Made by a program: the position numbers and the translations under genes. A stretch of 64,000 bases of DNA from Eubacteriales bacterium (GTDB lineage: Bacteria > Bacillota > Clostridia > Oscillospirales > CAG-272), in contig JAZQWO010000018.1 in the NCBI GenBank assembly GCA_045632405.1, positions 4,832 to 68,831 of the forward strand, written 5' to 3'. Under the pieces are notes generated by a model, which saw only the letters and a list, made by a program, of their open reading frames with translations, was not told the DNA's origin and made no database searches. This document shows, piece by piece, positions 1-64,000 of the stretch (position 1 is its first letter; each line of letters begins with the position of its first letter).

Positions 1-2
1 GG

Positions 3-731
3 GCAAGAATCCTTTATAAGATATACAAGAATAATGACGACGTTGACATTGATGTGACACTCTTTATGGGTGACATTAATAAAATTATAAAGCTGAAGGT
101 GCCATTCAATGTAGAGGGCGAGCTTATCGGTCAAGCACCCTTCGGCACAGACAGCTTGTTCACGGACGGACGCGAAAATGTGGCAGGCAGGTTTGTTGCT
201 CTTGATACAGGCAAGGAGTGTGTGTCTCTTTTAAATAAGGGTGTTTACGGCAGTCACTTTGAAAACGGCAGCCTTTATATGTCACTTTTGCGCGGTGTTA
301 CATATTGCGCCCATCCTATCGGTGAGCGCCAGCTTACCCCGCTTGACCGCTTCACCAAAAAGATCGACCAAGGGGAAAGCAGTTATTCCTTCAAGCTGAC
401 CGTCACAAAGCGCGAAGCTCTTGAAAGACGCGCCCTTGAATTTAACGAAAGACCCTACGGGCTCAACATATTCCCAATTCCAACAGAAAAAGTGGATGTC
501 AAGGCGTTTGACGTGTCTATTGGCGGAGATGTAATTTCCCTTGACACGGTGAAAAAGGGCTATGGCAAGAACAATATCATTTTCCGTCTTGTGAACAACA
601 CACCAAGCAGCGCGGAGTCATACATATCTGTAAACGAGCAAAGGCTCCCTCTTGTCTTTGGCAAATACGAGGTTAAAACCGTCGTTTACGAAAACGGTAG
701 CTTGGAAGAATCCTACGAAATGATAATATAG
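3..731 (+). CDS. Glycoside hydrolase family 38 (alpha-mannosidase-like) C-terminal fragment; 5' end lies outside the window
   Basis: The frame is open from the window edge, with no stop upstream of the GTG at 54. LLNKGVYGSHFENGSLYMSLLRGV...YSFKLTV recalls the GH38 C-terminal domain. A terminator follows. Confidence 0.5.
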   Translation, partial: ARILYKIYKNNDDVDIDVTLFMGDINKIIKLKVPFNVEGELIGQAPFGTDSLFTDGRENVAGRFVALDTGKECVSLLNKGVYGSHFENGSLYMSLLRGVTYCAHPIGERQLTPLDRFTKKIDQGESSYSFKLTVTKREALERRALEFNERPYGLNIFPIPTEKVDVKAFDVSIGGDVISLDTVKKGYGKNNIIFRLVNNTPSSAESYISVNEQRLPLVFGKYEVKTVVYENGSLEESYEMII

Positions 732-737
732 TGAAAA

Positions 738-765
738 AGAAGCAAGCCGTGCTTGCTTCTTTTTT
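738..765 (+). terminator. Intrinsic terminator
   Basis: 10-bp stem agaagcaagc/gcttgcttct, loop cgt, then TTTTT. Confidence 0.7.
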
Positions 766-777
766 CTCTGATTTTTA

Positions 778-806
778 TTGATAAACGACAAAAAATATGA
801 TAGAAT
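778..806 (+). promoter_or_regulatory. Sigma-A type promoter for the SPFH operon
   Basis: TTGATA, 17-nt spacer, TGaTAGAAT (extended -10). Confidence 0.5.
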
Positions 807-870
807 GATAATAGCAAAGCAATAATTTTGAATATATTATATTCACAGCCATTAGGCGAAAGGAGATATT

Positions 871-2112
871 ATGGGTATTATTAAGGCGTTTTTTGATGCA
901 GTAGGCGGCAATCTTGCTGACCAGTGGTTAGAGGTTATTGAGGCTGATAATATGAGTGACACCACGGTTTTCACAAGCGGAGTGGCTGTTCGCACGGGCA
1001 AGAGAGGCAGCAATAAAAAGGGTAGCGATGACTATATAAGCGACGGTAGCATTATTCACGTTTATGACAATCAATTTATGATTTTGGTTGACGGCGGCGA
1101 GGTTGTTGACTTTACCGCAGAGCCAGGCTACTACAAGGTTGACTTAAAGGCAACACCGTCACTTTTCAGCGGTCGCTTCGGTGACTCTATTAAGGAAATG
1201 TTTTCAAGAATTAAGTTCGGCGGCGTTCCCTCTGCTAAGCAAAAGGCATACTTCATTAATTTGCAGGAAATCAAGGGTATCAAGTTCGGCACAAGAACTC
1301 CTGTTAACTATTTTGATAATTTCTATAACGCAGAGCTGTTTTTAAGAGCCTTCGGTACTTACTCAATTAAGATAACAAACCCACTTAAATTCTACCGTCA
1401 GGTTATTAGCAGAAATGCAAGCCGCGTTGATATTAACGATATTAATGAGCAATATTTGTCCGAGTTTTTAGAGGCACTTTCTGCCGCTATTAACAGAATG
1501 TCCATTGACGGTATCAGAATTTCACACGTGGCATCCAAGTCAACAGAGCTTTCAAAATATATGGCAGACGAGCTTGATGACAACTGGAATGAGCTTCGCG
1601 GCTTTGAGGTTTTGTCCGTTGGTGTGGCAAGCGTCAGCTACGACGAGGAGTCCAAGGAGCTTATCAATATGCGCAACAAGGGCGCTATGCTTGGTGACCC
1701 TTCTGTGCGTGAGGGATACGTTCAGGGTGCGGTTGCAAGAGGAATTGAAAGCGCAGGCTCTAACTCAAACGGAAGCACAGCCGCCTTTATGGGTATGGGC
1801 TTAGGTATGAATGCGGCAGGCTCCTTTGTGCAGACAACAAGCCAGACAAATACCGCCCAAATGGAACGCGAAAAGAACGAAAACGGATGGAAATGCTCCT
1901 GCGGTCAAACCAATACAGGCAATTTCTGTCAAAGCTGTGGCGCAAAGAAGCCAAGCCAAAACGGCTGGACCTGTGCTTGCGGCTCAACCAATACAGGCAA
2001 CTTCTGCCCGAATTGTGGCGCTAAAAAACCTGAGGAAACGGTGAAGTTCTGCCCTGACTGTGGCACAAAGAACACAGGCAAATTCTGTCAGAATTGCGGT
2101 AAAAAGCTATAA
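871..2112 (+). CDS. SPFH/Band-7 domain protein (COG4260, YdjI-like) with three C-terminal zinc-ribbon repeats
   Basis: The N-terminus MGIIKAFFDAVGG..DQWLEVIE and overall layout resemble B. subtilis YdjI-type SPFH proteins. The C-terminus carries 3x CxCG..NTGNFCxxCGAKKP. RBS aaaggag precedes the start. Confidence 0.7.
   Translation: MGIIKAFFDAVGGNLADQWLEVIEADNMSDTTVFTSGVAVRTGKRGSNKKGSDDYISDGSIIHVYDNQFMILVDGGEVVDFTAEPGYYKVDLKATPSLFSGRFGDSIKEMFSRIKFGGVPSAKQKAYFINLQEIKGIKFGTRTPVNYFDNFYNAELFLRAFGTYSIKITNPLKFYRQVISRNASRVDINDINEQYLSEFLEALSAAINRMSIDGIRISHVASKSTELSKYMADELDDNWNELRGFEVLSVGVASVSYDEESKELINMRNKGAMLGDPSVREGYVQGAVARGIESAGSNSNGSTAAFMGMGLGMNAAGSFVQTTSQTNTAQMEREKNENGWKCSCGQTNTGNFCQSCGAKKPSQNGWTCACGSTNTGNFCPNCGAKKPEETVKFCPDCGTKNTGKFCQNCGKKL
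1882..2109 (+). repeat. Three tandem 78-nt (26-codon) zinc-ribbon coding repeats
   Basis: Units start at 1882, 1960 and 2038: NGWKCSCGQTNTGNFCQSCGAKKPSQ / NGWTCACGSTNTGNFCPNCGAKKPEE / TVKFCPDCGTKNTGKFCQNCGKKL. Confidence 0.85.
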
Positions 2113-2184
2113 TTAGTTACATTCTTTAGAAAGTCCAAATGGGCACTCACTATGGCTACATAATGGGTGCTTACCACATAAATT

Positions 2185-3243
2185 ATGACTACTCAAACAT
2201 TAACATATCAATGCCCCTGTTGCGGTGCGGGACTCAAATTTGATGCAGATACCCAGCTTTTCAAATGTGAGTTTTGCCTAAGCGAGCACACAGAGGCGGA
2301 TCTTGAAAAAACCGATGCCCATAAAAAGGCAGAGGAGGCAGCGGCGCAAAACGAGGAGTTTTGCAGCCATATGAACGAATATCACTGTAACCAGTGCGGC
2401 GCCCAAATCGCGGCTGACGAAAACACGGTTGCAGATATGTGTCCCTATTGCCATAGCCCTGTGGTGCTTTGCGGCAGACTCAGCGGACAGAAAATGCCGA
2501 CAAAGATAGTGCCCTTTAAGTACTCTAAGGAAGAGGCGATAAACCACTTTATTGATTTTGCCAAGAAAAGATGGTTTGTGCCAAAGGACTTTAAGGACAG
2601 GGCACGCATTGAAAAAATCACAGGCATTTATTACCCATTTTGGGTGACGGATGCAGACACGGACTCACAAATAAACGCGGTCTGCACAACGGTGAGAACC
2701 TGGACATCGGGGGACTACCGCTATAAAAAGACCTCGTATTATAATGTTATGCGCCGTGGCGATATTCATTTTGAGGATATTTCACAGTCCGCATACTCCG
2801 AGGCTGACAAAAATATGCTTGAGGGTATTTTGCCATTTCCGGCAAGTGCGCAAATAGACTTCAATATGTCCTATCTCAGCGGCTTTTTGGCAAAAAAGCG
2901 CGATATCGAAAGAGAAGCATTAGAGGAAAGCTTTAAGCAAAAAATACTAGGTTACGGAAGCGCAGTTTTAAAAAGAACGGTAAACGGATATTCAAGCATA
3001 GATATTAAAAACAGCCACGCAAGGATTAAATCTTGCCATTGGGACTATTCCTTGATGCCCATTTGGCTTCTTACATATTGCGACAAAAAGGGCAAGCGTT
3101 ATACCTATGCTATGAACGGACATACGGGCAAAATTTACGGTGAGCTTCCTATATCACCAAAAAGACTTACAATCGGTGCGCTTATAACAGGTGCGCTCAG
3201 TGCCCTTGCTACCGCCTTGTTAGGAGGCCTTATGCTATTATGA
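2185..3243 (+). CDS. Double zinc-ribbon protein with C-terminal TM anchor (YdjG-like architecture)
   Basis: CPCCG..x..CEFC and CNQCG..x..CPYCH ribbons, then a hydrophobic C-terminus LTIGALITGALSALATALLGGLMLL. Sits immediately after the SPFH gene. Confidence 0.5.
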   Translation: MTTQTLTYQCPCCGAGLKFDADTQLFKCEFCLSEHTEADLEKTDAHKKAEEAAAQNEEFCSHMNEYHCNQCGAQIAADENTVADMCPYCHSPVVLCGRLSGQKMPTKIVPFKYSKEEAINHFIDFAKKRWFVPKDFKDRARIEKITGIYYPFWVTDADTDSQINAVCTTVRTWTSGDYRYKKTSYYNVMRRGDIHFEDISQSAYSEADKNMLEGILPFPASAQIDFNMSYLSGFLAKKRDIEREALEESFKQKILGYGSAVLKRTVNGYSSIDIKNSHARIKSCHWDYSLMPIWLLTYCDKKGKRYTYAMNGHTGKIYGELPISPKRLTIGALITGALSALATALLGGLMLL

Positions 3244-3551
3244 AAAAGATATATATTGTATTCATAGTTTTGCTCGGTGCCCTTTCCTTGGCGGTTTTTG
3301 CAATCGGCTTTACTCAAATGAGTGAAAACCCAAGGGAAGAAGCGTTTTGGTATGCCTTTGTCATTGTAGGCTTGACGGTTTTGAGCCTTGGCATTTTTCT
3401 GCTTGCCGTTGTTGGCTCGTATAAAACTAAGCTCCGCGGTGAAATCTATCCCATAGATAAATATACAACCCTTGAGCTGACAGGGCAAAGCGATATTTAT
3501 TCTCATAGCCATACCACAAGCTACCGCTATAGAAGCAATAAGAAAAAATAA
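3240..3551 (+). CDS. Small two-TM membrane protein
   Basis: ATGA overlap with the upstream gene (translational coupling); two hydrophobic segments. Confidence 0.45.
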   Translation: MKKIYIVFIVLLGALSLAVFAIGFTQMSENPREEAFWYAFVIVGLTVLSLGIFLLAVVGSYKTKLRGEIYPIDKYTTLELTGQSDIYSHSHTTSYRYRSNKKK

Positions 3552-3608
3552 AGGAAATGCACCTTCGTAAAGCGTGACATTCTTAGCGGAGAAATTGTAT
3601 AACACATG

Positions 3609-3656
3609 GTAGGGGCGAACTGTGTTCGCCCGCGGGCGTTCGCATAACGCCCCTAC
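3609..3656. repeat. GC-rich nested palindrome, copy 1
   Basis: gtaggggcg...cgcccctac encloses two inner hairpins (ggcgaac..gttcgcc and ggcgtt..aacgcc). Its reverse complement nearly equals 31957-32004. Confidence 0.85.
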
Positions 3657-3694
3657 GGAGAGGGAAATTTGCTCCGCAGTAAACAAATAAAAAA

Positions 3695-3721
3695 CCCCGA
3701 GAGATTTCAAATCTGTAGGGG
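3695..3721 (+). terminator. Hairpin plus T-tract (part of repeat family E); probable terminator of the 871-3551 operon
   Basis: ccccgagagat ttcaa atctgtagggg followed by ttttatt. Confidence 0.5.
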
Positions 3722-3857
3722 TTTTATTACGTCAGGTTATAGTAGTATATTTGGTCTGCGAAAGTAGTTTTTGAAGCTTCAAAAAACGTTCCTGTCTTTT
3801 TCCGTGAAAAGGATAGTTTTGAAAAGGAAAGACGAAAGATCTGCAGAGAGAGCGGGA

Positions 3858-4056
3858 ATGATATTCCGACTTCGTCGGAGTGATATTATTGCTATCGCAA
3901 TAGTGATATTGAAGCCTGGCGGATTCAGTGATATTTTATTCGCCCATAAAAACTCGCGTAGCGAATACCACTCGGCGTAAGCCGAATATCACAGCGAAGC
4001 AATAGAACTCGCCGTAGGTGAATAAAACTGCCCAACTTCCTTATGAGAAGTTGGGC
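3858..4056 (+). repeat. Multi-hairpin repeat, family B, copy 1 (about 200 nt)
   Basis: A series of short hairpins separated by GTGATATT (left half) and AATATCAC-like (right half) motifs, ending in hairpin cccaacttc-cttatga-gaagttggg. An inverted copy lies at 54730-54924. Confidence 0.85.
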
Positions 4057-4177
4057 AAGGGGAGGGCTTTCACTGTTTAATAAAGGCTCTACAAATAGTA
4101 GAATTCCACAACTAAACCGACAGTAGGTGGATTTTATGATGATTTATCGGTATAATATGTGTGAAAGGAGTGATTTT

Positions 4178-4789
4178 GTGGATCAGGTTAAAATCGGAAA
4201 ATTTATTGCCGAGAGAAGAAAGGCACAGGGCTTGACCCAGCTTCAGCTTTCAGAAAAATTACACGTTACCGACAAAGCCGTATCAAAGTGGGAAAGGGGC
4301 AAATCAATGCCCGACTCATCCATTATGCCTGCGCTTTGCCGCGTTCTTGATATTACAGTAAATGACCTGCTCAGCGGAGAGGCAGTGTCAGTGGACAACT
4401 ATAACAAAGAGCTTGAAAACAACTTGATGGAAATGATAAGACAAAAGGAGCAAATGGACAGGTGCCTTTTGAAAATTGAGTGGGTTTTGGGAATTCTTTC
4501 CGCTATCATTTTGATAGTTCCTGCATTAATAGGCTCTTTAGTGCCAATGGAGGAATGGCAAAGAGTTGCCATTATATTTGCAGGACTTATTCCTGCCGTA
4601 GTGGGCTTTGCATTTGCTATGAAAATTGAGCAGGTGGCAGGCTATTATGAATGTAAGCATTGCGGACACAGATACGTCCCCACATATAAGGACATGAATT
4701 TGGCGATGCACATAGGCAGAAAAAGATATTTGAAATGCCCGAAATGCGGCAAAAAATCCTGGCAGAAAAAGGTTATCAGCAAGGAATAG
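4178..4789 (+). CDS. XRE-family HTH regulator with two TM segments and a C-terminal zinc ribbon
   Basis: Start moved to the GTG at 4178 (RBS aggag plus 8 nt). IGKFIAERRKAQGLTQLQLSEKLHVTDKAVSKWERG is an HTH_3 motif; TM stretch follows; then CKHCGH..x..CPKCG. Confidence 0.7.
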   Translation: MDQVKIGKFIAERRKAQGLTQLQLSEKLHVTDKAVSKWERGKSMPDSSIMPALCRVLDITVNDLLSGEAVSVDNYNKELENNLMEMIRQKEQMDRCLLKIEWVLGILSAIILIVPALIGSLVPMEEWQRVAIIFAGLIPAVVGFAFAMKIEQVAGYYECKHCGHRYVPTYKDMNLAMHIGRKRYLKCPKCGKKSWQKKVISKE

Positions 4790-4795
4790 GAAAAA

Positions 4796-4819
4796 GGGAA
4801 CGGTTGCGTTCCCTTTTTT
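4796..4819 (+). terminator. Intrinsic terminator
   Basis: gggaacg gttg cgttccc then TTTTTT. Confidence 0.7.
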
Positions 4820-4891
4820 GCGCATTTTTTAACAAAACCGCATATATGTGTGCTATAATTTACATAAGAAAAATATTTAAGGAGATTTGAT

Positions 4892-7063
4892 GTGGAAAAA
4901 TCACCTGAACAGATATTAAAGGAGCTGACTCTTGACCAAAAGATAGCTCAGCTTGTGGCTCACGGCTCTCCCTCTGATTTTGTAAAGGATAAACAGTTTG
5001 ACAGGGAATTTGCTTGTGAAAAATACCCAAACGGCATTTTCGGTCTTATGGTGCCAATAGATTTAGAGCCTGCCGAAATTGGTGCGTGGGCTTGCCAAAT
5101 GCTTGAGCATTTTGAGTCCGTTTCCCCCGTTCCCCCTGTTTTGATGTGTGAATCCCTACACGGTATATTGGGCAAGGGAACAACGGTTTTCCCTCAATCC
5201 ATCGGTATGGGCGCAACCTTTGACTCTGATTTGATGGAGCGCGTGGGCAAGGCAATCGGCGACGAGGCACGCGCCTTGGGAATTCGCTTGTCCTTAGCTC
5301 CCGACTTGGATCTTGGCAGAGAGCCGAGATGGGGCAGAATAGAGGAAACCTATGGCGAGGACTCCCACCTTGTCGGTATGATGGGCGAGGCCTACATAAA
5401 GGGACTTTTGGGAAATGATAAAAAATATGCCGCAACAATCAAGCACTTTGCCGCACACGGCTCGCCAAAGGCAGGTGTGAATTTGTCCTCTGTCACCGTG
5501 ACAGAAGGGGAGCTATGGGACAGATACCTGCCGCCATTTAAAAAAGCCTTGGATGCAGGGGCATACTGTGTTATGCCTGCGTACTCTATGCTAAATGGCG
5601 CACCCTGTCACGCAAGCCACCATTTGATGAACGAAATTCTAAGAGAAAAATTAGGCTTTGACGGTGTTGTGGTGTCAGATTTTGGTGCGATTGAAATGCT
5701 CACATATTTCCAATGCGTTGCAGAAAACCAGGAGCAGGCGGCGCAAATGTGCATTTCCTGTGGCATAGATGTTGAAGCGCCCGACGCTTGGGCGTATGGC
5801 AATAGCCTTAAAAAGCTAGTAGAAATCGGAAAAATTGACATTTCCGAAATCGATAAAATAGTGCTTCGTATTCTCAAATTAAAGGTAAGACTTGGACTTT
5901 TTGACCTGGAAAAGCCGAGCATCAAGAAAATTAACCGAGTTGTTCACTGCCAAAAGCATCTTGATCTTGCTAAAGAAGCAGCGCAAAAATCAATGGTTTT
6001 GCTCAAAAACAGCGGTGCACTTCCTCTTAAAAAGGACGCAAAAATTGCGGTTATAGGACCTAACGCATACAGTGCTCAGCTTGGGGACTATGCCTTGCCA
6101 AAGCCAAGCGCAAAAACACCTCTCGAAGCAATTGCCGAATATGCCGAAAAGCACGGTGGCGTGGTAAAGAGCGCCAAGGGCTGTGATGTTTACGGCACAG
6201 ATAAATCAGGTTTTTTTGAGGCTCTGGAAATTGCCAAGGATGCAGACACGGTGGTTTGCATAATAGGTGGCAAGAGCATGAAGGGCTACGGCGTTGGCTG
6301 GGGCAGTGAGGAAGAGGCTATTCTTACCTGTGGCGAGGGTTGCGATATGCACGACTTGACCCCGGGTGGAGTTCAACTCGATTTGGTACGGGAAATGATA
6401 AAAACAGGCAAGGACGTGGTTGTTGTTATGGTTGACGGCAGACCCGAAACACTGCACGATGTGGCAGATAGTTGCGGTGCGCTTGTGGCTGCCTGGTATC
6501 CTGGTGAGGTAGGCTCAGAAGCACTTGTCGAGCTGCTTTTTGGAGAATGCAATTTTTCAGCCAAGCTCCCTGTTACATTTCCTAAGCATACAGGTCAGCT
6601 GCCTCTTTGTTATGACGAGGTATATTCAAATTACGGCTTTTATCACTCACCGGGAACTCCCGAAAAGCCAGGACGTGATTATGTGTTTTGTGACACTCTG
6701 CCGCGTTTCCCCTTTGGCTACGGTCTTGGCTATTCTGCGCTTGTATATAACACATTGAACGTCAAATATGAAAACGATAAATTGACAGCTTGCGTAGAAA
6801 TTGAAAACAAGGGTGAGCGCTTGGCAGAGGAAAGTGTGCTTATATATATTCGTGACGAGGTGGCGTCTGTGCCACAGCCTGTGAAAAAGCTGGTGGCGGT
6901 TAAGAAAATCACTGTGGACGCAAAAGAAACAAAAAAAGCCTGCTTATCAATTCCCAAGGAAGAGCTTATGCTGACAGGACTTGATTTGCAAAAAAGGCTG
7001 GAAAGCGGCTGGTTTACAGTAATGACAGGCGAGCTTAGTGCGCGCATTTATATTGAAGATTAA
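4892..7063 (+). CDS. Glycoside hydrolase family 3 (BglX-type beta-glucosidase/xylosidase)
   Basis: GH3 motifs: KHFAAHG, GFDGVVVSDFGA, and a C-terminal domain with GEVGSEALVELLFG..KLPVTFP. GTG start with RBS aaggag. Confidence 0.8.
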   Translation: MEKSPEQILKELTLDQKIAQLVAHGSPSDFVKDKQFDREFACEKYPNGIFGLMVPIDLEPAEIGAWACQMLEHFESVSPVPPVLMCESLHGILGKGTTVFPQSIGMGATFDSDLMERVGKAIGDEARALGIRLSLAPDLDLGREPRWGRIEETYGEDSHLVGMMGEAYIKGLLGNDKKYAATIKHFAAHGSPKAGVNLSSVTVTEGELWDRYLPPFKKALDAGAYCVMPAYSMLNGAPCHASHHLMNEILREKLGFDGVVVSDFGAIEMLTYFQCVAENQEQAAQMCISCGIDVEAPDAWAYGNSLKKLVEIGKIDISEIDKIVLRILKLKVRLGLFDLEKPSIKKINRVVHCQKHLDLAKEAAQKSMVLLKNSGALPLKKDAKIAVIGPNAYSAQLGDYALPKPSAKTPLEAIAEYAEKHGGVVKSAKGCDVYGTDKSGFFEALEIAKDADTVVCIIGGKSMKGYGVGWGSEEEAILTCGEGCDMHDLTPGGVQLDLVREMIKTGKDVVVVMVDGRPETLHDVADSCGALVAAWYPGEVGSEALVELLFGECNFSAKLPVTFPKHTGQLPLCYDEVYSNYGFYHSPGTPEKPGRDYVFCDTLPRFPFGYGLGYSALVYNTLNVKYENDKLTACVEIENKGERLAEESVLIYIRDEVASVPQPVKKLVAVKKITVDAKETKKACLSIPKEELMLTGLDLQKRLESGWFTVMTGELSARIYIED

Positions 7064-7074
7064 AGGAGAAGGAT

Positions 7075-8046
7075 ATGAAATTTTCAGCAAATTCACTTAA
7101 AAAGCTGGTAAAGGGCGCCTGCTATTATGAAATAGACAGGGGGTATCTTACCGCCTACAAATATTCAAAAAAGCAAATTGATTTAATGCATAGGGATGGC
7201 TTTGACCCATTTTGGTATGAAAGAGCAATTTTCTCAGCAGGCATCAGACTTGAAATAAAGACAAATTCCACATATATTGCCTTTGATTATAAGGCAAGCA
7301 TGGGCCCCGACCTTTCTGGAAGAAGCAATTCTGTTGACATTTGGGTAAACGGCATTTTATATTCCGTTTTGCACTTGGAAAAGACAAAGGGGAATGTGCG
7401 TGTGGACTTGCCACAGGGCGACAACCACATATCGATTTATTTGCCGCTGGACTGCCAATTTGCAATTAAGAATTTTGAAATTGACGGCACATATAAGACA
7501 GTAAAGGACAAGGGACAAAAGGTGCTTGTAATAGGCGACTCCATTACACAGGGCTACGGACCTATGTTTTCAAGCGGCTCATATTTCAACGTGCTTCAAC
7601 GCTTGACAGGCTACAATATGCTGTGCCAGGGCATTGGCGGCTACCGTTGCGAGCCACAGGATTTGATGTATGTGGACGGCTTTGAGCCTGACAAAATCAT
7701 CACATTTCTTGGCACAAACTGGTATGACGCGCCCGACCAATACGATTATGAGGCTGCTACCGTTGGCTTCTATAATCGCCTGACAGAGCTATACCCCAAC
7801 AAGCAAATAATATCAATTTCTCCAATATGGCGCGGCAACGACGACCTTGATAAGGCAAGATTTACCTGGTGTCGCGAAATTGTAAAGAGAGAGATACAAA
7901 AGCACGAAAATATCACATACGTGGACGGCTTTACCCTCATACCAAACGTGCTTGATTGCTATTGTGACAAGGTGCATCCAAACGAATATGGCTGCTTAAT
8001 GCTTGCCACAAGCATATATAAGGAAATGAAAAAAATCAAATTTTGA
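7075..8046 (+). CDS. SGNH/GDSL-family hydrolase (carbohydrate esterase-like)
   Basis: Block I VLVIGDSITQGYG and block V DKVHPNEYG; N-terminal beta-rich domain. Confidence 0.7.
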   Translation: MKFSANSLKKLVKGACYYEIDRGYLTAYKYSKKQIDLMHRDGFDPFWYERAIFSAGIRLEIKTNSTYIAFDYKASMGPDLSGRSNSVDIWVNGILYSVLHLEKTKGNVRVDLPQGDNHISIYLPLDCQFAIKNFEIDGTYKTVKDKGQKVLVIGDSITQGYGPMFSSGSYFNVLQRLTGYNMLCQGIGGYRCEPQDLMYVDGFEPDKIITFLGTNWYDAPDQYDYEAATVGFYNRLTELYPNKQIISISPIWRGNDDLDKARFTWCREIVKREIQKHENITYVDGFTLIPNVLDCYCDKVHPNEYGCLMLATSIYKEMKKIKF

Positions 8047-8051
8047 ATTGC

Positions 8052-8076
8052 AAAAGGGCAGAATTCCTGCCCTTTT
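8052..8076 (+). terminator. Intrinsic terminator
   Basis: aaaagggcag aattc ctgccctttt. Confidence 0.7.
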
Positions 8077-8116
8077 GTTGCGTTAAAGAATTTTGTGCCA
8101 AAAATTCCAAAAGATA

Positions 8117-8145
8117 TTGACAAATTCAAAATAAGATGTTAAACT
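8117..8145 (+). promoter_or_regulatory. Sigma-A type promoter of the RNase III/Smr module
   Basis: TTGACA, 17-nt spacer, TGtTAAACT. About 210 nt of AT-rich leader lie before the RBS aaaggagg. Confidence 0.55.
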
Positions 8146-8358
8146 AAACAATACAGAGTCTTGATAGTGTAATGAACTCAAAATGTTAAGAAGAAATTAT
8201 CGAATACAAAATGTTGTGGTCGATGCATTTTAAGTTGTTTTTTGGCAAAGACATTGTTTAATCTCCAAGCCTCCTTGAAGAGATTCTGTGCATAGCGGAT
8301 ATGTCATTTAAGCAGATATTAAATCCGTTTTAACAGAATAATTAAAGGAGGACACACC

Positions 8359-10602
8359 ATGTCAGTTGAACGATATGAGGGTGGCCTTAGTTGGTCACCC
8401 CTTTTTTCAGCTTCAAAAAATGAAATTAGCGAGTTTTTAAGAGATTTATCAACAAATATTGAAAATCGCTTGGGATTACAAGACGTTGCCGTTAGACTTT
8501 CATACCACATTAAAATAGATGTTATGGATGAGGATGTTTTAGAGGCGATAAAGCGCGTAATATTCAAATATACGTTGGAATTTACTTCCTTTGCAAAGGA
8601 TGTACTAAGCGAGGACGAGCACGAGAAAGCATTTGACACCTATAAGAGAGAGCAGTTTAACAGTAATGCCTTGAATACGCTATTGAACTATTACTTGTGC
8701 GCTTGTGTGCGTTGGTTGCGCGAGAGTGAGCAATGGCTAAGCTTGTCGTTCCTTTTTTGGGGCGACATTAAAGAACAAACCGAAAAAATTAGAAATAAAA
8801 AGGTTGAAAAACAATATAGCCCGCTTAAAAAAGCTATTGAGAAAATTGCATCAGGAGTAAAGGCGCAGTGTTACTTAGATTCCAATAAGTATGCCTTATC
8901 TAAGTATCAGGTCTTAGGGGAAAGATTAAATAGCTACCTTGTTGAAAAGTATGGATATGATTTTAATAAGGTATCTCTTTACAGTGAGAATAGCTTTATG
9001 GGCTTTGACGGAAAAGCTAATGAGCTTTTAGAGCTTGCACTTCTTGATGACAAGGAGTTTTGGAGGACCAAGGACTTCAACGCTATCGTTTTTATAAACT
9101 CTATATATAAGAATAATAGTGAAAAGCACGCTCGAAAGGTGCTGGATTATATTTTATCCAAGATTACAAGCAACAGGCTTTTGGAAACTTTGATGGATAA
9201 CGGGTTATCGATCGGGTTATATGATAAGCAATCATATATTGATACCTATTCTAAAATGCTTACCCAAAATGGATATAGCACAGAGCTGATGTATCCGCTG
9301 GTTTCAGTTGAGAATGAAGAAGAAAAGTGTAGCCGTGGCAAAGAAATCTTTGAGAGCTTTTTGTATGGATATGTGTACCCAAATAACAAAGAGATTATAG
9401 AAGAAAGATTGCGTGGCAAATTAAACACTCCGGTTAAAAAGCTCTATACAATATTTGGAACGCTCAATTTCATCGTGACCGGTTTGAATATCACAGAAGA
9501 GTACGCAAGGGCGCTTGAGATTGTTTGTCCACAGTATTTTGCCGAAGAATCGCTTTGGAAAAGAGTATACTTAAAGACTTATGAAATGAGCTTGCGCATA
9601 GAGCAGGAACGGCTTTATTCGTTTATGTTTGAGGATTTTTACAATTTGTTTGCTGTTCTTGAATGGGAAACAGGAATAGAAACGGCTATTCAGCTTGACC
9701 TTGGCACAAGAAATGCGGCGTTAAACAAATTAAAGGAGCTTTTGAAGAGCTTCGACATAGAGATTTCAGATAAAATGGAATTGGATTATATAGCATCTCT
9801 TTTAGACAGAAAAAGCGCTAAGATGACCGAGGCGGAGCGTTTTCCTGTACTTGAACAGCTTGGAGATGCAATATATGGCTTTGCTGTTGCAGAAATGATT
9901 TTTTATAATCCGGATTATGATGATTATGCAGATGATGCTATGAATCCAAAGCAAAGATTTGAAAATTATATTTCTGCAAAGGGACAAATTAAAATTGTTG
10001 AAAAATACAATATAGACCAAATGTACATTTCGGCATCGTCTGTTTTGGGAAAAAATGATGAACATCTTGTAAACGGTGTGAATGATTATAACCGATGTGG
10101 TGAAACAAGCAAGGAAATTAAAAAGTATCTCGCAGACACCCTTGAGATGATTTTAGGAGCGGTAGCATTGGACAAGGGCTATGACGTGGCAATTGACCTG
10201 GCAAAGAAAATGATACGCGAAACATTTAAGGGAGACTTCCCAAGGGAGTTACACTATTCTTGTAAAGCTGTAGTGGAAAGCAAGGACGTTGACAGGGATT
10301 ATTGGATGAGAATACGACCTGGCATACATTGGTCATTAAATGAACTGCGAGATGTGTATAATCAGCTTATGATTGGCGCCTTTTATAAGTTGATGGCTTG
10401 CATTGTCTTTAAAACTGAGGGCATCAATGAAAGGCGAAAGATTTCTCACGTAAGCTACGATCTATTGGAGTGCTTTGACGTAGATGGCTATTTATACTCC
10501 ATTTCCCCTGCGTATTATTGCTATTTAACAGAGGGGCTTTATAAGGCTGTAGAGGCATTTGGTGAGCGCGCACTGAAAAAATACAAGGAAAAGAACAAAT
10601 AA
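8359..10602 (+). CDS. Large protein of unknown family carrying an RNase III catalytic domain (residues about 495-625)
   Basis: RNase III signature blocks FPVLEQLGDAIYGFAVAE (ExLGD) and KYLADTLEMILGAVALDKGY (DxxE..GA). The N-terminal ~490 aa and C-terminal ~120 aa are unrecognisable, and I see no dsRBD. Strong RBS. Confidence 0.7.
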   Translation: MSVERYEGGLSWSPLFSASKNEISEFLRDLSTNIENRLGLQDVAVRLSYHIKIDVMDEDVLEAIKRVIFKYTLEFTSFAKDVLSEDEHEKAFDTYKREQFNSNALNTLLNYYLCACVRWLRESEQWLSLSFLFWGDIKEQTEKIRNKKVEKQYSPLKKAIEKIASGVKAQCYLDSNKYALSKYQVLGERLNSYLVEKYGYDFNKVSLYSENSFMGFDGKANELLELALLDDKEFWRTKDFNAIVFINSIYKNNSEKHARKVLDYILSKITSNRLLETLMDNGLSIGLYDKQSYIDTYSKMLTQNGYSTELMYPLVSVENEEEKCSRGKEIFESFLYGYVYPNNKEIIEERLRGKLNTPVKKLYTIFGTLNFIVTGLNITEEYARALEIVCPQYFAEESLWKRVYLKTYEMSLRIEQERLYSFMFEDFYNLFAVLEWETGIETAIQLDLGTRNAALNKLKELLKSFDIEISDKMELDYIASLLDRKSAKMTEAERFPVLEQLGDAIYGFAVAEMIFYNPDYDDYADDAMNPKQRFENYISAKGQIKIVEKYNIDQMYISASSVLGKNDEHLVNGVNDYNRCGETSKEIKKYLADTLEMILGAVALDKGYDVAIDLAKKMIRETFKGDFPRELHYSCKAVVESKDVDRDYWMRIRPGIHWSLNELRDVYNQLMIGAFYKLMACIVFKTEGINERRKISHVSYDLLECFDVDGYLYSISPAYYCYLTEGLYKAVEAFGERALKKYKEKNK

Positions 10603-10649
10603 AACTGCTTAAATGACATACCTGCCAAAAAACTGTTTTTGGAGGAAAA

Positions 10650-10988
10650 ATGAATAAATGCGTTGAAATCAACATAAAAGAAACAATGCCATCTGTTGAT
10701 GTGGCACTGGATGACTTGAAGGGCGCTATTAAAATTAAAAAATCACTTGGCTATAGATGCTTGGTTGTTATTCACGGTTACGGTAGCACGGGAAAAGGTG
10801 GCGCAATTTGCAAAAAAGCGCGCGATTGGTTGAAATCGCAGAAAAAAAGCAAAAAGCTAAAGAGCGTTATTCCCGGCGAGGAGTTCGATGTTTTCAACGA
10901 AAAAAACATTGCACTATTATCACGTTACAGCGAATTGAAAAATTATATTTGCAAATGCAATCACGGCGTAACTATTGTTGAGTTATAA
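10650..10988 (+). CDS. Stand-alone Smr (MutS2 C-terminal-like) domain protein
   Basis: LVVIHGYGSTGKGG..ARDWLKSQ..LKSV...HGVTIVEL parallels the MutS2 Smr pattern IIHGKGTG..L..H..VKSF..GGfGVTiVEL. RBS ggagg. Confidence 0.7.
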   Translation: MNKCVEINIKETMPSVDVALDDLKGAIKIKKSLGYRCLVVIHGYGSTGKGGAICKKARDWLKSQKKSKKLKSVIPGEEFDVFNEKNIALLSRYSELKNYICKCNHGVTIVEL

Positions 10989-10994
10989 AGGGAA

Positions 10995-11020
10995 AGGAAC
11001 AGCTTGTGCTGTTCCTTTTT
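10995..11020 (+). terminator. Intrinsic terminator closing the two-gene module
   Basis: 9-bp stem aggaacagc/gctgttcct, loop ttgt, then TTTT. Confidence 0.75.
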
Positions 11021-11035
11021 CTCTTTAATTTTTTG

Positions 11036-11064
11036 TTTACAAACCTTTTTATGTATGGTATAAT
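11036..11064 (+). promoter_or_regulatory. Sigma-A type promoter
   Basis: TTTACA, 17-nt spacer, TGgTATAAT. Confidence 0.5.
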
Positions 11065-11124
11065 TTAACTGTAAGTATGCAGATATAAAAAGCATACTTA
11101 ATACTAGAAAGGTAAATTAATTAT

Positions 11125-11871
11125 ATGGAACTGAAAATTATTAGCTTTAACATCAGATGCTGTGACGATAAGGACGGCAATTCAATAGCAGAGCGTGCGC
11201 CTCGCTTGGCAGAAATCACAGGTAAATATGATGCGGACATCATAGGCTTTCAGGAATATACAGTACCTTGGGAAAAGGAAATTGAAAAGTTTTACCCAGA
11301 ATACGAAATGTTCAGCAAATACCGTTCTGTAAACGAGCTTGAGGCGGCACCTATCCTTTGGAAAAAGGGAATGTTTGAGTGCTTGAAAACAGGATATTTC
11401 TGGCTTTCCGACACTCCCGAGGTGGAATCCCGCGGCTGGGACGAGCTATACAACTGCTGGCGTATGTGCGAGTACGTTATTTTGAAGCACATTGAAAGCG
11501 GCAAGGTGTTTACATATATGAACACACACTACGGCTTTGGAGATAAGGGTCAGACCGCAAGCTCTGCACTTCTTTATGAGTACAGCCAAAAAATTTCTCA
11601 AAACCCAACATTTATTACAGGAGATTTCAATATGCGTCCTGATAGCTGTGGCTATGCGGAAATGGTGAAGCACTTTACAGATGTAAACTCAGTAACCGCC
11701 AATGACAGAAGAACAACCTATCACGGCTACGGTGTGGTAGATAATCAGCATATTGACTATTGCTTCATAAATGACAAAATCAAGCCAATCAGCCTAAAGA
11801 TAATTGACGAAACAGTGGATGGCAAGTACCCAACAGACCACTACGGACTTTTTGTTAAGCTTGATATATAA
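11125..11871 (+). CDS. Endonuclease/exonuclease/phosphatase (EEP) family protein
   Basis: IISFNIR..., IIGFQE, GDFN, and a terminal PTDHYGLFVKL are typical EEP blocks. Confidence 0.7.
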   Translation: MELKIISFNIRCCDDKDGNSIAERAPRLAEITGKYDADIIGFQEYTVPWEKEIEKFYPEYEMFSKYRSVNELEAAPILWKKGMFECLKTGYFWLSDTPEVESRGWDELYNCWRMCEYVILKHIESGKVFTYMNTHYGFGDKGQTASSALLYEYSQKISQNPTFITGDFNMRPDSCGYAEMVKHFTDVNSVTANDRRTTYHGYGVVDNQHIDYCFINDKIKPISLKIIDETVDGKYPTDHYGLFVKLDI

Positions 11872-11881
11872 GGCGGAAAAA

Positions 11882-12916
11882 ATGAAAACCCTTTGTCACG
11901 GAGAAATAAACGAGTTTGTAGATTGGCTTGACACCGACGGCAATATTATCAACGCAAGCGACGGCGGCGTGATATACGCAGGCGGCAAATATCATTGGTA
12001 CGGCCTTGCCTTTCGCCCGCTACCTATGAAAAGCGGACCCTTTGGCGGACAAATGTCAGATATTGGCGTTGTTATGTATGAGTCCGATGACTTGTTAAGC
12101 TGGAAATATGAGGGCGTTATTTTGGAGGTCAGCCACGACCCCGAAAGCCCACTTTTCGCACCCTTGCGCTTTGAAAGACCGAAAATTATCTACAACGATA
12201 AGACAGGACAGTATGTTTTGTGGTGCCACTTTGTCAAGTATCCCGGCAACCACGGCAAGGGCGACGGTGACTGCGATATGGGTGTTGCCGTGTGCGATAC
12301 GGTCAACGGCAAATACAAGTGGCTCGGCTACACAAAGCCAATAGATGGATGTAGCTGGGTGCGCGATATGACCGTTTATAAGGATTTTGACGGTAGCGCA
12401 TACCTGATATATGACAGGCATAGAATGTGCCCACAGGAAAGCGGTGCAGAGGGTGAGCTACGCGAGGACAGATGCTTGCACGTTGTCAAGCTGAGCGATG
12501 ATTATCTTTCCTTCACAGACACATACAAAAGAATAGAAAGCGCACCGCGGCGCGAAGCACCTGTGGTTGTCTATAAAGATGGCTACTACTATATTGTAAC
12601 ATCAGGCTTGACAGGGTGGCAAACAAATCAAGCCAAGGCATTTCGCACAAAGCATTTGCTTGACGAGTGGGAGGAAATTGGCGACCCCTGTGTGGATGAT
12701 TTTACAAAAACCACCTTCAACACTCAAGGCTCAAATGCCTTTACCGTTGAGGGCACAGACACCCAAATTATAATGCTGGAGCGCCATAATACGGAAAACT
12801 TTTTAAGAAGCTCTTATGTCTGGTTGCCTGTTCAGTTCAATGAGGACAACACAATTTCTTTGCGTTACAAGCGGGAGTGGAGATTGAAGCAGAAAGGTGA
12901 ATTGCAAAATGAATAA
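11882..12916 (+). CDS. Glycoside hydrolase family 43
   Basis: Start moved to the ATG at 11882, which avoids overlap with the EEP gene. GKYHWYG, PKIIYNDKTGQYVLW, DMTVYKDFDGSAYLIY and APVVVYKDGYYYIVTSG are GH43 propeller motifs. Confidence 0.75.
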   Translation: MKTLCHGEINEFVDWLDTDGNIINASDGGVIYAGGKYHWYGLAFRPLPMKSGPFGGQMSDIGVVMYESDDLLSWKYEGVILEVSHDPESPLFAPLRFERPKIIYNDKTGQYVLWCHFVKYPGNHGKGDGDCDMGVAVCDTVNGKYKWLGYTKPIDGCSWVRDMTVYKDFDGSAYLIYDRHRMCPQESGAEGELREDRCLHVVKLSDDYLSFTDTYKRIESAPRREAPVVVYKDGYYYIVTSGLTGWQTNQAKAFRTKHLLDEWEEIGDPCVDDFTKTTFNTQGSNAFTVEGTDTQIIMLERHNTENFLRSSYVWLPVQFNEDNTISLRYKREWRLKQKGELQNE

Positions 12917-14285
12917 AATCAGAGAATATATTCTAAGTCACCGTGACGAAATAGCAAATGAGCTTTTGGAGCTTGTTAAAATTCCGTCAATTGCTGACAC
13001 CAAGGGTGCAAAGGATGCTCTTGAAAGAATGCGCCAATTGTTTGAAAACGCAGGGGCAGAGGTTGAGGTGACTGATAGCTATGCGGTGGCAAAAATGGGA
13101 AATGGCAAACACTCTGTGGGACTTTTTTCTCACGTGGACGTTGTGCCTGGTGGTGACGGATGGACAAAATGTGAACCCTTTGAGCCGAAAATCATAGACG
13201 GTGATATTTTCGGCAGAGGCGCGTGGGACGATAAAAGCGCGGTTGTCACAAGCCTTTATGCCTTCAAAATTATAAAGGAGTTGGGTATTGATATAAATTC
13301 ACAGCTTGTCGCCTTTGTGGGAGCAAATGAGGAAACCACTATGCAGGATTTGAAGGATTACCGAAAATCCCACACTCCCCCAAGCGTTTCCATGGTTTTG
13401 GACGCAGGCTTCCCTGTGTACCTTGGAGATAAGGGCATTTTGTGGCTCGAGTGCGAAAAGTATGCGCAATTTGAGGATTTGATAGAATTAAAGGGTGGGG
13501 AAGCTGTAAATATCACCCTCAAAAACGCAGAGGCTAAGGTTCGCTATTCCTGTGAGCTTTATGAGGAGCTGTGCGCTTGCAACAGTATAAGTGCAAGAAA
13601 AGAGGGCGACTTCATTTTGATAAACGCAGAGGGCATTTCTGCCCACGGCGCAAACCCGCATGGAACTATAAATGGCGCGGGAATGATTGTGCAAGCCCTT
13701 CTTGCCTCAAAAAGCTTTTCCCAAAGGGACAAGGGCGAGCTATCTTTTCTTGATAAAGCGCTTTCAGCCTATGACGGCTCTTTCCTTGGCATAGTGTCAC
13801 AGGACGATTTGTTTGGCGCAACTACCGCTACAAACGGAATAGTTAACATTGAAAACGGACTTGTGAAATTTACTCTTGATGTGCGCTACGGAAATACATA
13901 CACCGAAAAAGCTCTTGTTTCGCAAATTGCAAGCGTGCTTGAAAAAGAGGGCGTAGCCTACAAGATAGTCAAAAGCGGTGAGCCCAGTGCCATAAGTCCC
14001 CAGAATAAATACGTGCAAGCCTGTATCGAAGCATACAGGGAGCAAACGGGGAACTATGAAGCAAAGCCGAGAATAAATGCAGGCAGCACCTACTCAAGAT
14101 TTTTGCCAAACGCCTTTGAAATAGGCACAACAATGAAATATAGTGGCAACCCCTTGCCAAGCTGTCACGGAAATGCCCATCAGCCAGACGAGCGCATTTT
14201 CCTCGACGGACTTTTAGAGGCTTTGGAAATGACTGTTAAAATGATAATAGCCTGCGACAGCGCGGGCAAGCAAAAAGGACGATGA
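12909..14285 (+). CDS. M20-family dipeptidase (Sapep/PepV-like)
   Basis: HVDVVPGGDGW..PF...GRGAWDDKS and ANEET motifs; size about 458 aa. Confidence 0.75.
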   Translation: MNKIREYILSHRDEIANELLELVKIPSIADTKGAKDALERMRQLFENAGAEVEVTDSYAVAKMGNGKHSVGLFSHVDVVPGGDGWTKCEPFEPKIIDGDIFGRGAWDDKSAVVTSLYAFKIIKELGIDINSQLVAFVGANEETTMQDLKDYRKSHTPPSVSMVLDAGFPVYLGDKGILWLECEKYAQFEDLIELKGGEAVNITLKNAEAKVRYSCELYEELCACNSISARKEGDFILINAEGISAHGANPHGTINGAGMIVQALLASKSFSQRDKGELSFLDKALSAYDGSFLGIVSQDDLFGATTATNGIVNIENGLVKFTLDVRYGNTYTEKALVSQIASVLEKEGVAYKIVKSGEPSAISPQNKYVQACIEAYREQTGNYEAKPRINAGSTYSRFLPNAFEIGTTMKYSGNPLPSCHGNAHQPDERIFLDGLLEALEMTVKMIIACDSAGKQKGR

Positions 14286-14303
14286 TTGCTCATCGTCCTT
14301 TTT
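14272..14303. terminator. Bidirectional terminator between convergent genes
   Basis: 10-bp stem aggacgatga/tcatcgtcct flanked by an A-tract and a T-tract. Confidence 0.7.
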
Positions 14304-14308
14304 AGTGA

Positions 14309-14785
14309 TTATTCAAAGGTTACGTTGCTACTGCCCAAGAGAATTTCGTAAATGTCAATTCCATTGTAGGCAAGAACAGCCATAATGACAAACTGCAAGA
14401 GGACAGATACCGCCAAAAGAATTAAGGCAAGGATTGTGCGCTTGCGGGATTTGTAAAGCGAAGACTTTGCTTCGTCATACGCATCAAGATCGTTCATATC
14501 ATCGGGGAAAAAGTTCAAGCGATTAATGTTGCTTATTCTTGAAAGATTGATAATTGCGAAAATCGGACCTGGCACAAGACCAAGTATGCAGAATATAAGT
14601 GCAAGAATACTAAAGGTTTTAGCACGGGTAGCCTCGGACTGCAACACCTGTAATGGACCGGACGGGGTGGAGCTGTTGCGCAGCTTTTCAAATGACATGG
14701 TTGTGTCAGCATTCAACGGATTGCCACAGTGTATGCAAAAGGATGCACTGTCTTGGTTTTCCTTGCCGCATTTAGGACAATACAT
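14309..14785 (-). CDS. Zinc-ribbon membrane protein
   Basis: MYCPKCGKEN..FCIHCG N-terminus; two TM segments. Confidence 0.6.
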   Translation of the reverse strand: MYCPKCGKENQDSASFCIHCGNPLNADTTMSFEKLRNSSTPSGPLQVLQSEATRAKTFSILALIFCILGLVPGPIFAIINLSRISNINRLNFFPDDMNDLDAYDEAKSSLYKSRKRTILALILLAVSVLLQFVIMAVLAYNGIDIYEILLGSSNVTFE

Positions 14786-14813
14786 TTTATCGCCTCCTTA
14801 ATTTATGTAGTGC

Positions 14814-16031
14814 TTACGCAAGCTTTGCTTCCAAGCGAGCTCTGATAGCCTTGATAAAGTCGGCTGTGTTAACGGCAGTTGCGGAAACGCCCTTTTCAAC
14901 AAGACCAACCAAGTCCTTTGTCATAATGCCGTCATTCAAGGTGTCAATGCAGGCACTCTCCAGCTTGTCTGCAAAGGCAACGAGGTCACAAAGACCGTCA
15001 AGTTCACCGCGCTTACGGAGCGCACCTGACCAAGCATAAATAGTTGCCATTGGGTTTGTTGATGTTTCCTCACCCTTCAAGTATCTGTAATAGTGGCGCG
15101 TAACTGTACCGTGTGCCGCCTCATACTCATACTTTCCGTCAGGTGAAACAAGAACAGAGGTCATCATAGCAAGAGAGCCAAAGGCAGTTGATACCATATC
15201 GGACATAACGTCACCGTCATAGTTCTTGCACGCCCAGATGTAGCCGCCCTCAGAACGGATAACTCTTGCCACCGCATCGTCAATAAGAGTATAGAAATAG
15301 GTAATTCCAAGCTCCTCAAACTTAGCCTTGTAGCACTCGTCGTAAATTTCCTGGAAAATGAGCTTGAAGGTTTGGTCGTACTGCTTTGAAATTGTGTCCT
15401 TTGTTGCAAACCACAAATCCTGCTTTGTGTTGATAGCATAGTTGAAGCAGGAATGTGCAAAGGACTTAATAGAGGAGTCCTTGTTGTACTGACCCTGCAA
15501 AACCCCTGGACACTCAAAATTGTAAATTTCCTTATTAAATACTTCGTTGCCTTCCTTGTCGGTAAAGGAAAGAGTTGCCTTGCCCTCAGTTGGCACGCGG
15601 AACTCCGTTGCCTTGTAAACATCACCGTATGCGTGACGTGCAATAGTGATTGGCTTTTTCCAGTTGCGAACCGCAGGCTTGATTGAGTCGATAAGAATGG
15701 GGGCTCTGAAAACAGTACCGTCTAAAATTGCACGGATTGTGCCGTTAGGGCTCTTCCACATTTCGGACAAATTATATTCCTCAACGCGCTGCTTGTTAGG
15801 TGTGATTGTGGCGCACTTAACGCTAACACCGTATTTCTGGTTAGCATAAGCCGCATCAAATGTAACCTGGTCCTTTGTCTTTTCGCGCTCAGGTAAGCCA
15901 AGGTCATAATATTCGGTCTTTAAATCTATAAAAGGAAGCAAAAGCTCATCCTTTATCATTTTCCAAATAATTCTTGTCATTTCGTCGCCATCCATCTCAA
16001 CGAGAGGGGTGGTCATTCTGATTTTTTCCAT
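14814..16031 (-). CDS. icd: NADP-dependent isocitrate dehydrogenase (type II, eukaryote-like)
   Basis: [35 protein letters not shown] pattern. Start set at the ATG at 16031 (RBS ggag); 405 aa. Confidence 0.85.
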
Positions 16032-16065
16032 AATCAAAAGCTCCTTCAATATTACTTCAAAGAGC

Positions 16066-16094
16066 ATTATACAACAATATAAATAATTTTTCAA
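16066..16094 (-). promoter_or_regulatory. Sigma-A type promoter for icd
   Basis: Minus strand: TTGAAA, 17-nt spacer, TATAAT. Confidence 0.5.
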
Positions 16095-16137
16095 TACCAA
16101 CACATAAAATAATAATGTAAAAATATGCGAAAAGTTG

Positions 16138-16166
16138 TTGACAAGCGGTGATAAAAGGTATATAAT
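16138..16166 (+). promoter_or_regulatory. Perfect-consensus sigma-A promoter, divergent from icd, facing the aryl-acid operon
   Basis: TTGACA, 17-nt spacer (agcggtgataaaaggta), TATAAT. Confidence 0.6.
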
Positions 16167-16247
16167 ATATTCTATCATATTATCACGATAAAGTGTGCGA
16201 TGCATACTTAGTGTATAAAATGAATATTTAATCGTAGGGAGAAAATT

Positions 16248-16298
16248 ATGTTCTATTTTGGTTACTTTTATTATTACTTTTACCACAAGATAGCATAG
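16248..16298 (+). CDS. Candidate leader peptide [16 protein letters not shown] (10 of 16 residues Phe/Tyr)
   Basis: RBS GGGAG 6 nt upstream of the ATG. Sits about 75 nt downstream of the consensus promoter, and a terminator hairpin starts 35 nt after its stop. Confidence 0.45.
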
Positions 16299-16332
16299 TT
16301 TTTTCGCGCGGTTATTGTTTTTTCTTGGATTT

Positions 16333-16356
16333 TACCGCCGATTTGGCGGTATTTTT
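16333..16356 (+). terminator. Intrinsic terminator/attenuator in the operon leader
   Basis: taccgcc gattt ggcggta followed by TTTTTaTTT. Confidence 0.55.
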
Positions 16357-16364
16357 ATTTGGTT

Positions 16365-16591
16365 CGGCTCTGCCCTTAACTCGTTGGTTTTTGATGGAAG
16401 TCTGCTTTGAAAAGCGCGGCATAACGCTCAGTTACAGACACTAAAGAGTATGCGCCTTCGCGTTTTGCGTGCTTTTCTGTGCACTCTTCTCATCAAATCG
16501 CGCAAAGCGCTAATCAACTCGTCTAAGAGCATAGCCTCACATTTTATCAGCGGCTCTGCCCAAACATTTTTGGGACATAGCCTCACATTTT
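16365..16591. repeat. Repeat-rich part of the leader
   Basis: Direct repeats cggctctgccc (16365, 16551) and catagcctcacatttt (16530, 16576), plus several short GC hairpins. Confidence 0.6.
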
Positions 16592-16609
16592 GAGCGAGAG
16601 GTTTTATTT

Positions 16610-18175
16610 ATGGCACTTGATTACATCATTTTGATGCTGTACGCGCTGGGTATGGTGGCAATTGCGTATTATTCACGCAAGAGGTCACAAAGCGTTGACG
16701 AGTTTTTGCATGCAGGCAAAAAGGGCGTTGGCGGTTGGATGAGCGCCTTTGCGTACGGTACTACATATTTTTCAGCGGTAATTTTTGTTGGCTATGCAGG
16801 TAAATTCGGCTCATCCTTCGGTCTTGCATCTGTTTGGATTGGTGTGGCTAACGCAATTTTCGGCGGCTTGGTTGCTTGGAAGGTGCTTGCAAAGCGCACA
16901 AAGAATATGACCGCCCGTCTTGAGTCAAAAACAATGCCTGACCTTTTTGAAAAAAGGTACGAGAGCAAAAATTTGAAAATCGCATCCGCTGTTATTATTT
17001 TCGTGTTTTTGATTCCGTATTCCGCATCTGTATATAGCGGTCTTTCCAATATATTTGAAATTGTCTTTGGTATTCCCGGCTGGACTGTTATGGTGGCATT
17101 GGCAGCCTTGACAGCTGTTTACCTGTTCTTCGGCGGCTACTTTGCAACAGCGGTTTCCGACTTTATTCAAGGCATCATTATGCTCGTTGGCGTTGCTTTG
17201 ATGGTTGTTTGGTTTATGAAGGACAAGCCAGACTGGTCACTTGACCTGCTCACCTCCAACAACAACCTTACCTGGTTTACATTTAACAGTGACAGCACAG
17301 GTATTTACGGTAGCACCGTTTCCTTGCTTTCATTGATAATTCTTACATCCTTTGGCGTTTGGGGCTTGCCACAGACAATCCACAAGTATTATGCTATCAG
17401 AGATAAAAAGGCAATTCAGCAGGGCACTATTGTCAGCACCATCTTTGCCTTGATTATCGGCTTTGGCGCATATTTCGTTGGTGCGCTTTATAAGTATTAC
17501 GAGAATGACATCACAGCCTTTCTTGTGAAAAACAACATTACATCAGGTGTGACAGATTACTTTATTCCCGTTATGCTAAAGCAGGTTATACCAACAGGTC
17601 TTATCGGTGTTATTGCGGTTCTTATTCTTTCCGCAAGCATGTCAACCTTAGCGTCTGTTTCCTTGTCCTCAGCATCTGCCTGCGCGGTAGATATTTACAA
17701 GGGCAAAATAAACAAGGATGCATCCGACAAGCAGGTTAACACCGTTATGCGTGTGCTTTGCGTTGTGTTTATCGGCATTTCCGTGCTTTTGGCGGTTTTG
17801 AACGAGGAGCTCGGCTTCTCTGCCATTGCCTATATGATGGGTCTTAGCTGGGGCACACTTGCAGGCTGCTTTATGGGTCCCTTTGTTGTTGGTCTTTTGT
17901 GGAAGGGCGTTACCAAAAAGGGCGCTTGGGCATCCATTATATCAACCCTAATACTAACCGCAGGACTTATCTTGTTCTTTGGCTACCACAAAAACGGCTT
18001 TGAATGTACATTTGGCAAGGCAATTACAACAGGTATTAACTGCTCACCCCTTATCGGCTGTATTTGCATGGCTACATCCGTTATCATTACAGTGGTTGTC
18101 AGCCTGTTTACAAAAAAGCCAAGTGATGAGGCAATTTATAACGCATTTGAAAAACCAATTGAAAACGAGGTTTAA
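16610..18175 (+). CDS. Sodium:solute symporter (SSS) family transporter
   Basis: About 13 TM segments; the N-terminal pattern YYSRK..SVDEFLHAGK..GGWMSAFAYGTTYFSAV is typical of the SSS family. Confidence 0.75.
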   Translation: MALDYIILMLYALGMVAIAYYSRKRSQSVDEFLHAGKKGVGGWMSAFAYGTTYFSAVIFVGYAGKFGSSFGLASVWIGVANAIFGGLVAWKVLAKRTKNMTARLESKTMPDLFEKRYESKNLKIASAVIIFVFLIPYSASVYSGLSNIFEIVFGIPGWTVMVALAALTAVYLFFGGYFATAVSDFIQGIIMLVGVALMVVWFMKDKPDWSLDLLTSNNNLTWFTFNSDSTGIYGSTVSLLSLIILTSFGVWGLPQTIHKYYAIRDKKAIQQGTIVSTIFALIIGFGAYFVGALYKYYENDITAFLVKNNITSGVTDYFIPVMLKQVIPTGLIGVIAVLILSASMSTLASVSLSSASACAVDIYKGKINKDASDKQVNTVMRVLCVVFIGISVLLAVLNEELGFSAIAYMMGLSWGTLAGCFMGPFVVGLLWKGVTKKGAWASIISTLILTAGLILFFGYHKNGFECTFGKAITTGINCSPLIGCICMATSVIITVVVSLFTKKPSDEAIYNAFEKPIENEV

Positions 18176-18177
18176 TT

Positions 18178-19482
18178 ATGATATTCGCAAAAGAAGAAAC
18201 CTTTACAAGGGAGCAAATGGAAAAGCTCCAGCTTGAAAGGCTTTTGGAAACTGTAAAAAGAGTATATGATAAGGTCTTACCTTACCGCAAAAAAATGGAT
18301 GAGCGCGGCATAAAGCCTGAGGACATAAAGAGCTTGGCTGACTTGTCAAAGCTCCCATTTGTAACAAAGCAGGACTTGCGTGACAACTATCCCTTCGGTC
18401 TTTTCGCAGTGCCTAAGGAGGATTTGGTAAGAATTCACGCATCCAGCGGTACAACAGGCAAGCCAACAGTTGTTGGCTATACCGACAGCGATATGGACAC
18501 CTGGACGGAGTGTGTTTCCCGTATTGCAGTGGCAGGCGGCGCTACCAAAAAGGACGTGGCGCAGATTTGCTTTGGCTACGGTATGTTCACAGGTGCTCTT
18601 GGCTTACACTACGGACTTGAAAATATTGGCGCTACCATTGTGCCCTCGTCCACAGGTAACTCTGAAAAGCAGCTTATGTATATGAAGGACTTTGGCACAA
18701 GCCTTCTTGTTGCAACTCCATCCTACGCCCTTCGCTTAGCCGAGGTGGCAAGGGAAATGGGTATGGACCCGAAAACAGATTTGAACGTAAAAATCGCTCT
18801 TGTGGGCAGTGAAATGCTGACAGATGCTATGCGTGAGGAAATGCACAAATACTGGGGCGAGGATATGAAAATCACCTCTAACTACGGTATGAGCGAGCTG
18901 ATGGGTCCTGGCGTTTCCGGTGAGTGCGAGTATATGTGCGGTATGCATATTAACGAGGACTTTTTCATCCCTGAAATTATCAACCCCGAAACAGGAGAGG
19001 TTTTGCCTGCGGGTGAATGGGGTGAGCTTGTTATCACCTGTATAAAGAAAGAGGCGCTTCCTTTGATACGATACAGAACAAAGGACATAACAAGACTTAT
19101 TTATGAGCCTTGTAAATGCGGCAGAACAACGGTGAGAATGGAAAATCTTTCGGGCAGAAGCGACGATATGCTCAAAATCCGTGGCGTTAACGTGTTCCCA
19201 AGCCAGATTGAAGAGGTTATTCTCGGCACAGAGGGTCTTGGTCCTCACTACGAAATCATTGTTGAGCGTGACGGCTATGCAGATAAGCTTAGCGTTCGTG
19301 TTGAGCTTGCAACTGCAACAGACTCATTTAAGGTGCTTGAAAATATTGAACGTACAGTTAAGAACAAGCTGAAGGTTATTCTCGGCTTGGATGCAAAGGT
19401 GATTTTGGAGTCCCCCAACACCTTGGCAAGATTTGAAGGAAAAGCGAAGAGAGTTCGCGATTTGAGAAAGGAACAGAAATAA
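18178..19482 (+). CDS. paaK: Phenylacetate-CoA ligase family protein (PaaK paralog 1)
   Basis: HASSGTTGKPTVV AMP-binding motif; YRTKD; size 434 aa. Confidence 0.8.
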   Translation: MIFAKEETFTREQMEKLQLERLLETVKRVYDKVLPYRKKMDERGIKPEDIKSLADLSKLPFVTKQDLRDNYPFGLFAVPKEDLVRIHASSGTTGKPTVVGYTDSDMDTWTECVSRIAVAGGATKKDVAQICFGYGMFTGALGLHYGLENIGATIVPSSTGNSEKQLMYMKDFGTSLLVATPSYALRLAEVAREMGMDPKTDLNVKIALVGSEMLTDAMREEMHKYWGEDMKITSNYGMSELMGPGVSGECEYMCGMHINEDFFIPEIINPETGEVLPAGEWGELVITCIKKEALPLIRYRTKDITRLIYEPCKCGRTTVRMENLSGRSDDMLKIRGVNVFPSQIEEVILGTEGLGPHYEIIVERDGYADKLSVRVELATATDSFKVLENIERTVKNKLKVILGLDAKVILESPNTLARFEGKAKRVRDLRKEQK

Positions 19483-19483
19483 T

Positions 19484-21226
19484 ATGGCAGAAAAGATAAT
19501 TATGCTTGGTAACGAGGCAATTGCCCGCGGTGCATTTGAAGCGGGAGTAAAGGTTAGCAGCTCCTATCCGGGAACACCAAGCACAGAAATAAGCGAATAT
19601 TTGGCAAAATATGATGAGGTATATACAGAGTGGGCACCTAACGAAAAGGTAGCTCTTGAGGCAGCGGCAGGCGCATCTATTGCAGGTGTGCGCTCAATGG
19701 CTTGCATGAAGCACGTTGGCTTGAACGTGGCATCAGACCCTCTTTATACCCTTGCATACACAGGTGTAAATGCAGGTCTTGTTATCGTCGTTGCAGACGA
19801 CCCAGGTCTTGCATCCTCACAGAACGAGCAGGACACACGTATGATTGCAAGAAGTGCGCACTTGCCTGTTGTTGAGCCAAGTGACAGTGACGAGGCAAGA
19901 GCGTTCTTTAAGTACGCAATGGAGCTTTCCGAAAAGTACGACACCCCTGTTATTTTCAGAACAACCACAAAGCTCTCTCACTCACAGTCTATTGTAAATC
20001 TTGAAGACAGGGTAGTACCTGAGGACAAGGTATATGAAAGAACAGTTCCAAAGTACGTTATGATGCCTGGCTCTGCAATTGGCAGACACGTTGTAGTTGA
20101 AAAGAGAGAAATACAGATGGAAAAGGACGCATCCTCTTTCCCTGTTAATAAGGTTGAATATAACGACAAGAAGATAGGCTTTATCACATCAGGTATTCCT
20201 TATCAGTATGTAAAGGAGGCTTGCCCAAATGCAAGCGTATTGAAGCTTGGTGTTGTTAATCCCCTTCCTCGTGCTCTTATTGAGGAATTCTGCAAGAATG
20301 TAGAAACAGTATATATCTTTGAGGAGCTTGAGCCTGTAATTGAAGAGCAGGTAAGAGCTTGGGGCATTACTAACTTGAAGGGCAAGGAGTGCTTTACAAA
20401 GCAGGGTGAATACAGTGCAAATATGCTTCGCCGTGTTCTTGTTGGCTGCACAGACTGTACATACGAAAAGGCACAGGCGCCTGCCCGTCCACCTATTCTT
20501 TGTCCTGGCTGTCCACACAGAAGCACATTCTCCGTGCTTAACAAGCTGAAAATCCACGCATCAGGCGATATTGGATGCTATACCCTTGGCGCAGTAGCTC
20601 CACTTAACGTAATTGATACAACAATTTGTATGGGCTCATCCATTTCCTTGCTTCACGGTATGGAAAAGGCAAAGGGCAAGGACTACATAAAGAATTGGGT
20701 TGCCACAATCGGCGACTCCACATTCCTTCACACAGGCGTTAACTCCCTTATCAATATGGTTTACAACAAGTCAACCGCAACGGTTATGATTCTTGACAAC
20801 CGCACAACAGGTATGACAGGACATCAGGAGCACGCGGCAACAGGCAAGACCTTGAAGGGAGAGGACACATATGCTATTGATTTGGCAGCGCTTTGTAAGT
20901 CTATTGGTGTGCCAAACGTAATTACAGTTGATGCCTTTGACGTTGTAGAGATGGAAAAGGTGATTAAGGAAAGCGTGGCAAGTGATGAGCTTACAGTTAT
21001 TATTGCAAAGGCTCCTTGCGCACTCTTAAAGGGAATGAAATTCACAACCAAGTGCTATGTAGATGCTGAAAAGTGCAAAAAGTGCGGTATGTGTATGAAG
21101 ATAGGCTGTCCTGCAATGACCAAAAATGCGGACGGTACAGTAAGAATTGACGAAACAATGTGTAACGGCTGCGGACTTTGCAAGAACTACTGCAAGTTTG
21201 GCGCTATCAACACAAAGGAAGCATAA
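19484..21226 (+). CDS. iorA: Indolepyruvate:ferredoxin oxidoreductase alpha subunit
   Basis: TPP-enzyme N-terminus GNEAIARGAFEAGV..SSYPGTPSTE; C-terminal 2x[4Fe-4S] CKKCGMCMKIGCP / CNGCGLCKNYC. Confidence 0.85.
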   Translation: MAEKIIMLGNEAIARGAFEAGVKVSSSYPGTPSTEISEYLAKYDEVYTEWAPNEKVALEAAAGASIAGVRSMACMKHVGLNVASDPLYTLAYTGVNAGLVIVVADDPGLASSQNEQDTRMIARSAHLPVVEPSDSDEARAFFKYAMELSEKYDTPVIFRTTTKLSHSQSIVNLEDRVVPEDKVYERTVPKYVMMPGSAIGRHVVVEKREIQMEKDASSFPVNKVEYNDKKIGFITSGIPYQYVKEACPNASVLKLGVVNPLPRALIEEFCKNVETVYIFEELEPVIEEQVRAWGITNLKGKECFTKQGEYSANMLRRVLVGCTDCTYEKAQAPARPPILCPGCPHRSTFSVLNKLKIHASGDIGCYTLGAVAPLNVIDTTICMGSSISLLHGMEKAKGKDYIKNWVATIGDSTFLHTGVNSLINMVYNKSTATVMILDNRTTGMTGHQEHAATGKTLKGEDTYAIDLAALCKSIGVPNVITVDAFDVVEMEKVIKESVASDELTVIIAKAPCALLKGMKFTTKCYVDAEKCKKCGMCMKIGCPAMTKNADGTVRIDETMCNGCGLCKNYCKFGAINTKEA

Positions 21227-21239
21227 GGGGGTACATATA

Positions 21240-21800
21240 ATGAATATTATGATAGTTGGCGTTGGCGGACAGGGTACTCTCTTGACCAGCAGAATTATTG
21301 GTAAAACAGCCTTGGCAGCAGGCTATGACGTTAAGCTCTCTGAGGTGCACGGTATGGCACAGCGCGGAGGTAGCGTTGTTACATTTGTTCGCTTTGACAA
21401 AAAGGTTTACGAGCCTGTATGCGAGGAGGGCACAGTTGACGTGCTTATCTCCTTTGAGCGACTTGAAGCATTAAGATATGCTCATTTCTTGAAAAAGGAT
21501 GGCGTAATGATTGTAAATGATGCAAAAATCGAGCCAATGACAGTAGTTGTAGGCGCGGCTAAGTATCCCGAAAATATTATCGAGGGTCTTTCCGAGGCGC
21601 ACAAGCTCTTCGTTCTTGACGCAGGCGCTATTGCAAAGGAGCTTGGCAACGCAAAGGTGCTTAACACTGTGGTGCTTGGTCTTGCGGCAAAGCATATCGG
21701 CTTTGATAAGAGCGAGTGGGTGGGCGTGCTTCAGGCAACAGTTCCACCAAAGACTATTGAAATTAACACAGCTGCATTCAACCGTGGCTACGACCTATAA
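21240..21800 (+). CDS. iorB: Indolepyruvate:ferredoxin oxidoreductase beta subunit
   Basis: Start at the ATG at 21240 (RBS aaggggg). IVGVGGQGTLL..SEVHGMAQRGGSV motif. Confidence 0.8.
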   Translation: MNIMIVGVGGQGTLLTSRIIGKTALAAGYDVKLSEVHGMAQRGGSVVTFVRFDKKVYEPVCEEGTVDVLISFERLEALRYAHFLKKDGVMIVNDAKIEPMTVVVGAAKYPENIIEGLSEAHKLFVLDAGAIAKELGNAKVLNTVVLGLAAKHIGFDKSEWVGVLQATVPPKTIEINTAAFNRGYDL

Positions 21801-21818
21801 AAAAGAAGGTAAAAGCAT

Positions 21819-23117
21819 ATGATTTGGAACGAAAAAATGGAGTGTATGTCCAGTGAGGACAAAAAGGCGCTCCAGAGTGAAAGACTTGTTAAGCTTGTAA
21901 AATACGTTTATGACAATGTTGAATTTTACCGCAACAGAATGGACGAGTATGGCGTTAAGCCTGAGGACATTAAGTCAATTGACGATATTGTGAAGCTTCC
22001 ATATACAACAAAAAATGACCTTCGTGACACATATCCATTCGGCTTGTTTGCGGCACCTAAGTCTGATATTGTAAGAATTCACGCGTCATCCGGTACAACA
22101 GGCAAGGCAACAGTTGTTTGCTACACCCAAAAGGATATTGACGACTGGAGTGAGTGCGTTGCCCGCTGTATGTCAATGGCAGATGTTACAAAGGATGATA
22201 TCATTCAGGTAGCATATGGCTACGGCTTGTTCACAGGCGGTCTTGGTGCTCATTACGGTGCGGAAAAGGTTGGCGCTATGGTTGTGCCTATGAGTACAGG
22301 CAACTCCAAAAAGCTCACCACAATGATGGTTGACTTTGGCGCAACGGCAATTGCCTGCACCCCTTCATATCTTTTGCATCTTTCCGAGGTGCTTCGTGAC
22401 GAGGGACTTCTTGACAAAATCAAATTAAAGGCGGCTATTTGCGGTGCTGAGCCTTGGACAGAGAAAATGAGAAACGAGATTGAAGCTCGCTTGAACATTA
22501 CCGCCCACGATATTTACGGCCTTTCCGAAATTATGGGTCCTGGCGTTGCCTGCGACTGTAAGCACCACACAGGTCTTCACATTTGTGACGACTATTTCTA
22601 TCCCGAAATTATCGACCCTAAAACTCTTGAGCCTGTCCGTGACGGTGAAACAGGCGAGCTTGTTTTCACAACTCTTACAAAAGAGGGTATTCCGCTTATC
22701 CGTTACAGAACAAAGGACTTGACAAGCATCACACACGAAAGATGCGAGTGCGGAAGAACAAGCGCAAGAATTTCACGCTTCAAGGGCAGAAGCGACGATA
22801 TGCTTATTATTCGCGGCGTTAACGTGTTCCCGTCACAGGTTGAGGCGGCGCTGGTTGACGTAGAGGAGGTAACACCTCACTATATGATGATAGTTGACCG
22901 CGAAAACAATCTTGACAGCCTTGAAATTCAGGTTGAGGTTGATGTTAAGTATTATACCGATGAAATCCGCGGTATTGAAAAGCTGACAAAGAAGATAGCA
23001 GGCGTTATTCAAGGTGCGCTTGGTATCAGCGCAAAGATTAAGCTGATGGGTCCTAACTCCTTGCCAAGAAGCGAGGGTAAGGCAGTCCACGTAATTGATA
23101 ACAGAAAGCTATATTAA
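21819..23117 (+). CDS. paaK: Phenylacetate-CoA ligase family protein (PaaK paralog 2)
   Basis: HASSGTTGKATVV, YRTKD; colinear with paralog 1. Confidence 0.8.
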   Translation: MIWNEKMECMSSEDKKALQSERLVKLVKYVYDNVEFYRNRMDEYGVKPEDIKSIDDIVKLPYTTKNDLRDTYPFGLFAAPKSDIVRIHASSGTTGKATVVCYTQKDIDDWSECVARCMSMADVTKDDIIQVAYGYGLFTGGLGAHYGAEKVGAMVVPMSTGNSKKLTTMMVDFGATAIACTPSYLLHLSEVLRDEGLLDKIKLKAAICGAEPWTEKMRNEIEARLNITAHDIYGLSEIMGPGVACDCKHHTGLHICDDYFYPEIIDPKTLEPVRDGETGELVFTTLTKEGIPLIRYRTKDLTSITHERCECGRTSARISRFKGRSDDMLIIRGVNVFPSQVEAALVDVEEVTPHYMMIVDRENNLDSLEIQVEVDVKYYTDEIRGIEKLTKKIAGVIQGALGISAKIKLMGPNSLPRSEGKAVHVIDNRKLY

Positions 23118-23131
23118 GGAGGACTATACAA

Positions 23132-23560
23132 ATGACAGTTAATCAGGTTTCCGTTTTTATAGAAAACAGACAGGGCAGACTTGGCGAGGTTTTGCAGGTT
23201 TTGAAGGACAATGATGTGAACATTTTGTCTATCTCCTTGGCAGACACAACCGAGTACGGTCTTTTAAGACTTATTGTTAATAAGCCGGAGCACGCACGAG
23301 ATGTGCTTTTAGAGGCAGGCTTTTCCAGCATGCTCACAGAGGTTCTTATTGTTAAGGTTCCTCACGTGGCAGGCTCACTTCAGAGCATTTTGTCCGCTAT
23401 TGCAAAGGCTAATGTAAGCATTGAGTATATGTACGGCTTGAGCGTTGAAACGACAGATGCATCTATCGTTATGAAAACAAACGAGCTTGAGGAGGCTTGC
23501 TCCGTGCTCAAAAACATCCACGTTGACACAATGACAAGTGAGGAGATCAGCTCCCTTTAA
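23132..23560 (+). CDS. ACT domain protein
   Basis: Two ACT-like halves (VSVFIENRQGRLGEV.., LIVKVPHVAGSLQSI..); a usual partner of paaK genes. Confidence 0.65.
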   Translation: MTVNQVSVFIENRQGRLGEVLQVLKDNDVNILSISLADTTEYGLLRLIVNKPEHARDVLLEAGFSSMLTEVLIVKVPHVAGSLQSILSAIAKANVSIEYMYGLSVETTDASIVMKTNELEEACSVLKNIHVDTMTSEEISSL

Positions 23561-23562
23561 CA

Positions 23563-24372
23563 ATGGTTATTGATTTCCATACTCACGTTTTCCCCGACAA
23601 AATTGCAGAGAAAACAATTTCTGCTCTTTCTAAAACAGGCGGCATTCCCGCCCATTCAAGCGGGGGGTTGAGCGGACTTTTGGCAAGTATGGACGAATAC
23701 GGCATTGATGTGAGCATCAATCTGCCCGTCCTTACAAGGCCCACGCAAATAGAGAGCGTTTTCGGCTTTGCCGACACAATAAACAAAGAAAATCTAACAC
23801 AGGGTAGGGTCATTTCCTTTTGTGGCGTACATCCTATGATGGAAAACAGTGAGGAGTGGCTCGAAAAAATCAAGGAAAGCGGCTTTTTGGGGATTAAAAT
23901 TCACCCCGACTATCAAGGCACATTCTTTGACGACCCTGCGTATATCAGAATTTTGAAAAAAGCCAAGGCGCTTGACTTAGTTACAGTGACTCACGCGGGC
24001 TTTGACTGTGCCTTTGTGGGGCGGGAAATCAAATGCACGCCACATCGTGTGCTTCACGCTCTTGATATGCTTGGGGGATACGACAAGCTTGTTCTTGCAC
24101 ACCTTGGTGGAAATGAGCTTTTCGACAGTGTGTACAACGAATTGGCAGGGGAGAGTGTCTATTTTGACACCTCGTATGTGTTACCCTTTTTGAGCAGGAC
24201 TCAGATTGAAAAGATGATTGCAAGGCACGGAGAGGACAAAATACTTTTCGCCAGCGACAGTCCTTGGCAAAATCAAGGCGAAATGGTGAGCATTTTGAAA
24301 TCATGTAGCTTAGGCGCAAGCACAGAAAACAAGATTTTTTGCGAAAATGCCCGAAAATTACTGAAAATATAG
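23563..24372 (+). CDS. Amidohydrolase-family (TIM-barrel metal hydrolase) protein
   Basis: IDFHTHVFP N-terminal metal motif; ..HLGG.., ..FASDSPW. Confidence 0.6.
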   Translation: MVIDFHTHVFPDKIAEKTISALSKTGGIPAHSSGGLSGLLASMDEYGIDVSINLPVLTRPTQIESVFGFADTINKENLTQGRVISFCGVHPMMENSEEWLEKIKESGFLGIKIHPDYQGTFFDDPAYIRILKKAKALDLVTVTHAGFDCAFVGREIKCTPHRVLHALDMLGGYDKLVLAHLGGNELFDSVYNELAGESVYFDTSYVLPFLSRTQIEKMIARHGEDKILFASDSPWQNQGEMVSILKSCSLGASTENKIFCENARKLLKI

Positions 24373-24379
24373 GTGAATT

Positions 24380-25564
24380 ATGTTAAATGAAAAAATGCTT
24401 GCTTTAGGTAGCAAGCGCTCCATAATCAGAGAAATTTTTGAATATTGTAAGACCCGCGCTGCCGAAATCGGTGCAGATAAGGTTTTTGACTTCAGCATCG
24501 GTAACCCAAGCGTTGAGCCGCCAAAGGAGATTGAAAACGCAATTAAGGATTTGCTTGAAAACGCAAGCCCTGTGTTGCTCCACGGCTATACATCCGCACA
24601 GGGTGACCTTGGTGTGCGCACAGCAATTGCTGACGAAATCAATGCCAAATTCGGCGCAGGTGTGAACGCAAACAGTATTTATATGACCTGTGGCGCGGCT
24701 GCATCTCTTACCATTTCCCTGCGCGCTCTTTTGAACGCGGGCGAGGAGTGCGTGGTTTTTGCCCCATTCTTTACAGAATACCGCGTGTTTATCGAAAACG
24801 CAGGGGGACGTGTGGTTGTTTCCAAGCCAATGGAAAAAACCTTTCAGATTGATGTTTGCGATTTTGAGTCTAAAATTACAGAAAACACGAAAGCGGTTAT
24901 TATGAACTCACCAAACAACCCAAGCGGAGTTGTTTACAGTGAGGAAACTATCAAGGCGGTTTGCGCCGTTCTTGAAAAGAAGCAGGCAGAGTACGGTCAT
25001 CCAATCTTCTTGATTGCTGACGAGCCATACAGAGAGCTTGTTTTCGGTGACGTGACAGTTCCATATTTAATGAACTATTATGATAACACAGTAGTGTGCT
25101 ACTCATACTCCAAGGCACTTTCCTTGCCGGGTGAGAGAATTGGCTATATTGCAGTTTGCCCTCGCGCACAGGATGCCACAAGTGTGTATCTTGCGGTTTG
25201 TGGCGCAGGTAGAAGCCTTGGCTACGTTTGCGCGCCAAGCCTTTTCCAGCAGGTAATCAAAAACACTATTGGTGCAAAGGTTGACGTTAATATCTACAAG
25301 GAAAACAGAGATATTTTGTATAATGCCTTGACCGAATACGGCTACGAGTGCGTTCAGCCCGACGGTGCGTTCTACCTTTTTGTGAAGGCTCTTGAGGATG
25401 ATGCATACAAATTCTTTGAAAAGGCAAAATCAAAGGAAATTTTGGTTGTTCCTTGCGACGACTTTGGCGTTTCTGGCTATGTGAGAATTGCCTACTGCGT
25501 TGACAAGCAAAGAATTGTAAATGCCTTGCCAGCATTCAAGGCTTTGGCAGAGGAATATAAATGA
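24380..25564 (+). CDS. PLP-dependent class I/II aminotransferase
   Basis: FSIGNPS, NSPNNPSG, and YSYSKALSLPGERIGY (PLP lysine). Confidence 0.8.
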   Translation: MLNEKMLALGSKRSIIREIFEYCKTRAAEIGADKVFDFSIGNPSVEPPKEIENAIKDLLENASPVLLHGYTSAQGDLGVRTAIADEINAKFGAGVNANSIYMTCGAAASLTISLRALLNAGEECVVFAPFFTEYRVFIENAGGRVVVSKPMEKTFQIDVCDFESKITENTKAVIMNSPNNPSGVVYSEETIKAVCAVLEKKQAEYGHPIFLIADEPYRELVFGDVTVPYLMNYYDNTVVCYSYSKALSLPGERIGYIAVCPRAQDATSVYLAVCGAGRSLGYVCAPSLFQQVIKNTIGAKVDVNIYKENRDILYNALTEYGYECVQPDGAFYLFVKALEDDAYKFFEKAKSKEILVVPCDDFGVSGYVRIAYCVDKQRIVNALPAFKALAEEYK

Positions 25565-25590
25565 AAAAGTGACCGCAAGGTCACTTTTTT
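25564..25590 (+). terminator. Intrinsic terminator at the end of the aryl-acid operon
   Basis: aagtgacc gcaa ggtcactt then TTTT. Confidence 0.75.
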
Positions 25591-25616
25591 GTTGATAATA
25601 TATTTTGCGCGTTTTA

Positions 25617-25645
25617 TTGACTTTTTTGCTTGCATATGATAAACT
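25617..25645 (+). promoter_or_regulatory. Sigma-A type promoter
   Basis: TTGACT, 17-nt spacer, TGaTAAACT. Confidence 0.5.
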
Positions 25646-25678
25646 CAATATGTAAGTGTTATTTATAGGAGAGAAACA

Positions 25679-27793
25679 ATGAAAAAGAAAATTTTACTGT
25701 CTGTTTTCGTTTTCGCTTTGTTCTTGTTTGTTCTTGTGCTTGGTGTCAGCGCGTCAACCATATACAAGGATGCGGACGGCAATGAGCTTTTCCGCTATGA
25801 AGTGGACGGAAACAACATTATCACCACCTACGAGGGTGAATTTCCAAAGGTTGACAGTGAGGGCAACGCCCTTACCTGGTACGTGACTGCCACCACAACA
25901 GAGGGCAGTAATACCGTAAAAACAGTTGCTTCCTTTAAAACTCTTGATGAGGCGTATGCTACCTTGAATGAAAACGGCGTTTACACCTACAAGAGCGGAA
26001 CAGGGGCTACAAACAGAAACATTGTTTCTGCATTTTTCCCAAGCAATATGGGAATTAAAAAGCTTAATCTTTCCGACTCGGGATACAGAAACGGCTACAA
26101 CTATAATCCGGGCGGCACTGAAATTCTGTTCGTATATTTACCAAATACCTTGACAGAGCTGCCTGAGCGTATCGGTCAAGGCTCAAAGATGCTTATTTGC
26201 GATATGCCAAGTGATATGCCCATTGAGAAAATTTCTCATGTTGCCTTTCACTCTTCAAAGTGTCTGCGCGAAATAAACATTCCCGACACTGTTACAGAAA
26301 TTGCAGGCAAAAGCCAAAATGACGGCACCGCCTTTTTTGAGTGTGTGTCACTGGAAAGAGTAACATTTACTGAAAATTCTCAGCTTACTACTATCGGACA
26401 TATGGTTTTCCATAAGAACTATAAGCTCTCATACATTAAGATACCAAACAGTGTTGTATCTATCGGTCAGCACGCCTTTAGCTCCACAGCCTTGGTTGAA
26501 AGCCCATTTAGCGAGGGCTCCCTTTGCACAACACTTGGCGGCAGATGCTTTTCCAATATAGCTACACTTGAGTCATTTATCGTGCCTGCAGGACTAACAA
26601 AGGCGGACATCCTCGGTAGCGAGGACTACGGACCCTTGGCAGAGTCCACCGTTGGGCTCGTTACCTTTGGCAACGCAAAGCCAATAACAACCCTTTTGCC
26701 AAGCTTTTTTGCAAGGGCTATCATTGACAAAATTGTCTTGCCCGAGGGTCCAACCAACATCCCACGCTTGTACTTCACTTGTGCAACGTTAGGTGATGTT
26801 TGCTTCTCCGACACTATTGAAACTGCCTCTGAGCGCGTTTTTCAGTCCACTTATGTTGAAATTATCCGCTTTGGCGCTAACTTCAAGTGCTTTGTTAACA
26901 ACTATGATGATTATCTCAGCTTTACAAATGTCACAAAGGGCGTTAAGGAGATTTATTTGCCTGCATCCTTCTATGCACAGGCACCGAGCACTACATATCA
27001 CGTTGGCTACGCCTTTGCATTCGGCAGCAGTGGCAACAATATTAAGTTCTTCTACGCAGGAACAGAGGAAGAGTTAAACGCGTCAATTACCAACTTCAAA
27101 AACGGAACAAAGGCATCTGGCACTGAAAACTGGAAGTTCACAGGCGCAACTATCAAGAGCTATGAGGAATATGTGGCAGACCCGGAAAGCTTTGCAAGCG
27201 GCAACTACATTTTCTGGGGATATGACCCCTGTATGGCTTTCTGCACTCCCTTCTATACAGAGGACACCGTGCGCGAGGCTACAATGGTTTACGAAAGCTA
27301 TCTTACAAGCGGGCTCAAAACAACAGTGTGCCCACGTTGCGGAGCAAATGACGGTGGGGAGACAACTCCTGCCCTCTTTAACTGTCTTGGCTATTCCGCA
27401 TCACAGTTTGGCACAGGCGGCATTTCCGTTTGTTACGTTGCAAACAAGGATGCAATAGCAGAGTATGAAAGAGTAACCGGCAAGACAGTTTCCTACGGTG
27501 TTTTTGCCGCTTCTTATGATAAGCTTGGAGCAAATGATGCGGTAGCAGCAGACGGCGCATTTGATAAATACGTTATCGGTACATTAATCAGCGGCTCAAT
27601 AAACAATGCCTTTGAAATCAAGGTAGCAGGCTTTGCAAACGAGACACAAATGAACGCCAAGCTCATTCTTGCCGCATACGTAATCACTAAGAAGGACGGA
27701 GTAGGTGTTGTTTCCTATATGCAACCGAACGCTCCGGCAAACGGTGAGCGATATAGCTACACCACATATAACAGCTTATTAAAAGCAGAATAA
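25679..27793 (+). CDS. Secreted leucine-rich-repeat (BspA-like) surface protein with a C-terminal Cys-motif module
   Basis: Signal peptide; repeated LRR units (..I.IP.SVT.IG..AF..C.SL..); C-terminal CPRCG...LGYS...YERVTGKTVSYGVFAAS module. Confidence 0.7.
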   Translation: MKKKILLSVFVFALFLFVLVLGVSASTIYKDADGNELFRYEVDGNNIITTYEGEFPKVDSEGNALTWYVTATTTEGSNTVKTVASFKTLDEAYATLNENGVYTYKSGTGATNRNIVSAFFPSNMGIKKLNLSDSGYRNGYNYNPGGTEILFVYLPNTLTELPERIGQGSKMLICDMPSDMPIEKISHVAFHSSKCLREINIPDTVTEIAGKSQNDGTAFFECVSLERVTFTENSQLTTIGHMVFHKNYKLSYIKIPNSVVSIGQHAFSSTALVESPFSEGSLCTTLGGRCFSNIATLESFIVPAGLTKADILGSEDYGPLAESTVGLVTFGNAKPITTLLPSFFARAIIDKIVLPEGPTNIPRLYFTCATLGDVCFSDTIETASERVFQSTYVEIIRFGANFKCFVNNYDDYLSFTNVTKGVKEIYLPASFYAQAPSTTYHVGYAFAFGSSGNNIKFFYAGTEEELNASITNFKNGTKASGTENWKFTGATIKSYEEYVADPESFASGNYIFWGYDPCMAFCTPFYTEDTVREATMVYESYLTSGLKTTVCPRCGANDGGETTPALFNCLGYSASQFGTGGISVCYVANKDAIAEYERVTGKTVSYGVFAASYDKLGANDAVAADGAFDKYVIGTLISGSINNAFEIKVAGFANETQMNAKLILAAYVITKKDGVGVVSYMQPNAPANGERYSYTTYNSLLKAE

Positions 27794-27811
27794 TTATAAA
27801 GGAGAAATATT

Positions 27812-28261
27812 ATGGCATTTTGTACTAATTGCGGTGCTCAGGTTGAAGAGGGCGCTGCCTTCTGCACATCCTGCGGCACATCACTCAACACACAGAACAA
27901 CACAACACAAGCACAGACAGTCAACGGCGCATACGGCTTGGGCGGTGCTATCACCTCAGCAATCCTTGGCTTTGTGGGATTTATCTTTGGCATAATTTCA
28001 TACATATTTGGTATGGGCGCAGCCTTGGCAGGCGACGACGATGTCGCAATTGTAGCGATAGTGCTTACTGTAATTGCATTGGCGCTTGGCGCAGTTGCAT
28101 TGGTTCTTGGCATTAAGGCTATTGGCGACTTCAAAAAGGGCAGAGCCTTGGGCGCAAAGCCAATCGGAACACTTATCGTGGGCATTGGCGGCACTGTTTT
28201 CGCAGGCTTTACACTTCTTTTCGCAGTTCTTGCTTTTATGATGTCGGCAGCCGCTCTTTAA
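27812..28261 (+). CDS. Zinc-ribbon membrane protein
   Basis: MAFCTNCGAQV..FCTSCG, then 3-4 TM segments. Confidence 0.6.
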   Translation: MAFCTNCGAQVEEGAAFCTSCGTSLNTQNNTTQAQTVNGAYGLGGAITSAILGFVGFIFGIISYIFGMGAALAGDDDVAIVAIVLTVIALALGAVALVLGIKAIGDFKKGRALGAKPIGTLIVGIGGTVFAGFTLLFAVLAFMMSAAAL

Positions 28262-28278
28262 TTAAAAGTAAATACACA

Positions 28279-28305
28279 AAAGGTCAAGCACTGCTTGACC
28301 TTTTT
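28279..28305 (+). terminator. Intrinsic terminator
   Basis: ggtcaagc act gcttgacc then TTTTT. Confidence 0.7.
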
Positions 28306-28353
28306 GATTTAGTATGATAGAATAATAGTATATGAAATTTTGGAAGAGGAAAA

Positions 28354-28521
28354 ATGGAAGCAAGATATTACGAGGTTACAAAAATAGAGGGTGAGTATGC
28401 CTATATCAAGGAGAGGGAAACGGGCGAGGAGATATTTATCGCGTTGTTTTTGCTACCCGAGGGCATCGACATCGGAACTAAACTAAAATACGAAATGTTA
28501 GAATACGAGGTAATTGAATAA
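28354..28521 (+). CDS. 55-aa protein (DUF3006-like), not in the ORF track
   Basis: MEARYYEVTKIEGEYAYIKERETGEEIFIALFLLPEGIDIGTKLKYEMLEYEVIE. RBS gaagagg. TAATG overlap with the next gene. Confidence 0.45.
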   Translation: MEARYYEVTKIEGEYAYIKERETGEEIFIALFLLPEGIDIGTKLKYEMLEYEVIE

Positions 28522-29381
28522 TGAAAAAGGTTGCAGTTTTTATGCTTTTCGGTCAGTCCAACGCCACAGGCCACGCAATGCCAATGGATGAAAAGGACAT
28601 AATCAAGGAGCCACTTAAAAATGTTTTCGGCTTGAACAGAGAGCCAAATCAGTCATTTGACACAGAAAAATTGAAGTTTACAGGCTACACAAGCTACGGT
28701 ATGAACCTGGCGGAAAATCAGGACAACACATACTCTGTTGCAAACTGCTTGGCAAAAAGATGGCAGGCAGACATTGACGCAGGAGTGGAGCTGCCCGACC
28801 TTTATATCATTCATATTTCCATAGGCTCACAGGGCGTTTACGGTATGTGGAGCCCACACAGAGCTAAAAAGCTGATTCCGGGCAAGCTGGGTGACTGCGA
28901 TATTTCTATGTATCCTCTTGCTATACACGTGCTTGGACTTATGAAAAAGCACTTTGAGGCAAATGAGCTTGAGCCTGACTATGTGGGTATTCACTGGCGC
29001 GGCGGCGAGCAGGAAACCTGGCAGCACACCAATCAGCTCAAGGGCAGACTGAAGGATGATTATCTGACTATTTTCGGTGGCTTGCGCCAGGTGCTTGGAG
29101 AGGATGCGCCAATCGTGCTTCATAGAATGCCATTTGTGCAGGTTATGAAAAATGCAGACCCAAGCGGCAAGTGCCTTGACAGTATGAACTATATAAACGG
29201 CTTGTTCTATGAAATGGCAGAGGAGCTTCCAAATGTGAGCGTCTTTGACGTAAGAGAATGCCCATTCTATGACGAAAACGCTTGGGACTGTAACATTTTC
29301 CGTTGGGACCTTATCCATTACCAGGGCAGAACAAATGACTGGGTGTCAAGCGCTATTTTAGACGAGTACAAGAGCAGATGA
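28521..29381 (+). CDS. Sialate O-acetylesterase-like (DUF303/SGNH) carbohydrate esterase
   Basis: N-terminal FGQSNATGHA motif (GQSN block). Confidence 0.6.
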   Translation: MKKVAVFMLFGQSNATGHAMPMDEKDIIKEPLKNVFGLNREPNQSFDTEKLKFTGYTSYGMNLAENQDNTYSVANCLAKRWQADIDAGVELPDLYIIHISIGSQGVYGMWSPHRAKKLIPGKLGDCDISMYPLAIHVLGLMKKHFEANELEPDYVGIHWRGGEQETWQHTNQLKGRLKDDYLTIFGGLRQVLGEDAPIVLHRMPFVQVMKNADPSGKCLDSMNYINGLFYEMAEELPNVSVFDVRECPFYDENAWDCNIFRWDLIHYQGRTNDWVSSAILDEYKSR

Positions 29382-29517
29382 AATAGTGAAAAAACAAACA
29401 CATAAGGCGCAAAAAGTTGACACGCAACCGTAGGTTAGCAAAAAGCAACCGACGGTGTATTGCATTTTCAATCCGCCTGTGATACACTGAGGGTACTACA
29501 AAAAGGAGAGAAACAAA

Positions 29518-30018
29518 ATGAAAAAAATATTATCACTTACACTTTGCGCATTAACCGTTATAGTTCTTGCTTTGTCACTTGCAGGATGCACAGACACGCC
29601 TTTTGAAGCTGAAACATATCTTCAATACGGTAAAAAATACACTTATGTGTATGACGAAGAGGATGAAGGTGACGAATATCATTATAGAGATACGTATGTG
29701 TTCAATAAGGACCAAACTGGAACATTTACAGTACACCGCACCCGTGACGATTTTGCAAACGCTGGGAAATACAGCTGGGTCCAATCCTATACCGTAAAAT
29801 TCAAGTGGAAATGGATAGACCGTGAGCAAACAGGCTTCTATATTTTTGAAACAGAGCATATCTTCCACGAGGACCACAATGATGACAAAAAAGCATCAAT
29901 TTCAGACTTGCCATTTATTATAGGTGAGGACTTTGTATCTGTGTCAGGTGGCAAAATCTACATTCTTGAGGACTCTGACGTATTTGGCGTTGAAAACGAG
30001 CTTCATAACAAAAAATAA
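29518..30018 (+). CDS. Lipoprotein, unknown function
   Basis: Signal peptide with lipobox LSLAGC. Confidence 0.55.
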   Translation: MKKILSLTLCALTVIVLALSLAGCTDTPFEAETYLQYGKKYTYVYDEEDEGDEYHYRDTYVFNKDQTGTFTVHRTRDDFANAGKYSWVQSYTVKFKWKWIDREQTGFYIFETEHIFHEDHNDDKKASISDLPFIIGEDFVSVSGGKIYILEDSDVFGVENELHNKK

Positions 30019-30041
30019 TTACTTTAATAAAGGAAAATTTT

Positions 30042-30290
30042 ATGCTTAATAAGAAAACTGTTTTTAATTTTGTATATACCATTGGCATCATTGGATTGAT
30101 AACAACCTGCATTGGCTTTTTGAATGAGATTATGGGCTTGGTGCAGCTAATGTGCGGTATTGTTGTAGAAAATCTGTGGTACACCGGCTGGCGTGAAACA
30201 GTTATTTTCTGCTTCTACCTTGTGGCCTTTTTCATAAGCGCATTTGTAGCAACCGTTGCAATTCTTAAAAGATTTGGCACATTAAAGTGA
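30042..30290 (+). CDS. Small membrane protein
   Basis: Two or three hydrophobic segments; no recognisable domain. Confidence 0.4.
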   Translation: MLNKKTVFNFVYTIGIIGLITTCIGFLNEIMGLVQLMCGIVVENLWYTGWRETVIFCFYLVAFFISAFVATVAILKRFGTLK

Positions 30291-30329
30291 AAAAAAACCA
30301 ACCTCATTTGCATAATTTGCTGTGCTATT

Positions 30330-30545
30330 ATGCTTGTTTTGTCACTTGCTTTGGTATATATTCTTATGAGAAAAACATCCCAATGTCCGCAATATCTGAA
30401 TTATCGCTATTATACCTTAAGCTACCCCTTGCGCACAGGAGCTATGTCATTCATTGCCTATTTTGGTATCGTTTTAGGCTGTGATATAATCGAAAAAAGA
30501 TGCAACAAAAAGCAAGTAGAGGAGCAGAAAAGCGACGAGGAATAA
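30330..30545 (+). CDS. Small membrane protein (frame and start uncertain; overlaps alternative ORF 30287-30484)
   Basis: Hydrophobic segment followed by the charged tail KRCNKKQVEEQKSDEE. Confidence 0.25.
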   Translation: MLVLSLALVYILMRKTSQCPQYLNYRYYTLSYPLRTGAMSFIAYFGIVLGCDIIEKRCNKKQVEEQKSDEE

Positions 30546-30642
30546 TAAAGCCTAAAAATCAACTCTTGGTTCAGCCTTGAAACTGTCGGTTTGTTGATTT
30601 ATACAAAAATGTATGGTACAATGAGATAAAGAGGTGATTTTT

Positions 30643-31419
30643 GTGAAAATAAGAGCAATTTTATTTATAGCTCTTTCCATAGTATTTACGGTGGGTTGTT
30701 GTTTTTTTCTTGTCGGATGCATACGGAGCTACTCGGATTTTGGTGGCGGGTATGAGGAGCTGCAATATCAGGTACTGACCTTTGAAGGCTACGAGAATGT
30801 GGAAGGCGAAAGAGGCGGCGCCTCATATGCTATTTACTTTCGGGAATATTCAAAGCCATTTGCCATTTCATCAATAACACAAAAGGAAGTAAAAAAGAGC
30901 GCTCTTTATAGGCTGGAGAAAAATGACAGGGTCAGTGTATATTTTCAAAATGATTCGTCCGAAAAATATGATTTTTCCATTTGTGAGCTGAAGCTGGGCG
31001 CAACAACTATTCTTAGCCTACAGGACTATCAAGAAGCAAATCAAAGTAATCAAAGAGACGGTATAATTGTTTGTAGCATAATGGTTGCTTTTGGCTTACT
31101 TTTGGTTTTTATATCAGTGCGCTTTTTTGTAAAGCTGATTAAAAAATATGAAAGTGAATTGGGCGAATTGAAAATCGAATATACGAAGGACGGAAATGTT
31201 ATCCGCATATATAACAAGCCAAGCGTTTGTTCTTTGGAAATAAACGGCACAGTTGTGGGCAGATATTTTGGTTATGTGGCAGCTCCGTTTTACTTGTCAG
31301 GAATGGTGCTTGACAAAAACGGACAGGAAATTTCCGTAAAAGCCACAATGGGCTCTTTGTATATCCGCCTTTATTATGGCAACGAGCAGGTTGGCAAAAA
31401 ATTTATGGGATTAGGATGA
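30643..31419 (+). CDS. Two-TM membrane protein, unknown function
   Basis: Start moved to the GTG at 30643 (RBS aagagg plus 8 nt). N-terminal TM and a central TM. Confidence 0.5.
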   Translation: MKIRAILFIALSIVFTVGCCFFLVGCIRSYSDFGGGYEELQYQVLTFEGYENVEGERGGASYAIYFREYSKPFAISSITQKEVKKSALYRLEKNDRVSVYFQNDSSEKYDFSICELKLGATTILSLQDYQEANQSNQRDGIIVCSIMVAFGLLLVFISVRFFVKLIKKYESELGELKIEYTKDGNVIRIYNKPSVCSLEINGTVVGRYFGYVAAPFYLSGMVLDKNGQEISVKATMGSLYIRLYYGNEQVGKKFMGLG

Positions 31420-31470
31420 TCGGGAGCCCACTCCCGGAGGGAGCCTTTGGATGCGCTCGTAAAACTTTAG

Positions 31471-31533
31471 GGGTATGGGCTTTGCCCGATGCCTTTGTAT
31501 AACAAAGGCGAAACTGGCGATAAAGATAAGAGG
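31471..31533 (+). repeat. Structured 5' element, family D, copy 1
   Basis: gggtatGGGCtttGCCCgatGCCTTTGTataaCAAAGGCgaaactggcgataaag, directly upstream of the ATG at 31540; second copy at 55331-55392. Confidence 0.8.
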
Positions 31534-31539
31534 TGTTTT

Positions 31540-31869
31540 ATGAAATATTTTGTTCAAAATTTTCAGAGAAACGGCAGTTGTTATCATGAATTTTACAAAG
31601 GAAAATGGGACGAACACACTTTTTGGAAAAGCGATTCGATATTTTTGCATGACGATGTTATGACAGACGGATTTGTTGAAGCAATTATCGAAGTGGTTTC
31701 CACATACGACCCATTTGGAGAAACAGAAATATCGATTTTAGAATGGCATGAGATAGGGAAAAAAGTGTTAGAAAAGGACATAACGTCGCAAGAACAATAC
31801 AAAGAAGCAAACGATTGGTGTGCGAAGGTGTTTCAGGAATATAAATGTTTTACTATTCTTGGCATATAG
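31540..31869 (+). CDS. 109-aa cytosolic protein, unknown function
   Basis: Start at the ATG at 31540 (RBS aagagg); Trp/acidic-rich small protein; no domain recognised. Confidence 0.5.
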   Translation: MKYFVQNFQRNGSCYHEFYKGKWDEHTFWKSDSIFLHDDVMTDGFVEAIIEVVSTYDPFGETEISILEWHEIGKKVLEKDITSQEQYKEANDWCAKVFQEYKCFTILGI

Positions 31870-31883
31870 CCGCACAATAGAAT

Positions 31884-31920
31884 TACCCCCGACAGACATT
31901 AAAATAATCTGTCGGGGGTA
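31884..31920 (+). terminator. Terminator hairpin (start of repeat family E, copy 2)
   Basis: taccccc gacaga..tctgtc gggggta then tctctttgtttttt. Confidence 0.65.
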
Positions 31921-32040
31921 TCTCTTTGTTTTTTGCGGATCAAATATTGCTTATCCGTAGGGGCGTTCTTTGAACGCCCGCGGGCGAATACAGTTCGCCC
32001 CTACCGTGTATCAGGCAAACTTCCTTATGAGAAGGAGGCT
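31884..32040 (+). repeat. Composite intergenic repeat, family E, copy 2
   Basis: Hairpin, then tttgttttttgcggatcaaat, then GC palindrome 31957-32004, then caaacttccttatgagaagg. Confidence 0.75.
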
Positions 32041-32082
32041 TTAGGCTTGGTTTTTTCATATAAGCGAACTAAATCTATAAGC
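32038..32082. repeat. Direct repeat of the rnpB terminator/3' end (partner at 32353-32397)
   Basis: gctttaggcttggttttttcatataagcgaactaaatctataagc versus gctttaggcgatggtttttcatatagttaaactaagtctataagc. Confidence 0.75.
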
Positions 32083-32342
32083 TGGCGACAAAGCAAAAAC
32101 AATTAAGTATTGTTTTTGGTGCAGGAGCTTGCCAAAACAGTGGGAGTGGCGAGTTGAGTGTATCGAAACGAAGGCAGTCGCGTATGTTTTGAGCATGTAG
32201 CGAGAAAGAAAATGATTAAGTATCATTTTCTTCGAGCGAAACCGCCCAAAGCAAGGCGTTGGCAGAGTGGAGTGAACGACACGAAAGACAACAACTATGC
32301 GACGGTGGAGAGGCACAGAACACGGCTATGAAAATTAAAAAG

Positions 32343-32371
32343 AAAAACCACCGCTTTAGGCGATGGTTTTT
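32343..32371 (-). terminator. Intrinsic terminator of rnpB
   Basis: Minus strand: accatcgcc taaa gcggtggt then TTTTTcTTTTT. Confidence 0.65.
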
Positions 32372-32379
32372 CATATAGT

Positions 32380-32747
32380 TAAACTAAGTCTATAAGCCGT
32401 GTTCTGTCATTTAAGACGGTCATCTATCTTTGCTCCGTGTTGCCACGAAGCTCCGCAAATGCGTGCCACCCGGGGAAACGCCAAATGGCTTGTCGGGCAA
32501 ACAAGATTTTCCCCATGCGGTGTTGCTTCGGATAGGGTTTACACCCACCCCATGTTACCATGGGCTGTCGTGAGCTCTTACCTCGCGTTTTCAACCTTAC
32601 ACGGCGAAGCCGTGCGGTAATTTTCTGTTGCACTTTCCCTAAGGTCACCCTCGGCTGACGTTATCAGTTATCCTGCCCTGTGAAGCACGGACTTTCCTCA
32701 CCGTAATACCTTTCGGCAACATACGGCGCGACCGCCCAACTTAGTTC
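32380..32747 (-). ncRNA. rnpB: RNase P RNA
   Basis: The minus strand reads ..GAGGAAAGTCCGTGC.. near the 5' end and ..ACAGAACACGGCTTATAG.. near the 3' end. P1 pairing is GAACTAAGT/ACTTAGTT. A perfect TTGACA-17-TATAAT promoter ends 7 nt upstream. Confidence 0.9.
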
Positions 32748-32754
32748 GTTTTTT

Positions 32755-32783
32755 ATTATAGTGCAAAAAAACCGTTTTGTCAA
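32755..32783 (-). promoter_or_regulatory. Consensus sigma-A promoter of rnpB
   Basis: Minus strand: TTGACA, 17-nt spacer, TATAAT. Confidence 0.65.
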
Positions 32784-32857
32784 GAAAGAATTACCACATA
32801 TATTTCACGCGCATATGATAAAAATAGTAATAGATAACTTTGAAGGGGTGCATTACT

Positions 32858-33052
32858 ATGAGCACAGACAACATACCGAAGCTTCCTTTAGGTCTGCAAA
32901 TGGCGCTTGCGCACAACGTCCCTGCCATGCAGACATTTCTCGGCTTAGAGGACAGGGAGCAGGATGAGCTTATAAAAAGGGCAGAGAAAACAAAAACACA
33001 AAGAGAAATGCAAAAGCTGGTGGACAATATACCGAGAATTCGCCTTGAATAA
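32858..33052 (+). CDS. 64-aa protein, unknown function
   Basis: Start at the ATG at 32858 (RBS gaagggg). MSTDNIPKLPLGLQMALAHNVPAMQTF... A terminator overlaps the stop. Confidence 0.45.
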   Translation: MSTDNIPKLPLGLQMALAHNVPAMQTFLGLEDREQDELIKRAEKTKTQREMQKLVDNIPRIRLE

Positions 33053-33067
33053 GGCGAATTTCTTTTT
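33036..33067 (+). terminator. Intrinsic terminator
   Basis: gaattcgcctt gaat aaggcgaattt then cTTTTT. Confidence 0.65.
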
Positions 33068-33068
33068 G

Positions 33069-33097
33069 TTGACACTGGAAAATATATGTGCTACAAT
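33069..33097 (+). promoter_or_regulatory. Sigma-A type promoter
   Basis: TTGACA, 17-nt spacer, TGcTACAAT. Confidence 0.5.
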
Positions 33098-33132
33098 ATA
33101 TAATGAATAAAAACGGTCAAAAGGAACGACAA

Positions 33133-34368
33133 ATGAAAGAATTACTTTGCCCTGCAGGCAATTTTGAAAAAATGAAGGCGGCAATTTTGTACGGTGCTGA
33201 TGCCGTATATCTTGCTTCCGATATGTTCGGTATGCGCGCGGCGGCTGACAACTTCTCCTTAGAGGAGCTTGCCGAGGCGGTTTTGTACGCTCACGAAAGA
33301 AACGTGAAAATATACGTTACCGTCAACACTATGCCCCATACCTGCGAATATGAAAGACTAAAAAAATATTTAAAAGCATATGATGAAATGGGAGTGGATG
33401 CTCTTATCATTTCTGACATTGGCGTTATCTCCTTGGCAAAGGAAATAATCCCCAATATGGAAATACATATTTCCACTCAGGCAAGCATAGTTTCGGCACA
33501 AACCGCTACCGCCTTTTACAATATGGGTGCAAAGCGCGTTGTGCTTGCCCGCGAGCTTTCTTTAGAGGAAATCAAGGAAATCCGCGCCAACACACCCCCC
33601 GACCTTGAAATTGAATGCTTTATTCACGGCTCTATGTGCATTTCATACAGTGGCAGATGCTTGCTCTCCAACTTCTATACAGGCAGAGATGCAAACCGCG
33701 GCGCTTGCGCCCAGCCCTGTCGTTGGAATTACACAAATGCGACACCTCTTGCCTTTGCTGAGGAAAAGCGCTTGGGAGATAACCTTTCCATTGAGGAATA
33801 TAAGGAAGGCTCCTTTGTTATGTCCTCAAAGGATATGTGTATGATTGAGCATATTCCCGAGCTTATGGAAAGCGGTATTGACAGCTTTAAAATTGAGGGT
33901 AGAATGAAAAGCGCATACTATACCGCCATTTGCGCAAATACCTATAAAATGGCAATGGATGAATACCTTAAAAACCCAAGTGAGTATAAATACAATCCCC
34001 TTTGGTTGCGCGAGCTTGAAAGTGTTTCCCACAGAGAATATGCAACAGGCTTCTACTTTGATAACCCGATGGAAAACCCACAAACCGTTACTCAAAACGG
34101 CTATCTGCGCGAAAAGGCATACCTTTGTGTAGCCACGGGCGAATATGACGGCGAATTTGCTTGGTTTGCACAGCGCAACAAGATAATAGAGGGTGACTCC
34201 TGTGAGATTATAACCCCTGGTCAGTGCGGCAGATCCTTTGTAGCGACAGAGCTATATAACGAAAATGGCGAAAAAATCGAGTCCGCTCCGCACCCATCAA
34301 TGAAATTCAAAATGCGCGTGCCCTTCCCTGTTAAGGCGGGAGATATTGTGCGCTCAAGCGACAAGTGA
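33133..34368 (+). CDS. Peptidase U32 family protein
   Basis: Start at the ATG at 33133. ELLCPAGN..AAI.YGADAVYL, ..FIHGSMCISYSGRCLLS.. and GRDANRG.CAQPCRW are U32 hallmarks. Confidence 0.8.
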   Translation: MKELLCPAGNFEKMKAAILYGADAVYLASDMFGMRAAADNFSLEELAEAVLYAHERNVKIYVTVNTMPHTCEYERLKKYLKAYDEMGVDALIISDIGVISLAKEIIPNMEIHISTQASIVSAQTATAFYNMGAKRVVLARELSLEEIKEIRANTPPDLEIECFIHGSMCISYSGRCLLSNFYTGRDANRGACAQPCRWNYTNATPLAFAEEKRLGDNLSIEEYKEGSFVMSSKDMCMIEHIPELMESGIDSFKIEGRMKSAYYTAICANTYKMAMDEYLKNPSEYKYNPLWLRELESVSHREYATGFYFDNPMENPQTVTQNGYLREKAYLCVATGEYDGEFAWFAQRNKIIEGDSCEIITPGQCGRSFVATELYNENGEKIESAPHPSMKFKMRVPFPVKAGDIVRSSDK

Positions 34369-34375
34369 GGATTAA

Positions 34376-35221
34376 ATGGAAACCTTTATTGAAATTTTAA
34401 AAGCGATATTTATCGGCATTGTCCAAGGCATTACCGAGTGGCTTCCTGTTTCCAGCACAGGACATATGATTATTGCCAACGAGTTTGTGGGCTTGAAGGT
34501 CAGCGCGGATTGCTGGGATTTGTTTGAGGTTATCACTCAGCTAGGCTCAATTTTAGCCGTTGTAATTCTGTTTTTTGATAAGCTGAACCCTTGGTCAAAA
34601 AACAAGGATGCAAATATGCGCAAAAAAACCTGGTCCCTTTGGTTCAAGGTTGTGGTTGCGGTGCTTCCTGCGGCGGTTATTGGCATTTTGCTTGAGGATT
34701 GGCTTGACGAGAAGTTTTATAACTTTATTGTCGTGGCAATTGCTCTTATTGTTTACGGTGTTTTGTTTATTGTTATTGAGCGTGTCAATAAGAATAAAAA
34801 ATATAAGGTAGAGGATGTTTACGACATTGACTACCCAACAGCCTTGAAAATCGGATGCTTTCAGGTGCTTTCGCTGATTCCGGGCACGTCCCGTTCGGGC
34901 TCAACAATTCTTGGTGCTTCAACCGTTGGCGTTTCGAGAACCGCGGCGGCTGAGTTCTCGTTTTTCTTGGCAATTCCTGTAATGGCAGGAGCATCTGCAT
35001 TAAAAGCCTTCAAAGCCTTTGTTCTGGACGGCGTTTCCCTGTCATCAACGGAAATAATTGTCCTTCTTACAGGCACAGTCACAGCCTTTCTTGTTTCTAT
35101 GGTTGCTATTAAGTTCTTAATGGCATTTGTTAAGAAGCATAGCTTTGAATCCTTTGGATGGTACAGAATTGGCTTGGGTATAATTTTAATCATATACTAC
35201 ATTATTAAAATAAACATATAA
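34376..35221 (+). CDS. uppP: Undecaprenyl-diphosphate phosphatase
   Basis: GIVQGITEWLPVSSTGH and PGTSRSGSTI motifs; 8 TM segments. Confidence 0.85.
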   Translation: METFIEILKAIFIGIVQGITEWLPVSSTGHMIIANEFVGLKVSADCWDLFEVITQLGSILAVVILFFDKLNPWSKNKDANMRKKTWSLWFKVVVAVLPAAVIGILLEDWLDEKFYNFIVVAIALIVYGVLFIVIERVNKNKKYKVEDVYDIDYPTALKIGCFQVLSLIPGTSRSGSTILGASTVGVSRTAAAEFSFFLAIPVMAGASALKAFKAFVLDGVSLSSTEIIVLLTGTVTAFLVSMVAIKFLMAFVKKHSFESFGWYRIGLGIILIIYYIIKINI

Positions 35222-35237
35222 TAATTTTAAAAAAGTG

Positions 35238-35266
35238 TTGATAAAATAAAAAGTTTATGTTATACT
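35238..35266 (+). promoter_or_regulatory. Sigma-A type promoter for pgk
   Basis: TTGATA, 17-nt spacer, TGtTATACT. Confidence 0.5.
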
Positions 35267-35304
35267 ATGCGTGGCAAAAATTTAAATTAAAAATATAGGA
35301 GAAA

Positions 35305-36606
35305 ATGAAAATGACTTACAACAAGAAAACTATTGAAGACGTAAGCGTAAACGGCAAAAAGGTTCTTGTAAGATGTGACTTCAACGTTCCACTCAAGGAC
35401 GGCAAGATCACAAGCGACAAGAGAATCATCGGTGCACTCCCTACAATTAAGTATCTTTTGGACAATGGCGCTAAGGTTATCCTTTGCTCACACATGGGCA
35501 AGCCACACAATATCTTCACAGAGGGCTTCGGTCTTACTAAGAAGGAAAAGAAGAAGGTTGAGGAGCTTCCTGCTGAGGAACAGGCAGCTGCTAAGGCAGA
35601 GCTTTTGAAGAAGGCTCTTGACGACAAGAAGAAGTTTACATTGAAGCCTGTTGCTGACAGACTTAACGAGCTTCTCGGCGGTGTTGTTACATTTGCTGAG
35701 GATATCGTTGGTGAGGATGCAAAGGCTAAGGTTGCTGCTCTTGAGGCTGGCAAGGCTGTTCTTTTGGAGAACGTTCGTTTCGACGCAAGAGAAACAAAGA
35801 ACAACCCTGAGTTCGCAAAGGAGCTTGCTGACTACGCAGACCTTTATGTAAACGATGCATTCGGTACAGCACACAGAGCACACGCTACAACAGCAGGCGT
35901 TGCTGACTACCTCCCTGCAGTTTGCGGTTACCTCATTCAGAAGGAAATCGGCATTATGGGAAAAGCACTTGCTGACCCTGCACGTCCATTCGTTGCTATT
36001 CTTGGCGGTGCTAAGGTTTCTGACAAGATCGGTGTTATTGAAAACCTTATCGAAAAGGTTGACACACTTATCATCGGCGGCGGTATGGCATACACATTCT
36101 TCAAGGCTAACGGCAGTAGCGTTGGTACATCTCTTTGCGAGGATGACAAGGTTGAGCTTGCACGTGAAATGATGGCTAAGGCACAGGCTAAGGGCGTTAA
36201 GTTCTTGATCCCTGTTGATAACAAGCTCGGTCGTGAGTACGACGAAAACACAGAGTCTATGTGTTCTGATTCCGACAAGATTCCTGACGATTGGATGGGT
36301 CTTGACATCGGTCCTAAGACACAGGAGCTTTTTGCAAACGCAATCAAGGGTGCCGGCACAGTTGTTTGGAACGGTCCTATGGGCGTTTCCGAATGGAAGA
36401 ACTTTGCAGCAGGTACAGAGGCAGTTGCAAACGCAGTTGCTGAAAGCGGCGCTATCTCCATCATCGGCGGTGGTGACTCTGCGGCTGCAGTTGAAAAGCT
36501 CGGCTTTGCTGACAGAATGACACACATCTCTACAGGTGGCGGTGCTTCCCTTGAGTTCCTTGAAGGAAAGACACTTCCAGGTATAGCTTGCTTGCAGGAC
36601 AAATAA
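35305..36606 (+). CDS. pgk: Phosphoglycerate kinase, with a ~36-aa Lys/Glu/Ala-rich insertion
   Basis: [38 protein letters not shown] and GGGDSAAA motifs. An insertion lies between SHMGKP and FTLKPVA. Confidence 0.9.
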
Positions 36607-36617
36607 AAATATAAGGT

Positions 36618-36654
36618 TAATGTCCGTAGGTAAGCACTTACGGACATTACTTTT
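36618..36654 (+). terminator. Hairpin plus T-tract between pgk and tpiA (possibly partial terminator)
   Basis: taatgtccgta..tacggacatta then cTTTT. Confidence 0.45.
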
Positions 36655-36756
36655 GATAAAATGAGCTTAAAAGCGGCAAATCGTTGATTTTGAGCCATAT
36701 CAAAGTATGTACATCAATTCATATGAACAAAAACTAATATAACAGGAGAAATAAAA

Positions 36757-37512
36757 ATGAGAAGAAAAGTAATTGCTGGTAACTGGAAAATGAATATGAC
36801 TCCCTCACAGGCTAAGGCATTGATTGAGGAAACAAAGCCACTCGTTGCAGGAAAGGATAACTGTGACATTATCTTCTGCGTTCCATTTGTTGACATCTAT
36901 GCAGCACAGGAAGCAGCTAAGGGCTCTAACATTAAGATTGGCGCAGAAAACGTTCACTTCGCACCTAAGGGCGCATATACAGGTGAGATTTCTGCTGAAA
37001 TGCTCAAGGAGTGTGGCGTTGAATACGTTATTATCGGTCACAGCGAAAGAAGACAGTACTTTGGCGAAACAGACGAAACTGTTAACCTTCGCACAAAGGC
37101 TGCTCTTGAAGCAGGCTTGACTGTAATCCTTTGCCTTGGTGAGGTTAAGGAAGAAAGACTTAACGGCATTACAAACGAGGTTGTTGCTATGCAGACAAAG
37201 CTTGACTTGCTCGGCGTTACAGAGGAGCAGCTCAAGAAGGTTATTATCGCATACGAGCCTGTTTGGGCTATTGGTACAGGTCTTACAGCGACACCTGAGC
37301 AGGCAGACGAAACCTGCGGTGTTATCCGTGAAACAATCAAGGCTCTTTACGGTGAGGCTGCAGCTGAGGCTATCACAATTCAGTACGGTGGCTCTATGAA
37401 CGCTGCAAATGCGGCTGAGCTTTTGGCTAAGGAAAACGTTGACGGCGGTCTTATCGGTGGCGCTTCCTTGAAGGCTAAGGACTTTTCAGTAATTGTTGAG
37501 GCTGCTCAGTAA
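36757..37512 (+). CDS. tpiA: Triosephosphate isomerase
   Basis: IAGNWKMN, GHSERR, AYEPVWAIGTG and GGASLK motifs. Confidence 0.9.
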   Translation: MRRKVIAGNWKMNMTPSQAKALIEETKPLVAGKDNCDIIFCVPFVDIYAAQEAAKGSNIKIGAENVHFAPKGAYTGEISAEMLKECGVEYVIIGHSERRQYFGETDETVNLRTKAALEAGLTVILCLGEVKEERLNGITNEVVAMQTKLDLLGVTEEQLKKVIIAYEPVWAIGTGLTATPEQADETCGVIRETIKALYGEAAAEAITIQYGGSMNAANAAELLAKENVDGGLIGGASLKAKDFSVIVEAAQ

Positions 37513-37530
37513 TTTTATACGCTTATGTTA

Positions 37531-37576
37531 AAGCATCGCGGTGTTAATTAATTACACCGCGATGCTTCTTTTTTAT
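37531..37576 (+). terminator. Intrinsic terminator
   Basis: 14-bp stem aagcatcgcggtgt/acaccgcgatgctt, then a T-tract. Confidence 0.8.
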
Positions 37577-37589
37577 ACATTTCTGTATC

Positions 37590-37618
37590 TTGACAAATAT
37601 ATATTATAATGTTATAAT
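37590..37618 (+). promoter_or_regulatory. Sigma-A type promoter
   Basis: TTGACA, 17-nt spacer, TGtTATAAT. Confidence 0.55.
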
Positions 37619-37690
37619 TATTATGTATCGTTATGTTTTGATATAATATTTGTATGTTATGCTGTTTTGTCGGCATATTAAGGAGTATAT

Positions 37691-39301
37691 ATGACAAAAA
37701 GAAAGGTATTGCTAATAGCGGTTTTGTTTGCCTTAATTGTTATGGCGTTTGCGTTGACCGTGTCTGCGGCGAGCAACACACCTGTTAAGGTTAAAGTGCA
37801 AACATCTGTTGGCTCACGCGAAATAACTACCACGGTTGGTAAGCTTTTTACAGTTTCTGAAACAAATAATACTTATATTATCACAGGCATCAAGTCATTT
37901 GATAATTACAGCTTAACAGCAATTAAAGAGGTTCACATTCCATACGATGCTTCGGGCATTAGGGTGTCATCCGTATTTTCATCCGTTGAAAAGATTATAA
38001 TTGATGACTTTTCCAAGGTAAGCGTTGCAAGCCTCGCTGGCTTTACCAAGCTTTCCACCATAGAGGTTGGCTCATCTGCCACAGTTACGTTTGAAAATGG
38101 ATGCTTGCCTAACCTTGTGGAAACCTTGAGCTTCACAGGAACAACCTCAACCATTACCTTTGCATCATCAAGCTTTGAGGGCAAAACCTCTATTAAAAAC
38201 GTTAATTTTGGTGCTGGTAGCAAGTATATTCTTGGTCAGAACTGCTTTAAAAATACAGGCATTGAAAATCTTGAAATCAAAGACGGTGCAGCAATTACAT
38301 TTTCAGGTACAGGCGCGTTTTCAAATTGTGCAAGTCTGAAAACAGTATATCTTGGCAACGGCGTTACCAATGTGAACAACTCTCCATTCGATGGATGCGA
38401 CGCCTTGGAAATGGTTTATATTACCTCGGCTAATAATATAGCCGACAATACATTCCGCCGCGGCAGCGGAGAAAAGGCGCAGCTAAAGGTGTATATTCAC
38501 ACAACCGCACAGGTTACAATCAGCTCAAGCGCATTTACAAACCGTAGCTCTCTTGGCGTTGTTGTTTGTGTTCTTTCAACAAGCACAACATCACTTTCAA
38601 ACTGTAAATATGAGCTTCACGTTGGTATTCCACACGCATATAAGCCTGCGAGCACAACCCCAACCTGCTACAACAGCTACGCGACAGATTGCCCTTGCGG
38701 TAAGGCTTCAAACGCGTACTATAAGCTCTATCAGTCGGGCAAATCTATGCAAGTGGTTGAGCTTGTTGCAGGCTCTAACCCCGGTGTGCCACACCGCTTC
38801 AACGGTGTTGATACAATGTCATACGAAAACGGCATTTTCCAAAACGGTACATATACATTGAAATGCAGTGTATGTAACGAGAGCGAAAATACAGAAAGAG
38901 TTGCATCTGCAGTGGCGGTTTTTGCAGGCTACTCAGTTTCGGAAAGTAATATCAAAGCAATGGTTGTTGGTGTTCGCTATAACTCCACCAGCTTGAAGCT
39001 TTATGAGGAGTTTGTTGGCGAGGATATCAATTTTGGTATCGTGCTTGCAGCAAAGGACGGCATTGGCAACAATAAGCCTCTTGATGCAAATGGAAATGCA
39101 ATTTCCAAGAGTGTATATAAGCTCAATATGGAGTCACAGGGCATTTATGACGGTACAGTGAAGCTCACCTTGAACAGCGCATCTGTTATGAAGGAATTTA
39201 TCATGTCCGCATATATTAAGATTGGCAGCAAGGTATATTATATACAGGGCACTGAGCTTTTAGATGCTCCAAGTACTGTAAAGTACACACAATTTATATA
39301 A
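37691..39301 (+). CDS. Secreted LRR (BspA-like) surface protein with a C-terminal Cys-motif module
   Basis: Signal peptide, LRR units, and C-terminal CSVCN...FAGYS...YEEFVGEDINFGIVLAA module. Confidence 0.65.
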   Translation: MTKRKVLLIAVLFALIVMAFALTVSAASNTPVKVKVQTSVGSREITTTVGKLFTVSETNNTYIITGIKSFDNYSLTAIKEVHIPYDASGIRVSSVFSSVEKIIIDDFSKVSVASLAGFTKLSTIEVGSSATVTFENGCLPNLVETLSFTGTTSTITFASSSFEGKTSIKNVNFGAGSKYILGQNCFKNTGIENLEIKDGAAITFSGTGAFSNCASLKTVYLGNGVTNVNNSPFDGCDALEMVYITSANNIADNTFRRGSGEKAQLKVYIHTTAQVTISSSAFTNRSSLGVVVCVLSTSTTSLSNCKYELHVGIPHAYKPASTTPTCYNSYATDCPCGKASNAYYKLYQSGKSMQVVELVAGSNPGVPHRFNGVDTMSYENGIFQNGTYTLKCSVCNESENTERVASAVAVFAGYSVSESNIKAMVVGVRYNSTSLKLYEEFVGEDINFGIVLAAKDGIGNNKPLDANGNAISKSVYKLNMESQGIYDGTVKLTLNSASVMKEFIMSAYIKIGSKVYYIQGTELLDAPSTVKYTQFI

Positions 39302-39308
39302 AAATTCA

Positions 39309-39338
39309 GCAGAGATTTCGTATCTCTGCTTTATTTTT
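39309..39338 (+). terminator. Intrinsic terminator
   Basis: gcagagat ttcgt atctctgc then tttattttt. Confidence 0.65.
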
Positions 39339-39395
39339 GCATAAAAACAGGAAAAGCTGCCAAAATAAAAGTGAATGTTCAATTTTGGAGGCAAA

Positions 39396-39662
39396 ATGAG
39401 GGAATTCAGATACGTGGTCGAGGATAATAACGGCTTGCATGCCCGTCCTGCGGGAATGCTGGCATCTGTTTGTAAGGGATTTGACAGCGAAATCAAGGTG
39501 ATAGCCGAGGGCAAGGAAGCGGACGGCAAGCGCCTTTTATCGCTCATGTCCCTGGGCGCTAAGAGTGGCACAGAGCTACATTTCAAAATAAACGGAACGG
39601 ATGAAGAAGAGGCGGAAAGAGCCTTAAAAGAGCATTTTGAGGCAGGAAAAGCAAATGGATAA
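39396..39662 (+). CDS. ptsH: Phosphocarrier protein HPr
   Basis: Start at the ATG at 39396 (RBS ggagg). GLHARPA (His15) and LLSLMSLGA (Ser46 region). Confidence 0.85.
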   Translation: MREFRYVVEDNNGLHARPAGMLASVCKGFDSEIKVIAEGKEADGKRLLSLMSLGAKSGTELHFKINGTDEEEAERALKEHFEAGKANG

Positions 39663-41301
39663 AAACGAAAGCCGCACATACAAGGGTGTGGGCATTTCCT
39701 GTGGCAAGGTTTCGGGGAAAATCAAGTTTTTCAAGGGCGAGCGCGCAGGCAGCTTTGATAAGCGCACAGGGAATATAGAGGCGGAACTGAAAAGGCTTGA
39801 AAATGCGCGAGTTTTAGCTCGCGCACAGGCAAAGGAATTGGAAAAGCGGGCGCGTGATTCCATAGGGAAGGCAGAAGCGCAGATATTTGAAATTCATGCA
39901 ATGCTCTTAGAGGACGAGGACTACTTTGAAACGGTGGTCAGTGAAATTAAAAAGGGATATGCGGCAGAGGTTGGGGTGCGCCAAGCATCAGAAAAATATT
40001 CTGCTATGCTGGAGTCCTTGGGGGATGAATATTTATCTGCACGAAGCGCTGATATAAAGGACATATCAAGTCAATTAATCAGCATTTTGACGGGAGACGT
40101 GGATGAAAAAGAGGAAATTCCTAATCAGCCCTATATATTGGTGGCATCTGATTTAACACCTTCTCAAACGGTGCGTTTGGATCAGACAAAAATACTTGCC
40201 TTTGTGACCTTTGGTGGGACTCCGTCATCGCATACGGCAATTTTAGCCCGTTCTATGGGAATCCCTGCTCTTGTGGGTGTTGGGGTGATAGATAAGGCTT
40301 GTGAGGGGAAAACGGCGCTCTTAAATGCGGAAGCAGGCACACTGATAGTTTCTCCCACTGAAAAAGAAATGGAAGTGTTTGAACGGGAGCGTGAGTCCTA
40401 CAACAAAATAGCTATGGAGCACCAGATGTATTTGCGCTCGGTTATGAACAAGCCTGCGGTTACAAGAAGTGGACACCGCATTATGATATATGCAAATATA
40501 GGCGGTGAGGACGAGGTTGCCCCAGCCATTTCTAACGGAGCTGAGGGAATAGGTCTTTTACGCAGTGAATTTTTGTATCTTTCCCGTGAGAGCTATCCCG
40601 TGGAAGAGGAGCTTTTTGCAACATACAGAGATATTGCCATAAGGATGCAAGGAAAAAGAGTTATCGTGCGCACACTTGATGTGGGCGCGGACAAGCAAAT
40701 ACCGTATTTGGAAATACCAAATGAGGAAAATCCGGCGTTAGGCTATCGCGCCATAAGGGTCTGTCTTGACAGGAAAGAGCTTTTCAAAACACAGCTAAGA
40801 GCCATATTGCGAGCAAGCGCATACGGAAGAATAGCAATTATGCTGCCAATGGTAGTTTCAGTTGACGAGGTGCGCAGAGCCAAAGAGATTTTGGATGAAT
40901 GTAAGCAGGAATTATTGACACAGGGCTTGATGTTTGACACAAAAATTGAGGTGGGTATAATGATAGAAACACCTGCCTCTGCCATAATGTCAGAGGAGCT
41001 GGCACGGGAAGTGAGCTTTTTCTCTGTTGGCACAAATGATTTGACACAGTACACCCTGGCGGCAGACAGACAAAACCCAAATGTCACAGAAATATGTGAG
41101 AAAAACAGCGAGCCTGTTATGCGCTTGATAAAAATGGCAACGGATGCCATTCACAAGGTGGGCGGCTGGATTGGAGTCTGCGGAGAAATGGCGGCAGACT
41201 TAGATTTAACAGAGAGATTTGCAAGCATAGGAGTTGACGAGCTTTCCGTTTCCGTGCCGTATCTTTTGGGTGTGCGCGGGAAGGTGAGCGAGTGCAGATA
41301 G
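39655..41301 (+). CDS. ptsI: PTS enzyme I (PEP-protein phosphotransferase)
   Basis: GGTPSSHTAILARSMGIPALVG active-site His; IFEIHAMLLEDE; FFSVGTNDLTQY. Overlaps the ptsH stop by 8 nt. Confidence 0.85.
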   Translation: MDKNESRTYKGVGISCGKVSGKIKFFKGERAGSFDKRTGNIEAELKRLENARVLARAQAKELEKRARDSIGKAEAQIFEIHAMLLEDEDYFETVVSEIKKGYAAEVGVRQASEKYSAMLESLGDEYLSARSADIKDISSQLISILTGDVDEKEEIPNQPYILVASDLTPSQTVRLDQTKILAFVTFGGTPSSHTAILARSMGIPALVGVGVIDKACEGKTALLNAEAGTLIVSPTEKEMEVFERERESYNKIAMEHQMYLRSVMNKPAVTRSGHRIMIYANIGGEDEVAPAISNGAEGIGLLRSEFLYLSRESYPVEEELFATYRDIAIRMQGKRVIVRTLDVGADKQIPYLEIPNEENPALGYRAIRVCLDRKELFKTQLRAILRASAYGRIAIMLPMVVSVDEVRRAKEILDECKQELLTQGLMFDTKIEVGIMIETPASAIMSEELAREVSFFSVGTNDLTQYTLAADRQNPNVTEICEKNSEPVMRLIKMATDAIHKVGGWIGVCGEMAADLDLTERFASIGVDELSVSVPYLLGVRGKVSECR

Positions 41302-41337
41302 AAAGAACGCAGAAAACGCAAAATTGAAAGGGAATAT

Positions 41338-41808
41338 ATGAGTAATATAGACGAAAAACAGACACTCCTTGCCACTTGTGGCGGTGAGGTAATAAAATTG
41401 AGTGATGTAAATGATGAGGTGTTTTCCTCGGGTATGCTTGGAGATGGCTTCGGCATCATTCCTGACGGCAAGGATTTTTACAGTCCTATTGACGGAGTTA
41501 TTACAAACGCTCACGAATCAGGACACGCATATATGATAACCTCGCACACAGGGGTGGAGCTTTTAGTTCATTTAGGCATAAACACTGTTGAGCTTGAGGG
41601 GGAATATTTTTCCCCTGTGGTGAAGGTGAATATGCGAGTTTCCAAGGGTGATAAGCTTGCCTATGCGGACACCGAAAAAATAAAAGAGCGCGGATATGAC
41701 CCTGTGGCGGTTTGTATTATCACAAATACGGAAAAAATAGAGCAGTTTAAAATCACATACGGCAAGGTAAACCCAAAGGATGCCGTAATGGAATTTACTT
41801 TAAAATAA
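41338..41808 (+). CDS. PTS EIIA component, glucose subfamily
   Basis: FSSGMLGDGFGI..., HAYMITS..GVELLVHLGINTVELEG. Confidence 0.8.
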   Translation: MSNIDEKQTLLATCGGEVIKLSDVNDEVFSSGMLGDGFGIIPDGKDFYSPIDGVITNAHESGHAYMITSHTGVELLVHLGINTVELEGEYFSPVVKVNMRVSKGDKLAYADTEKIKERGYDPVAVCIITNTEKIEQFKITYGKVNPKDAVMEFTLK

Positions 41809-41813
41809 GGGAA

Positions 41814-41848
41814 TAAAAAACGCCTTTCCGTCAAGAAAGGCGTTTTTT
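41814..41848. terminator. Bidirectional terminator
   Basis: aaaaaa cgcctttc cgtcaa gaaaggcg tttttt. Confidence 0.75.
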
Positions 41849-41851
41849 ATA

Positions 41852-43720
41852 TTAGTCATTTAGCAAATTGTAATAATAAATGGGAGTTGCGCTCCATCCG
41901 TGGCAAAGGCTGCCTGCGTTGTCAAAATCTGCGTGACCCACAACCGTTTCCCAAACAGTGCCTGTTTCAAGCATAGGAGTGTAGGTTGCTCTTATATCGT
42001 CTATGATAAAGGACTTGTATTTTTCGCGGTCTGTTTTCAGAAGTGCGTCGTAAACAAAGCACTTCATACTAAGGGAGCAGGACACAAGGGAATGCTCTGC
42101 AAGACACTGACAAATGTGCTGAGCTACTTCACCTTCGGCAACACCTGTCTTTATAGCAAAGGCGTTTACAAGCTCGGTTGCAGTGCTGTCTGTTACAAAA
42201 AGACCTGACCCTGTGTCAAAAAACGTTGCTTTTGCCGCGCTTCTTAGCTCCTGCGCCTTGCCTTCATATGGGAAAGGCAAAGAGCATAGAGTGCATATTT
42301 TTTCGTAGTTATCAAGGGCAAAAATTGTCAAAAGCGTAGCCATGGCGTCCGCCTTGCCCTTTTCTTCTTCCTTTACATAACCGTCTGCCTTGGGCGACCA
42401 GTCGTAAAAGTTCCAATGGCAAGGATTTTTAAAGGTGCATACCAACCCGTTTTGTGCGTTTGAGAGAAATGTTCCCAAAATCTCCTTGAGCTTGTGGTCA
42501 ACAAGATTGATAAAATCCCTGTCGCCTGAGTGTTCAATATATTCCTTTACAGACAAGATATAGTAAAGAGAGAATGAGGGAATTGTCAAGTCGATACCGC
42601 AAGGATAGCAAATTGACAAAAGTCCATCTATTCGTGCGTCCTTGCTCATCAATAAAAGATTAGAGCGCGCGTAATCAAAATTTCCACCCTCAAAGGCGTG
42701 GTAGCCCGAGAGCATTTGGTTGCGGGAGTCAAAGGCATATAGACATTGTTCTCTCCACGGGCAATCCACGTAATGCTCCATCATAGAGAGGCGCAGGGTG
42801 TTTACGCAAATGTCGTATATTTGTCCGTCAAGACCTTCAAGGCAGTGCTTCTTTGGGGTGACGGGGTAGTATTGAGGGATCAATCCAATGTAGCTGATAT
42901 CAGCATCTCCCTCGATTTCCAAATATCTGCAAGCGAAGCGGAGCATATAGTGTGTGTATTCGTTTTTGCCTGCTTGGGCGGTATAGTCAATGGAAAAATC
43001 CCGTGCGCCGATTTTCCTTTTCACGTGTCCGTTTTCAAGACATTCACCGTAGGAAACGGTTATTTTTGTCATCTCTTTAGCCACAAGCGCAAAGGAAAGT
43101 AAGCCCACATATTCACGCCCTAAATCGTATAAATTTTCGCCGATTTTGGTGGCTTTTACAAGGCTGCCGAGTGAAAGCCTTTTGTTGGGGCGCGGAACAA
43201 AGATAGATTTTTTGTCCACAGGGTAGGCTTTTTTCATATTTTGACTCTTGCCAAGAGCCCATAAATCCTCTTTTGTGGAGTCGTACCCATAGCTAAAGCC
43301 AAGCTGGAATGAAATTTCACGTTCAAAGCCGCTTTCATATGAGGGGCTGTTACGGCAAAGAGTGCTTTCATTTGTTGCAAAGACAACATTTTCGCCTGAT
43401 GTGATTTCGCAAATTACACCGGGCGAGTATTTTTTATACCGTTGTGAATCCTTGCCAAAGTGCCACACCAAAATTCCGATATGGTTTTCTTCCGTTACCG
43501 TATAAGGTGTCAAGTCAAGCACATCTACCGATTTGTAATGCTCAAAGTCACCGTATTGATTGGATGATACATATTTTCCGTTTATAAAAAGGGTGTAGTC
43601 GCCGTCGCAGCTGATTTTGCAAATCTCACCGCCTGCTGCTGAAAAGCTGCCGTAAAACTCGCCGAAGCTGTTTTTGGTGCTTGTTGGCTCATACCAAATC
43701 CATTTTGCACATTTAAACAT
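41852..43720 (-). CDS. GH78-like (alpha-L-rhamnosidase family) six-hairpin glycosidase
   Basis: N-terminal AKWIW; central HYVDCPWREQCLYAFDS resembles the DCPxRE..W.GD block of rhamnosidases. Confidence 0.55.
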   Translation of the reverse strand: MFKCAKWIWYEPTSTKNSFGEFYGSFSAAGGEICKISCDGDYTLFINGKYVSSNQYGDFEHYKSVDVLDLTPYTVTEENHIGILVWHFGKDSQRYKKYSPGVICEITSGENVVFATNESTLCRNSPSYESGFEREISFQLGFSYGYDSTKEDLWALGKSQNMKKAYPVDKKSIFVPRPNKRLSLGSLVKATKIGENLYDLGREYVGLLSFALVAKEMTKITVSYGECLENGHVKRKIGARDFSIDYTAQAGKNEYTHYMLRFACRYLEIEGDADISYIGLIPQYYPVTPKKHCLEGLDGQIYDICVNTLRLSMMEHYVDCPWREQCLYAFDSRNQMLSGYHAFEGGNFDYARSNLLLMSKDARIDGLLSICYPCGIDLTIPSFSLYYILSVKEYIEHSGDRDFINLVDHKLKEILGTFLSNAQNGLVCTFKNPCHWNFYDWSPKADGYVKEEEKGKADAMATLLTIFALDNYEKICTLCSLPFPYEGKAQELRSAAKATFFDTGSGLFVTDSTATELVNAFAIKTGVAEGEVAQHICQCLAEHSLVSCSLSMKCFVYDALLKTDREKYKSFIIDDIRATYTPMLETGTVWETVVGHADFDNAGSLCHGWSATPIYYYNLLND

Positions 43721-43884
43721 AGAAAGCTCCTTAAATTTGATAATTTAATTTTATCACGAATGAAAGATAAAAGCAACTCATTTTACTCAGCTATATTAAT
43801 TATTTTTAAACCCTTACGCCTTGCCTTCTCTACCCATTTGTAGCTGTTGGAAATCTTGTTCGTAACAAAGCAAACTACCTAATT

Positions 43885-43915
43885 AAAAAAGGGTGACCGA
43901 GTGTCGCCCTTTTGC
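43885..43915 (-). terminator. Intrinsic terminator after the NSS transporter gene
   Basis: Minus strand: agggcgac actcg gtcaccct then TTTTTT. Confidence 0.55.
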
Positions 43916-43916
43916 T

Positions 43917-45305
43917 TTAAATAAACGGTGAAATTATGCCGTAAATCAAAATTACTGAAATAATTATTGGCAAAATGTATGCAAAATAAACACGCATCCA
44001 GCTCTTTATCTTTAAGCCCTCGCCTTGGTTAGCTTCGTCTTGGAAGCTTTTGAAGCCCCAACCGAATTTGTGGTTACAGAAAATAACTATAACAAGTGAG
44101 CCAAGAGGCAAGAGAATGTTGCTGACAATATAGTCCTCTAAGTCAAGCACGCCTGTGCCTGCGCCAAGAGGGGTGAAGCCTGCCCATACATTAAATCCAA
44201 GAACGCAAGGAATAGAAAGCGCAAAAATGCCGATACCGCAAATCAAGCAAGATTTCTTTTTGCCCCAGCCTGTCAATTCCTGTACACAGGACAGAATGTT
44301 CTGGAACACTGCGAAGATTGTGGAAAGTGCGGCAAATGACATAAACAGGAAGAACAAGGCACCAAAGAGCCTGCCCATTCTCATATTTATAAAAATGTTT
44401 GGAAGTGTAACGAAAATAAGGTTAGGTCCTGCGGTTTGAGAGATATCGGCGCCGTCCATATAAGTAAAGAAAGCAGGGAAAATAATCAAGCCTGAAACGA
44501 TAGCCACAAATGTGTCAAGGCAAGCGATGTTTACACTCTCACCAAGAAGTGAGCGCTCCTTGCCGATAAAGCTGCCGAAAATAGCCATAGAGCCAATGCC
44601 TAAGCTAAGAGTAAAGAAGGCTTGATTCATAGCTTCAACAACAACGGTCAAAAATCCAATTTCCTTTACCTTTTCAAGGCTTGGGAGCAAGTAGAATTTC
44701 AAGCCCTCGCTGGCTCCGTCAAGTGTGAAGGAGTTAATGGCAAGAACAATGATTAAGCCAAGGAGAGCCACCATCATAATTTTAGACACCTTTTCAATGC
44801 CTTTTTGCATATCGAAGGAGCAAACAAGGAAGCCGACAATTACAACAATAGCTACAAAAAGTATCATTGTCCATGGCTGACCCAACATATCTCCAAAAAT
44901 CTTTGCCACATCGGCAGAGGTTTCGGCACTGTTGAATTTGCCGCTAATCATATACACAAAATATTGGAGCATCCACGCGCTAACTGAGGTATAAAACATC
45001 ATGAGCACAATGTTACCAAGAAGTGCCGCATAGCCGTGGGCGCGCCACTTTTTGTCCTCAGGCTTTAGCTTATGGTACATTTTCACAGGGCTTGCCTGTG
45101 CGGCACGACCCATAGAAAACTCCATACACATAACGGGAATTCCCATTATAACCAAAAAGACAAGATACAAAATAACAAAAAGTCCGCCGCCGTTTTTAGC
45201 GGTTATGTAAGGAAATCTCCACACATTTCCAATTCCGATAGCGCAGCCTGCACTTAGCAAAATGAAGCCTAAGCGACTGCCTAATTTTTCACGTTTCTTT
45301 TCCAT
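43917..45305 (-). CDS. Neurotransmitter:sodium symporter (NSS/SNF) family transporter
   Basis: GFILLSAGCAIGIGNVWRFPY hallmark; about 11-12 TM segments. Confidence 0.85.
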   Translation of the reverse strand: MEKKREKLGSRLGFILLSAGCAIGIGNVWRFPYITAKNGGGLFVILYLVFLVIMGIPVMCMEFSMGRAAQASPVKMYHKLKPEDKKWRAHGYAALLGNIVLMMFYTSVSAWMLQYFVYMISGKFNSAETSADVAKIFGDMLGQPWTMILFVAIVVIVGFLVCSFDMQKGIEKVSKIMMVALLGLIIVLAINSFTLDGASEGLKFYLLPSLEKVKEIGFLTVVVEAMNQAFFTLSLGIGSMAIFGSFIGKERSLLGESVNIACLDTFVAIVSGLIIFPAFFTYMDGADISQTAGPNLIFVTLPNIFINMRMGRLFGALFFLFMSFAALSTIFAVFQNILSCVQELTGWGKKKSCLICGIGIFALSIPCVLGFNVWAGFTPLGAGTGVLDLEDYIVSNILLPLGSLVIVIFCNHKFGWGFKSFQDEANQGEGLKIKSWMRVYFAYILPIIISVILIYGIISPFI

Positions 45306-45328
45306 TTTAAAATTCCTTTATGCCAAGC

Positions 45329-45559
45329 TTAGTTGCTTTTCAGCCACTCTTCGGCAGATTTTTTGGACATGCGCTTGATAGTTTCCTTTGGATGGATGGA
45401 TTCCTCACCACCGTTTTCGTAAAGGAAGTACGCGCCGTCCTCAGTCACATAAAGTGTTTCCTCATAGCCGCGAGGGTCACCCCAAATGCCTGATGTCACC
45501 TTTTTTATAACCTGTGATGCTTCTGTATCATAAATTTTTTTGCAAATAATCTTTTTCAT
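45329..45559 (-). CDS. 76-aa protein, unknown function
   Basis: Start at MKKII (RBS aaagga); co-directional and adjacent to the NSS gene. Confidence 0.4.
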   Translation of the reverse strand: MKKIICKKIYDTEASQVIKKVTSGIWGDPRGYEETLYVTEDGAYFLYENGGEESIHPKETIKRMSKKSAEEWLKSN

Positions 45560-45651
45560 AATCAAAAATCCTTTCATTTGTTTTTCACAAGAATGATAAC
45601 ATAAAATGAAGTGAGTGTCAACAAGTATATTTTGGTTGATATTTCGGAATT

Positions 45652-46368
45652 TTACAGGTTTTCCACAATAAGCTCAGCTTCAATGTTTATGCGACCGTCC
45701 TCGTGCACACTGCGCATATAATATTTGCCGTCTGTTTTACCCATATAGAGCTTTAGGTAGTCGCCTTTTTTTGCCTCGTTCTGATACGAAATAGCAATTG
45801 AGCGGATCAGCTTGCCTTCAGGATTAGGCATAGCATTAAAAAGCATGTCGGGGTAGTTTGTGTTGTTCATATGGCCGTTTACATCTGTGTCTGTGTAACG
45901 GATTGTATATTCACCCACCAAGGACAATTGAAGCTCAGGGGGGATGCGGAAGCGGATTTGATTTTCAAGCACCAGGGGCTCGCCAATGCAGTAATTCAAT
46001 TCCACATCACTTGCCTTGATGAGCTTTTTATCGCGAGTGTCAACAAGCGCCCAGTTGGAATTAGCCTCGCAAACAACCTCACCGTCACGCACAATTTGGT
46101 AAGAACGCGGAAATGTGAAGCCACGGGCGGGACAACCCCAGGTGGAAACCGTGATTTTTTCACCGTATGAAAGGGGCTCGTACAAATCAACGCGAATTCC
46201 ACTTAAAATAAAAGCCTTGTTTTTGCGCAAAAGCTCGTTGTATGATGGCTTTTCGGCATTCATTTGATCGGTTGCCGCCTCTTGTAAATATTTAAATATG
46301 CGGGACACGCCAACTATTTCGTTTGCGTTTGTATCGTGATATAGAACCTTGAATTCGTCAGACCACAT
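45652..46368 (-). CDS. Acyl-ACP thioesterase
   Basis: Double hot-dog layout; YHDTNANEIV.. and YTDTDVNGHMNNTNY motifs. Confidence 0.75.
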   Translation of the reverse strand: MWSDEFKVLYHDTNANEIVGVSRIFKYLQEAATDQMNAEKPSYNELLRKNKAFILSGIRVDLYEPLSYGEKITVSTWGCPARGFTFPRSYQIVRDGEVVCEANSNWALVDTRDKKLIKASDVELNYCIGEPLVLENQIRFRIPPELQLSLVGEYTIRYTDTDVNGHMNNTNYPDMLFNAMPNPEGKLIRSIAISYQNEAKKGDYLKLYMGKTDGKYYMRSVHEDGRINIEAELIVENL

Positions 46369-46528
46369 AAAAATTCACCTCTAAAAATAGACTATCTAAA
46401 ATTATAGCATAAATTCCCAGCTTTTTCAAGTAGTTGTTAAAGTGCTAAAAAAGAGGCGTTGAATAGGGGCAAAAAGTTTTCATAAATTGTGCAAACCGCC
46501 AAAGTTAGACGGCTTTTTGATAATGTTC

Positions 46529-46557
46529 TTGCAAACTATCTTAATATATGGTAAACT
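46529..46557 (+). promoter_or_regulatory. Sigma-A type promoter
   Basis: TTGCAA, 17-nt spacer, TGgTAAACT. Confidence 0.45.
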
Positions 46558-46594
46558 TTATATGTTAAAGACTTTCTTTACAAGGAGATATGAA

Positions 46595-48052
46595 ATGAAG
46601 AAAAAGCTGATTTTGGCGCTTTCTCTCGTTTTTGTTTTCTGTTGCTTTTTCGTAATATCTGCCAATGCGCAGTGCACGGAATGTACAGACAACTGGACGG
46701 TAAATTTTGGGGAAGACAAATATCTTGGCGAAATGGTGGCCGTAAACACCTGTGCTGACTGTGGCACAGAGCTTGCAAAGGAAACTATTTCCCCAATGTT
46801 TGAAACCCTTGGCTATTCATATAACACAGTAACCTTGGACGGTATTACACAGCATTATGCCGTTAATTTGGAGTCCTTGGCTCGCTATGAGGCACTGACA
46901 GGCAAGACTGTTTTGTTTGGCGTAGTTGCTTCATCTGAGGATAGCTTGGTAAACGGTCATCCTATTGATAATAGCGGCAAGCCTGTCAGCGACCGTGTGA
47001 TTGCGGCTAATTTCAAAAACACAGGATATGAGGTTTTTGATATTAAGGTGACGGGAATTCCCGAAAAATACCGCGACTCCGCAAAAATGATTTGCTCGGC
47101 TTATGTTATTGTGGACGGAGCGATTTCATACATAGATAACGGCAAAACAAAGGACACACCAAGCGCTAACACCTTTGATGAGGTTAAGGAGATTGTTGAC
47201 AATCCTGTTCCTGACTGGGCAAAGGACGGCTCACTCAAGATTTTGACCATCGGTAACAGCTTCTCCGACGATGCTATGGAATATGTGTACAGTATTGCAA
47301 AGGCGGCAGGTATTCAAAACGTGGAGCTTGGCAACATCAGAAGAGACAGCTGCTCACTTGAAATGCATATCAATGCAATCAAGAATGACGATAAAACAGG
47401 TTATATATTCAGACACTGGGTAAACGGTGCAAGCGCTTGGGACCATGTCTGGGGTGTGAACAACGCACAGTGTGCCGCATCCCCTAAGGATGTGCTTGAA
47501 ATGGGCATTGCGTGGGACTTTGTTGTAATACAGCAGGTAAGCTCCTCGTTGGATTACAGCGCGGCACAGGAGCTTTTGAACCTTGTTAAGCCATATTGTC
47601 CCAATGCAACATTTGCTTGGCATATGACTTGGGCTAAAAAGACCGACAGCGTCACTGTATATAACAACATTGTAAACGCTGTTAAGACACAGATTTTGCC
47701 AATCAAGGATATTGATATCATTATTCCAACTGGCGCGGCAATCCAGAACGCAAAGGCATCATCCCTTTCCAACGATTTGCTTTACAGACCTGACGGAAAG
47801 CATTTGTCCTACGGCATGGGAAGATACATTGCAAGTATGACACTTTTCAAGACCTTGACAGGACTTTCAATTGATGATATGAAGCCACCTGTGTGTGATA
47901 CAGAGGGTCACTCCGCAACATCAGGTAGCACCTATCATAGCCCACCATTCGTTATTACAGAAAGCATGAACGAATTGTGTATAGCGGCTGCAAACAGCGC
48001 GGTTGCAAATCCGCCTGTGCAGGTAGCAGCTGTCAGTGGCAAGGAAGAATAA
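46595..48052 (+). CDS. Secreted protein: N-terminal Cys-motif module plus a DUF4886 (SGNH-like) domain
   Basis: Start at the ATG at 46595 (RBS aaggag); signal peptide; CTEC..CADCG..LGYS..YEALTGKTVLFGVVASS; LKILTIGNSFSDDAMEYV. Confidence 0.65.
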   Translation: MKKKLILALSLVFVFCCFFVISANAQCTECTDNWTVNFGEDKYLGEMVAVNTCADCGTELAKETISPMFETLGYSYNTVTLDGITQHYAVNLESLARYEALTGKTVLFGVVASSEDSLVNGHPIDNSGKPVSDRVIAANFKNTGYEVFDIKVTGIPEKYRDSAKMICSAYVIVDGAISYIDNGKTKDTPSANTFDEVKEIVDNPVPDWAKDGSLKILTIGNSFSDDAMEYVYSIAKAAGIQNVELGNIRRDSCSLEMHINAIKNDDKTGYIFRHWVNGASAWDHVWGVNNAQCAASPKDVLEMGIAWDFVVIQQVSSSLDYSAAQELLNLVKPYCPNATFAWHMTWAKKTDSVTVYNNIVNAVKTQILPIKDIDIIIPTGAAIQNAKASSLSNDLLYRPDGKHLSYGMGRYIASMTLFKTLTGLSIDDMKPPVCDTEGHSATSGSTYHSPPFVITESMNELCIAAANSAVANPPVQVAAVSGKEE

Positions 48053-48067
48053 AAGGAGGTAATTATA

Positions 48068-48238
48068 ATGAAGAAATATGTTAAGCCAACATATTTGGCA
48101 GAAGGCATAGAAGCAAATGACGTTATCTTGACCTCTCCCACGATTATCAATGAGGGCCAGGCAACGGTTGGACAGGTCACAGGTACTAAGGGTACTGTTG
48201 AGGCTTTGTTTGATATGATGTTTAAGTTTTCAGAATAA
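48068..48238 (+). CDS. 56-aa peptide, not in the ORF track
   Basis: MKKYVKPTYLAEGIEANDVILTSPTIINEGQATVGQVTGTKGTVEALFDMMFKFSE. Strong RBS aaggagg plus 8 nt; terminator 5 nt after the stop. Confidence 0.5.
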   Translation: MKKYVKPTYLAEGIEANDVILTSPTIINEGQATVGQVTGTKGTVEALFDMMFKFSE

Positions 48239-48245
48239 AAATAAA

Positions 48246-48277
48246 GTGGACTTGGTTTTCTCCAAGTCCACTTTTTT
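48246..48277 (+). terminator. Intrinsic terminator
   Basis: gtggacttgg ttttct ccaagtccac then TTTTTT. Confidence 0.75.
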
Positions 48278-48319
48278 AAAAAAATTCGATTCATTCAACA
48301 AACAATTTCTGTAAAGGGC

Positions 48320-48745
48320 TTAGGTTGTCAGCGGTGTGGTAACGGTGGCAACAAGGGTGTCGGGCACAGGCACAGTTTTGGGTGCAGGCTCTTCCTTGTA
48401 AGCGCCTAAGCCGAAGGAAATGGTAATTGCTTCGTTGACCTCGCCCATTACCTTATCATCAAGGTGACCCATTTTTTCCTTTAGTCTTGTTTTATCAATA
48501 GTTCTTATCTGCTCTAAGAGAATAACAGAGTCCTTGGCAAGTCCCACCTGGCTTGCAAAAACGTCAATATGGGTAGGGAGCTTGGCTTTGGACATTCTGC
48601 TTGTTATTGCCGCCGCAATTACTGTGGGGCTATATTTATTTCCAACGTCATTTTGTACTATCAAAACCGGGCGCAGACCCCCTTGCTCAGAGCCTACAAC
48701 CGGACTTAAATCTGCATAATATATATCTCCGCGTTTAATGTTCAA
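48320..48745 (-). CDS. mazF: MazF/EndoA (PemK-family) endoribonuclease toxin with a ~25-aa C-terminal extension
   Basis: [48 protein letters not shown]...[14 protein letters not shown] is nearly colinear with B. subtilis EndoA as I recall it. Start set at the TTG at 48745 (RBS aggag plus 10 nt). Confidence 0.85.
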
Positions 48746-48827
48746 GGCTTTATCACTCCTAAATCTTATTGCTGTTTGTATTATTGACAGATTTTTGGTG
48801 TTTAAACGTCCTATTAACATTTTATGC

Positions 48828-48877
48828 AAAAGAGACTCCCTCGGCTTGCATTTAGCCAGCCGAGGGAGTCTCTTTTT
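48828..48877. terminator. Long bidirectional hairpin terminator
   Basis: aaaagagactccctcggct ... agccgagggagtctctttttt. Confidence 0.75.
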
Positions 48878-49605
48878 TATTCATTTGAATGGGTAGGTGG
48901 TGGGTTTTCGATTTTAGTTAAGCTTCCGATAATTTCCTTTACATCATCCACACTCAAAACATCGTCACAGGACATAGTGAACAAATAGTTATGCTCAGCC
49001 CACACGGCTGTATATACGCCGAATTTGTGCGATAAGATAACCTCGCGGCTTCCTATGTAAATAATCTGATGCTCGCTCTCACTGTCTAAGGAAAGGGTGC
49101 TTTCAATTATAGCCTGTGTAAAGTCAATAATCACATCTCCGTTTGTCCACACTGTGTAAACCGATAGCGGACCTTTGATTTTATCAATTTCCAAATATCC
49201 GTTTTTCTCGATATATTCGGGGGCAAATTCGGTTTCTATGGATGTGGGGTATATAACCTCGTCCTTTTCCTTGTTGGTGGGGGATGTACCTGTGCTATTG
49301 TCAATAATGGTGACTTCAACTCTATCCTCAAAAATTTCCACAAAAAAGCTGAAAATCGCGTTTCTTGTGCCAGCAAAGGCGGTGAAGATAATTGACAGGC
49401 TCACAAGAATGGCGGCAACAAAAAATACGGCTATTTTTTTGGTGAAGAGCTTCTTTTTCGTCTTTTGCTTTGGTTTTTCAATTCTTTGCTTGAACCGGTC
49501 GGTAACGGTCACTTGCGAATAGTCCAAGGCTTCAATTTCGTCAATTTCGGAAAGGGTGCTTTTTTCCAAAGCGTCACTGAGTGCTGATTTATCTAACTTG
49601 CTCAT
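48877..49605 (-). CDS. Anti-sigma-factor-like membrane protein (DUF4367-like C-terminus)
   Basis: ATGA overlap with the sigma gene; single TM ([21 protein letters not shown]); extracytoplasmic beta-rich domain. Confidence 0.55.
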
Positions 49606-50141
49606 ATTTCTATATCACCAAACCTTTCCTTGAGAATTGCTTTTCCGCGCATAAACCGTGTTTGCACAGTCTTGGGCGGAGCGTTTAATGCTTTTGCTAT
49701 TTCCTTTAAGGACATACCGAATTTTATGTAAAGGGTCAATACATCCTTGTAAATTACATTCATATTATTAATAAAGCAGAATAGAGATTCGTAGTCTTGA
49801 AGCTTTTCTACATCTTCCTCGGGGGTTTGCTTGGACGGAATGTTAAAAAGAGTGTCAAAGGACACGGTATTGTGCTTTGCCTTTGATTTTTTCAGGTTAA
49901 ATGCACTGTTTCTTATGCATATAAAAAGATAAGATTTTGTGTCATTTTCCTTATCCATAGGGATTTGAGAGCTTGTGCCTGCAAGACTTACAAATACATT
50001 GGCTACCGCATCCTCTGCATCCTCTTGGTTTTGCAGGTAGTGATATGCGATTTTCAGCATCCAGTCAAGATATTTTTTGTAAATCTCGGCGAGCTTATCC
50101 CTTTCCTCGCCTTCACCTAAGGCAAAATTAAATAATAGCAT
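49602..50141 (-). CDS. Sigma-70 family (ECF-like) RNA polymerase sigma factor
   Basis: Region 2 (..DAEDAVANVFV..) and region 4 HTH (MSLKEIAKALNAPPKTVQTRFMRGK). Confidence 0.75.
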   Translation of the reverse strand: MLLFNFALGEGEERDKLAEIYKKYLDWMLKIAYHYLQNQEDAEDAVANVFVSLAGTSSQIPMDKENDTKSYLFICIRNSAFNLKKSKAKHNTVSFDTLFNIPSKQTPEEDVEKLQDYESLFCFINNMNVIYKDVLTLYIKFGMSLKEIAKALNAPPKTVQTRFMRGKAILKERFGDIEI

Positions 50142-50344
50142 CTTTCCGTCCTTTTTCTGCTTTTTTTATCAGTATAACACAGTAAATTTGCTCTGTCAAT
50201 GCGTAGGCGCGAATATAAAATATATGTAAATTTTTGAAAAAATTGAAGGAAAAACGAGGAAAAAATACTATTAAACAGTAGAAGGCGAAAACAGTTGCTT
50301 TTAATTTGAATTTGTGGTAACCTAAAATAAAGGAGGGCTATGGT

Positions 50345-52102
50345 ATGAAAAAGTGTTTATTTAGAATTTTAACATTTATTTTGTGCTTGTGGCTCTGCCT
50401 TTCTGCCGTTTCCTGCGGAGGAGAAAACCCCATGCCGAATGGCAGCGATGTTGAGAGCAGCTCAAGGCGAGAGGACAATGACGGAATAGATAATGCGCCG
50501 CAAGAAACAGGAACGCTTGACTATGCTTTAAGTAATAACGGTGAATATTATACTGTTATCGGCTATGGCACATGCACTCAAGCAGAGCTGACAATACCGA
50601 AAACATATGAAAACAAGCCCGTTTATGCCATTGATAAAGAGGCATTTTTGAATTGTACATTTATAAAAAGCGTGGTTATACCAGAGGGTGTCACATTTAT
50701 AGGTGAAAAAGCCTTTAAGGGATGCACAAGCTTGGAAATGGTGCAAATGCCTGACGTAGTGTGCGAAATTGGAAATAATGCCTTTGAAAAATGCTCATCC
50801 CTGACCCGTATCAAGCTACCCGAGGGCTTGACGGAGCTTGGGTACGGTGCGTTTATGGGCTGCACCAATTTGGTTCAGGTGGAAATCCCATCTAAGTTGG
50901 CGGTTATCAGACATAATGTGTTCAGTAAATGCTACAAGCTGGCGCGTGTTGTAATAGGCACAGGGGTTTCGGAAATACAGGAATATGCCTTTCACAACTG
51001 TTACAGTCTTTTAGAGGTTGAAAATCATTCCGAGTATATAACCGTTACCGCCGACGAGAGTAATGGCGAGGTGGGTCTTTATGCCCTGAACATCGGCAAC
51101 TGTGACGACGACTTTGAGAGCAAGCTGACCTTTGCAAGTGAGGGCTATGCCGTTTTTGAAAACGGATACCAATATATTTTACTTTCCTATGTGGGCAACA
51201 GTAAAGTTTTAACTGTAAAGGATGTTGAAAGAGTACACGACTATGCCTTTTTTGGTGCGAAGGATTTGTGCATGCTCAAGGTTACAACCGTTAGCCAAAT
51301 AGGCAGGGCTGCCTTTTATGACTGTATGAACCTGATGGTGCTGAACCTGGGCGGGGGAGACTTGACTGTCGATAGCGAAGCCTTTTATAATTGTGAGAAA
51401 TTAGTCGAGGTTATACATAGCGGAAACGATACTTACAGAAAGATAGTCGGAGGCTCCGGCTTTTTGAAGGTGCTTAATGACGACTCTCCTTTATCACACA
51501 GGCTAAGACTTGAGGAAGGCGGCTTTATTGTATTTGATGATGTAAGAAGCGGAAGCACCATCAGTCGCGGAAAGGTGCTTCTTGGCTACGTGGGAGATTG
51601 CGCAGATGTTGTAATTCCCAAGGATGTGGATTATATACACGATTATGCATTTTACAATGACGAAAAAATAAAAAGTCTTACAATAGGGAGCGAAGTAGCT
51701 TATGTAGGCGACTACGCATTTGACGGATGTGTCAATCTTGCAAGGGTGGAAATCGAGACCCATAAAAAGCTCGGCAATTATTTCTATCCCATAGAGCCAA
51801 ATCCCGGTGAGCGACCTCAAGAGCTTTACGGACTTTACTGTATTGGAAGCTATTCCTTTGCAAATTGCACGTCTTTAAAGGAAATTTTGATACCCGAAAC
51901 TGTTGAGATAATACGAAAGGGCGCATTTTATAAATGTAATGGCTTAGATATTTTTTGCAAGATATCAAAAAGTAACAGTAAATACGACTCAAGCATTTAT
52001 TCCTACTGTGACGTATGTTGGTACAGCTCGTCAAAGCCAAATGATGAGTACAATTATTATTGGCATTACGACGAAAACGGAAAAATTGTTATTTGGGAAT
52101 GA
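50345..52102 (+). CDS. LRR (BspA-like) lipoprotein
   Basis: Lipobox LSAVSCG; many LRR units (..IPEGVT.IG..AF..C.SL..). Confidence 0.7.
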   Translation: MKKCLFRILTFILCLWLCLSAVSCGGENPMPNGSDVESSSRREDNDGIDNAPQETGTLDYALSNNGEYYTVIGYGTCTQAELTIPKTYENKPVYAIDKEAFLNCTFIKSVVIPEGVTFIGEKAFKGCTSLEMVQMPDVVCEIGNNAFEKCSSLTRIKLPEGLTELGYGAFMGCTNLVQVEIPSKLAVIRHNVFSKCYKLARVVIGTGVSEIQEYAFHNCYSLLEVENHSEYITVTADESNGEVGLYALNIGNCDDDFESKLTFASEGYAVFENGYQYILLSYVGNSKVLTVKDVERVHDYAFFGAKDLCMLKVTTVSQIGRAAFYDCMNLMVLNLGGGDLTVDSEAFYNCEKLVEVIHSGNDTYRKIVGGSGFLKVLNDDSPLSHRLRLEEGGFIVFDDVRSGSTISRGKVLLGYVGDCADVVIPKDVDYIHDYAFYNDEKIKSLTIGSEVAYVGDYAFDGCVNLARVEIETHKKLGNYFYPIEPNPGERPQELYGLYCIGSYSFANCTSLKEILIPETVEIIRKGAFYKCNGLDIFCKISKSNSKYDSSIYSYCDVCWYSSSKPNDEYNYYWHYDENGKIVIWE

Positions 52103-52119
52103 AGGGTTAAAGATTTAAA

Positions 52120-52584
52120 ATGAAGCTGATAAATGTTAAGCCGAGCTTAAGAGTGAAGGCATTTTTTTGGGATATGGTTATGCTCATACCGTTTTTTGTG
52201 CTTGGACTGATTGTCTTTTTTGTATGCTCTCACCTTTTCTCTAGGGAAACAGCCGATAAAATTGTAGAAAGCGGAATTCTGGAGCGATTATTTATTTTTA
52301 CATATCTTTTAATTTTTGAGCTGTTTACAAAAAATGGCAGTGTGGGCAAAAAAATAATGAAAATCAAGGTCGTGAATTTGGAAAACGATAGCCGACCTTC
52401 ATTTGGTAGAATGCTTTTGAGAGGAGTTGGAAATTTGCTGTCATTCGTTGATTTGCTTTTTTGCTATAAGAGATTAGACAGGCGATCACTGGGAGATTTG
52501 ATTTCTAAAACAAGAGTGGTCTATGCCACAGATGAGCAGCAAATTAAATTCGAAGGCAGAAGAGAAGATGATGATTTAATATAA
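52120..52584 (+). CDS. RDD family membrane protein
   Basis: The R..A...D pattern is degenerate, but the topology and the C-terminal RRSLGDLISKTRVV are typical of RDD. Confidence 0.55.
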   Translation: MKLINVKPSLRVKAFFWDMVMLIPFFVLGLIVFFVCSHLFSRETADKIVESGILERLFIFTYLLIFELFTKNGSVGKKIMKIKVVNLENDSRPSFGRMLLRGVGNLLSFVDLLFCYKRLDRRSLGDLISKTRVVYATDEQQIKFEGRREDDDLI

Positions 52585-52623
52585 ACAATAAAACCCATTG
52601 TCGAAAAGCCAATGGGTTTTATG

Positions 52624-53253
52624 TTATTGAGCATTAAGTGCTTCACGCTCGTCGCTCGATAGCTCATAGGGGATGCAGGTGTCGTCCTTACGGTGAACCA
52701 CAAGGGTGGATTTTTCGCCAACATTGATGTCAATTCCGTCTAAAATCATTTTGACGGAGAGGGAGTCGGTAGAAAAGTCAACGCCTGTGAATTCTAATTT
52801 GAAATAGTGATAGTTGTATTTTGCTTCCTCGCTGAGAACGGTGGGTGTATAGATTTTGCCATTTGCGTCGGTCAATTCATATCGGATGTTTTCCTCTTTT
52901 AATTCGGGGTATGTCACCTTTACCTCGTCAATGTGTCTTTGATTATAGCGCACGGTGAACTGCAAATAACCCGCTTTTTCAATATAAACAAGGGAGTAGG
53001 CATAAACGGCGCCGTTTTCCGAAAACTCGTCATTTATGGCGTGTTTGCTGATGTCCGTTGATATTTTGTAAGCATCCTTAAAGCCTTGGCTTATATGTGT
53101 GTCCTCTAAGGCGCGGTGTGATGCTTGACACATTCTGAAAACAAGAGCGGCTATAAAAACGCAAAGAGCGATTGTAAAAACAATCTTGATAATCACGCCT
53201 AATTTTCGTAAAGCCGTGCCCTTTTCCTCGTCTTGTACTACATTTTCGTCCAT
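52624..53253 (-). CDS. Membrane-anchored protein, unknown function
   Basis: Single N-terminal TM (IVFTIALCVFIAALVF), then a beta-rich domain. Confidence 0.45.
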   Translation of the reverse strand: MDENVVQDEEKGTALRKLGVIIKIVFTIALCVFIAALVFRMCQASHRALEDTHISQGFKDAYKISTDISKHAINDEFSENGAVYAYSLVYIEKAGYLQFTVRYNQRHIDEVKVTYPELKEENIRYELTDANGKIYTPTVLSEEAKYNYHYFKLEFTGVDFSTDSLSVKMILDGIDINVGEKSTLVVHRKDDTCIPYELSSDEREALNAQ

Positions 53254-53330
53254 AAAAAACTCCTTTTTGTGCGTCGCTTGTAATATTTTATCATATAATT
53301 ATTAATCATTCAAGAATTTTGAAAAAATAC

Positions 53331-53359
53331 TTGACAAAATAATATTTTTTGTATATAAT
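53331..53359 (+). promoter_or_regulatory. Consensus sigma-A promoter for yceD-rpmF
   Basis: TTGACA, 17-nt spacer, TATAAT. Confidence 0.6.
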
Positions 53360-53395
53360 AGTTATCTGTAAAATACTGCGATAGGAGAGGTACGA

Positions 53396-53920
53396 ATGGT
53401 TTTAGATTTATCATCACTTTTAAGTGGTAAAAGCTCAAGGCTTGACTTTGAGTATGAAATTACCCAAGAGGATGAGGAAAATGCTGTTCTCCCCCCGGAT
53501 GACGTTTCTTTTACAGCGCCTGTACGTGTGAAGGGCTACATAACCGACAATGCCGGCTATATGTCACTTTGCGCCACTGCGGAAATTGACTATAAGTCAC
53601 GCTGTGCAAGATGTCTTGAGGATATTTTTGGCACATTTATCCTTGAATTCAATCGCACTGTTGCAACCTCAGGCACTCTGCAAGACGAGGCAAATGACGA
53701 GTACGTTATTGTCAAAAACGGTAAATTGGACATCGACCGTGAATTGGTAGAGGATTTGATGCTTGAGTTTCCAGCCAAGCTCCTGTGTAAAGAGGAATGC
53801 GCAGGAATTTGTCCAAAATGCGGCAAAAGCCTTAATTTTGGTGAGTGTGGTTGCCCGAAGAAAAAAGAAATTGATCCGCGACTCGCAATTTTGCAAAAAC
53901 TACTTGAAAATGACGAATAA
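53396..53920 (+). CDS. YceD/DUF177 family protein
   Basis: Conserved position upstream of rpmF; CKEECAGICPKCG..CGC motif. Confidence 0.8.
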   Translation: MVLDLSSLLSGKSSRLDFEYEITQEDEENAVLPPDDVSFTAPVRVKGYITDNAGYMSLCATAEIDYKSRCARCLEDIFGTFILEFNRTVATSGTLQDEANDEYVIVKNGKLDIDRELVEDLMLEFPAKLLCKEECAGICPKCGKSLNFGECGCPKKKEIDPRLAILQKLLENDE

Positions 53921-53970
53921 TTGTAGTATAATACTTTAGAAATATTGTTTAACATAGGAGGTTAATCAAC

Positions 53971-54156
53971 ATGGCAGTTCCAAAGAGAAAGCAGTCTCAT
54001 TCCCGTACAAACTTGAGAAGATCAAACAACTCTAAGCTCACAGCTCCTACAATGGCTAAGTGCAAGCAGTGTGGTGAATACAACCTCACACACCGTGTAT
54101 GCTCTGAGTGTGGCTACTACAACGGCAAAGAGATCGTTAAGAAAGAAAACGCATAA
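53971..54156 (+). CDS. rpmF: 50S ribosomal protein L32
   Basis: MAVPKRKQSHSR..., CKQCGE..HRVCSECGYY. Confidence 0.9.
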   Translation: MAVPKRKQSHSRTNLRRSNNSKLTAPTMAKCKQCGEYNLTHRVCSECGYYNGKEIVKKENA

Positions 54157-54212
54157 GTGAAATTATTGGGGTGTTGCTTTGCATCACCCCTTTCACTTTC
54201 AAGAGGGCTTTT

Positions 54213-54716
54213 ATGAATTATTCTCCAAAGCATAATGATATGAAAATGCGCATCCTTTACGGTGGGCTTGTGATTTTGTCCTTCGTCTTTATGTCGGTGG
54301 GCAAGGGAACCCTTGGCGCTATATTCAAGGCGCTTTCTATTTTGCTCTTGGCGGCAGGTCTTTACCTGTTTATACGTCACGATTTGACCTCATTTTCCTA
54401 TATTGTTATGGAAAACGGCGGCAGGCTTGACTTTTATGTTAACCGAACCACAGGCAAGCGCGGCGCATACGTTTGCTACTATACCCTTGATGATATTTTG
54501 TGCATCGAGGACTATAAAAAGGGCAAAAAAGCGGAGCTTTCCCAAAAGCACGGCAAGGTCTTTTTCTATAACTATTGCCACAACCGCTTTTGCGGGAATA
54601 AGCAAATTATCGTTTTTGAAAACCAAGGCTACTGTGATGCTGTAATCGTAGAGCTTAGCCAAGAGTGCGTGGCGTACCTGCGCGCAAATATAAAAGAAGA
54701 TAAGCAAGAAAATTAA
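54213..54716 (+). CDS. Membrane protein, unknown function (start uncertain; track gives 54171)
   Basis: RBS agaggg before the ATG at 54213; two TM segments, then a soluble domain. Confidence 0.4.
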   Translation: MNYSPKHNDMKMRILYGGLVILSFVFMSVGKGTLGAIFKALSILLLAAGLYLFIRHDLTSFSYIVMENGGRLDFYVNRTTGKRGAYVCYYTLDDILCIEDYKKGKKAELSQKHGKVFFYNYCHNRFCGNKQIIVFENQGYCDAVIVELSQECVAYLRANIKEDKQEN

Positions 54717-54729
54717 AAGGACTGTCGAT

Positions 54730-54924
54730 GCCCAACTTCTCATAAGGAAGTTGGGCAGTTTTATTCGCCTGCGGCGAGTTCTATTGCTTCGCAGTGATAT
54801 TCGTCTTGCGACGAGTGGTATTCGCTACGCGAGTTTAGGAGGCGAATAAAATATCACTAAAGCTGAAAGCTTTAATATCACTGTCGCGTAAGCGACAATA
54901 TCACCCCGACGAAGTCGGAATATA
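54730..54924 (-). repeat. Multi-hairpin repeat, family B, copy 2 (inverted)
   Basis: The reverse complement is colinear with 3858-4056. Differences in stems are paired (compensatory). Confidence 0.85.
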
Positions 54925-54926
54925 AC

Positions 54927-54955
54927 TTGACGATTTTTCAGTTTTGTTGTATAAT
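54927..54955 (+). promoter_or_regulatory. Sigma-A type promoter
   Basis: TTGACG, 17-nt spacer, TATAAT. Confidence 0.5.
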
Positions 54956-54973
54956 ATCTTTAGAGGTGATGTT

Positions 54974-55330
54974 ATGTCTAACAGTATTATGAGAGATAAA
55001 GCAAAGGAATTTGCTAAAAGTATTGTTTTCCTCTGCCGTAATATGAAGGCGGAACACAAAGAAATGGTGCTTGTAAACCAATTGTTACGTTCCGGCACTT
55101 CTATCGGTGCCAATATTCACGAAGCACAATATGCGCAAGGTACAAAAGACTTTATATCTAAACTTGAAATTGCTCAAAAGGAATGCTATGAAACAGAATA
55201 TTGGCTTGAGCTTTTGTATGAAACGGGTTGTATCGAAGAAGCAATATATAAGTCTATTCAGAACGATTGCGGTGCAATACGAAGGATGTTAATATCCTCA
55301 TTAAAAACGATAAAAGCAAAACAAGAATAA
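54974..55330 (+). CDS. Four-helix-bundle protein (23S rRNA intervening-sequence protein family)
   Basis: Start at the ATG at 54974. QLLRSGTSIGANIHEAQ...SKLEIAQKECYETEYWLELL matches the TIGR02436-type pattern. Confidence 0.75.
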   Translation: MSNSIMRDKAKEFAKSIVFLCRNMKAEHKEMVLVNQLLRSGTSIGANIHEAQYAQGTKDFISKLEIAQKECYETEYWLELLYETGCIEEAIYKSIQNDCGAIRRMLISSLKTIKAKQE

Positions 55331-55392
55331 GGGTATGGGCATAGCCCGATGCATTTGTAATACAAATGCAAAACTAGCGAGATAAAGGATTG
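55331..55392 (+). repeat. Structured 5' element, family D, copy 2
   Basis: gggtatGGGCataGCCCgatGCATTTGTaataCAAATGCaaaactagcgagataaag, directly upstream of the ATG at 55401. Confidence 0.8.
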
Positions 55393-55400
55393 ATATATCA

Positions 55401-55985
55401 ATGGCAAAAATTATATTATCATCATGCGACTTCAGGAATAGTGATTCCGCTAAATACATATATGACAATTTACCATGTCCGGTTGATCAATGCAAGGTGT
55501 TGTACTTTCCAAATGAAAAAGCCACAGAAGAAGCAATAAAAAGCATAAAATTTTATCAGCGTCTTTCGGAATTTGGTTTTTCCAAAGAAAACATATACGT
55601 TTTTAATTATTTTTCTCCTGCTGAATTTGATGTAAATACTCATATAGATGTTATATACATCAGCGGTGGAAACACTTTTGGAACCTTGAAAAGAATTAAA
55701 GAATCAAGAGCGGAAAAGGTGATACTTGACTGCTTGTCTCGCGGAGCAATGTATATCGGCGGTAGTGCCGGTGCGCATATTGCTTCTCGCTCTATTCAAC
55801 ATGTAGCCAAGTATGATGTTGACACATATGGCTTAACGGATTTTTCCGGATTATGTTTATTTGACGGCATTTTAATATGTCATTATTCGGATTTGAGAGA
55901 AAAAGACTATAGGACTTTAATCGAGGCAGGAGAACAAAAAAATATTAAACTTCGAGATCAAGATTTTATGGTTTTTGAAATATAA
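55401..55985 (+). CDS. Peptidase S51 (dipeptidase E-like) / type 1 glutamine amidotransferase-like protein
   Basis: YISGGNTFGTLKRI and YIGGSAGAHI (nucleophile Ser) motifs. Confidence 0.65.
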   Translation: MAKIILSSCDFRNSDSAKYIYDNLPCPVDQCKVLYFPNEKATEEAIKSIKFYQRLSEFGFSKENIYVFNYFSPAEFDVNTHIDVIYISGGNTFGTLKRIKESRAEKVILDCLSRGAMYIGGSAGAHIASRSIQHVAKYDVDTYGLTDFSGLCLFDGILICHYSDLREKDYRTLIEAGEQKNIKLRDQDFMVFEI

Positions 55986-55987
55986 GA

Positions 55988-56023
55988 TAACCCCGACAGA
56001 TCTTTTGAAATCTGTCGGGGTTA
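55988..56023 (+). terminator. Terminator hairpin (start of repeat family E, copy 3)
   Basis: taaccccgacagat..atctgtcggggtta then tctatttgttt. Confidence 0.65.
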
Positions 56024-56090
56024 TCTATTTGTTTCTGCAGATCAAATTTAAGTCTTATGAGCAAACTTCCTTATGAGAACCAGCCTATTG
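55988..56090 (+). repeat. Composite intergenic repeat, family E, copy 3 (lacks the GC palindrome)
   Basis: Hairpin, then tttgtttctgcagatcaaat, then caaacttccttatgagaacc. Confidence 0.7.
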
Positions 56091-56101
56091 ACAGTCCTTT
56101 T

Positions 56102-56563
56102 TTAGTTTGCGCGTTTTTTACGGAAGTCATTTTCCGTAGCTTCGCCAAAGCGCGATTTTATAAATTCCAAGGCTTCCTTGAAAATAAGCTTATCGTTTTC
56201 AAAGGTGGCATCGTATGGGAATTCGTCCTCGAAGAACCAATGAAAGGCGGAAATTTCCTCGGGCTGCGGTACTACATATGCCCTTGTAGTAAGAGCAGTG
56301 AAATACACAACCTTTTTTTCCGTGTTCTTGCGCTTGCCGATAAGATATACAGACTCCATTCTGAAGCCGTTTTCAATCTTAACATCAATGCCTGTTTCCT
56401 CTTTTGTTTCGCGAATGGCGGTTTGATATTCGTTCTCGCCCTCCTCAACGTGTCCCTTGGGGAACGACCAGAACTCAGTATATCTGTTTTTAATTAAAAG
56501 AACGGCATATTTGCCTCTTGCCTTGCGGAAAATAACTGTTCCGCAGGATTTTTCATATTTCAT
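56102..56563 (-). CDS. NUDIX hydrolase
   Basis: Nudix box GHVEEGENEYQTAIRETKEETG. Confidence 0.8.
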   Translation of the reverse strand: MKYEKSCGTVIFRKARGKYAVLLIKNRYTEFWSFPKGHVEEGENEYQTAIRETKEETGIDVKIENGFRMESVYLIGKRKNTEKKVVYFTALTTRAYVVPQPEEISAFHWFFEDEFPYDATFENDKLIFKEALEFIKSRFGEATENDFRKKRAN

Positions 56564-56602
56564 TCCGGTCTCACTTCCTTTCGTGGAGAGTTGACAGTGC
56601 GA

Positions 56603-57451
56603 TTACAAAACTGCCTTTAAAAACTGAATTGTTCTTGGGTTTTTAGGATTATCAAAAATTTCCTCAGGTGTGCCTTCTTCGGCAATAACACCGTTGTCCA
56701 TAAACAAAACTCTGTTGGCAACCTCACGGGCAAAGCCCATTTCGTGGGTAACGATAATCATAGTCATGCCCTCGTCTGCAACCTTTTTGATAAGATCCAA
56801 AACCTCGCCTACCATTTCGGGGTCCAGCGCTGATGTTGGCTCATCAAAAAGAATAACCTTCGGATTCATAGCAAGGGCGCGAATAATAGCAATACGCTGC
56901 TTCTGACCGCCCGAAAGAGTAGAGGGGTAAACGTCTGCCTTGTCGGCAAGACCTATGCGCTTTAAGAGCGACTCTGCATTTTGGCGGGCACTTTCTATGA
57001 TTTCCTGCTTGGTTTGTGTAATTGGAATAAGATCCCTCTTATTCTTCCTAAAGATATTGAAAATTCTTGTGAAGAAATTTTTTCTCTTGGCTTTTTTCAA
57101 TTTTGCACATTGGAGTGTAACAGGTGCAAGCATAATATTCTGAATGATGGTTTTATTGTTAAAAAGATTGAATTGCTGAAACACCATACCGATATTCTGA
57201 CGGTGTATGTTAATATCAACCTTGGGATCGGCAATATCTACATCCTCGAATATTATCTGACCACCATCCGGATCCTCTAAGCAGTTAAGGCAACGTAAAA
57301 ATGTGGACTTTCCGCATCCGGAAGGACCGATAACAACCACCTTTTCGCCTTGATAGATGTTTGTGGAAATATTGTTTAATACTGTATTTCCCTCAACGAA
57401 GGACTTTTTAAGACCTTTAACCTCAATAAGAGGCTTATCAAATTCATTCAT
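56603..57451 (-). CDS. Amino acid ABC transporter ATP-binding protein, with a ~32-aa basic insertion
   Basis: Walker [18 protein letters not shown], Walker [12 protein letters not shown]. Extra segment [32 protein letters not shown]. Confidence 0.85.
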
Positions 57452-57452
57452 A

Positions 57453-58184
57453 TCATTTGCCTCCTATTTGCCTGTCGCTCTTTGACATTTTCTTTTCCAG
57501 AATATGGTGGATATTAGTAAGCAGAAGCACCACAATCAAGTAAAGCACAGCGGCAATCAAAAGTGGGAAAAGGTAATCAAAGGTTCTTGACTGGATAAGA
57601 CCCGGGATTTTACCAAGGTCCATAATTCCAACATAACCAACGATAGCTGTTTCCTTGACAAGAGTAATGAATTCGTTGAATAGCGGTGGCAAGCAGTTTT
57701 TAACCGCTTGAGGAATAACAATGTGCTTCATTGTTTGCCATGTGGAAAGGCCAAGGCTTCTGCCCGCCTCCATCTGACCGTCATCAACGCTTTCAAAGCC
57801 TGCACGTGCAATTTCTGCAACATATGCACCTGAGTTGATACCAAAGGTGATAGCGCCTATCATAAGTCCGTTATCCCAAGATACGAAAACTATGAAATAA
57901 AGAATCATAAGCTGTAAAACAACAGGCGTACCTCTGATAACGGTGATGTATATATTGGCAATAACCTTGAGTACCTTGAGCTTGCCTGTTTTCTTATTAA
58001 TGTAGTTAACCATTGCAAAGAAAACACCGATAACTGTACCGATTATTGCGGCAATGCCTGCAATAATAAGGGTGTTGCCCAAGCCCTCTAAATATAGCTG
58101 CCATCTGTCGTCAACAATAAAGGCTTTTTTGAAGTCTGCCAGGACAGAGGCGAAAAAATAAGTATTTATATTCATCTGTTTCAT
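57453..58184 (-). CDS. Amino acid ABC transporter permease
   Basis: HisM/GlnP-type: [10 protein letters not shown]...I..PQA motif; 5 TM segments. Confidence 0.8.
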
Positions 58185-58229
58185 TAGAATGAGTGAGAGG
58201 GAAAACCTCTCACTCCGTTCCTTATATTA

Positions 58230-59108
58230 TTAGTCTGCCAACGAGAGCATTGTCTGTGCAGGGAGCTTATCCATAAGGATAGCATCAATTCTGCCTGCCT
58301 TAAGATCTGCCAATGCAAGAGAATACTGCTTGTAACGGCTGATAGTTGTGGATGCTGCAATTTTAATTGTTACAGCCTCGTCATCCTCACCGTATGTGTA
58401 GCCTGCGTCAGTCGCAGCTGCGGAAATAACGAGGTCGCCGCTTGTACCCTCCTGAACGCCAACCTTAAGACCGTCAAGTGACTTAAGTGTGGAGTAAGAG
58501 CTGTCCTTGTTGGAAACAACAACGAGAGTAGAGCTGAAATATACATTTGAGAAGTCAACCCTTTCAAGTCTGTCAGCATTGATTGTTAAGCCTGCAGCAC
58601 CAACTGCATCGCCTGTGGATTGCTGAACACTCAAAGGAATAGTGTCAAAAAGAACATCCTTAACGTCAATCTTTTTGCCCATGTTAGCAGCAACCTGGCT
58701 CATAATAGCAATATCAACGCCGATAACCTTGCCGCCTGAAACAAATTCAAATGGAGCAAAACCGCTTTCTGTGTAAACTGTGATAACTTCAGTTGCACTA
58801 CCGAAATCCCACTCAAGCTTCAAGTCGCCCTTAGCAGGCTCTTCAGCTGCGCCCTCAAGGAACTTAGCATACTCGGTGTAGTAGTCAACGTACTTTGTCA
58901 TAGTGCCGTCCTTAACCCACTGGTCAACAACCTTGTTAACCTCTTCCAAAAGTGCGGTATTGCCCTTCTTAACTGCAATACCAAAGTCCTCAACCAAAAG
59001 GTCGGTGGCGTCCATAGCAAGATACTCGGCATCATCACCGCAAGCGGTAAATGTTAAGCAGCAAGCGAGCATAAGTACGCAAAGTGCCAAAGAAATAATT
59101 TTTTTCAT
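58230..59108 (-). CDS. Amino acid ABC transporter substrate-binding lipoprotein
   Basis: Lipobox LTFTACG; family-3 SBP pattern (..GVDIAI.., ..VDFSNVYF..). Confidence 0.75.
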   Translation of the reverse strand: MKKIISLALCVLMLACCLTFTACGDDAEYLAMDATDLLVEDFGIAVKKGNTALLEEVNKVVDQWVKDGTMTKYVDYYTEYAKFLEGAAEEPAKGDLKLEWDFGSATEVITVYTESGFAPFEFVSGGKVIGVDIAIMSQVAANMGKKIDVKDVLFDTIPLSVQQSTGDAVGAAGLTINADRLERVDFSNVYFSSTLVVVSNKDSSYSTLKSLDGLKVGVQEGTSGDLVISAAATDAGYTYGEDDEAVTIKIAASTTISRYKQYSLALADLKAGRIDAILMDKLPAQTMLSLAD

Positions 59109-59144
59109 TGTTTGATACCTCTTTCAGAATATTTATTTTAAATA

Positions 59145-59173
59145 ATAATACTACTTTTGATGAAAAAAGTCAA
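59145..59173 (-). promoter_or_regulatory. Internal sigma-A type promoter for the ABC transporter genes
   Basis: Minus strand: TTGACT, 17-nt spacer, TATTAT. Confidence 0.45.
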
Positions 59174-59210
59174 TAGATTATTGAATTTTAATGAATATTT
59201 TTTCACAAAA

Positions 59211-60071
59211 TTACTTGTTTATATCATTTACAATGATTTTAGCAGGGCCTTCATCCGCAATTACATAGTCAATTTCCTTGTTAATCAGCGCCTGCAACGC
59301 GTGGGCGGTGGTGTCATAGCTCTTGGCGGTAACATTGAGGGCTATGCTTTTTGGGCTTTGCTTGCCTGTTATGTAAAGTCCGCTTGTGGTGTCCTCCTGG
59401 TAGCCTATTGTAACAGAGGAGTCAAAGGCTTTAAGCACCTCCTCCACGTTTTCCTTGGTTCGGCAGCCGTCAAAGGCGTTGTCGTTAATTCGTGCGATGA
59501 TTACCTGGGATGCCTCGTAATAGGCATGAGAAAATGAAACCTGCTCCTGTCTTTCTGCATTAACCGTCAGGCCTGCCATGGCAATGTCCGCATCTCCTGC
59601 CTCAACCGCATTCAAAACCTCTTTAAAGTCCATTTCTCTGATAACAAGCTCAGCACCAAGCTCCTCAGCTATGTAAGTGGCAATTTCAATATCAATGCCG
59701 CGATAAAGCTTGCCCTTGCCTGTTTCATACTTTGAAAATTCAAAGGGCTTAAAGGGAATGCTTGTGGCTACAACGAGTTGATTTTTTGTTTCGTCATAGG
59801 TGCCTGCAGGCACCTTTTTGTATTCTTCCTCATTACCCGAGAAGTATTTTTCCACAATTTTGTCAAGATTACCGTTTTCCGTCAATCTGTCAACCACTAA
59901 GTTAACCTTCTCCAAAAGAGCCGCATCATCCTTGTTGACTGCAAATGCATATTGCTCGTTAGTCAGCTTTATGTCTATGCATTTTACGTTGCCCGTGCCA
60001 CAGGATGCAAGGGAGCAAATAAGCGCAAGGAGCAAAATGGCAGAAGCTGCCGCGGAAATTATACGCTTCAT
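59211..60071 (-). CDS. Amino acid ABC transporter substrate-binding lipoprotein (second copy)
   Basis: Lipobox LASCG; ..GIDIEIA.., ..VSFSHAYY.. Confidence 0.75.
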   Translation of the reverse strand: MKRIISAAASAILLLALICSLASCGTGNVKCIDIKLTNEQYAFAVNKDDAALLEKVNLVVDRLTENGNLDKIVEKYFSGNEEEYKKVPAGTYDETKNQLVVATSIPFKPFEFSKYETGKGKLYRGIDIEIATYIAEELGAELVIREMDFKEVLNAVEAGDADIAMAGLTVNAERQEQVSFSHAYYEASQVIIARINDNAFDGCRTKENVEEVLKAFDSSVTIGYQEDTTSGLYITGKQSPKSIALNVTAKSYDTTAHALQALINKEIDYVIADEGPAKIIVNDINK

Positions 60072-60616
60072 TTTTCATCCCCCTTTGACAAAATGCTGTG
60101 CGCCTTCAAAATAGCAACCTGTGTTTTTGAGTCCTTTATTTCGCCTCTCATTACCATTTCCACAAGGGTGGACAGGGGGATTTTCTCAACCTCTAAGAAT
60201 TCACCGTCATCGGGGTGAGCATTTTTATAGGTTAATCCTGTGGCTAAATACATCTGTATTTTTTCGTCAAAAATTGCCACTGTGGTATAAAGCTCGCCAA
60301 GATGCACAACGCTTTGTGCCACCGTGCCTGTTTCCTCCTCAAGCTCACGCAAGGCGGCAGGGAGTGGATCCTCGCCCGGCTCAAGCTTGCCTGCGGGCAC
60401 CTCTAACAGCACCTCTCCAAAGGCATAGCGGAATTGACGCACCATGATTACCTCGCCCTCGTCTGTGACAGGAACAACACAAACCGCACCGGGATGGCGC
60501 ACAACCTCGCGCACTGACCTTTTGCCGTCGGGCAATTCAACCTCGTCAACAAAGAGCTTGACCACAACACCGTCAAACACCTGACGCGAGGTCAGCTTTT
60601 TTTCATAAAGCTCCAT
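60068..60616 (-). CDS. ADP-ribose pyrophosphatase-type NUDIX hydrolase
   Basis: GKLEPGEDPLPAALRELEEETG Nudix box; NudF-like length. Confidence 0.75.
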   Translation of the reverse strand: MELYEKKLTSRQVFDGVVVKLFVDEVELPDGKRSVREVVRHPGAVCVVPVTDEGEVIMVRQFRYAFGEVLLEVPAGKLEPGEDPLPAALRELEEETGTVAQSVVHLGELYTTVAIFDEKIQMYLATGLTYKNAHPDDGEFLEVEKIPLSTLVEMVMRGEIKDSKTQVAILKAHSILSKGDEK

Positions 60617-60618
60617 AA

Positions 60619-61308
60619 TTATTTCCTTTCAAAAACGTAGGTTAAGCTATCGTTTTCAAGTGTAAGAGTATTTCCGTCGATTTCATAGTCGAATTCCACA
60701 ATGCTTTGCTTAACACCGGGAACAAACTCAAATGCCAAATAGATTTTGTCGTCCAAAAGTGAGTAGTAGAGGTTGTAGCTGTTCAATCCACCATTGGCGC
60801 CTGCGCCCTCAACATTGCCTGTATAGTCTTTGTTGAAGCTCCAATATTCGCCTGGGTTTTTTGTGTCCTCCCACTTTCCTGCAAGCTGGGAGTTGTCCTT
60901 GTTGAACTTCGGCTCATAGGGAACAAGCACAAGCTCCTCCTCGGTAATCTGATCCTTGTCACTCAAATAGATAAACACAAGCTCGCCGTCCTCTGTGATA
61001 CAGAATTTTTGGTGATAGTTGGTAACCGCACCGTTAAAGCCTGTCACGTTAATGTCGATGGTGTTTTTGCCAATGGTTGCTTTGGCAAGAGTAGAGGAAT
61101 ATTCAATTCCGTAGTAATATTCATTCAAAAGAACGGTATCGTTGTCGAAAAACTCGTATGTGAGATAGTAGCTTTCGTTATAATCCTCTTCGCACCATTT
61201 GCCAATGAGAGATTTGCCGTCGTAAACATAGTTCTCGTCAAATTTACTGCAAGCAGTAAAGGAGAGAACGAGAATGAAAACTAAAAGCGCGCAAACAAAT
61301 TTTTTCAT
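60619..61308 (-). CDS. Lipoprotein, unknown function
   Basis: Lipobox LSFTACS. Confidence 0.5.
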   Translation of the reverse strand: MKKFVCALLVFILVLSFTACSKFDENYVYDGKSLIGKWCEEDYNESYYLTYEFFDNDTVLLNEYYYGIEYSSTLAKATIGKNTIDINVTGFNGAVTNYHQKFCITEDGELVFIYLSDKDQITEEELVLVPYEPKFNKDNSQLAGKWEDTKNPGEYWSFNKDYTGNVEGAGANGGLNSYNLYYSLLDDKIYLAFEFVPGVKQSIVEFDYEIDGNTLTLENDSLTYVFERK

Positions 61309-61937
61309 TTCTCCTCCAAAAATTCTCCAAGTGAGTCACTTGGTATATTATATCCGCAAAGATATGCATCACAGCCGTCATACTCATATACAACGAGGTG
61401 GCAGTTCAGCAAAAAGGGGGCGGTTATTTCGTAGTTATTGTATCGCTTTGCGTTGTCGGCATAAATGCGTGTGACCGCGCCGTGGGTTACAACAAGCAGA
61501 TTTTCGTCCTTGGATGCGTGGCTTTTGATAAAATCGTCAACTCTTTTAACAAGGTCACAAACAGGCTCCAAGGTTGGAATTTCCAAAACATCACGCATAA
61601 TGTATTTACTGTTTTCTGTAAACGGAGTGCCGCTGAGCTCTCCAAAATCGCGCTCAGTCACTCGGTCGTCACAGAAAATGTTGTCGCAGCCAAGCTCCTT
61701 GGCAATAGCCTCGGCAGTAACCGATGCGCGCAAAAGCGGGCTTGATGCAATTTTATCAAATGTAAGTCCCGTGTCAAGACAGGCCTTTTTTATGCCCTCG
61801 GCAGTTTCCTTTGCCTGCAAAAGTCCCGTTTCATTTAAGGGAATGTCCTCGCGCCCCTGCATCCGCCCTTGGGTGTTCCAGTCGGTCTGACCGTGGCGCA
61901 CAAAAATTATTAAGCCTTTTTTGTTTTTTAAGTTCAT
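61305..61937 (-). CDS. Histidine phosphatase (phosphoglycerate mutase-like) family protein
   Basis: Start at MNLKN (61937, abutting the dut stop); FVRHGQTDWN RHG motif. Confidence 0.75.
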   Translation of the reverse strand: MNLKNKKGLIIFVRHGQTDWNTQGRMQGREDIPLNETGLLQAKETAEGIKKACLDTGLTFDKIASSPLLRASVTAEAIAKELGCDNIFCDDRVTERDFGELSGTPFTENSKYIMRDVLEIPTLEPVCDLVKRVDDFIKSHASKDENLLVVTHGAVTRIYADNAKRYNNYEITAPFLLNCHLVVYEYDGCDAYLCGYNIPSDSLGEFLEEK

Positions 61938-61938
61938 A

Positions 61939-62376
61939 TTATTTTGCTCCTGTTGAGCCAAAGCCGCCATCTCCGCGTGCGGTGTCGGAAAGCTCGTCTG
62001 CTTCCTCAAATTCCGCGGTAATGTAAGGTGCAATTACCATTTGTGCAACGCGCTCGCCCTTAGAAACCGTTTGCTCGGTCTGGGAGTGGTTGTGCAAGGC
62101 GACCATAATCTCACCGCGATAGTCACAGTCTATAACACCAACCTTGTTGGCAGGTGCAAGACCGCGCTTTGAGGCAAGACCGCTTCTTGCATAAATAAAT
62201 GCGGCATAGCCAATGGGCAATTCAATAGCCAAGCCTGTTTTGATAAGCTTGGTTTCACCCGACTTGATAACCGTGTCTTCCTCTATGCAGGCATACAAGT
62301 CTGCCCCTGCGGCATATAGTGAGCCATAGGTTGGAATAGTTGCATTTTTATTTAGCTTCTTTATCTTTATTTTCAT
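61939..62376 (-). CDS. dut: dUTP diphosphatase
   Basis: AAGADLYA, ARSGLA.KRG and GVIDCDYRGEI motifs. Confidence 0.9.
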   Translation of the reverse strand: MKIKIKKLNKNATIPTYGSLYAAGADLYACIEEDTVIKSGETKLIKTGLAIELPIGYAAFIYARSGLASKRGLAPANKVGVIDCDYRGEIMVALHNHSQTEQTVSKGERVAQMVIAPYITAEFEEADELSDTARGDGGFGSTGAK

Positions 62377-62425
62377 ATTTTCTCCATTTACAAAAGCGGT
62401 GCCGTTTGTCGCCTATCGACGGTAA

Positions 62426-63115
62426 TCACCGAAATTTCAAGCTGTTTAAATAGTCCTTTTGCTCTTTTGTTATGCGATAGCTTTCACGTGCCTTTTGAAT
62501 TGCTTTGTTGTGTACCCATACAGGCAAGCGCTTTTCCTTTATCAAGGGCAGAGTACCGTCATATTCTTTAATCAAGCAAAAGCTCAAAAGCCAAGCAATT
62601 GCCATGTTGATATAATACTCGTCACTTTTTATGCTTTGGCAAATTTGGAGTATGTCCTCTATATGTTCCTTGTCAATGTAGTAATTGAGCAGGCAAACAA
62701 GACCGAAGCGCACAGTATATGTCCTTGTGCTGCCAACACAGGAGCGCACAAAACCGTACACAAGGTCAGGCTTTTTAAAGAAATTTTTCAAGTGAGCAGA
62801 GAGCCCATCGCAAACCGCCCAGTTGTCAACATATGGCAGAAACTCGGCTATTTTCTCGGTTAATTCCTCTTGGGAGCATTTTAGCTTGCCAAGCATAAAT
62901 GCGTGGACAATGTTTTCGTCATAATACTTGTGGGGAAGATTGCATAAAAATGCTTCCCCCTCACTTGCGTTTGCATATTTTTTCGCAATTGCCTGAGCCA
63001 GGGGTGCGCGCAAGCCTAAAACACACTCGGGGTCAACCGTGGGTATGAGCTTTTGGTGAAACGATTTGTGGGCAGGGTCAGCATTATTTATAATTTCCTC
63101 AAGAATTTTTGTCAT
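62426..63115 (-). CDS. DNA alkylation repair protein (AlkD-like HEAT-repeat family)
   Basis: LPYVDNWAVCD and ..NMAIAWLLS.. patterns typical of the family. Confidence 0.65.
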   Translation of the reverse strand: MTKILEEIINNADPAHKSFHQKLIPTVDPECVLGLRAPLAQAIAKKYANASEGEAFLCNLPHKYYDENIVHAFMLGKLKCSQEELTEKIAEFLPYVDNWAVCDGLSAHLKNFFKKPDLVYGFVRSCVGSTRTYTVRFGLVCLLNYYIDKEHIEDILQICQSIKSDEYYINMAIAWLLSFCLIKEYDGTLPLIKEKRLPVWVHNKAIQKARESYRITKEQKDYLNSLKFR

Positions 63116-63292
63116 AAATTCACCTTAATCATAATATGCGAATATATATACATAGTTATTATAGCAAATAAAAATTCATATTTCAATAACAATTGGAAAA
63201 AAGTAGGACATATTTATAGTTAACAATGAGTGTGGCGGTGTGCTACAATTGAATTACGGGTAAACCGACTAATTTTAAGGGGGAGTAGAACT

Positions 63293-63709
63293 ATGAATTT
63301 GACAAGAGCAAAAAGAATTATCGAAGGCATTTTCAAGGAAATGGACATTGATTTTGAGTATGAGGTAAAGGAAGACAAGGTAAACGCGTCCGCAAGAGTT
63401 AATTTTGAAGACTTGGATGCTGTGGGCTTCTGCTCATTCACATTCTTTGCAAGCGGCATGGTAATGTACCGTGTGTTGTTTGATGAAATCGACGAGGAAG
63501 ACGAAGAGGTTTGCCAGCTTTTGAACGAGTTCAACAAGAACTCCTGGCTCTTCAAGGCAACCGCTGACGAGTATTTGACAGTTGAGCATACAGTTTGCAC
63601 AATGCACGAGGAAGACATTGAGGACTATACAGGTCTTATCTTCGAGGAATTTATCTCCGACGACTTCACAGATTATTTGAAGCCGCTTATAGATTTGTGC
63701 GAGAATTGA
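63293..63709 (+). CDS. Acidic cytosolic protein, possibly YbjN-like
   Basis: Start at the ATG at 63293 (RBS gggag). The fold guess rests only on size and pattern. Confidence 0.35.
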   Translation: MNLTRAKRIIEGIFKEMDIDFEYEVKEDKVNASARVNFEDLDAVGFCSFTFFASGMVMYRVLFDEIDEEDEEVCQLLNEFNKNSWLFKATADEYLTVEHTVCTMHEEDIEDYTGLIFEEFISDDFTDYLKPLIDLCEN

Positions 63710-63733
63710 ATCTCATAAGGGAAAATATACGAC

Positions 63734-63771
63734 AAAAAACTCAGGAATTTCAAAAATTCCTGAGTTTTTTT
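63734..63771. terminator. Bidirectional terminator
   Basis: aaaaaa ctcaggaattt caa aaattcctgag ttttttt. Confidence 0.8.
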
Positions 63772-63794
63772 GTTAAAGTGTTAGCTTTTCACAA

Positions 63795-64000
63795 TTATTT
63801 CTTCTCGTCGTAATCGGAAAGATCAATTTCGGGCATTACAACGTCGTTACCTGATGCGTATGAGCATCTGAGCGAAAGATTTAGCAGCTTATTGCTTGAA
63901 AATTCATATACAACGGATGCTTTCACGGGCTTAAGGTCGGAGTTGACAACCAATTCAAGACGAACGTCGGTAATGTTGTCCATATTTACATATTGCTCGA
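63795..64000 (-). CDS. C-terminal part of an unknown protein; the frame stays open to the window edge
   Basis: No stop between the ATG at 63983 and position 64000 on the minus strand, and no RBS before that ATG. Confidence 0.35.
   Translation of the reverse strand, partial: EQYVNMDNITDVRLELVVNSDLKPVKASVVYEFSSNKLLNLSLRCSYASGNDVVMPEIDLSDYDEKK

Follow-up and report, generated by a model that had tools for sequence, protein, structure and literature searches.

The two-gene unit analysed here probably belongs, on balance, to an undescribed family of operons, of which it is a reduced form without viperin; the family would be an RNA-directed module against viruses or mobile elements that is kept off through its own mRNA. 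In its full form, the family would consist of a structured leader RNA, a large RNase III-domain protein (ORF1; R3 across the family), a prokaryotic viperin (pVip), and a small Smr-fold protein (ORF2). Because relatives carry viperin and the RNA control region is conserved, the unit in the window (the whole 64-kb stretch of DNA that was analysed) looks like a stripped-down member of a viperin-linked defence module.

Locus organization and composition

The unit comprises the following features:

8117..8145, + strand: sigma-70-like promoter, TTGACA - 17 nt - TGtTAAACT (consensus scan only)
8359..10602, + strand: ORF1, 747 aa, with a helical N-terminal region, an RNase III domain, and a helical C-terminal tail
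10641..10645, + strand: ORF2 Shine-Dalgarno sequence GGAGG (read from the sequence)
10650..10988, + strand: ORF2, 112 aa, Smr fold (Pfam, AF2, Foldseek)
10989..11022, + strand: intrinsic terminator closing the unit (15-bp stem with 6 G-C pairs, then a T-run)

Both genes were called exactly where the earlier note had placed them, ORF1 at 8359-10602 (+, 747 aa) and ORF2 at 10650-10988 (+, 112 aa), with a 47-nt gap between them. The proposed promoter is a consensus match only, agreeing at 10 of 12 positions and carrying an extended -10 TG, and the proposed terminator was recovered by the terminator scan; consensus matches of either kind in the window are no rarer than in shuffled sequence. A similar ATTGACAAATT box lies 5' of the leader in a related locus (L008).

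That the pair forms a self-contained unit of deviant composition was borne out by GC comparison. The hand counts of G+C on which the claim had been based (41, 28, and 48) were reproduced exactly. ORF1 and ORF2 have GC contents of 0.377 and 0.378, respectively, compared with 0.441 +/- 0.022 in the other 39 window ORFs of at least 200 aa, and the unit is the lowest-GC 2.9-kb stretch in the window. The flanks are as described before, with GH3 and SGNH on one side and EEP, GH43, and M20 on the other; the unit is surrounded by glycan-utilisation genes rather than defence genes.

ORF1 encodes an RNase III-domain protein

Using hmmscan, we matched residues 498-607 of ORF1 to Pfam PF00636 (Ribonuclease_3; E 1.6e-8, above the gathering score), within a catalytic domain that spans residues ~496-630 (nt ~9844-10248). 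Profile-profile comparison with hhalign aligned ORF1 to classical RNase III domains with a probability of 99 (E 3.6e-18). Both signature motifs fall in register (LEQLGD = LEFLGD, and LADTLEMILGAV = LADAVEAVLGAI), so the motifs recognized earlier are genuine and the misalignment that had been feared was not seen. The catalytic residues E499, D503, D593, and E596 are all present in the window and are kept in 42 of 46 family members. The AF2 model (pLDDT 87.7, pTM 0.75) has RNase III nuclease domains as its top Foldseek matches: 3n3w (target TM 0.75), 1jfz, and 2a11. A disordered insert of ~30 residues lies inside the domain.

By hhalign, there is one RNase III domain per chain, with no second one found in ORF1, and, as observed earlier, a dsRBD is absent. 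Given this single catalytic domain, R3 is predicted to need a homodimer, in which form it would cleave double-stranded RNA. The candidate identity of a housekeeping RNase III was rejected: ORF1 aligns to the NCBIfam equivalog TIGR02191 through the catalytic part only, scoring 25.9 bits against a cutoff of 166.

The N-terminal region (~490 aa) is all-helical and, as had been noted from inspection, has no sequence or fold relative that we could find. Its description as a "sensor-like domain" is conjecture, as neither sequence nor fold gave a match.

ORF2 encodes a Smr-fold protein

ORF2 matches PF01713 (Smr) with an E of 1.1e-6 and 29.2 bits, above the Pfam gathering score of 25.7. Its AF2 model (pLDDT 91.4) resembles the MutS2 Smr domains 4och and 2zqe in Foldseek (TM 0.72-0.80; E 5e-4 for 4och, TM 0.80 for 2zqe), and the protein has an extra C-terminal helical segment. 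Score and fold together uphold its assignment as a Smr domain. Also correct was the remark that the DLHG motif is not conserved; a conserved N-I-K-E stands in its place. In all members aligned (sets of 12, 36, and 43), the DxH motif (LDLHG/LDLRG) is replaced by E-x-N-I-K-E, whereas IHGYGSTGKGG, which is invariant in the family, and NHGVT are conserved and the HGxG-type loop is kept.

Mutation of the DxH motif abolishes cleavage in studies of SmrB and Cue2. The label of nuclease that the earlier note had given to ORF2 is unsafe, because the whole subfamily is without this motif, on which cleavage by the characterised Smr proteins depends. Rather than acting as a DxH-type nuclease, the Smr-fold partner probably serves in binding or as an accessory subunit.

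The operon family and its link to viperin

An exhaustive search of 1.84 billion representatives returned 74 matches below 1e-30 with one shared architecture. ORF1 and Smr had been presented as a two-gene pair; this is not the basic unit, as the commonest form is ORF1 - pVip - Smr. Among 30 informative distinct related loci, we counted 15 with R3-pVip-Smr, 7 with R3-pVip in which viperin has a C-terminal tail, 3 with R3-pVip, 4 with R3-Smr, and 1 with R3 alone. Thus, pVip lies directly 3' of the ORF1 homologue in 25 of the 30, and the expected co-occurrence with a Smr gene holds in 19. Smr is absent from 11 loci, 7 of which carry an unrelated tail on viperin instead; in one clade, a DUF2325-like tail replaces Smr. 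In a reverse check, two Smr-subfamily proteins were picked by the length of their contigs alone, and both were found beside ORF1 homologues in R3-pVip-Smr operons.

In these relatives, the radical-SAM gene that separates R3 from Smr was identified as viperin by the NCBIfam equivalog NF038283 (E 1e-76 to 1e-82; 256-276 bits, cutoff 180) and by PADLOC pVip (E 1e-72 to 1e-80). One protein of 1045 aa (P0075) is an R3::viperin fusion.

The family is rare, horizontally scattered, and patchy across hosts, with a different neighbourhood in every genome. About 60 full-length representatives occur among 1.84 billion proteins, the hosts span several bacterial classes, and the host flanks range from 25 to 57% GC. 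Neighbours at various loci include type I R-M, an antitoxin, integrases, TnpV, Schlafen-like helicases, a reverse transcriptase, and a WYL regulator; at many related loci, the neighbours are housekeeping genes (pheST, recA, gyrB, and rluD-like genes). No family matches were found on viral contigs. In PADLOC-DB v2, ORF1 and ORF2 of the window had no match below E 0.1, and the 46 family members had chance-level matches only. The claim that no named system combines RNase III with Smr stands: there is no PADLOC, NCBIfam, or PHROG model, we found no published description, and a search of the searchable literature returned no mention of R3 or the Smr partner alongside pVip.

The earlier interpretation of the unit is partly supported. 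A role in defence is plausible because of the direct link to a known defence gene, pVip, but the window itself is without viperin and sits amid glycan-utilisation genes. Guilt by association with pVip does not establish that R3 and Smr defend alone.

Under an explanation outside defence, R3 would be an RNase III paralogue with a specialised housekeeping or regulatory task and a Smr-fold helper, and viperin would serve nucleotide metabolism; R3 would then process particular cellular RNAs and be autoregulated through the RNA elements described below, in the manner of the E. coli rnc leader. In favour of this, the long-range duplex bracketing ORF1 recalls the processing stalks of rRNA and established cases of RNase III autoregulation, housekeeping genes adjoin several loci, and R3 and Smr match no defence model. 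We nevertheless regard this explanation as improbable, given the extreme sparseness of the family, a genomic position that varies between genomes, the deviant composition in the window, a partner gene that passes the equivalog model of the antiviral viperin family, and the presence of R-M, TA, integrase, and Schlafen-like helicase neighbours in several loci.

A conserved, putative RNA control region

The ~210-nt leader that had been recorded as a mere stretch between promoter and ORF1 is not a passive spacer; it is one element of a conserved, putative system of RNA control in three pieces, made up as follows:

8191..8361, + strand: conserved structured 5' leader with P1, P2, and a long SD-sequestering hairpin (covariance model R1)
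8199..8224, + strand: leader helix P1, AUCGAAUACAA-AAUG-UUGUGGUCGAU (covariation)
8244..8271, + strand: leader helix P2, GGC AAA GACAUU ... AAUCUC CAA GCC (RNAalifold prediction)
8270..8276, + strand: anti-Shine-Dalgarno CCUCCUU (pairs with 8345-8351 in folds, as helix 4)
8295..8315, + strand: 5' arm of the long-range duplex, GCGGAUAUGUCAUUUAAGCAG, within the leader hairpin (complementarity to 10605-10625)
8345..8351, + strand: ORF1 Shine-Dalgarno AAGGAGG, 7 nt 5' of the ATG (read from the sequence)
8379..8407, + strand: intragenic terminator-like hairpin, GGGUGGCC / GGUCACCC, with a 6-nt loop and then a U6 run (terminator scan)
10605..10625, + strand: 3' arm of the long-range duplex, CUGCUUAAAUGACAUACCUGC, 3 nt past the ORF1 stop codon (complementarity to the leader)

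The structured part of the leader is roughly 150 nt long. Covariance model R1 scored the window leader at 112 bits (E 1.5e-20) and gave one match per related locus, always immediately 5' of the ORF1 homologue. In a plain MAFFT alignment, 89% of cells were paired, compared with 38-49% in slid controls; the overall figures were 89-90% and at most 50%, and the single-sequence fold has a z of -3.2. Compensatory change occurs at 13 leader pairs. In P1, both sides change across loci at 6 of 10 pairs; the internal sequence of P2 is near-invariant, and its pair 61:91 occurs as CG in 13 loci, UA in 7, and UG in 4, with zero mismatches. These covariation counts come from related sequences, and the signal is partly clade-level. 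Nearly all loci have the anti-SD/SD pairing in their minimum-energy fold. The leader (8191-8361) had no Rfam match at E <= 1, and an Rfam scan of the whole window at the gathering threshold returned RNase P RNA only. Two features of riboswitch-type elements are present: a conserved, covarying structure, and an expression platform of the SD-sequestering and terminator-like kind.

The second piece, the intragenic hairpin, begins 20 nt past the ORF1 AUG and was found in all 28 loci examined. Across these, 94% of cells were paired, compared with 23-61% in slid controls, and one pair occurs as all four Watson-Crick types with zero mismatches, despite altered encoded amino acids.

The third piece joins the leader to the end of ORF1. 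In the window, the arms at 8295-8315 and 10605-10625 are complementary at 19 of 21 positions (21 bp, 2 mismatches) although they lie 2.3 kb apart; this exceeds 200 of 200 spacer shuffles, and the 3' arm is the best complement to the 5' arm anywhere in the 5.2 kb downstream. Most related loci have a homologous 3' element ~0-19 nt from the stop codon, the sequence of which covaries with the cognate leader. Across the family, the duplex measures 14-30 bp, of which just 9-12 bp are perfectly paired in some loci. In 17 of 24 loci, the post-stop element ranks first among complementary sites, and the mean arm score is 12.8 for cognate pairs and 7.6 for non-cognate pairs. The bracketing duplex is likely an RNase III-type processing site.

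The arms could also act at the DNA level, as inverted repeats at the ends of an R3 segment that can be flipped (phase variation), rather than as an RNA duplex. Inverted repeats of 14-21 bp do flank the entire R3 coding sequence, and invertible segments are abundant in gut bacteria. Yet R3 is oriented as the leader and downstream genes are in all ~30 assembled loci, no conserved recombinase lies nearby, and the repeats differ by clade and covary, with no kept recombinase recognition sequence. Moreover, the 5' arm is inside a covarying RNA hairpin beside the SD, and the enclosed gene encodes a dsRNA nuclease domain. We give DNA inversion very little credence.

The viperin-less form in the window

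An HMM built on the operon viperins found no viperin among ORFs of at least 50 aa within the 64 kb of the window. One could suppose that the unit is a decaying remnant, a viperin operon that has lost viperin and is now of no use, with ORF1 and ORF2 heading for pseudogenisation. The gene missing here is present in 25 of the 30 related loci, and a path of decay can be seen at locus L037, where R3 stands alone without a leader-model match and its protein (P0009) has lost two of the catalytic residues (E499 is F and E596 is K); catalytic substitutions also occur in P0008 and P0021. In the window, however, both ORFs are full length with complete catalytic residues, and the RNA elements and signals are preserved, namely leader, intragenic hairpin, long-range arms (19/21), SDs, and terminator. 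The window is also one of four independent lineages, on four branches of the tree, that keep ORF1 and Smr without pVip; they retain intact R3, Smr, and leader, with ~50% protein divergence between them. Wherever measurable, dN is far under dS, and between the window and its 99% relative dN/dS is ~0.16, a value based on only 10 differences. Decay is thus an unlikely account, and the remaining R3 and Smr are apparently still under selection.

Proposed mechanism

For the RNA-directed module that we favour, the resting state would be set by the leader hairpin, in which the anti-SD (8270-8276) pairs with the SD (8345-8351). Since no ribosome would load on the sequestered SD, the hairpin and U-run at 8379-8407 would form and stop transcription ~50 nt into ORF1. 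A trigger acting on the conserved leader region of P1 and P2 would release the SD; a protein or an RNA is as possible in this role as a small-molecule ligand. A ribosome initiating at the AUG would then melt the terminator stem 20 nt downstream, and the operon would be transcribed and translated.

Once the end of ORF1 has been transcribed, 10605-10625 would pair with 8295-8315 in the leader, and the paired arms would form a double-stranded stalk that encloses the R3 cistron much as rRNAs are enclosed by theirs. This stalk could be cut by R3 or by an RNase III-type enzyme of the host; cutting would put R3 under feedback control and uncouple it from the gene or genes that follow. In full systems, viperin would contribute chain-terminating ddh-nucleotides.

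More tentatively, the family may be a new antiviral module as a whole: a Dicer-like R3, usually with viperin and Smr, behind a riboswitch-like gate in which the leader would couple SD release to read-through of a terminator inside the coding sequence, with an mRNA that closes on itself over 2.3 kb as a processing site for R3 itself. We regard this broader proposal as possible rather than probable.

Tight, multi-layer control of expression would also be expected of a toxin-antitoxin-like addiction unit, in which either the Smr-fold protein or the leader RNA (type II- or III-like) restrains a toxic R3 that is maintained selfishly. A small partner gene does lie 3' of the nuclease gene, and an association of pVip with TA-type RNases has been published. 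The Smr partner is dispensable, however, in 11 of 30 loci, 7 of which have the unrelated viperin tail, and the leader is not a repeat array, unlike type III antitoxins; addiction appears to us quite doubtful.

Comparison with known systems

Viperin is among the few immune effectors common to bacteria and animals, and descriptions of pVip usually present it as a single-gene system. To our knowledge, the regulation and cooperating partners of bacterial viperins are largely unknown. The R3 family supplies viperin with two conserved partners and a fusion, and its natural viperin-less version separates the partners' function from that of viperin. Confirmation of a role in defence would add RNase III-domain and Smr-fold proteins to the known immune modules; if the broader proposal is true, viperin, an RNase III-family enzyme, and Smr would echo three eukaryotic pathways of antiviral defence and RNA surveillance in one bacterial operon. 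The control region would be a compact, three-layer RNA gate (SD sequestration, an in-ORF terminator, and a kilobase-range mRNA duplex) with a motif absent from Rfam, and R3, should it cut the bracketing duplex, would clearly exemplify an RNase III-type enzyme whose own substrate encodes it.

The nearest published systems are pVip genes that adjoin HicA and RelE RNases (PMC10865869). These pairs share with the R3 family the theme of viperin with an RNase partner, which is thus already published; R3, a 750-aa RNase III-domain protein, and Smr are unrelated to HicA and RelE, and the window itself is without viperin.

Like bacterial RNase III (rnc), R3 has one canonical catalytic domain with four acidic residues, and its AF2 model matches the nuclease domains of the C. 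jejuni and A. aeolicus enzymes. It resembles Mini-III in the absence of a dsRBD, and Dicer and Drosha in having a large additional helical region. It differs from these enzymes in its 490 aa of unmatched N-terminal sequence, its disordered insert of ~30 residues, and its patchy, rare distribution.

ORF2 shares its predicted fold and HGxG-type loop with MutS2 Smr and YdaL (the family of E. coli SmrB/YdaL and yeast Cue2). In contrast to the Smr domains of MutS2, SmrB, and Cue2, it is without DxH (LDLHG), carries the additional helical segment at its C terminus, and is a free-standing protein of 112 aa.

In the E. coli rnc leader, the rRNA stalks, and lambda sib retroregulation, dsRNA at the cistron is the control point of the nuclease. 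Similarly, a covarying duplex brackets the R3 nuclease gene; here, however, the arms are 2.3 kb apart on the mRNA and flank a protein-coding gene, the 5' arm belongs to an SD-sequestering hairpin, and cleavage is putative.

Finally, the leader resembles riboswitches and translation-coupled attenuators in its covarying helices, near-invariant unpaired nucleotides, SD sequestration, and downstream terminator-like hairpin. It departs from them in that this hairpin lies within the coding sequence, after the start codon, and in that a third, long-range element follows past the stop codon.

The two open reading frames and their surroundings

The unit consists of two open reading frames on the forward strand, set 47 nt apart as the earlier note had laid them out:

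8359-10602, forward strand: ORF1, a 747-aa RNase III-domain protein (R3, with its homologues)
10650-10988, forward strand: ORF2, a 112-aa Smr-fold protein (Smr)

The promoter-like site, terminator and glycan-utilisation flanks described in that note are all present, and its three hand counts of G+C were reproduced exactly. Its claim of AT-rich composition also stands, as the unit (37.2% G+C) is the most AT-rich 2.9-kb stretch of the 64-kb window, and ORF1 and ORF2 lie about 2.9 standard deviations under the other window ORFs in G+C. No insertion-site direct repeats were found around 8100/11030. The sole above-threshold Rfam match in the window was a bacterial class A RNase P RNA (32377-32747, reverse strand, 250 bits); because this RNA is encoded here, we consider the window to be chromosomal. 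A hairpin with a T-run (GGGCAGAATTCCTGCCC TTTTGTT, 8050-8078), located immediately 3' of the SGNH esterase gene, was spotted by eye and is missing from the terminator-scan list; it probably shields the unit from upstream transcription.

In ORF1, the Pfam Ribonuclease_3 model covers residues 498-607 with a score above the curated threshold. Profile-profile alignment of the ORF1 family to classical RNase III catalytic domains (probability 99, E 3.6e-18) placed the two signature blocks in register, and 42/46 aligned homologues retain the full set of catalytic carboxylates (E499, D503, D593, E596), which bears out the RNase III motifs first proposed from inspection. Profile-profile comparison with hhalign identified no second or degenerate RNase III domain in ORF1; long alignments to Drosha and Dicer were rejected as a sign of one (TM < 0.25). 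AlphaFold predicted an all-helical protein (pLDDT 87.7, pTM 0.75). A Foldseek check of this full model, suggested earlier, returned structural relatives for the RNase III part, whereas the remainder matched nothing in PDB or BFVD. R3 lacks a dsRBD and its RNase III centre is complete; an R3 dimer would be predicted to cut double-stranded RNA.

ORF2 scores above the curated threshold of the Pfam Smr model, and its predicted structure (pLDDT 91.4) resembles that of Smr domains in MutS2 and E. coli YdaL; against PDB sequences, the Smr profile gave nothing beyond weak matches. The previously reported loss of the LDLHG motif was confirmed, and the E-x-N-I-K-E that stands in its place is itself conserved in every subfamily member aligned. 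In studies of SmrB and Cue2, the DxH motif was reportedly mutated to abolish cleavage. Because ORF2 is without this motif and the gene is missing in one clade of related loci, we regard the Smr-fold protein as a putative accessory or binding subunit instead of the second nuclease initially suggested. An invariant ORF2 loop, HGYGSTGKGGAI (10770-10810, residues ~41-53), faintly resembles the HGGGxSGQAGAIR segment of ribosomal protein uS9, one of those weak PDB matches, and a PPK2 motif (E ~0.1); we take this as probably a chance likeness of glycine-rich segments. Searches of ORF1 and ORF2 against PADLOC, PHROG and NCBIfam identified nothing besides the RNase III and Smr domains.

Association of R3 with prokaryotic viperin

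A word-indexed search for R3 homologues yielded 46 clusters. When 1.84 billion representatives were searched exhaustively with a profile, only 74 proteins fell below 1e-30, all of them full-length R3 relatives or their fragments. As judged from these searches, the R3 family is rare and its architecture is constant. In related contigs, the usual gene order is R3, then a radical-SAM enzyme, then the Smr gene. The radical-SAM enzyme passes the NCBI antiviral viperin equivalog model (256-276 bits, cutoff 180) and matches the PADLOC models of prokaryotic viperin (pVip) at E 1e-72 to 1e-80. We scanned all related loci obtained with HMMs from the operon proteins and counted the distinct informative loci with each arrangement. 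The two-gene RNase III and Smr unit of the earlier note holds in the window, but in most related contigs a viperin gene intervenes.

Arrangements of R3 loci (distinct informative loci)
R3 - pVip - Smr: 15
R3 - pVip with ~95-aa C-terminal tail, no Smr: 7
R3 - pVip only: 3
R3 - Smr (includes the window): 4
R3 alone: 1

The representatives search also identified a 1045-aa protein (P0075) in which the R3 architecture is fused to a C-terminal viperin with the radical-SAM motif CNFHCYHC. In a reverse check, both of two Smr-subfamily members, chosen solely for their long contigs, lie in R3-pVip-Smr operons. Within the Smr-less clade (L004 10410-11534, L012, L013, L015, L023, L025 and L029), the viperin bears a conserved C-terminal tail of ~95 aa, which matches DUF2325 weakly and below threshold; the tail was ruled out as an Smr domain. 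One locus (L007) carries a divergent second R3 paralogue of 724 aa (3409-5583) in tandem, upstream of a canonical leader-R3-pVip-Smr operon; this paralogue has no Pfam RNase III match and no leader match of its own.

The genes around R3 loci are different in each genome. At some loci they belong to defence or mobile elements: L042 has an antitoxin and an integrase along with type I restriction-modification; L004 has TnpV, an integrase and two helicases, one Schlafen-like and one of the DEAD type; L001 has a Schlafen-like helicase and a reverse transcriptase; and L007 has a WYL regulator. Other R3 loci adjoin housekeeping genes, with pheST, recA and gyrB as examples. The G+C of host flanks ranges from 25 to 57%, and the hosts given in record titles are Clostridia, Christensenella, Bacilli, Anaeroplasmataceae, Bacteroidales and Gastranaerophilales MAGs. 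We distrusted the Corallococcus label of L012, as its 34-40% G+C is implausible for a myxobacterium and the contig is probably mis-binned, and Myxococcota were not counted as hosts. A scan found no R3 relatives on viral contigs.

We found no paper tying viperin to RNase III-domain or Smr proteins, and literature on Smr in combination with anti-phage activity offered nothing relevant. The sole pertinent find was a survey in which viperin genes adjoin RNases of two further families (HicA and RelE) and which raises the question of whether RNases assist viperins (PMC10865869). We infer that this is a putative defence locus of the viperin-linked kind, with an RNase as the partner. A module that processes RNA and has no part in defence would be an improbable alternative for these RNase III-domain and Smr genes, and a toxin-antitoxin-like module a still less probable one.

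The viperin-less form in the window

The HMM scan detected no viperin in the 64-kb window. In a neighbour-joining tree of R3 proteins, viperin-less loci are dispersed among three-gene loci, which indicates that viperin disappeared on several occasions from loci that kept R3 and Smr intact. The window retains the promoter, leader, hairpin and terminator, as well as both arms of the duplex and both ORFs, in which every key residue is present. Such a unit could be a non-functional remnant, and what looks like a decay series exists within the family: at one locus (L037 1232-3439, protein P0009), an R3 gene with catalytic substitutions stands by itself, the leader, viperin and Smr all being absent but the hairpin within the gene still present, and the R3 proteins P0008 and P0021 are likewise substituted at catalytic positions. 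Against a remnant in the window, however, R3 with Smr recurs in four lineages, and dN/dS relative to a 99%-identical relative is about 0.16, a value based on only 10 differences. We consider a remnant unlikely; because of this ratio and this recurrence, the comparison favours a working two-gene form rather than a wreck.

RNA elements of the R3 gene

The region upstream of R3 folds into one common layout in all loci folded. The proposed structure places two hairpins (P1 and P2) ahead of a long one, within which an anti-Shine-Dalgarno sequence (anti-SD, 8270-8276) pairs with the Shine-Dalgarno sequence (SD, 8345-8351) and AUUCUG with CAGAAU. Across 24 aligned leaders, the blocks AUAC, GG..A..GACAU, AAUCU, CCU and CUG are invariant. 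Of the cells in a plain MAFFT alignment, 89% are paired, as compared with 38-49% in slid controls; 13 leader pairs have two-sided changes (4-7 in slid controls), and the covariation score was reached by 0/500 shuffles. A covariance model derived from this alignment gave exactly one strong match per locus across 459 kb, always on the same strand and just upstream of R3, including 8191-8361 in the window (112 bits), and it also found leaders in two loci outside the training set (L024 and L016). The leader has no match in Rfam. Based on these alignments, the leader of about 210 nt in the earlier note contains a conserved structured RNA with SD sequestration (8191-8361), a candidate for a new cis-regulatory, riboswitch-like motif. 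A by-eye comparison led us to reject a conserved leader peptide beginning at the P1-loop AUG: although this frame stays open in the window, clade 2 has AUG-UGG-UAG there.

A consensus scan flagged a terminator-like hairpin with a U6 run at 8379-8407, 20 nt past the AUG and inside ORF1. This intragenic hairpin was found in 28/28 loci examined, with 94% of cells paired (23-61% in slid controls); one pair occurs as AU, GC, UA and CG with zero mismatches. The encoded peptide varies (GGLSWSP, DGLFWPS, DALFWAS, AALNWVA) while the pairing persists, which indicates that selection acts on the RNA as well as on the protein.

The segment 8295-8315, within the leader hairpin, is complementary at 19/21 positions to 10605-10625, an arm that begins 3 nt past the ORF1 stop codon. 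Related loci have equivalent arms of other sequences (15/15 in L001, 18/18 in L017, 14/14 in L041 and L008, and 17/17 in L042). When the whole R3 gene and 3 kb downstream were searched, the best complement of the inner leader fell at the stop codon in 17/24 loci, and 12/21 loci exceeded at least 199 of 200 spacer shuffles. On average, a leader scores 12.8 with its own spacer and 7.6 with spacers of other clades. When extended, the duplexes reach 30-46 pairs. The comparison indicates that the arms are conserved in position and covary in sequence across related loci. If they were instead DNA-level inverted repeats of an invertible segment, R3 orientation would not be expected to be constant, as it is in about 30 loci; this reading is also opposed by the lack of a conserved recombinase and by the covariation of the arms, and we consider it highly unlikely.

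Proposed control of the unit

In the resting state, the SD would be hidden and ribosome loading blocked; without a ribosome, the intragenic hairpin and its U-run would stop transcription within ORF1, some 50 nt from its start. The SD would be exposed by a trigger at P1/P2, whether a small molecule, an RNA or a protein, for which the N-terminal part of R3 that matched nothing may be a candidate, and a ribosome starting from the AUG would meet the stem after a few codons, preventing termination. With the end of ORF1 transcribed, the post-stop element would pair with the leader, forming a double-stranded stalk round the R3 cistron. Cleavage of this stalk would have one of two effects, namely a less stable message (negative feedback) or loss of the anti-SD, with expression locked on. 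In full operons, viperin would supply chain-terminating nucleotides. Control in several layers of this kind would suit a harmful effector. Two features of the locus are notable: viperin is lacking in the window's form, and the architecture of RNA control appears new. RNase III enzymes cut stalks of this kind around rRNAs, in rRNA operons, and in their own leader (rnc); the predicted stalk of the R3 cistron resembles these known RNase III substrates.

Follow-up and report, generated by a model that had tools for sequence, protein, structure and literature searches.

Upstream of an eight-gene operon from an uncultured Clostridia lineage, we describe a leader that very probably acts as a ribosome-mediated leader-peptide transcription attenuator, sensing charged tRNA-Phe and tRNA-Tyr. 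The window, as we call the whole stretch of 64,000 nucleotides analysed here (Eubacteriales bacterium, GCA_045632405.1 JAZQWO010000018.1:4832-68831), carries in front of this operon a short ORF rich in Phe and Tyr codons, an intrinsic terminator, and a box able to pair with either of two partners. It is the recurrence of this arrangement in numerous related gut bacteria, with at least 23 instances from no fewer than 18 distinct genomes or metagenome lineages, that makes the assignment very probable. We also lean, if only slightly, towards seeing in these instances an undescribed family of Tyr/Phe leader attenuators of rumen and gut Clostridia, perhaps the first with mainly Tyr leaders, whose operon would be anabolic, converting aryl acids into Phe and Tyr. 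The elements of the locus are the following:

14814-16034, minus strand: icd, divergent from the leader and the operon.
16138-16166, plus strand: predicted sigma-70-type promoter, with TTGACA at 16138-16143 and TATAAT at 16161-16166 separated by a 17-nt spacer.
16175-16223, plus strand: 5' segment of the leader transcript, forming a predicted hairpin in the MFE fold.
16229-16251, plus strand: region 1, the 5' strand of a hairpin predicted to enclose the ORF, which holds the SD and the start codon and pairs with 16293-16313.
16237-16241, plus strand: SD, GGGAG, 6 nt 5' of the ATG.
16248-16298, plus strand: SD-preceded leader ORF of 16 codons, from ATG to TAG, with four Phe and six Tyr codons.
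16251-16259 and 16263-16283, plus strand: proposed regulatory Phe/Tyr codons, within the leader ORF.
16306-16314, plus strand: region 2, the GCGG box GCGCGGTTA, in which GCGGT (16308-16312) has two alternative pairing partners, region 1 and ACCGC (16334-16338).
16333-16359, plus strand: regions 3 and 4, the intrinsic terminator, with the stem TACCGCC/GGCGGTA (16333-16351), the loop GATTT, and the T-run TTTTTATTT.
16610-25564, plus strand: operon of eight genes proposed to be regulated, identified by Pfam and NCBIfam matches, with the SSS transporter gene first (start at 16610).
25564-25589: terminator-like hairpin after the last gene, at the end of the operon.

A first-pass annotation of this DNA had described a consensus TTGACA-17-TATAAT promoter divergent from icd, with no other promoter before the SSS start, and both statements hold: the promoter matches at 12/12 positions, and no plus-strand site with at least 9/12 matches is present in 16167-16610. 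The same goes for the RBS GGGAG with its 6-nt spacing and for the Phe/Tyr-rich ORF, 10/16 codons of which are F/Y. The terminator that it placed after the ORF is there too, with both stem and T-run, but the distance from the stop codon is 34 nt, not 35. Transcription would start at about 16173. The TTGACA box, GGTATATAATATATT, and the spacing between them are kept in the related loci L004 and L081-L083, and similar TTGACA/TATAAT pairs are found 5' of the leaders of other clades. The sequence of the 16175-16223 segment differs between close relatives, and its hairpin is absent from the leaders of other clades, since 25-35 nt separate the promoter from the ATG there. An ARG-box-like palindrome, TGAATwwwwATTCA, found near the SD is commoner 5' of SSS genes than elsewhere in the loci, a comparison confounded by the AT-rich intergenic composition.

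On the minus strand, a 490-aa Icd ORF extends to 16286; we consider it over-extended, given that the 406-aa version is already filled by the Iso_dh domain. Some public records give Icd as 490 aa, spanning the leader, so that the leader region is overlapped there by an over-long Icd, a point of interest for annotation.

The T content of 16167-16332 is 44%, and the first-pass annotation had worried that such a T-rich context might yield Phe and Tyr codons by accident. However, when this segment was shuffled 20,000 times with its dinucleotides preserved and searched for ATG-started ORFs of 8-40 aa, a density of at least 9 F/Y/W per 10 residues was reached in 0 of 20,000 shuffles, and one of at least 6 per 10 in 2.3%. 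Since the density observed in the window was never reached, the T-rich context alone is insufficient to explain the ORF.

The SSS transporter has thousands of homologues. A scan of its orthologues, with one genome per species, gave 80 loci (63-73% identical, 759 kb), nearly all from uncultured Clostridia living in the guts of ruminants and other animals, most of them ruminant gut MAGs. Both strands of these loci (1.5 Mb) were searched for ORFs starting with ATG, 8-40 codons long, and with at least 6 F/Y/W in a ten-residue window. This search resulted in 19 ORFs, 12 of which lie on the coding strand, 76-109 nt 5' of the SSS start. These 12 complete ATG-started leaders have 13-24 codons, and the peptides encoded 5' of SSS orthologues include MFYFSYYFSFYFRIES, MKYNKFAYYYGYYYNLK, MFAYFYYYEYYLNFNTIPI, MKKNTSYYYAYYYFGNYYFESFQF, MKLDARFNFYYAYYFYYYFE, and MYYFYPVYEFYYYHLT; at three further loci, on truncated contigs, the 3' part of the leader is visible. 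The closer relatives L081-83, found via the protein database, also have the leader, with variants that include MFYFGYFFYYFYHINA. The leader peptide of L004 is identical to that of the window, and the conspecific strains L205-L208 encode the window's peptide with synonymous differences only.

The first-pass annotation had proposed comparing the F/Y run of the mini-ORF and the terminator across orthologous SSS-paaK-iorAB operons, and the outcome is positive, with the composition conserved and the sequence not. A Phe/Tyr mini-ORF plus terminator is found 5' of the orthologous SSS-PaaK-IorAB-PaaK operon at 22 further loci. The layout, in which a short SD-bearing ORF follows the promoter and precedes the first structural gene, is equal in 15 other complete leaders, and an equivalent intrinsic terminator lies 17-60 nt 5' of the SSS start in every leader-bearing locus. 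In the 16 complete leaders, F and Y account for 150/277 residues (54%), with 94 Y and 56 F next to a single W; the signals would be Tyr and Phe, not Trp. Both nucleotide and peptide sequences differ among the leaders. Within the window clade, the 5' UTR and the final four codons have diverged, unlike the promoter, the SD, a 12-codon aromatic run, and the box 3' of the stop codon, which are conserved. Each substitution seen in the run is either synonymous or a Y<->F exchange. This conservation of composition, together with the nature of the changes in the run, points to selection on codon identity, and not on the peptide or the RNA sequence.

These features bear on an alternative that we find improbable, in which the mini-ORF would encode an arrest peptide sensing free Phe/Tyr or an aryl acid, or would be a general sensor of slowed translation, and the operon would be induced by an excess of the ligand or by translation stress. 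Leaders of both types are known: TnaC senses Trp, and the ermC and cat leaders are general sensors of slowed translation. The geometry of ORF, terminator, and antiterminator needs only a ribosome pause within the ORF, whose cause cannot be read from the sequence, and induction by a substrate would suit a catabolic IorAB/PaaK operon. However, arrest peptides rely on specific conserved residues and spacing, whereas here the composition alone is conserved, and the length (13-24 aa), the order of the residues, and the C-terminus of the leaders vary. Codon runs for one or two amino acids are, on the other hand, the hallmark of starvation-sensing leaders. The catabolic role itself is disfavoured by the AMP-forming ligases of the operon, which fit poorly with an ATP-yielding fermentation using the kinase route (PMC13285125).

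For a starvation-sensing attenuator, the other main element is the switch between the ORF and the operon. The segments from the stop codon to the terminator are AT-rich and unalignable apart from the GCGG box, which lies 1-19 nt 3' of the stop codon in 19/19 leaders (9 nt in the window); in a shuffled composition-matched spacer, GCGG is expected by chance in an average of 1.6% per leader. GCGG has its complement in the CCGC of the 5' arm of the terminator. When each leader was folded from the stop codon through this arm, the two paired in the MFE structure in 17/19 leaders, the other two leaders using an adjacent GGCUAAA register instead. When the 19 divergent 3' leader segments were aligned with MAFFT, five of them came out with a misaligned CCGC box, and the pairing was therefore assessed by anchored comparisons and by folding each sequence, in place of formal pair counts. 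The GCGGU:ACCGC pair of the window becomes GCGGA:UCCGC in L082/L083, where the flanking U:A turns into A:U; this change is compensated in the antiterminator, and comes without compensation in the 3' arm of the terminator stem.

Since GCGG:CCGC is the sole conserved element from the ORF to the terminator, we consider it a conserved antiterminator. The pairing of GCGGU with ACCGC had been put forward in the first-pass annotation as a weak antiterminator, and it is indeed short, with 5 bp, yet its presence in 19/19 leaders speaks against dismissing it. In the window, its energy is -8.2 kcal/mol versus -11.2 kcal/mol for the terminator hairpin; across the leaders, the antiterminators range from -7 to -15 kcal/mol and the terminators from -7 to -14. 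Being short and weaker than the terminator in the window, the antiterminator could win there only kinetically, as in classical attenuators.

The conservation of this switch could also be taken to mean that the ORF is incidental and that the GCGG/terminator switch is worked by a protein or by a small-molecule-binding RNA, which we consider very unlikely, more so than an arrest peptide. The leaders are T-rich, and the strictly invariant nucleotides are those of the GCGG/CCGC boxes, not those of the ORF. Nevertheless, the frame, the ATG, the SD, and a stop codon just 5' of the GCGG are kept in 16/16 complete leaders despite their differing nucleotides, and the concentration of 12/19 qualifying ORFs of 1.5 Mb at a single position, the F/Y density of the ORF, never reached by shuffles, the synonymous or Y<->F nature of the substitutions in the run, and the lack of any Rfam family match all go in the same direction. 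Besides, loose matches to the DNA pattern elsewhere come without the ORF and the terminator: in metagenome contigs searched for TATTATTAY-N(12-42)-GCGGTT-N(11-41)-ACCGCC, an F/Y ORF plus terminator was found in 0/80 loci among the matches listed. A chance origin of the ORF was rejected on the basis of the shuffles, the kept frame, and the synonymous or Y<->F changes.

Least probable of all, to the point of being hardly credible, is that the ORF encodes a functional micro-peptide, such as an aromatic membrane peptide acting with the SSS transporter, with the hairpin ending its own small transcript: some SSS-family transporters are encoded beside small accessory membrane proteins, and the peptide is hydrophobic and aromatic, but we rejected this candidate because 13-24 residues are too short to span a membrane, no positions are conserved beyond composition, the intervening terminator would uncouple the expression of the peptide from that of its partner gene, the conserved pairing with the terminator's 5' arm would have no role, and about 80% of the orthologous transporters come without the ORF.

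Returning to the attenuator, the first-pass annotation had suggested folding the leader in search of mutually exclusive structures, and these were found as region 1:2, 2:3, and 3:4 pairings. The fold of 16173-16365 has a z of -5.1, and the ORF-enclosing hairpin (16229-16251/16293-16313) reaches about -25 kcal/mol; in the RNAalifold consensus of the window clade, this hairpin has two compensatory pairs. Region 1 of the window clade corresponds to the SD and start codon, just 5' of the regulatory codons. In seven other leaders, GCGG has its partner inside the ORF, where an Ala, Arg, Cys, or Pro-Val codon is set among those for Tyr and Phe, and in two leaders the region 1:GCGG pairing is absent from the MFE fold.

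According to the proposed mechanism, transcription would begin at the consensus promoter, and a ribosome would bind to the exposed SD and translate the 16 codons, with the RNA polymerase still at work on the segments further 3'. Given an ample supply of Phe and Tyr, the ribosome would get to the UAG and overlap the first part of the GCGG box (region 2), or else it would be released, and the very stable region 1:2 pairing would re-form. In either case, region 3 would be free to pair with region 4, forming the terminator, and transcription would end before the transporter gene. Upon scarcity of charged tRNA-Phe or tRNA-Tyr, the ribosome would instead stall within the 10 Phe/Tyr codons, masking region 1 and freeing region 2. 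Once the 5' arm of the terminator emerges, GCGGU and ACCGC would pair, the terminator would be blocked, and the eight-gene operon would be transcribed.

Some details of this model vary with the clade. As region 1 is the SD/start region in the window clade, ribosome stalling at the last Tyr codons would leave it uncovered. The 1:2 hairpin of this clade hides the SD, so that only ribosomes loading during the transcription of the leader could take part. In five leaders, the GCGG box lies 14-19 nt 3' of the stop codon, out of the reach of a terminating ribosome.

Behind the terminator, the 5' UTR of the window contains one more element:

16365-16561, plus strand: strain-specific 186-bp insertion, a 175-bp element flanked by the 11-bp direct repeat CGGCTCTGCCC.

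This insertion, located between the terminator and the RBS of the transporter gene, is present in the window and in L205, and absent from the conspecific L206-L208, as well as from L004 and L081-83. It folds as a long imperfect hairpin (z = -4.1) and is outside the attenuator but on the read-through transcript. No promoter-like site (at least 9/12, plus strand) was found within 16365-16561. The 254-nt segment 16356-16609, which holds the insertion, is present as a single copy in the window, without a further one in the related loci, and gave no plasmid match and no Rfam match. The first-pass annotation mentioned neither this insertion nor the long hairpin running from the SD/start region to the stop codon.

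The leader is present at about 15/78 informative genome loci, that is, about 19% of the orthologous operons. In the SSS tree, the loci with a leader are found mostly in a single large clade, as well as in the window clade and at L013, with leaderless loci interspersed among them. Even L008 and L009, whose Icd proteins are 93-94% identical to that of the window, have the same divergent promoter region followed by a short plain 5' UTR, without the leader. In 13 leaderless orthologous loci, Rfam at gathering thresholds revealed no known RNA element in the place of the leader. This patchiness among close relatives indicates an element that is readily gained or lost, as has already been remarked for attenuators by others (PMC2965389). 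The patchy leader and the strain-polymorphic insertion behind its terminator thus depict control elements that are quickly gained, lost, and disturbed.

The content of the operon agrees with its description in the first-pass annotation: a SSS transporter, a PaaK-like protein, IorA, IorB, a second PaaK-like protein, an ACT pair, an amidohydrolase_2, and an aminotransferase (Pfam, NCBIfam). IorA and IorB are both above the NCBIfam equivalog cut-offs, the genes are spaced by 1-18 nt, and the order SSS-PaaK-IorA-IorB-PaaK is kept in most of the 80 related loci. In gut and rumen Clostridia, IOR/PaaK/transporter operons are common, and they are usually interpreted as serving the production of phenylacetate or indoleacetate, metabolites of relevance for the host. 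An operon switched on under Phe/Tyr starvation would, however, most probably supply Phe and Tyr, and we infer from this regulatory logic and from the type of ligase that it salvages aryl acids into these amino acids.

In the proposed route, the SSS transporter would import phenylacetate and 4-hydroxyphenylacetate, the two AMP-forming PaaK-like ligases would convert them into CoA thioesters, and IorAB would work in reverse, yielding arylpyruvates by reductive carboxylation, which would then be transaminated. One may speculate that the two ligase paralogues match the two substrates. Contrary to these AMP-forming ligases, the oxidative fermentation of aromatic amino acids by Clostridia obtains ATP via a phosphotransacylase and a kinase (PMC13285125). 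The leader is therefore a clue to the function of the operon, most probably the synthesis of aromatic amino acids from aryl acids and not their fermentation. If true, this would provide a genetic basis and a regulatory signature for the assimilation of aryl acids in the rumen, known physiologically since the 1960s, and would call for caution when IOR/PaaK operons from gut metagenomes are assigned to phenylacetate producers.

The route itself has precedents. For Methanococcus maripaludis, an IOR-dependent conversion of aryl acids into aromatic amino acids is mentioned in PMC4162585, citing Porat et al., and the reductive carboxylation of phenylacetate by rumen bacteria in PMC6827263, citing Allison 1969. 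The enzyme logic is the same here, from aryl acetate to aryl-acetyl-CoA, arylpyruvate, and amino acid; the difference is that those mentions concern the pathway and not its regulation, and that the direction of the route would follow here from the regulation.

Regarding the mechanism, the closest known systems are pheL-pheA and pheM-pheST from E. coli and other Gammaproteobacteria, which share with the leader described here an ORF with Phe codons, mutually exclusive antiterminator and terminator, and a position between the promoter and an aromatic amino acid gene. Like them, the leader proposed here would be ON when the charged tRNA is scarce. It differs from them in its excess of Tyr over Phe codons (94 to 56), in belonging to an uncultured Clostridia lineage, in having as its target an operon for aryl-acid uptake, IOR, and aminotransferase instead of pheA or pheST, and in that region 1 is, in the window clade, the SD/start region. 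There is no homology of sequence or structure by Rfam either, since the 15000-18000 segment gave at E <= 10 only noise, with neither Phe_leader nor any other leader family. TnaC has conserved residues at a fixed spacing from the stop codon and works through Rho-dependent termination, whereas here composition only is conserved, and termination relies on an intrinsic hairpin with its T-run.

Even though the first-pass annotation considered leader-peptide attenuation classically proteobacterial, it has also been reported or predicted in Firmicutes, as in the Leu-rich ilv-leu leader from Staphylococcus aureus (PMC5794164) and the His leader 5' of hisZ/hisS paralogues in bacilli (PMC2965389), so that the phylum is no surprise. 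These systems have the same mechanism in the same phylum, and are likewise lineage-restricted, replacing or coexisting with other controls; they differ in their amino acids (Leu/Ile and His), in their operons, and in their unrelated sequences. The usual control of aromatic amino acid genes in Firmicutes is exerted by Tyr/Phe T-boxes (PMC1262725, PMC2494555), and a comparative survey found tyrosine genes under T-box control and phenylalanine genes under attenuator control only in Proteobacteria (PMC1262725). A T-box responds to the same signal, tRNA charging, and has the same output, antitermination at an intrinsic terminator located within the 5' leader. However, it binds the uncharged tRNA directly, without translation, whereas the sensor proposed here is the translating ribosome. 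For T-boxes, Rfam gave no match, and a regular expression found no GGTGNNACCRCG-type motif within 450 nt 5' of the 80 SSS genes.

In the literature, we found no aromatic Phe/Tyr leader reported for Firmicutes, no leader peptide for a SSS-PaaK-IorAB operon, and no Tyr-rich leader. Thus, the mechanism is a classical one with known examples in Firmicutes, but the family, its Tyr specificity, and its target operon appear to be undescribed, and a well-supported Tyr and Phe leader would join the short list of classical attenuators in Firmicutes, in a place where T-boxes are expected.

The region between the attenuator terminator and the ribosome-binding site (RBS) of the SSS transporter gene, which opens the operon, carries an insertion of 186 bp, in which a 175-bp element comes together with an 11-bp direct repeat.

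16365-16561: 186-bp insertion, between attenuator terminator and SSS RBS
16365-16375 and 16551-16561: 11-bp direct repeat CGGCTCTGCCC

Its carriers are the window and L205, one of the conspecific strains; it is missing in the other conspecific strains (L206-L208), and also in the close relatives that have the leader (L004 and L081-83). Both its predicted fold, a hairpin that is long and imperfect (z = -4.1), and the way it lengthens a small native hairpin already present at the insertion site give the insertion the appearance of a MITE or palindromic element. A second copy was found neither in the window nor in the loci, and searches of plasmids and Rfam gave no match.

The conservation between the window and L004 is a mosaic, with 96% identity for the divergently transcribed gene Icd, 91% for PaaK1 and 92% for IorA, but only 73% for the SSS transporter (window 16610-18175), and homology stops directly after the T-run of the terminator. 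This mosaic, together with the break behind the T-run, suggests from sequence comparison that the transporter gene has been either replaced or rapidly diverged.

On the other side of the leader, the longest minus-strand ORF (window 14814-16286) would make Icd 490 aa long, crossing its own promoter region into the leader ORF, and public annotation follows this version in at least one case (L206). Both the Iso_dh domain and most relatives back a product of about 405 aa starting at 16034. Besides the leader, a single ATG ORF of the window reaches at least six F/Y/W in ten residues, which is probably a chance occurrence:

10539-10619, minus strand: aromatic-rich ORF, MSFKQFYLFFSLYFFSARSPNASTAL

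The operon itself probably ends at a bidirectional terminator:

25564-25589: hairpin with an 11-bp stem, AAAAAGTGACC-GCAA-GGTCACTTTTT, flanked on each side by A/T runs, directly 3' of the aminotransferase gene
25679-27793: BspA-type leucine-rich-repeat gene, after the hairpin

Among related loci, a short variant of the operon, SSS-PaaK-ACT, without IorAB directly downstream, is present in L031, L035, L036, L045, L048, L049, L060, L061, L067, L069, L071, L072 and L079, many of them labelled Candidatus Scatosoma. The Phe/Tyr leader was found in none of these loci. The orthologous operon of L016 is preceded by a 5' leader that is different, richer in GC and about 190 nt long (L016 4800-5000). This leader has neither a Phe/Tyr ORF nor an Rfam match and ends in a terminator (TCCGCC...GGCGGA); it may represent another kind of attenuator in the same position.

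Several loci also share a palindrome, TGAATAATTATTCR (consensus TGAATwwwwATTCA), located just 5' of the leader SD or within the 5' UTR.

16221-16234: window copy, degenerate (TGAATATTTAATCG)
Upstream regions of L013, L002, L083 and L004: further copies, that of L002 in a leaderless locus

Its frequency is 1.56 per kb upstream of SSS genes versus 0.06 per kb elsewhere, a comparison confounded by the AT-rich composition of intergenic regions. This ARG-box-like palindrome may serve as a transcription factor operator.
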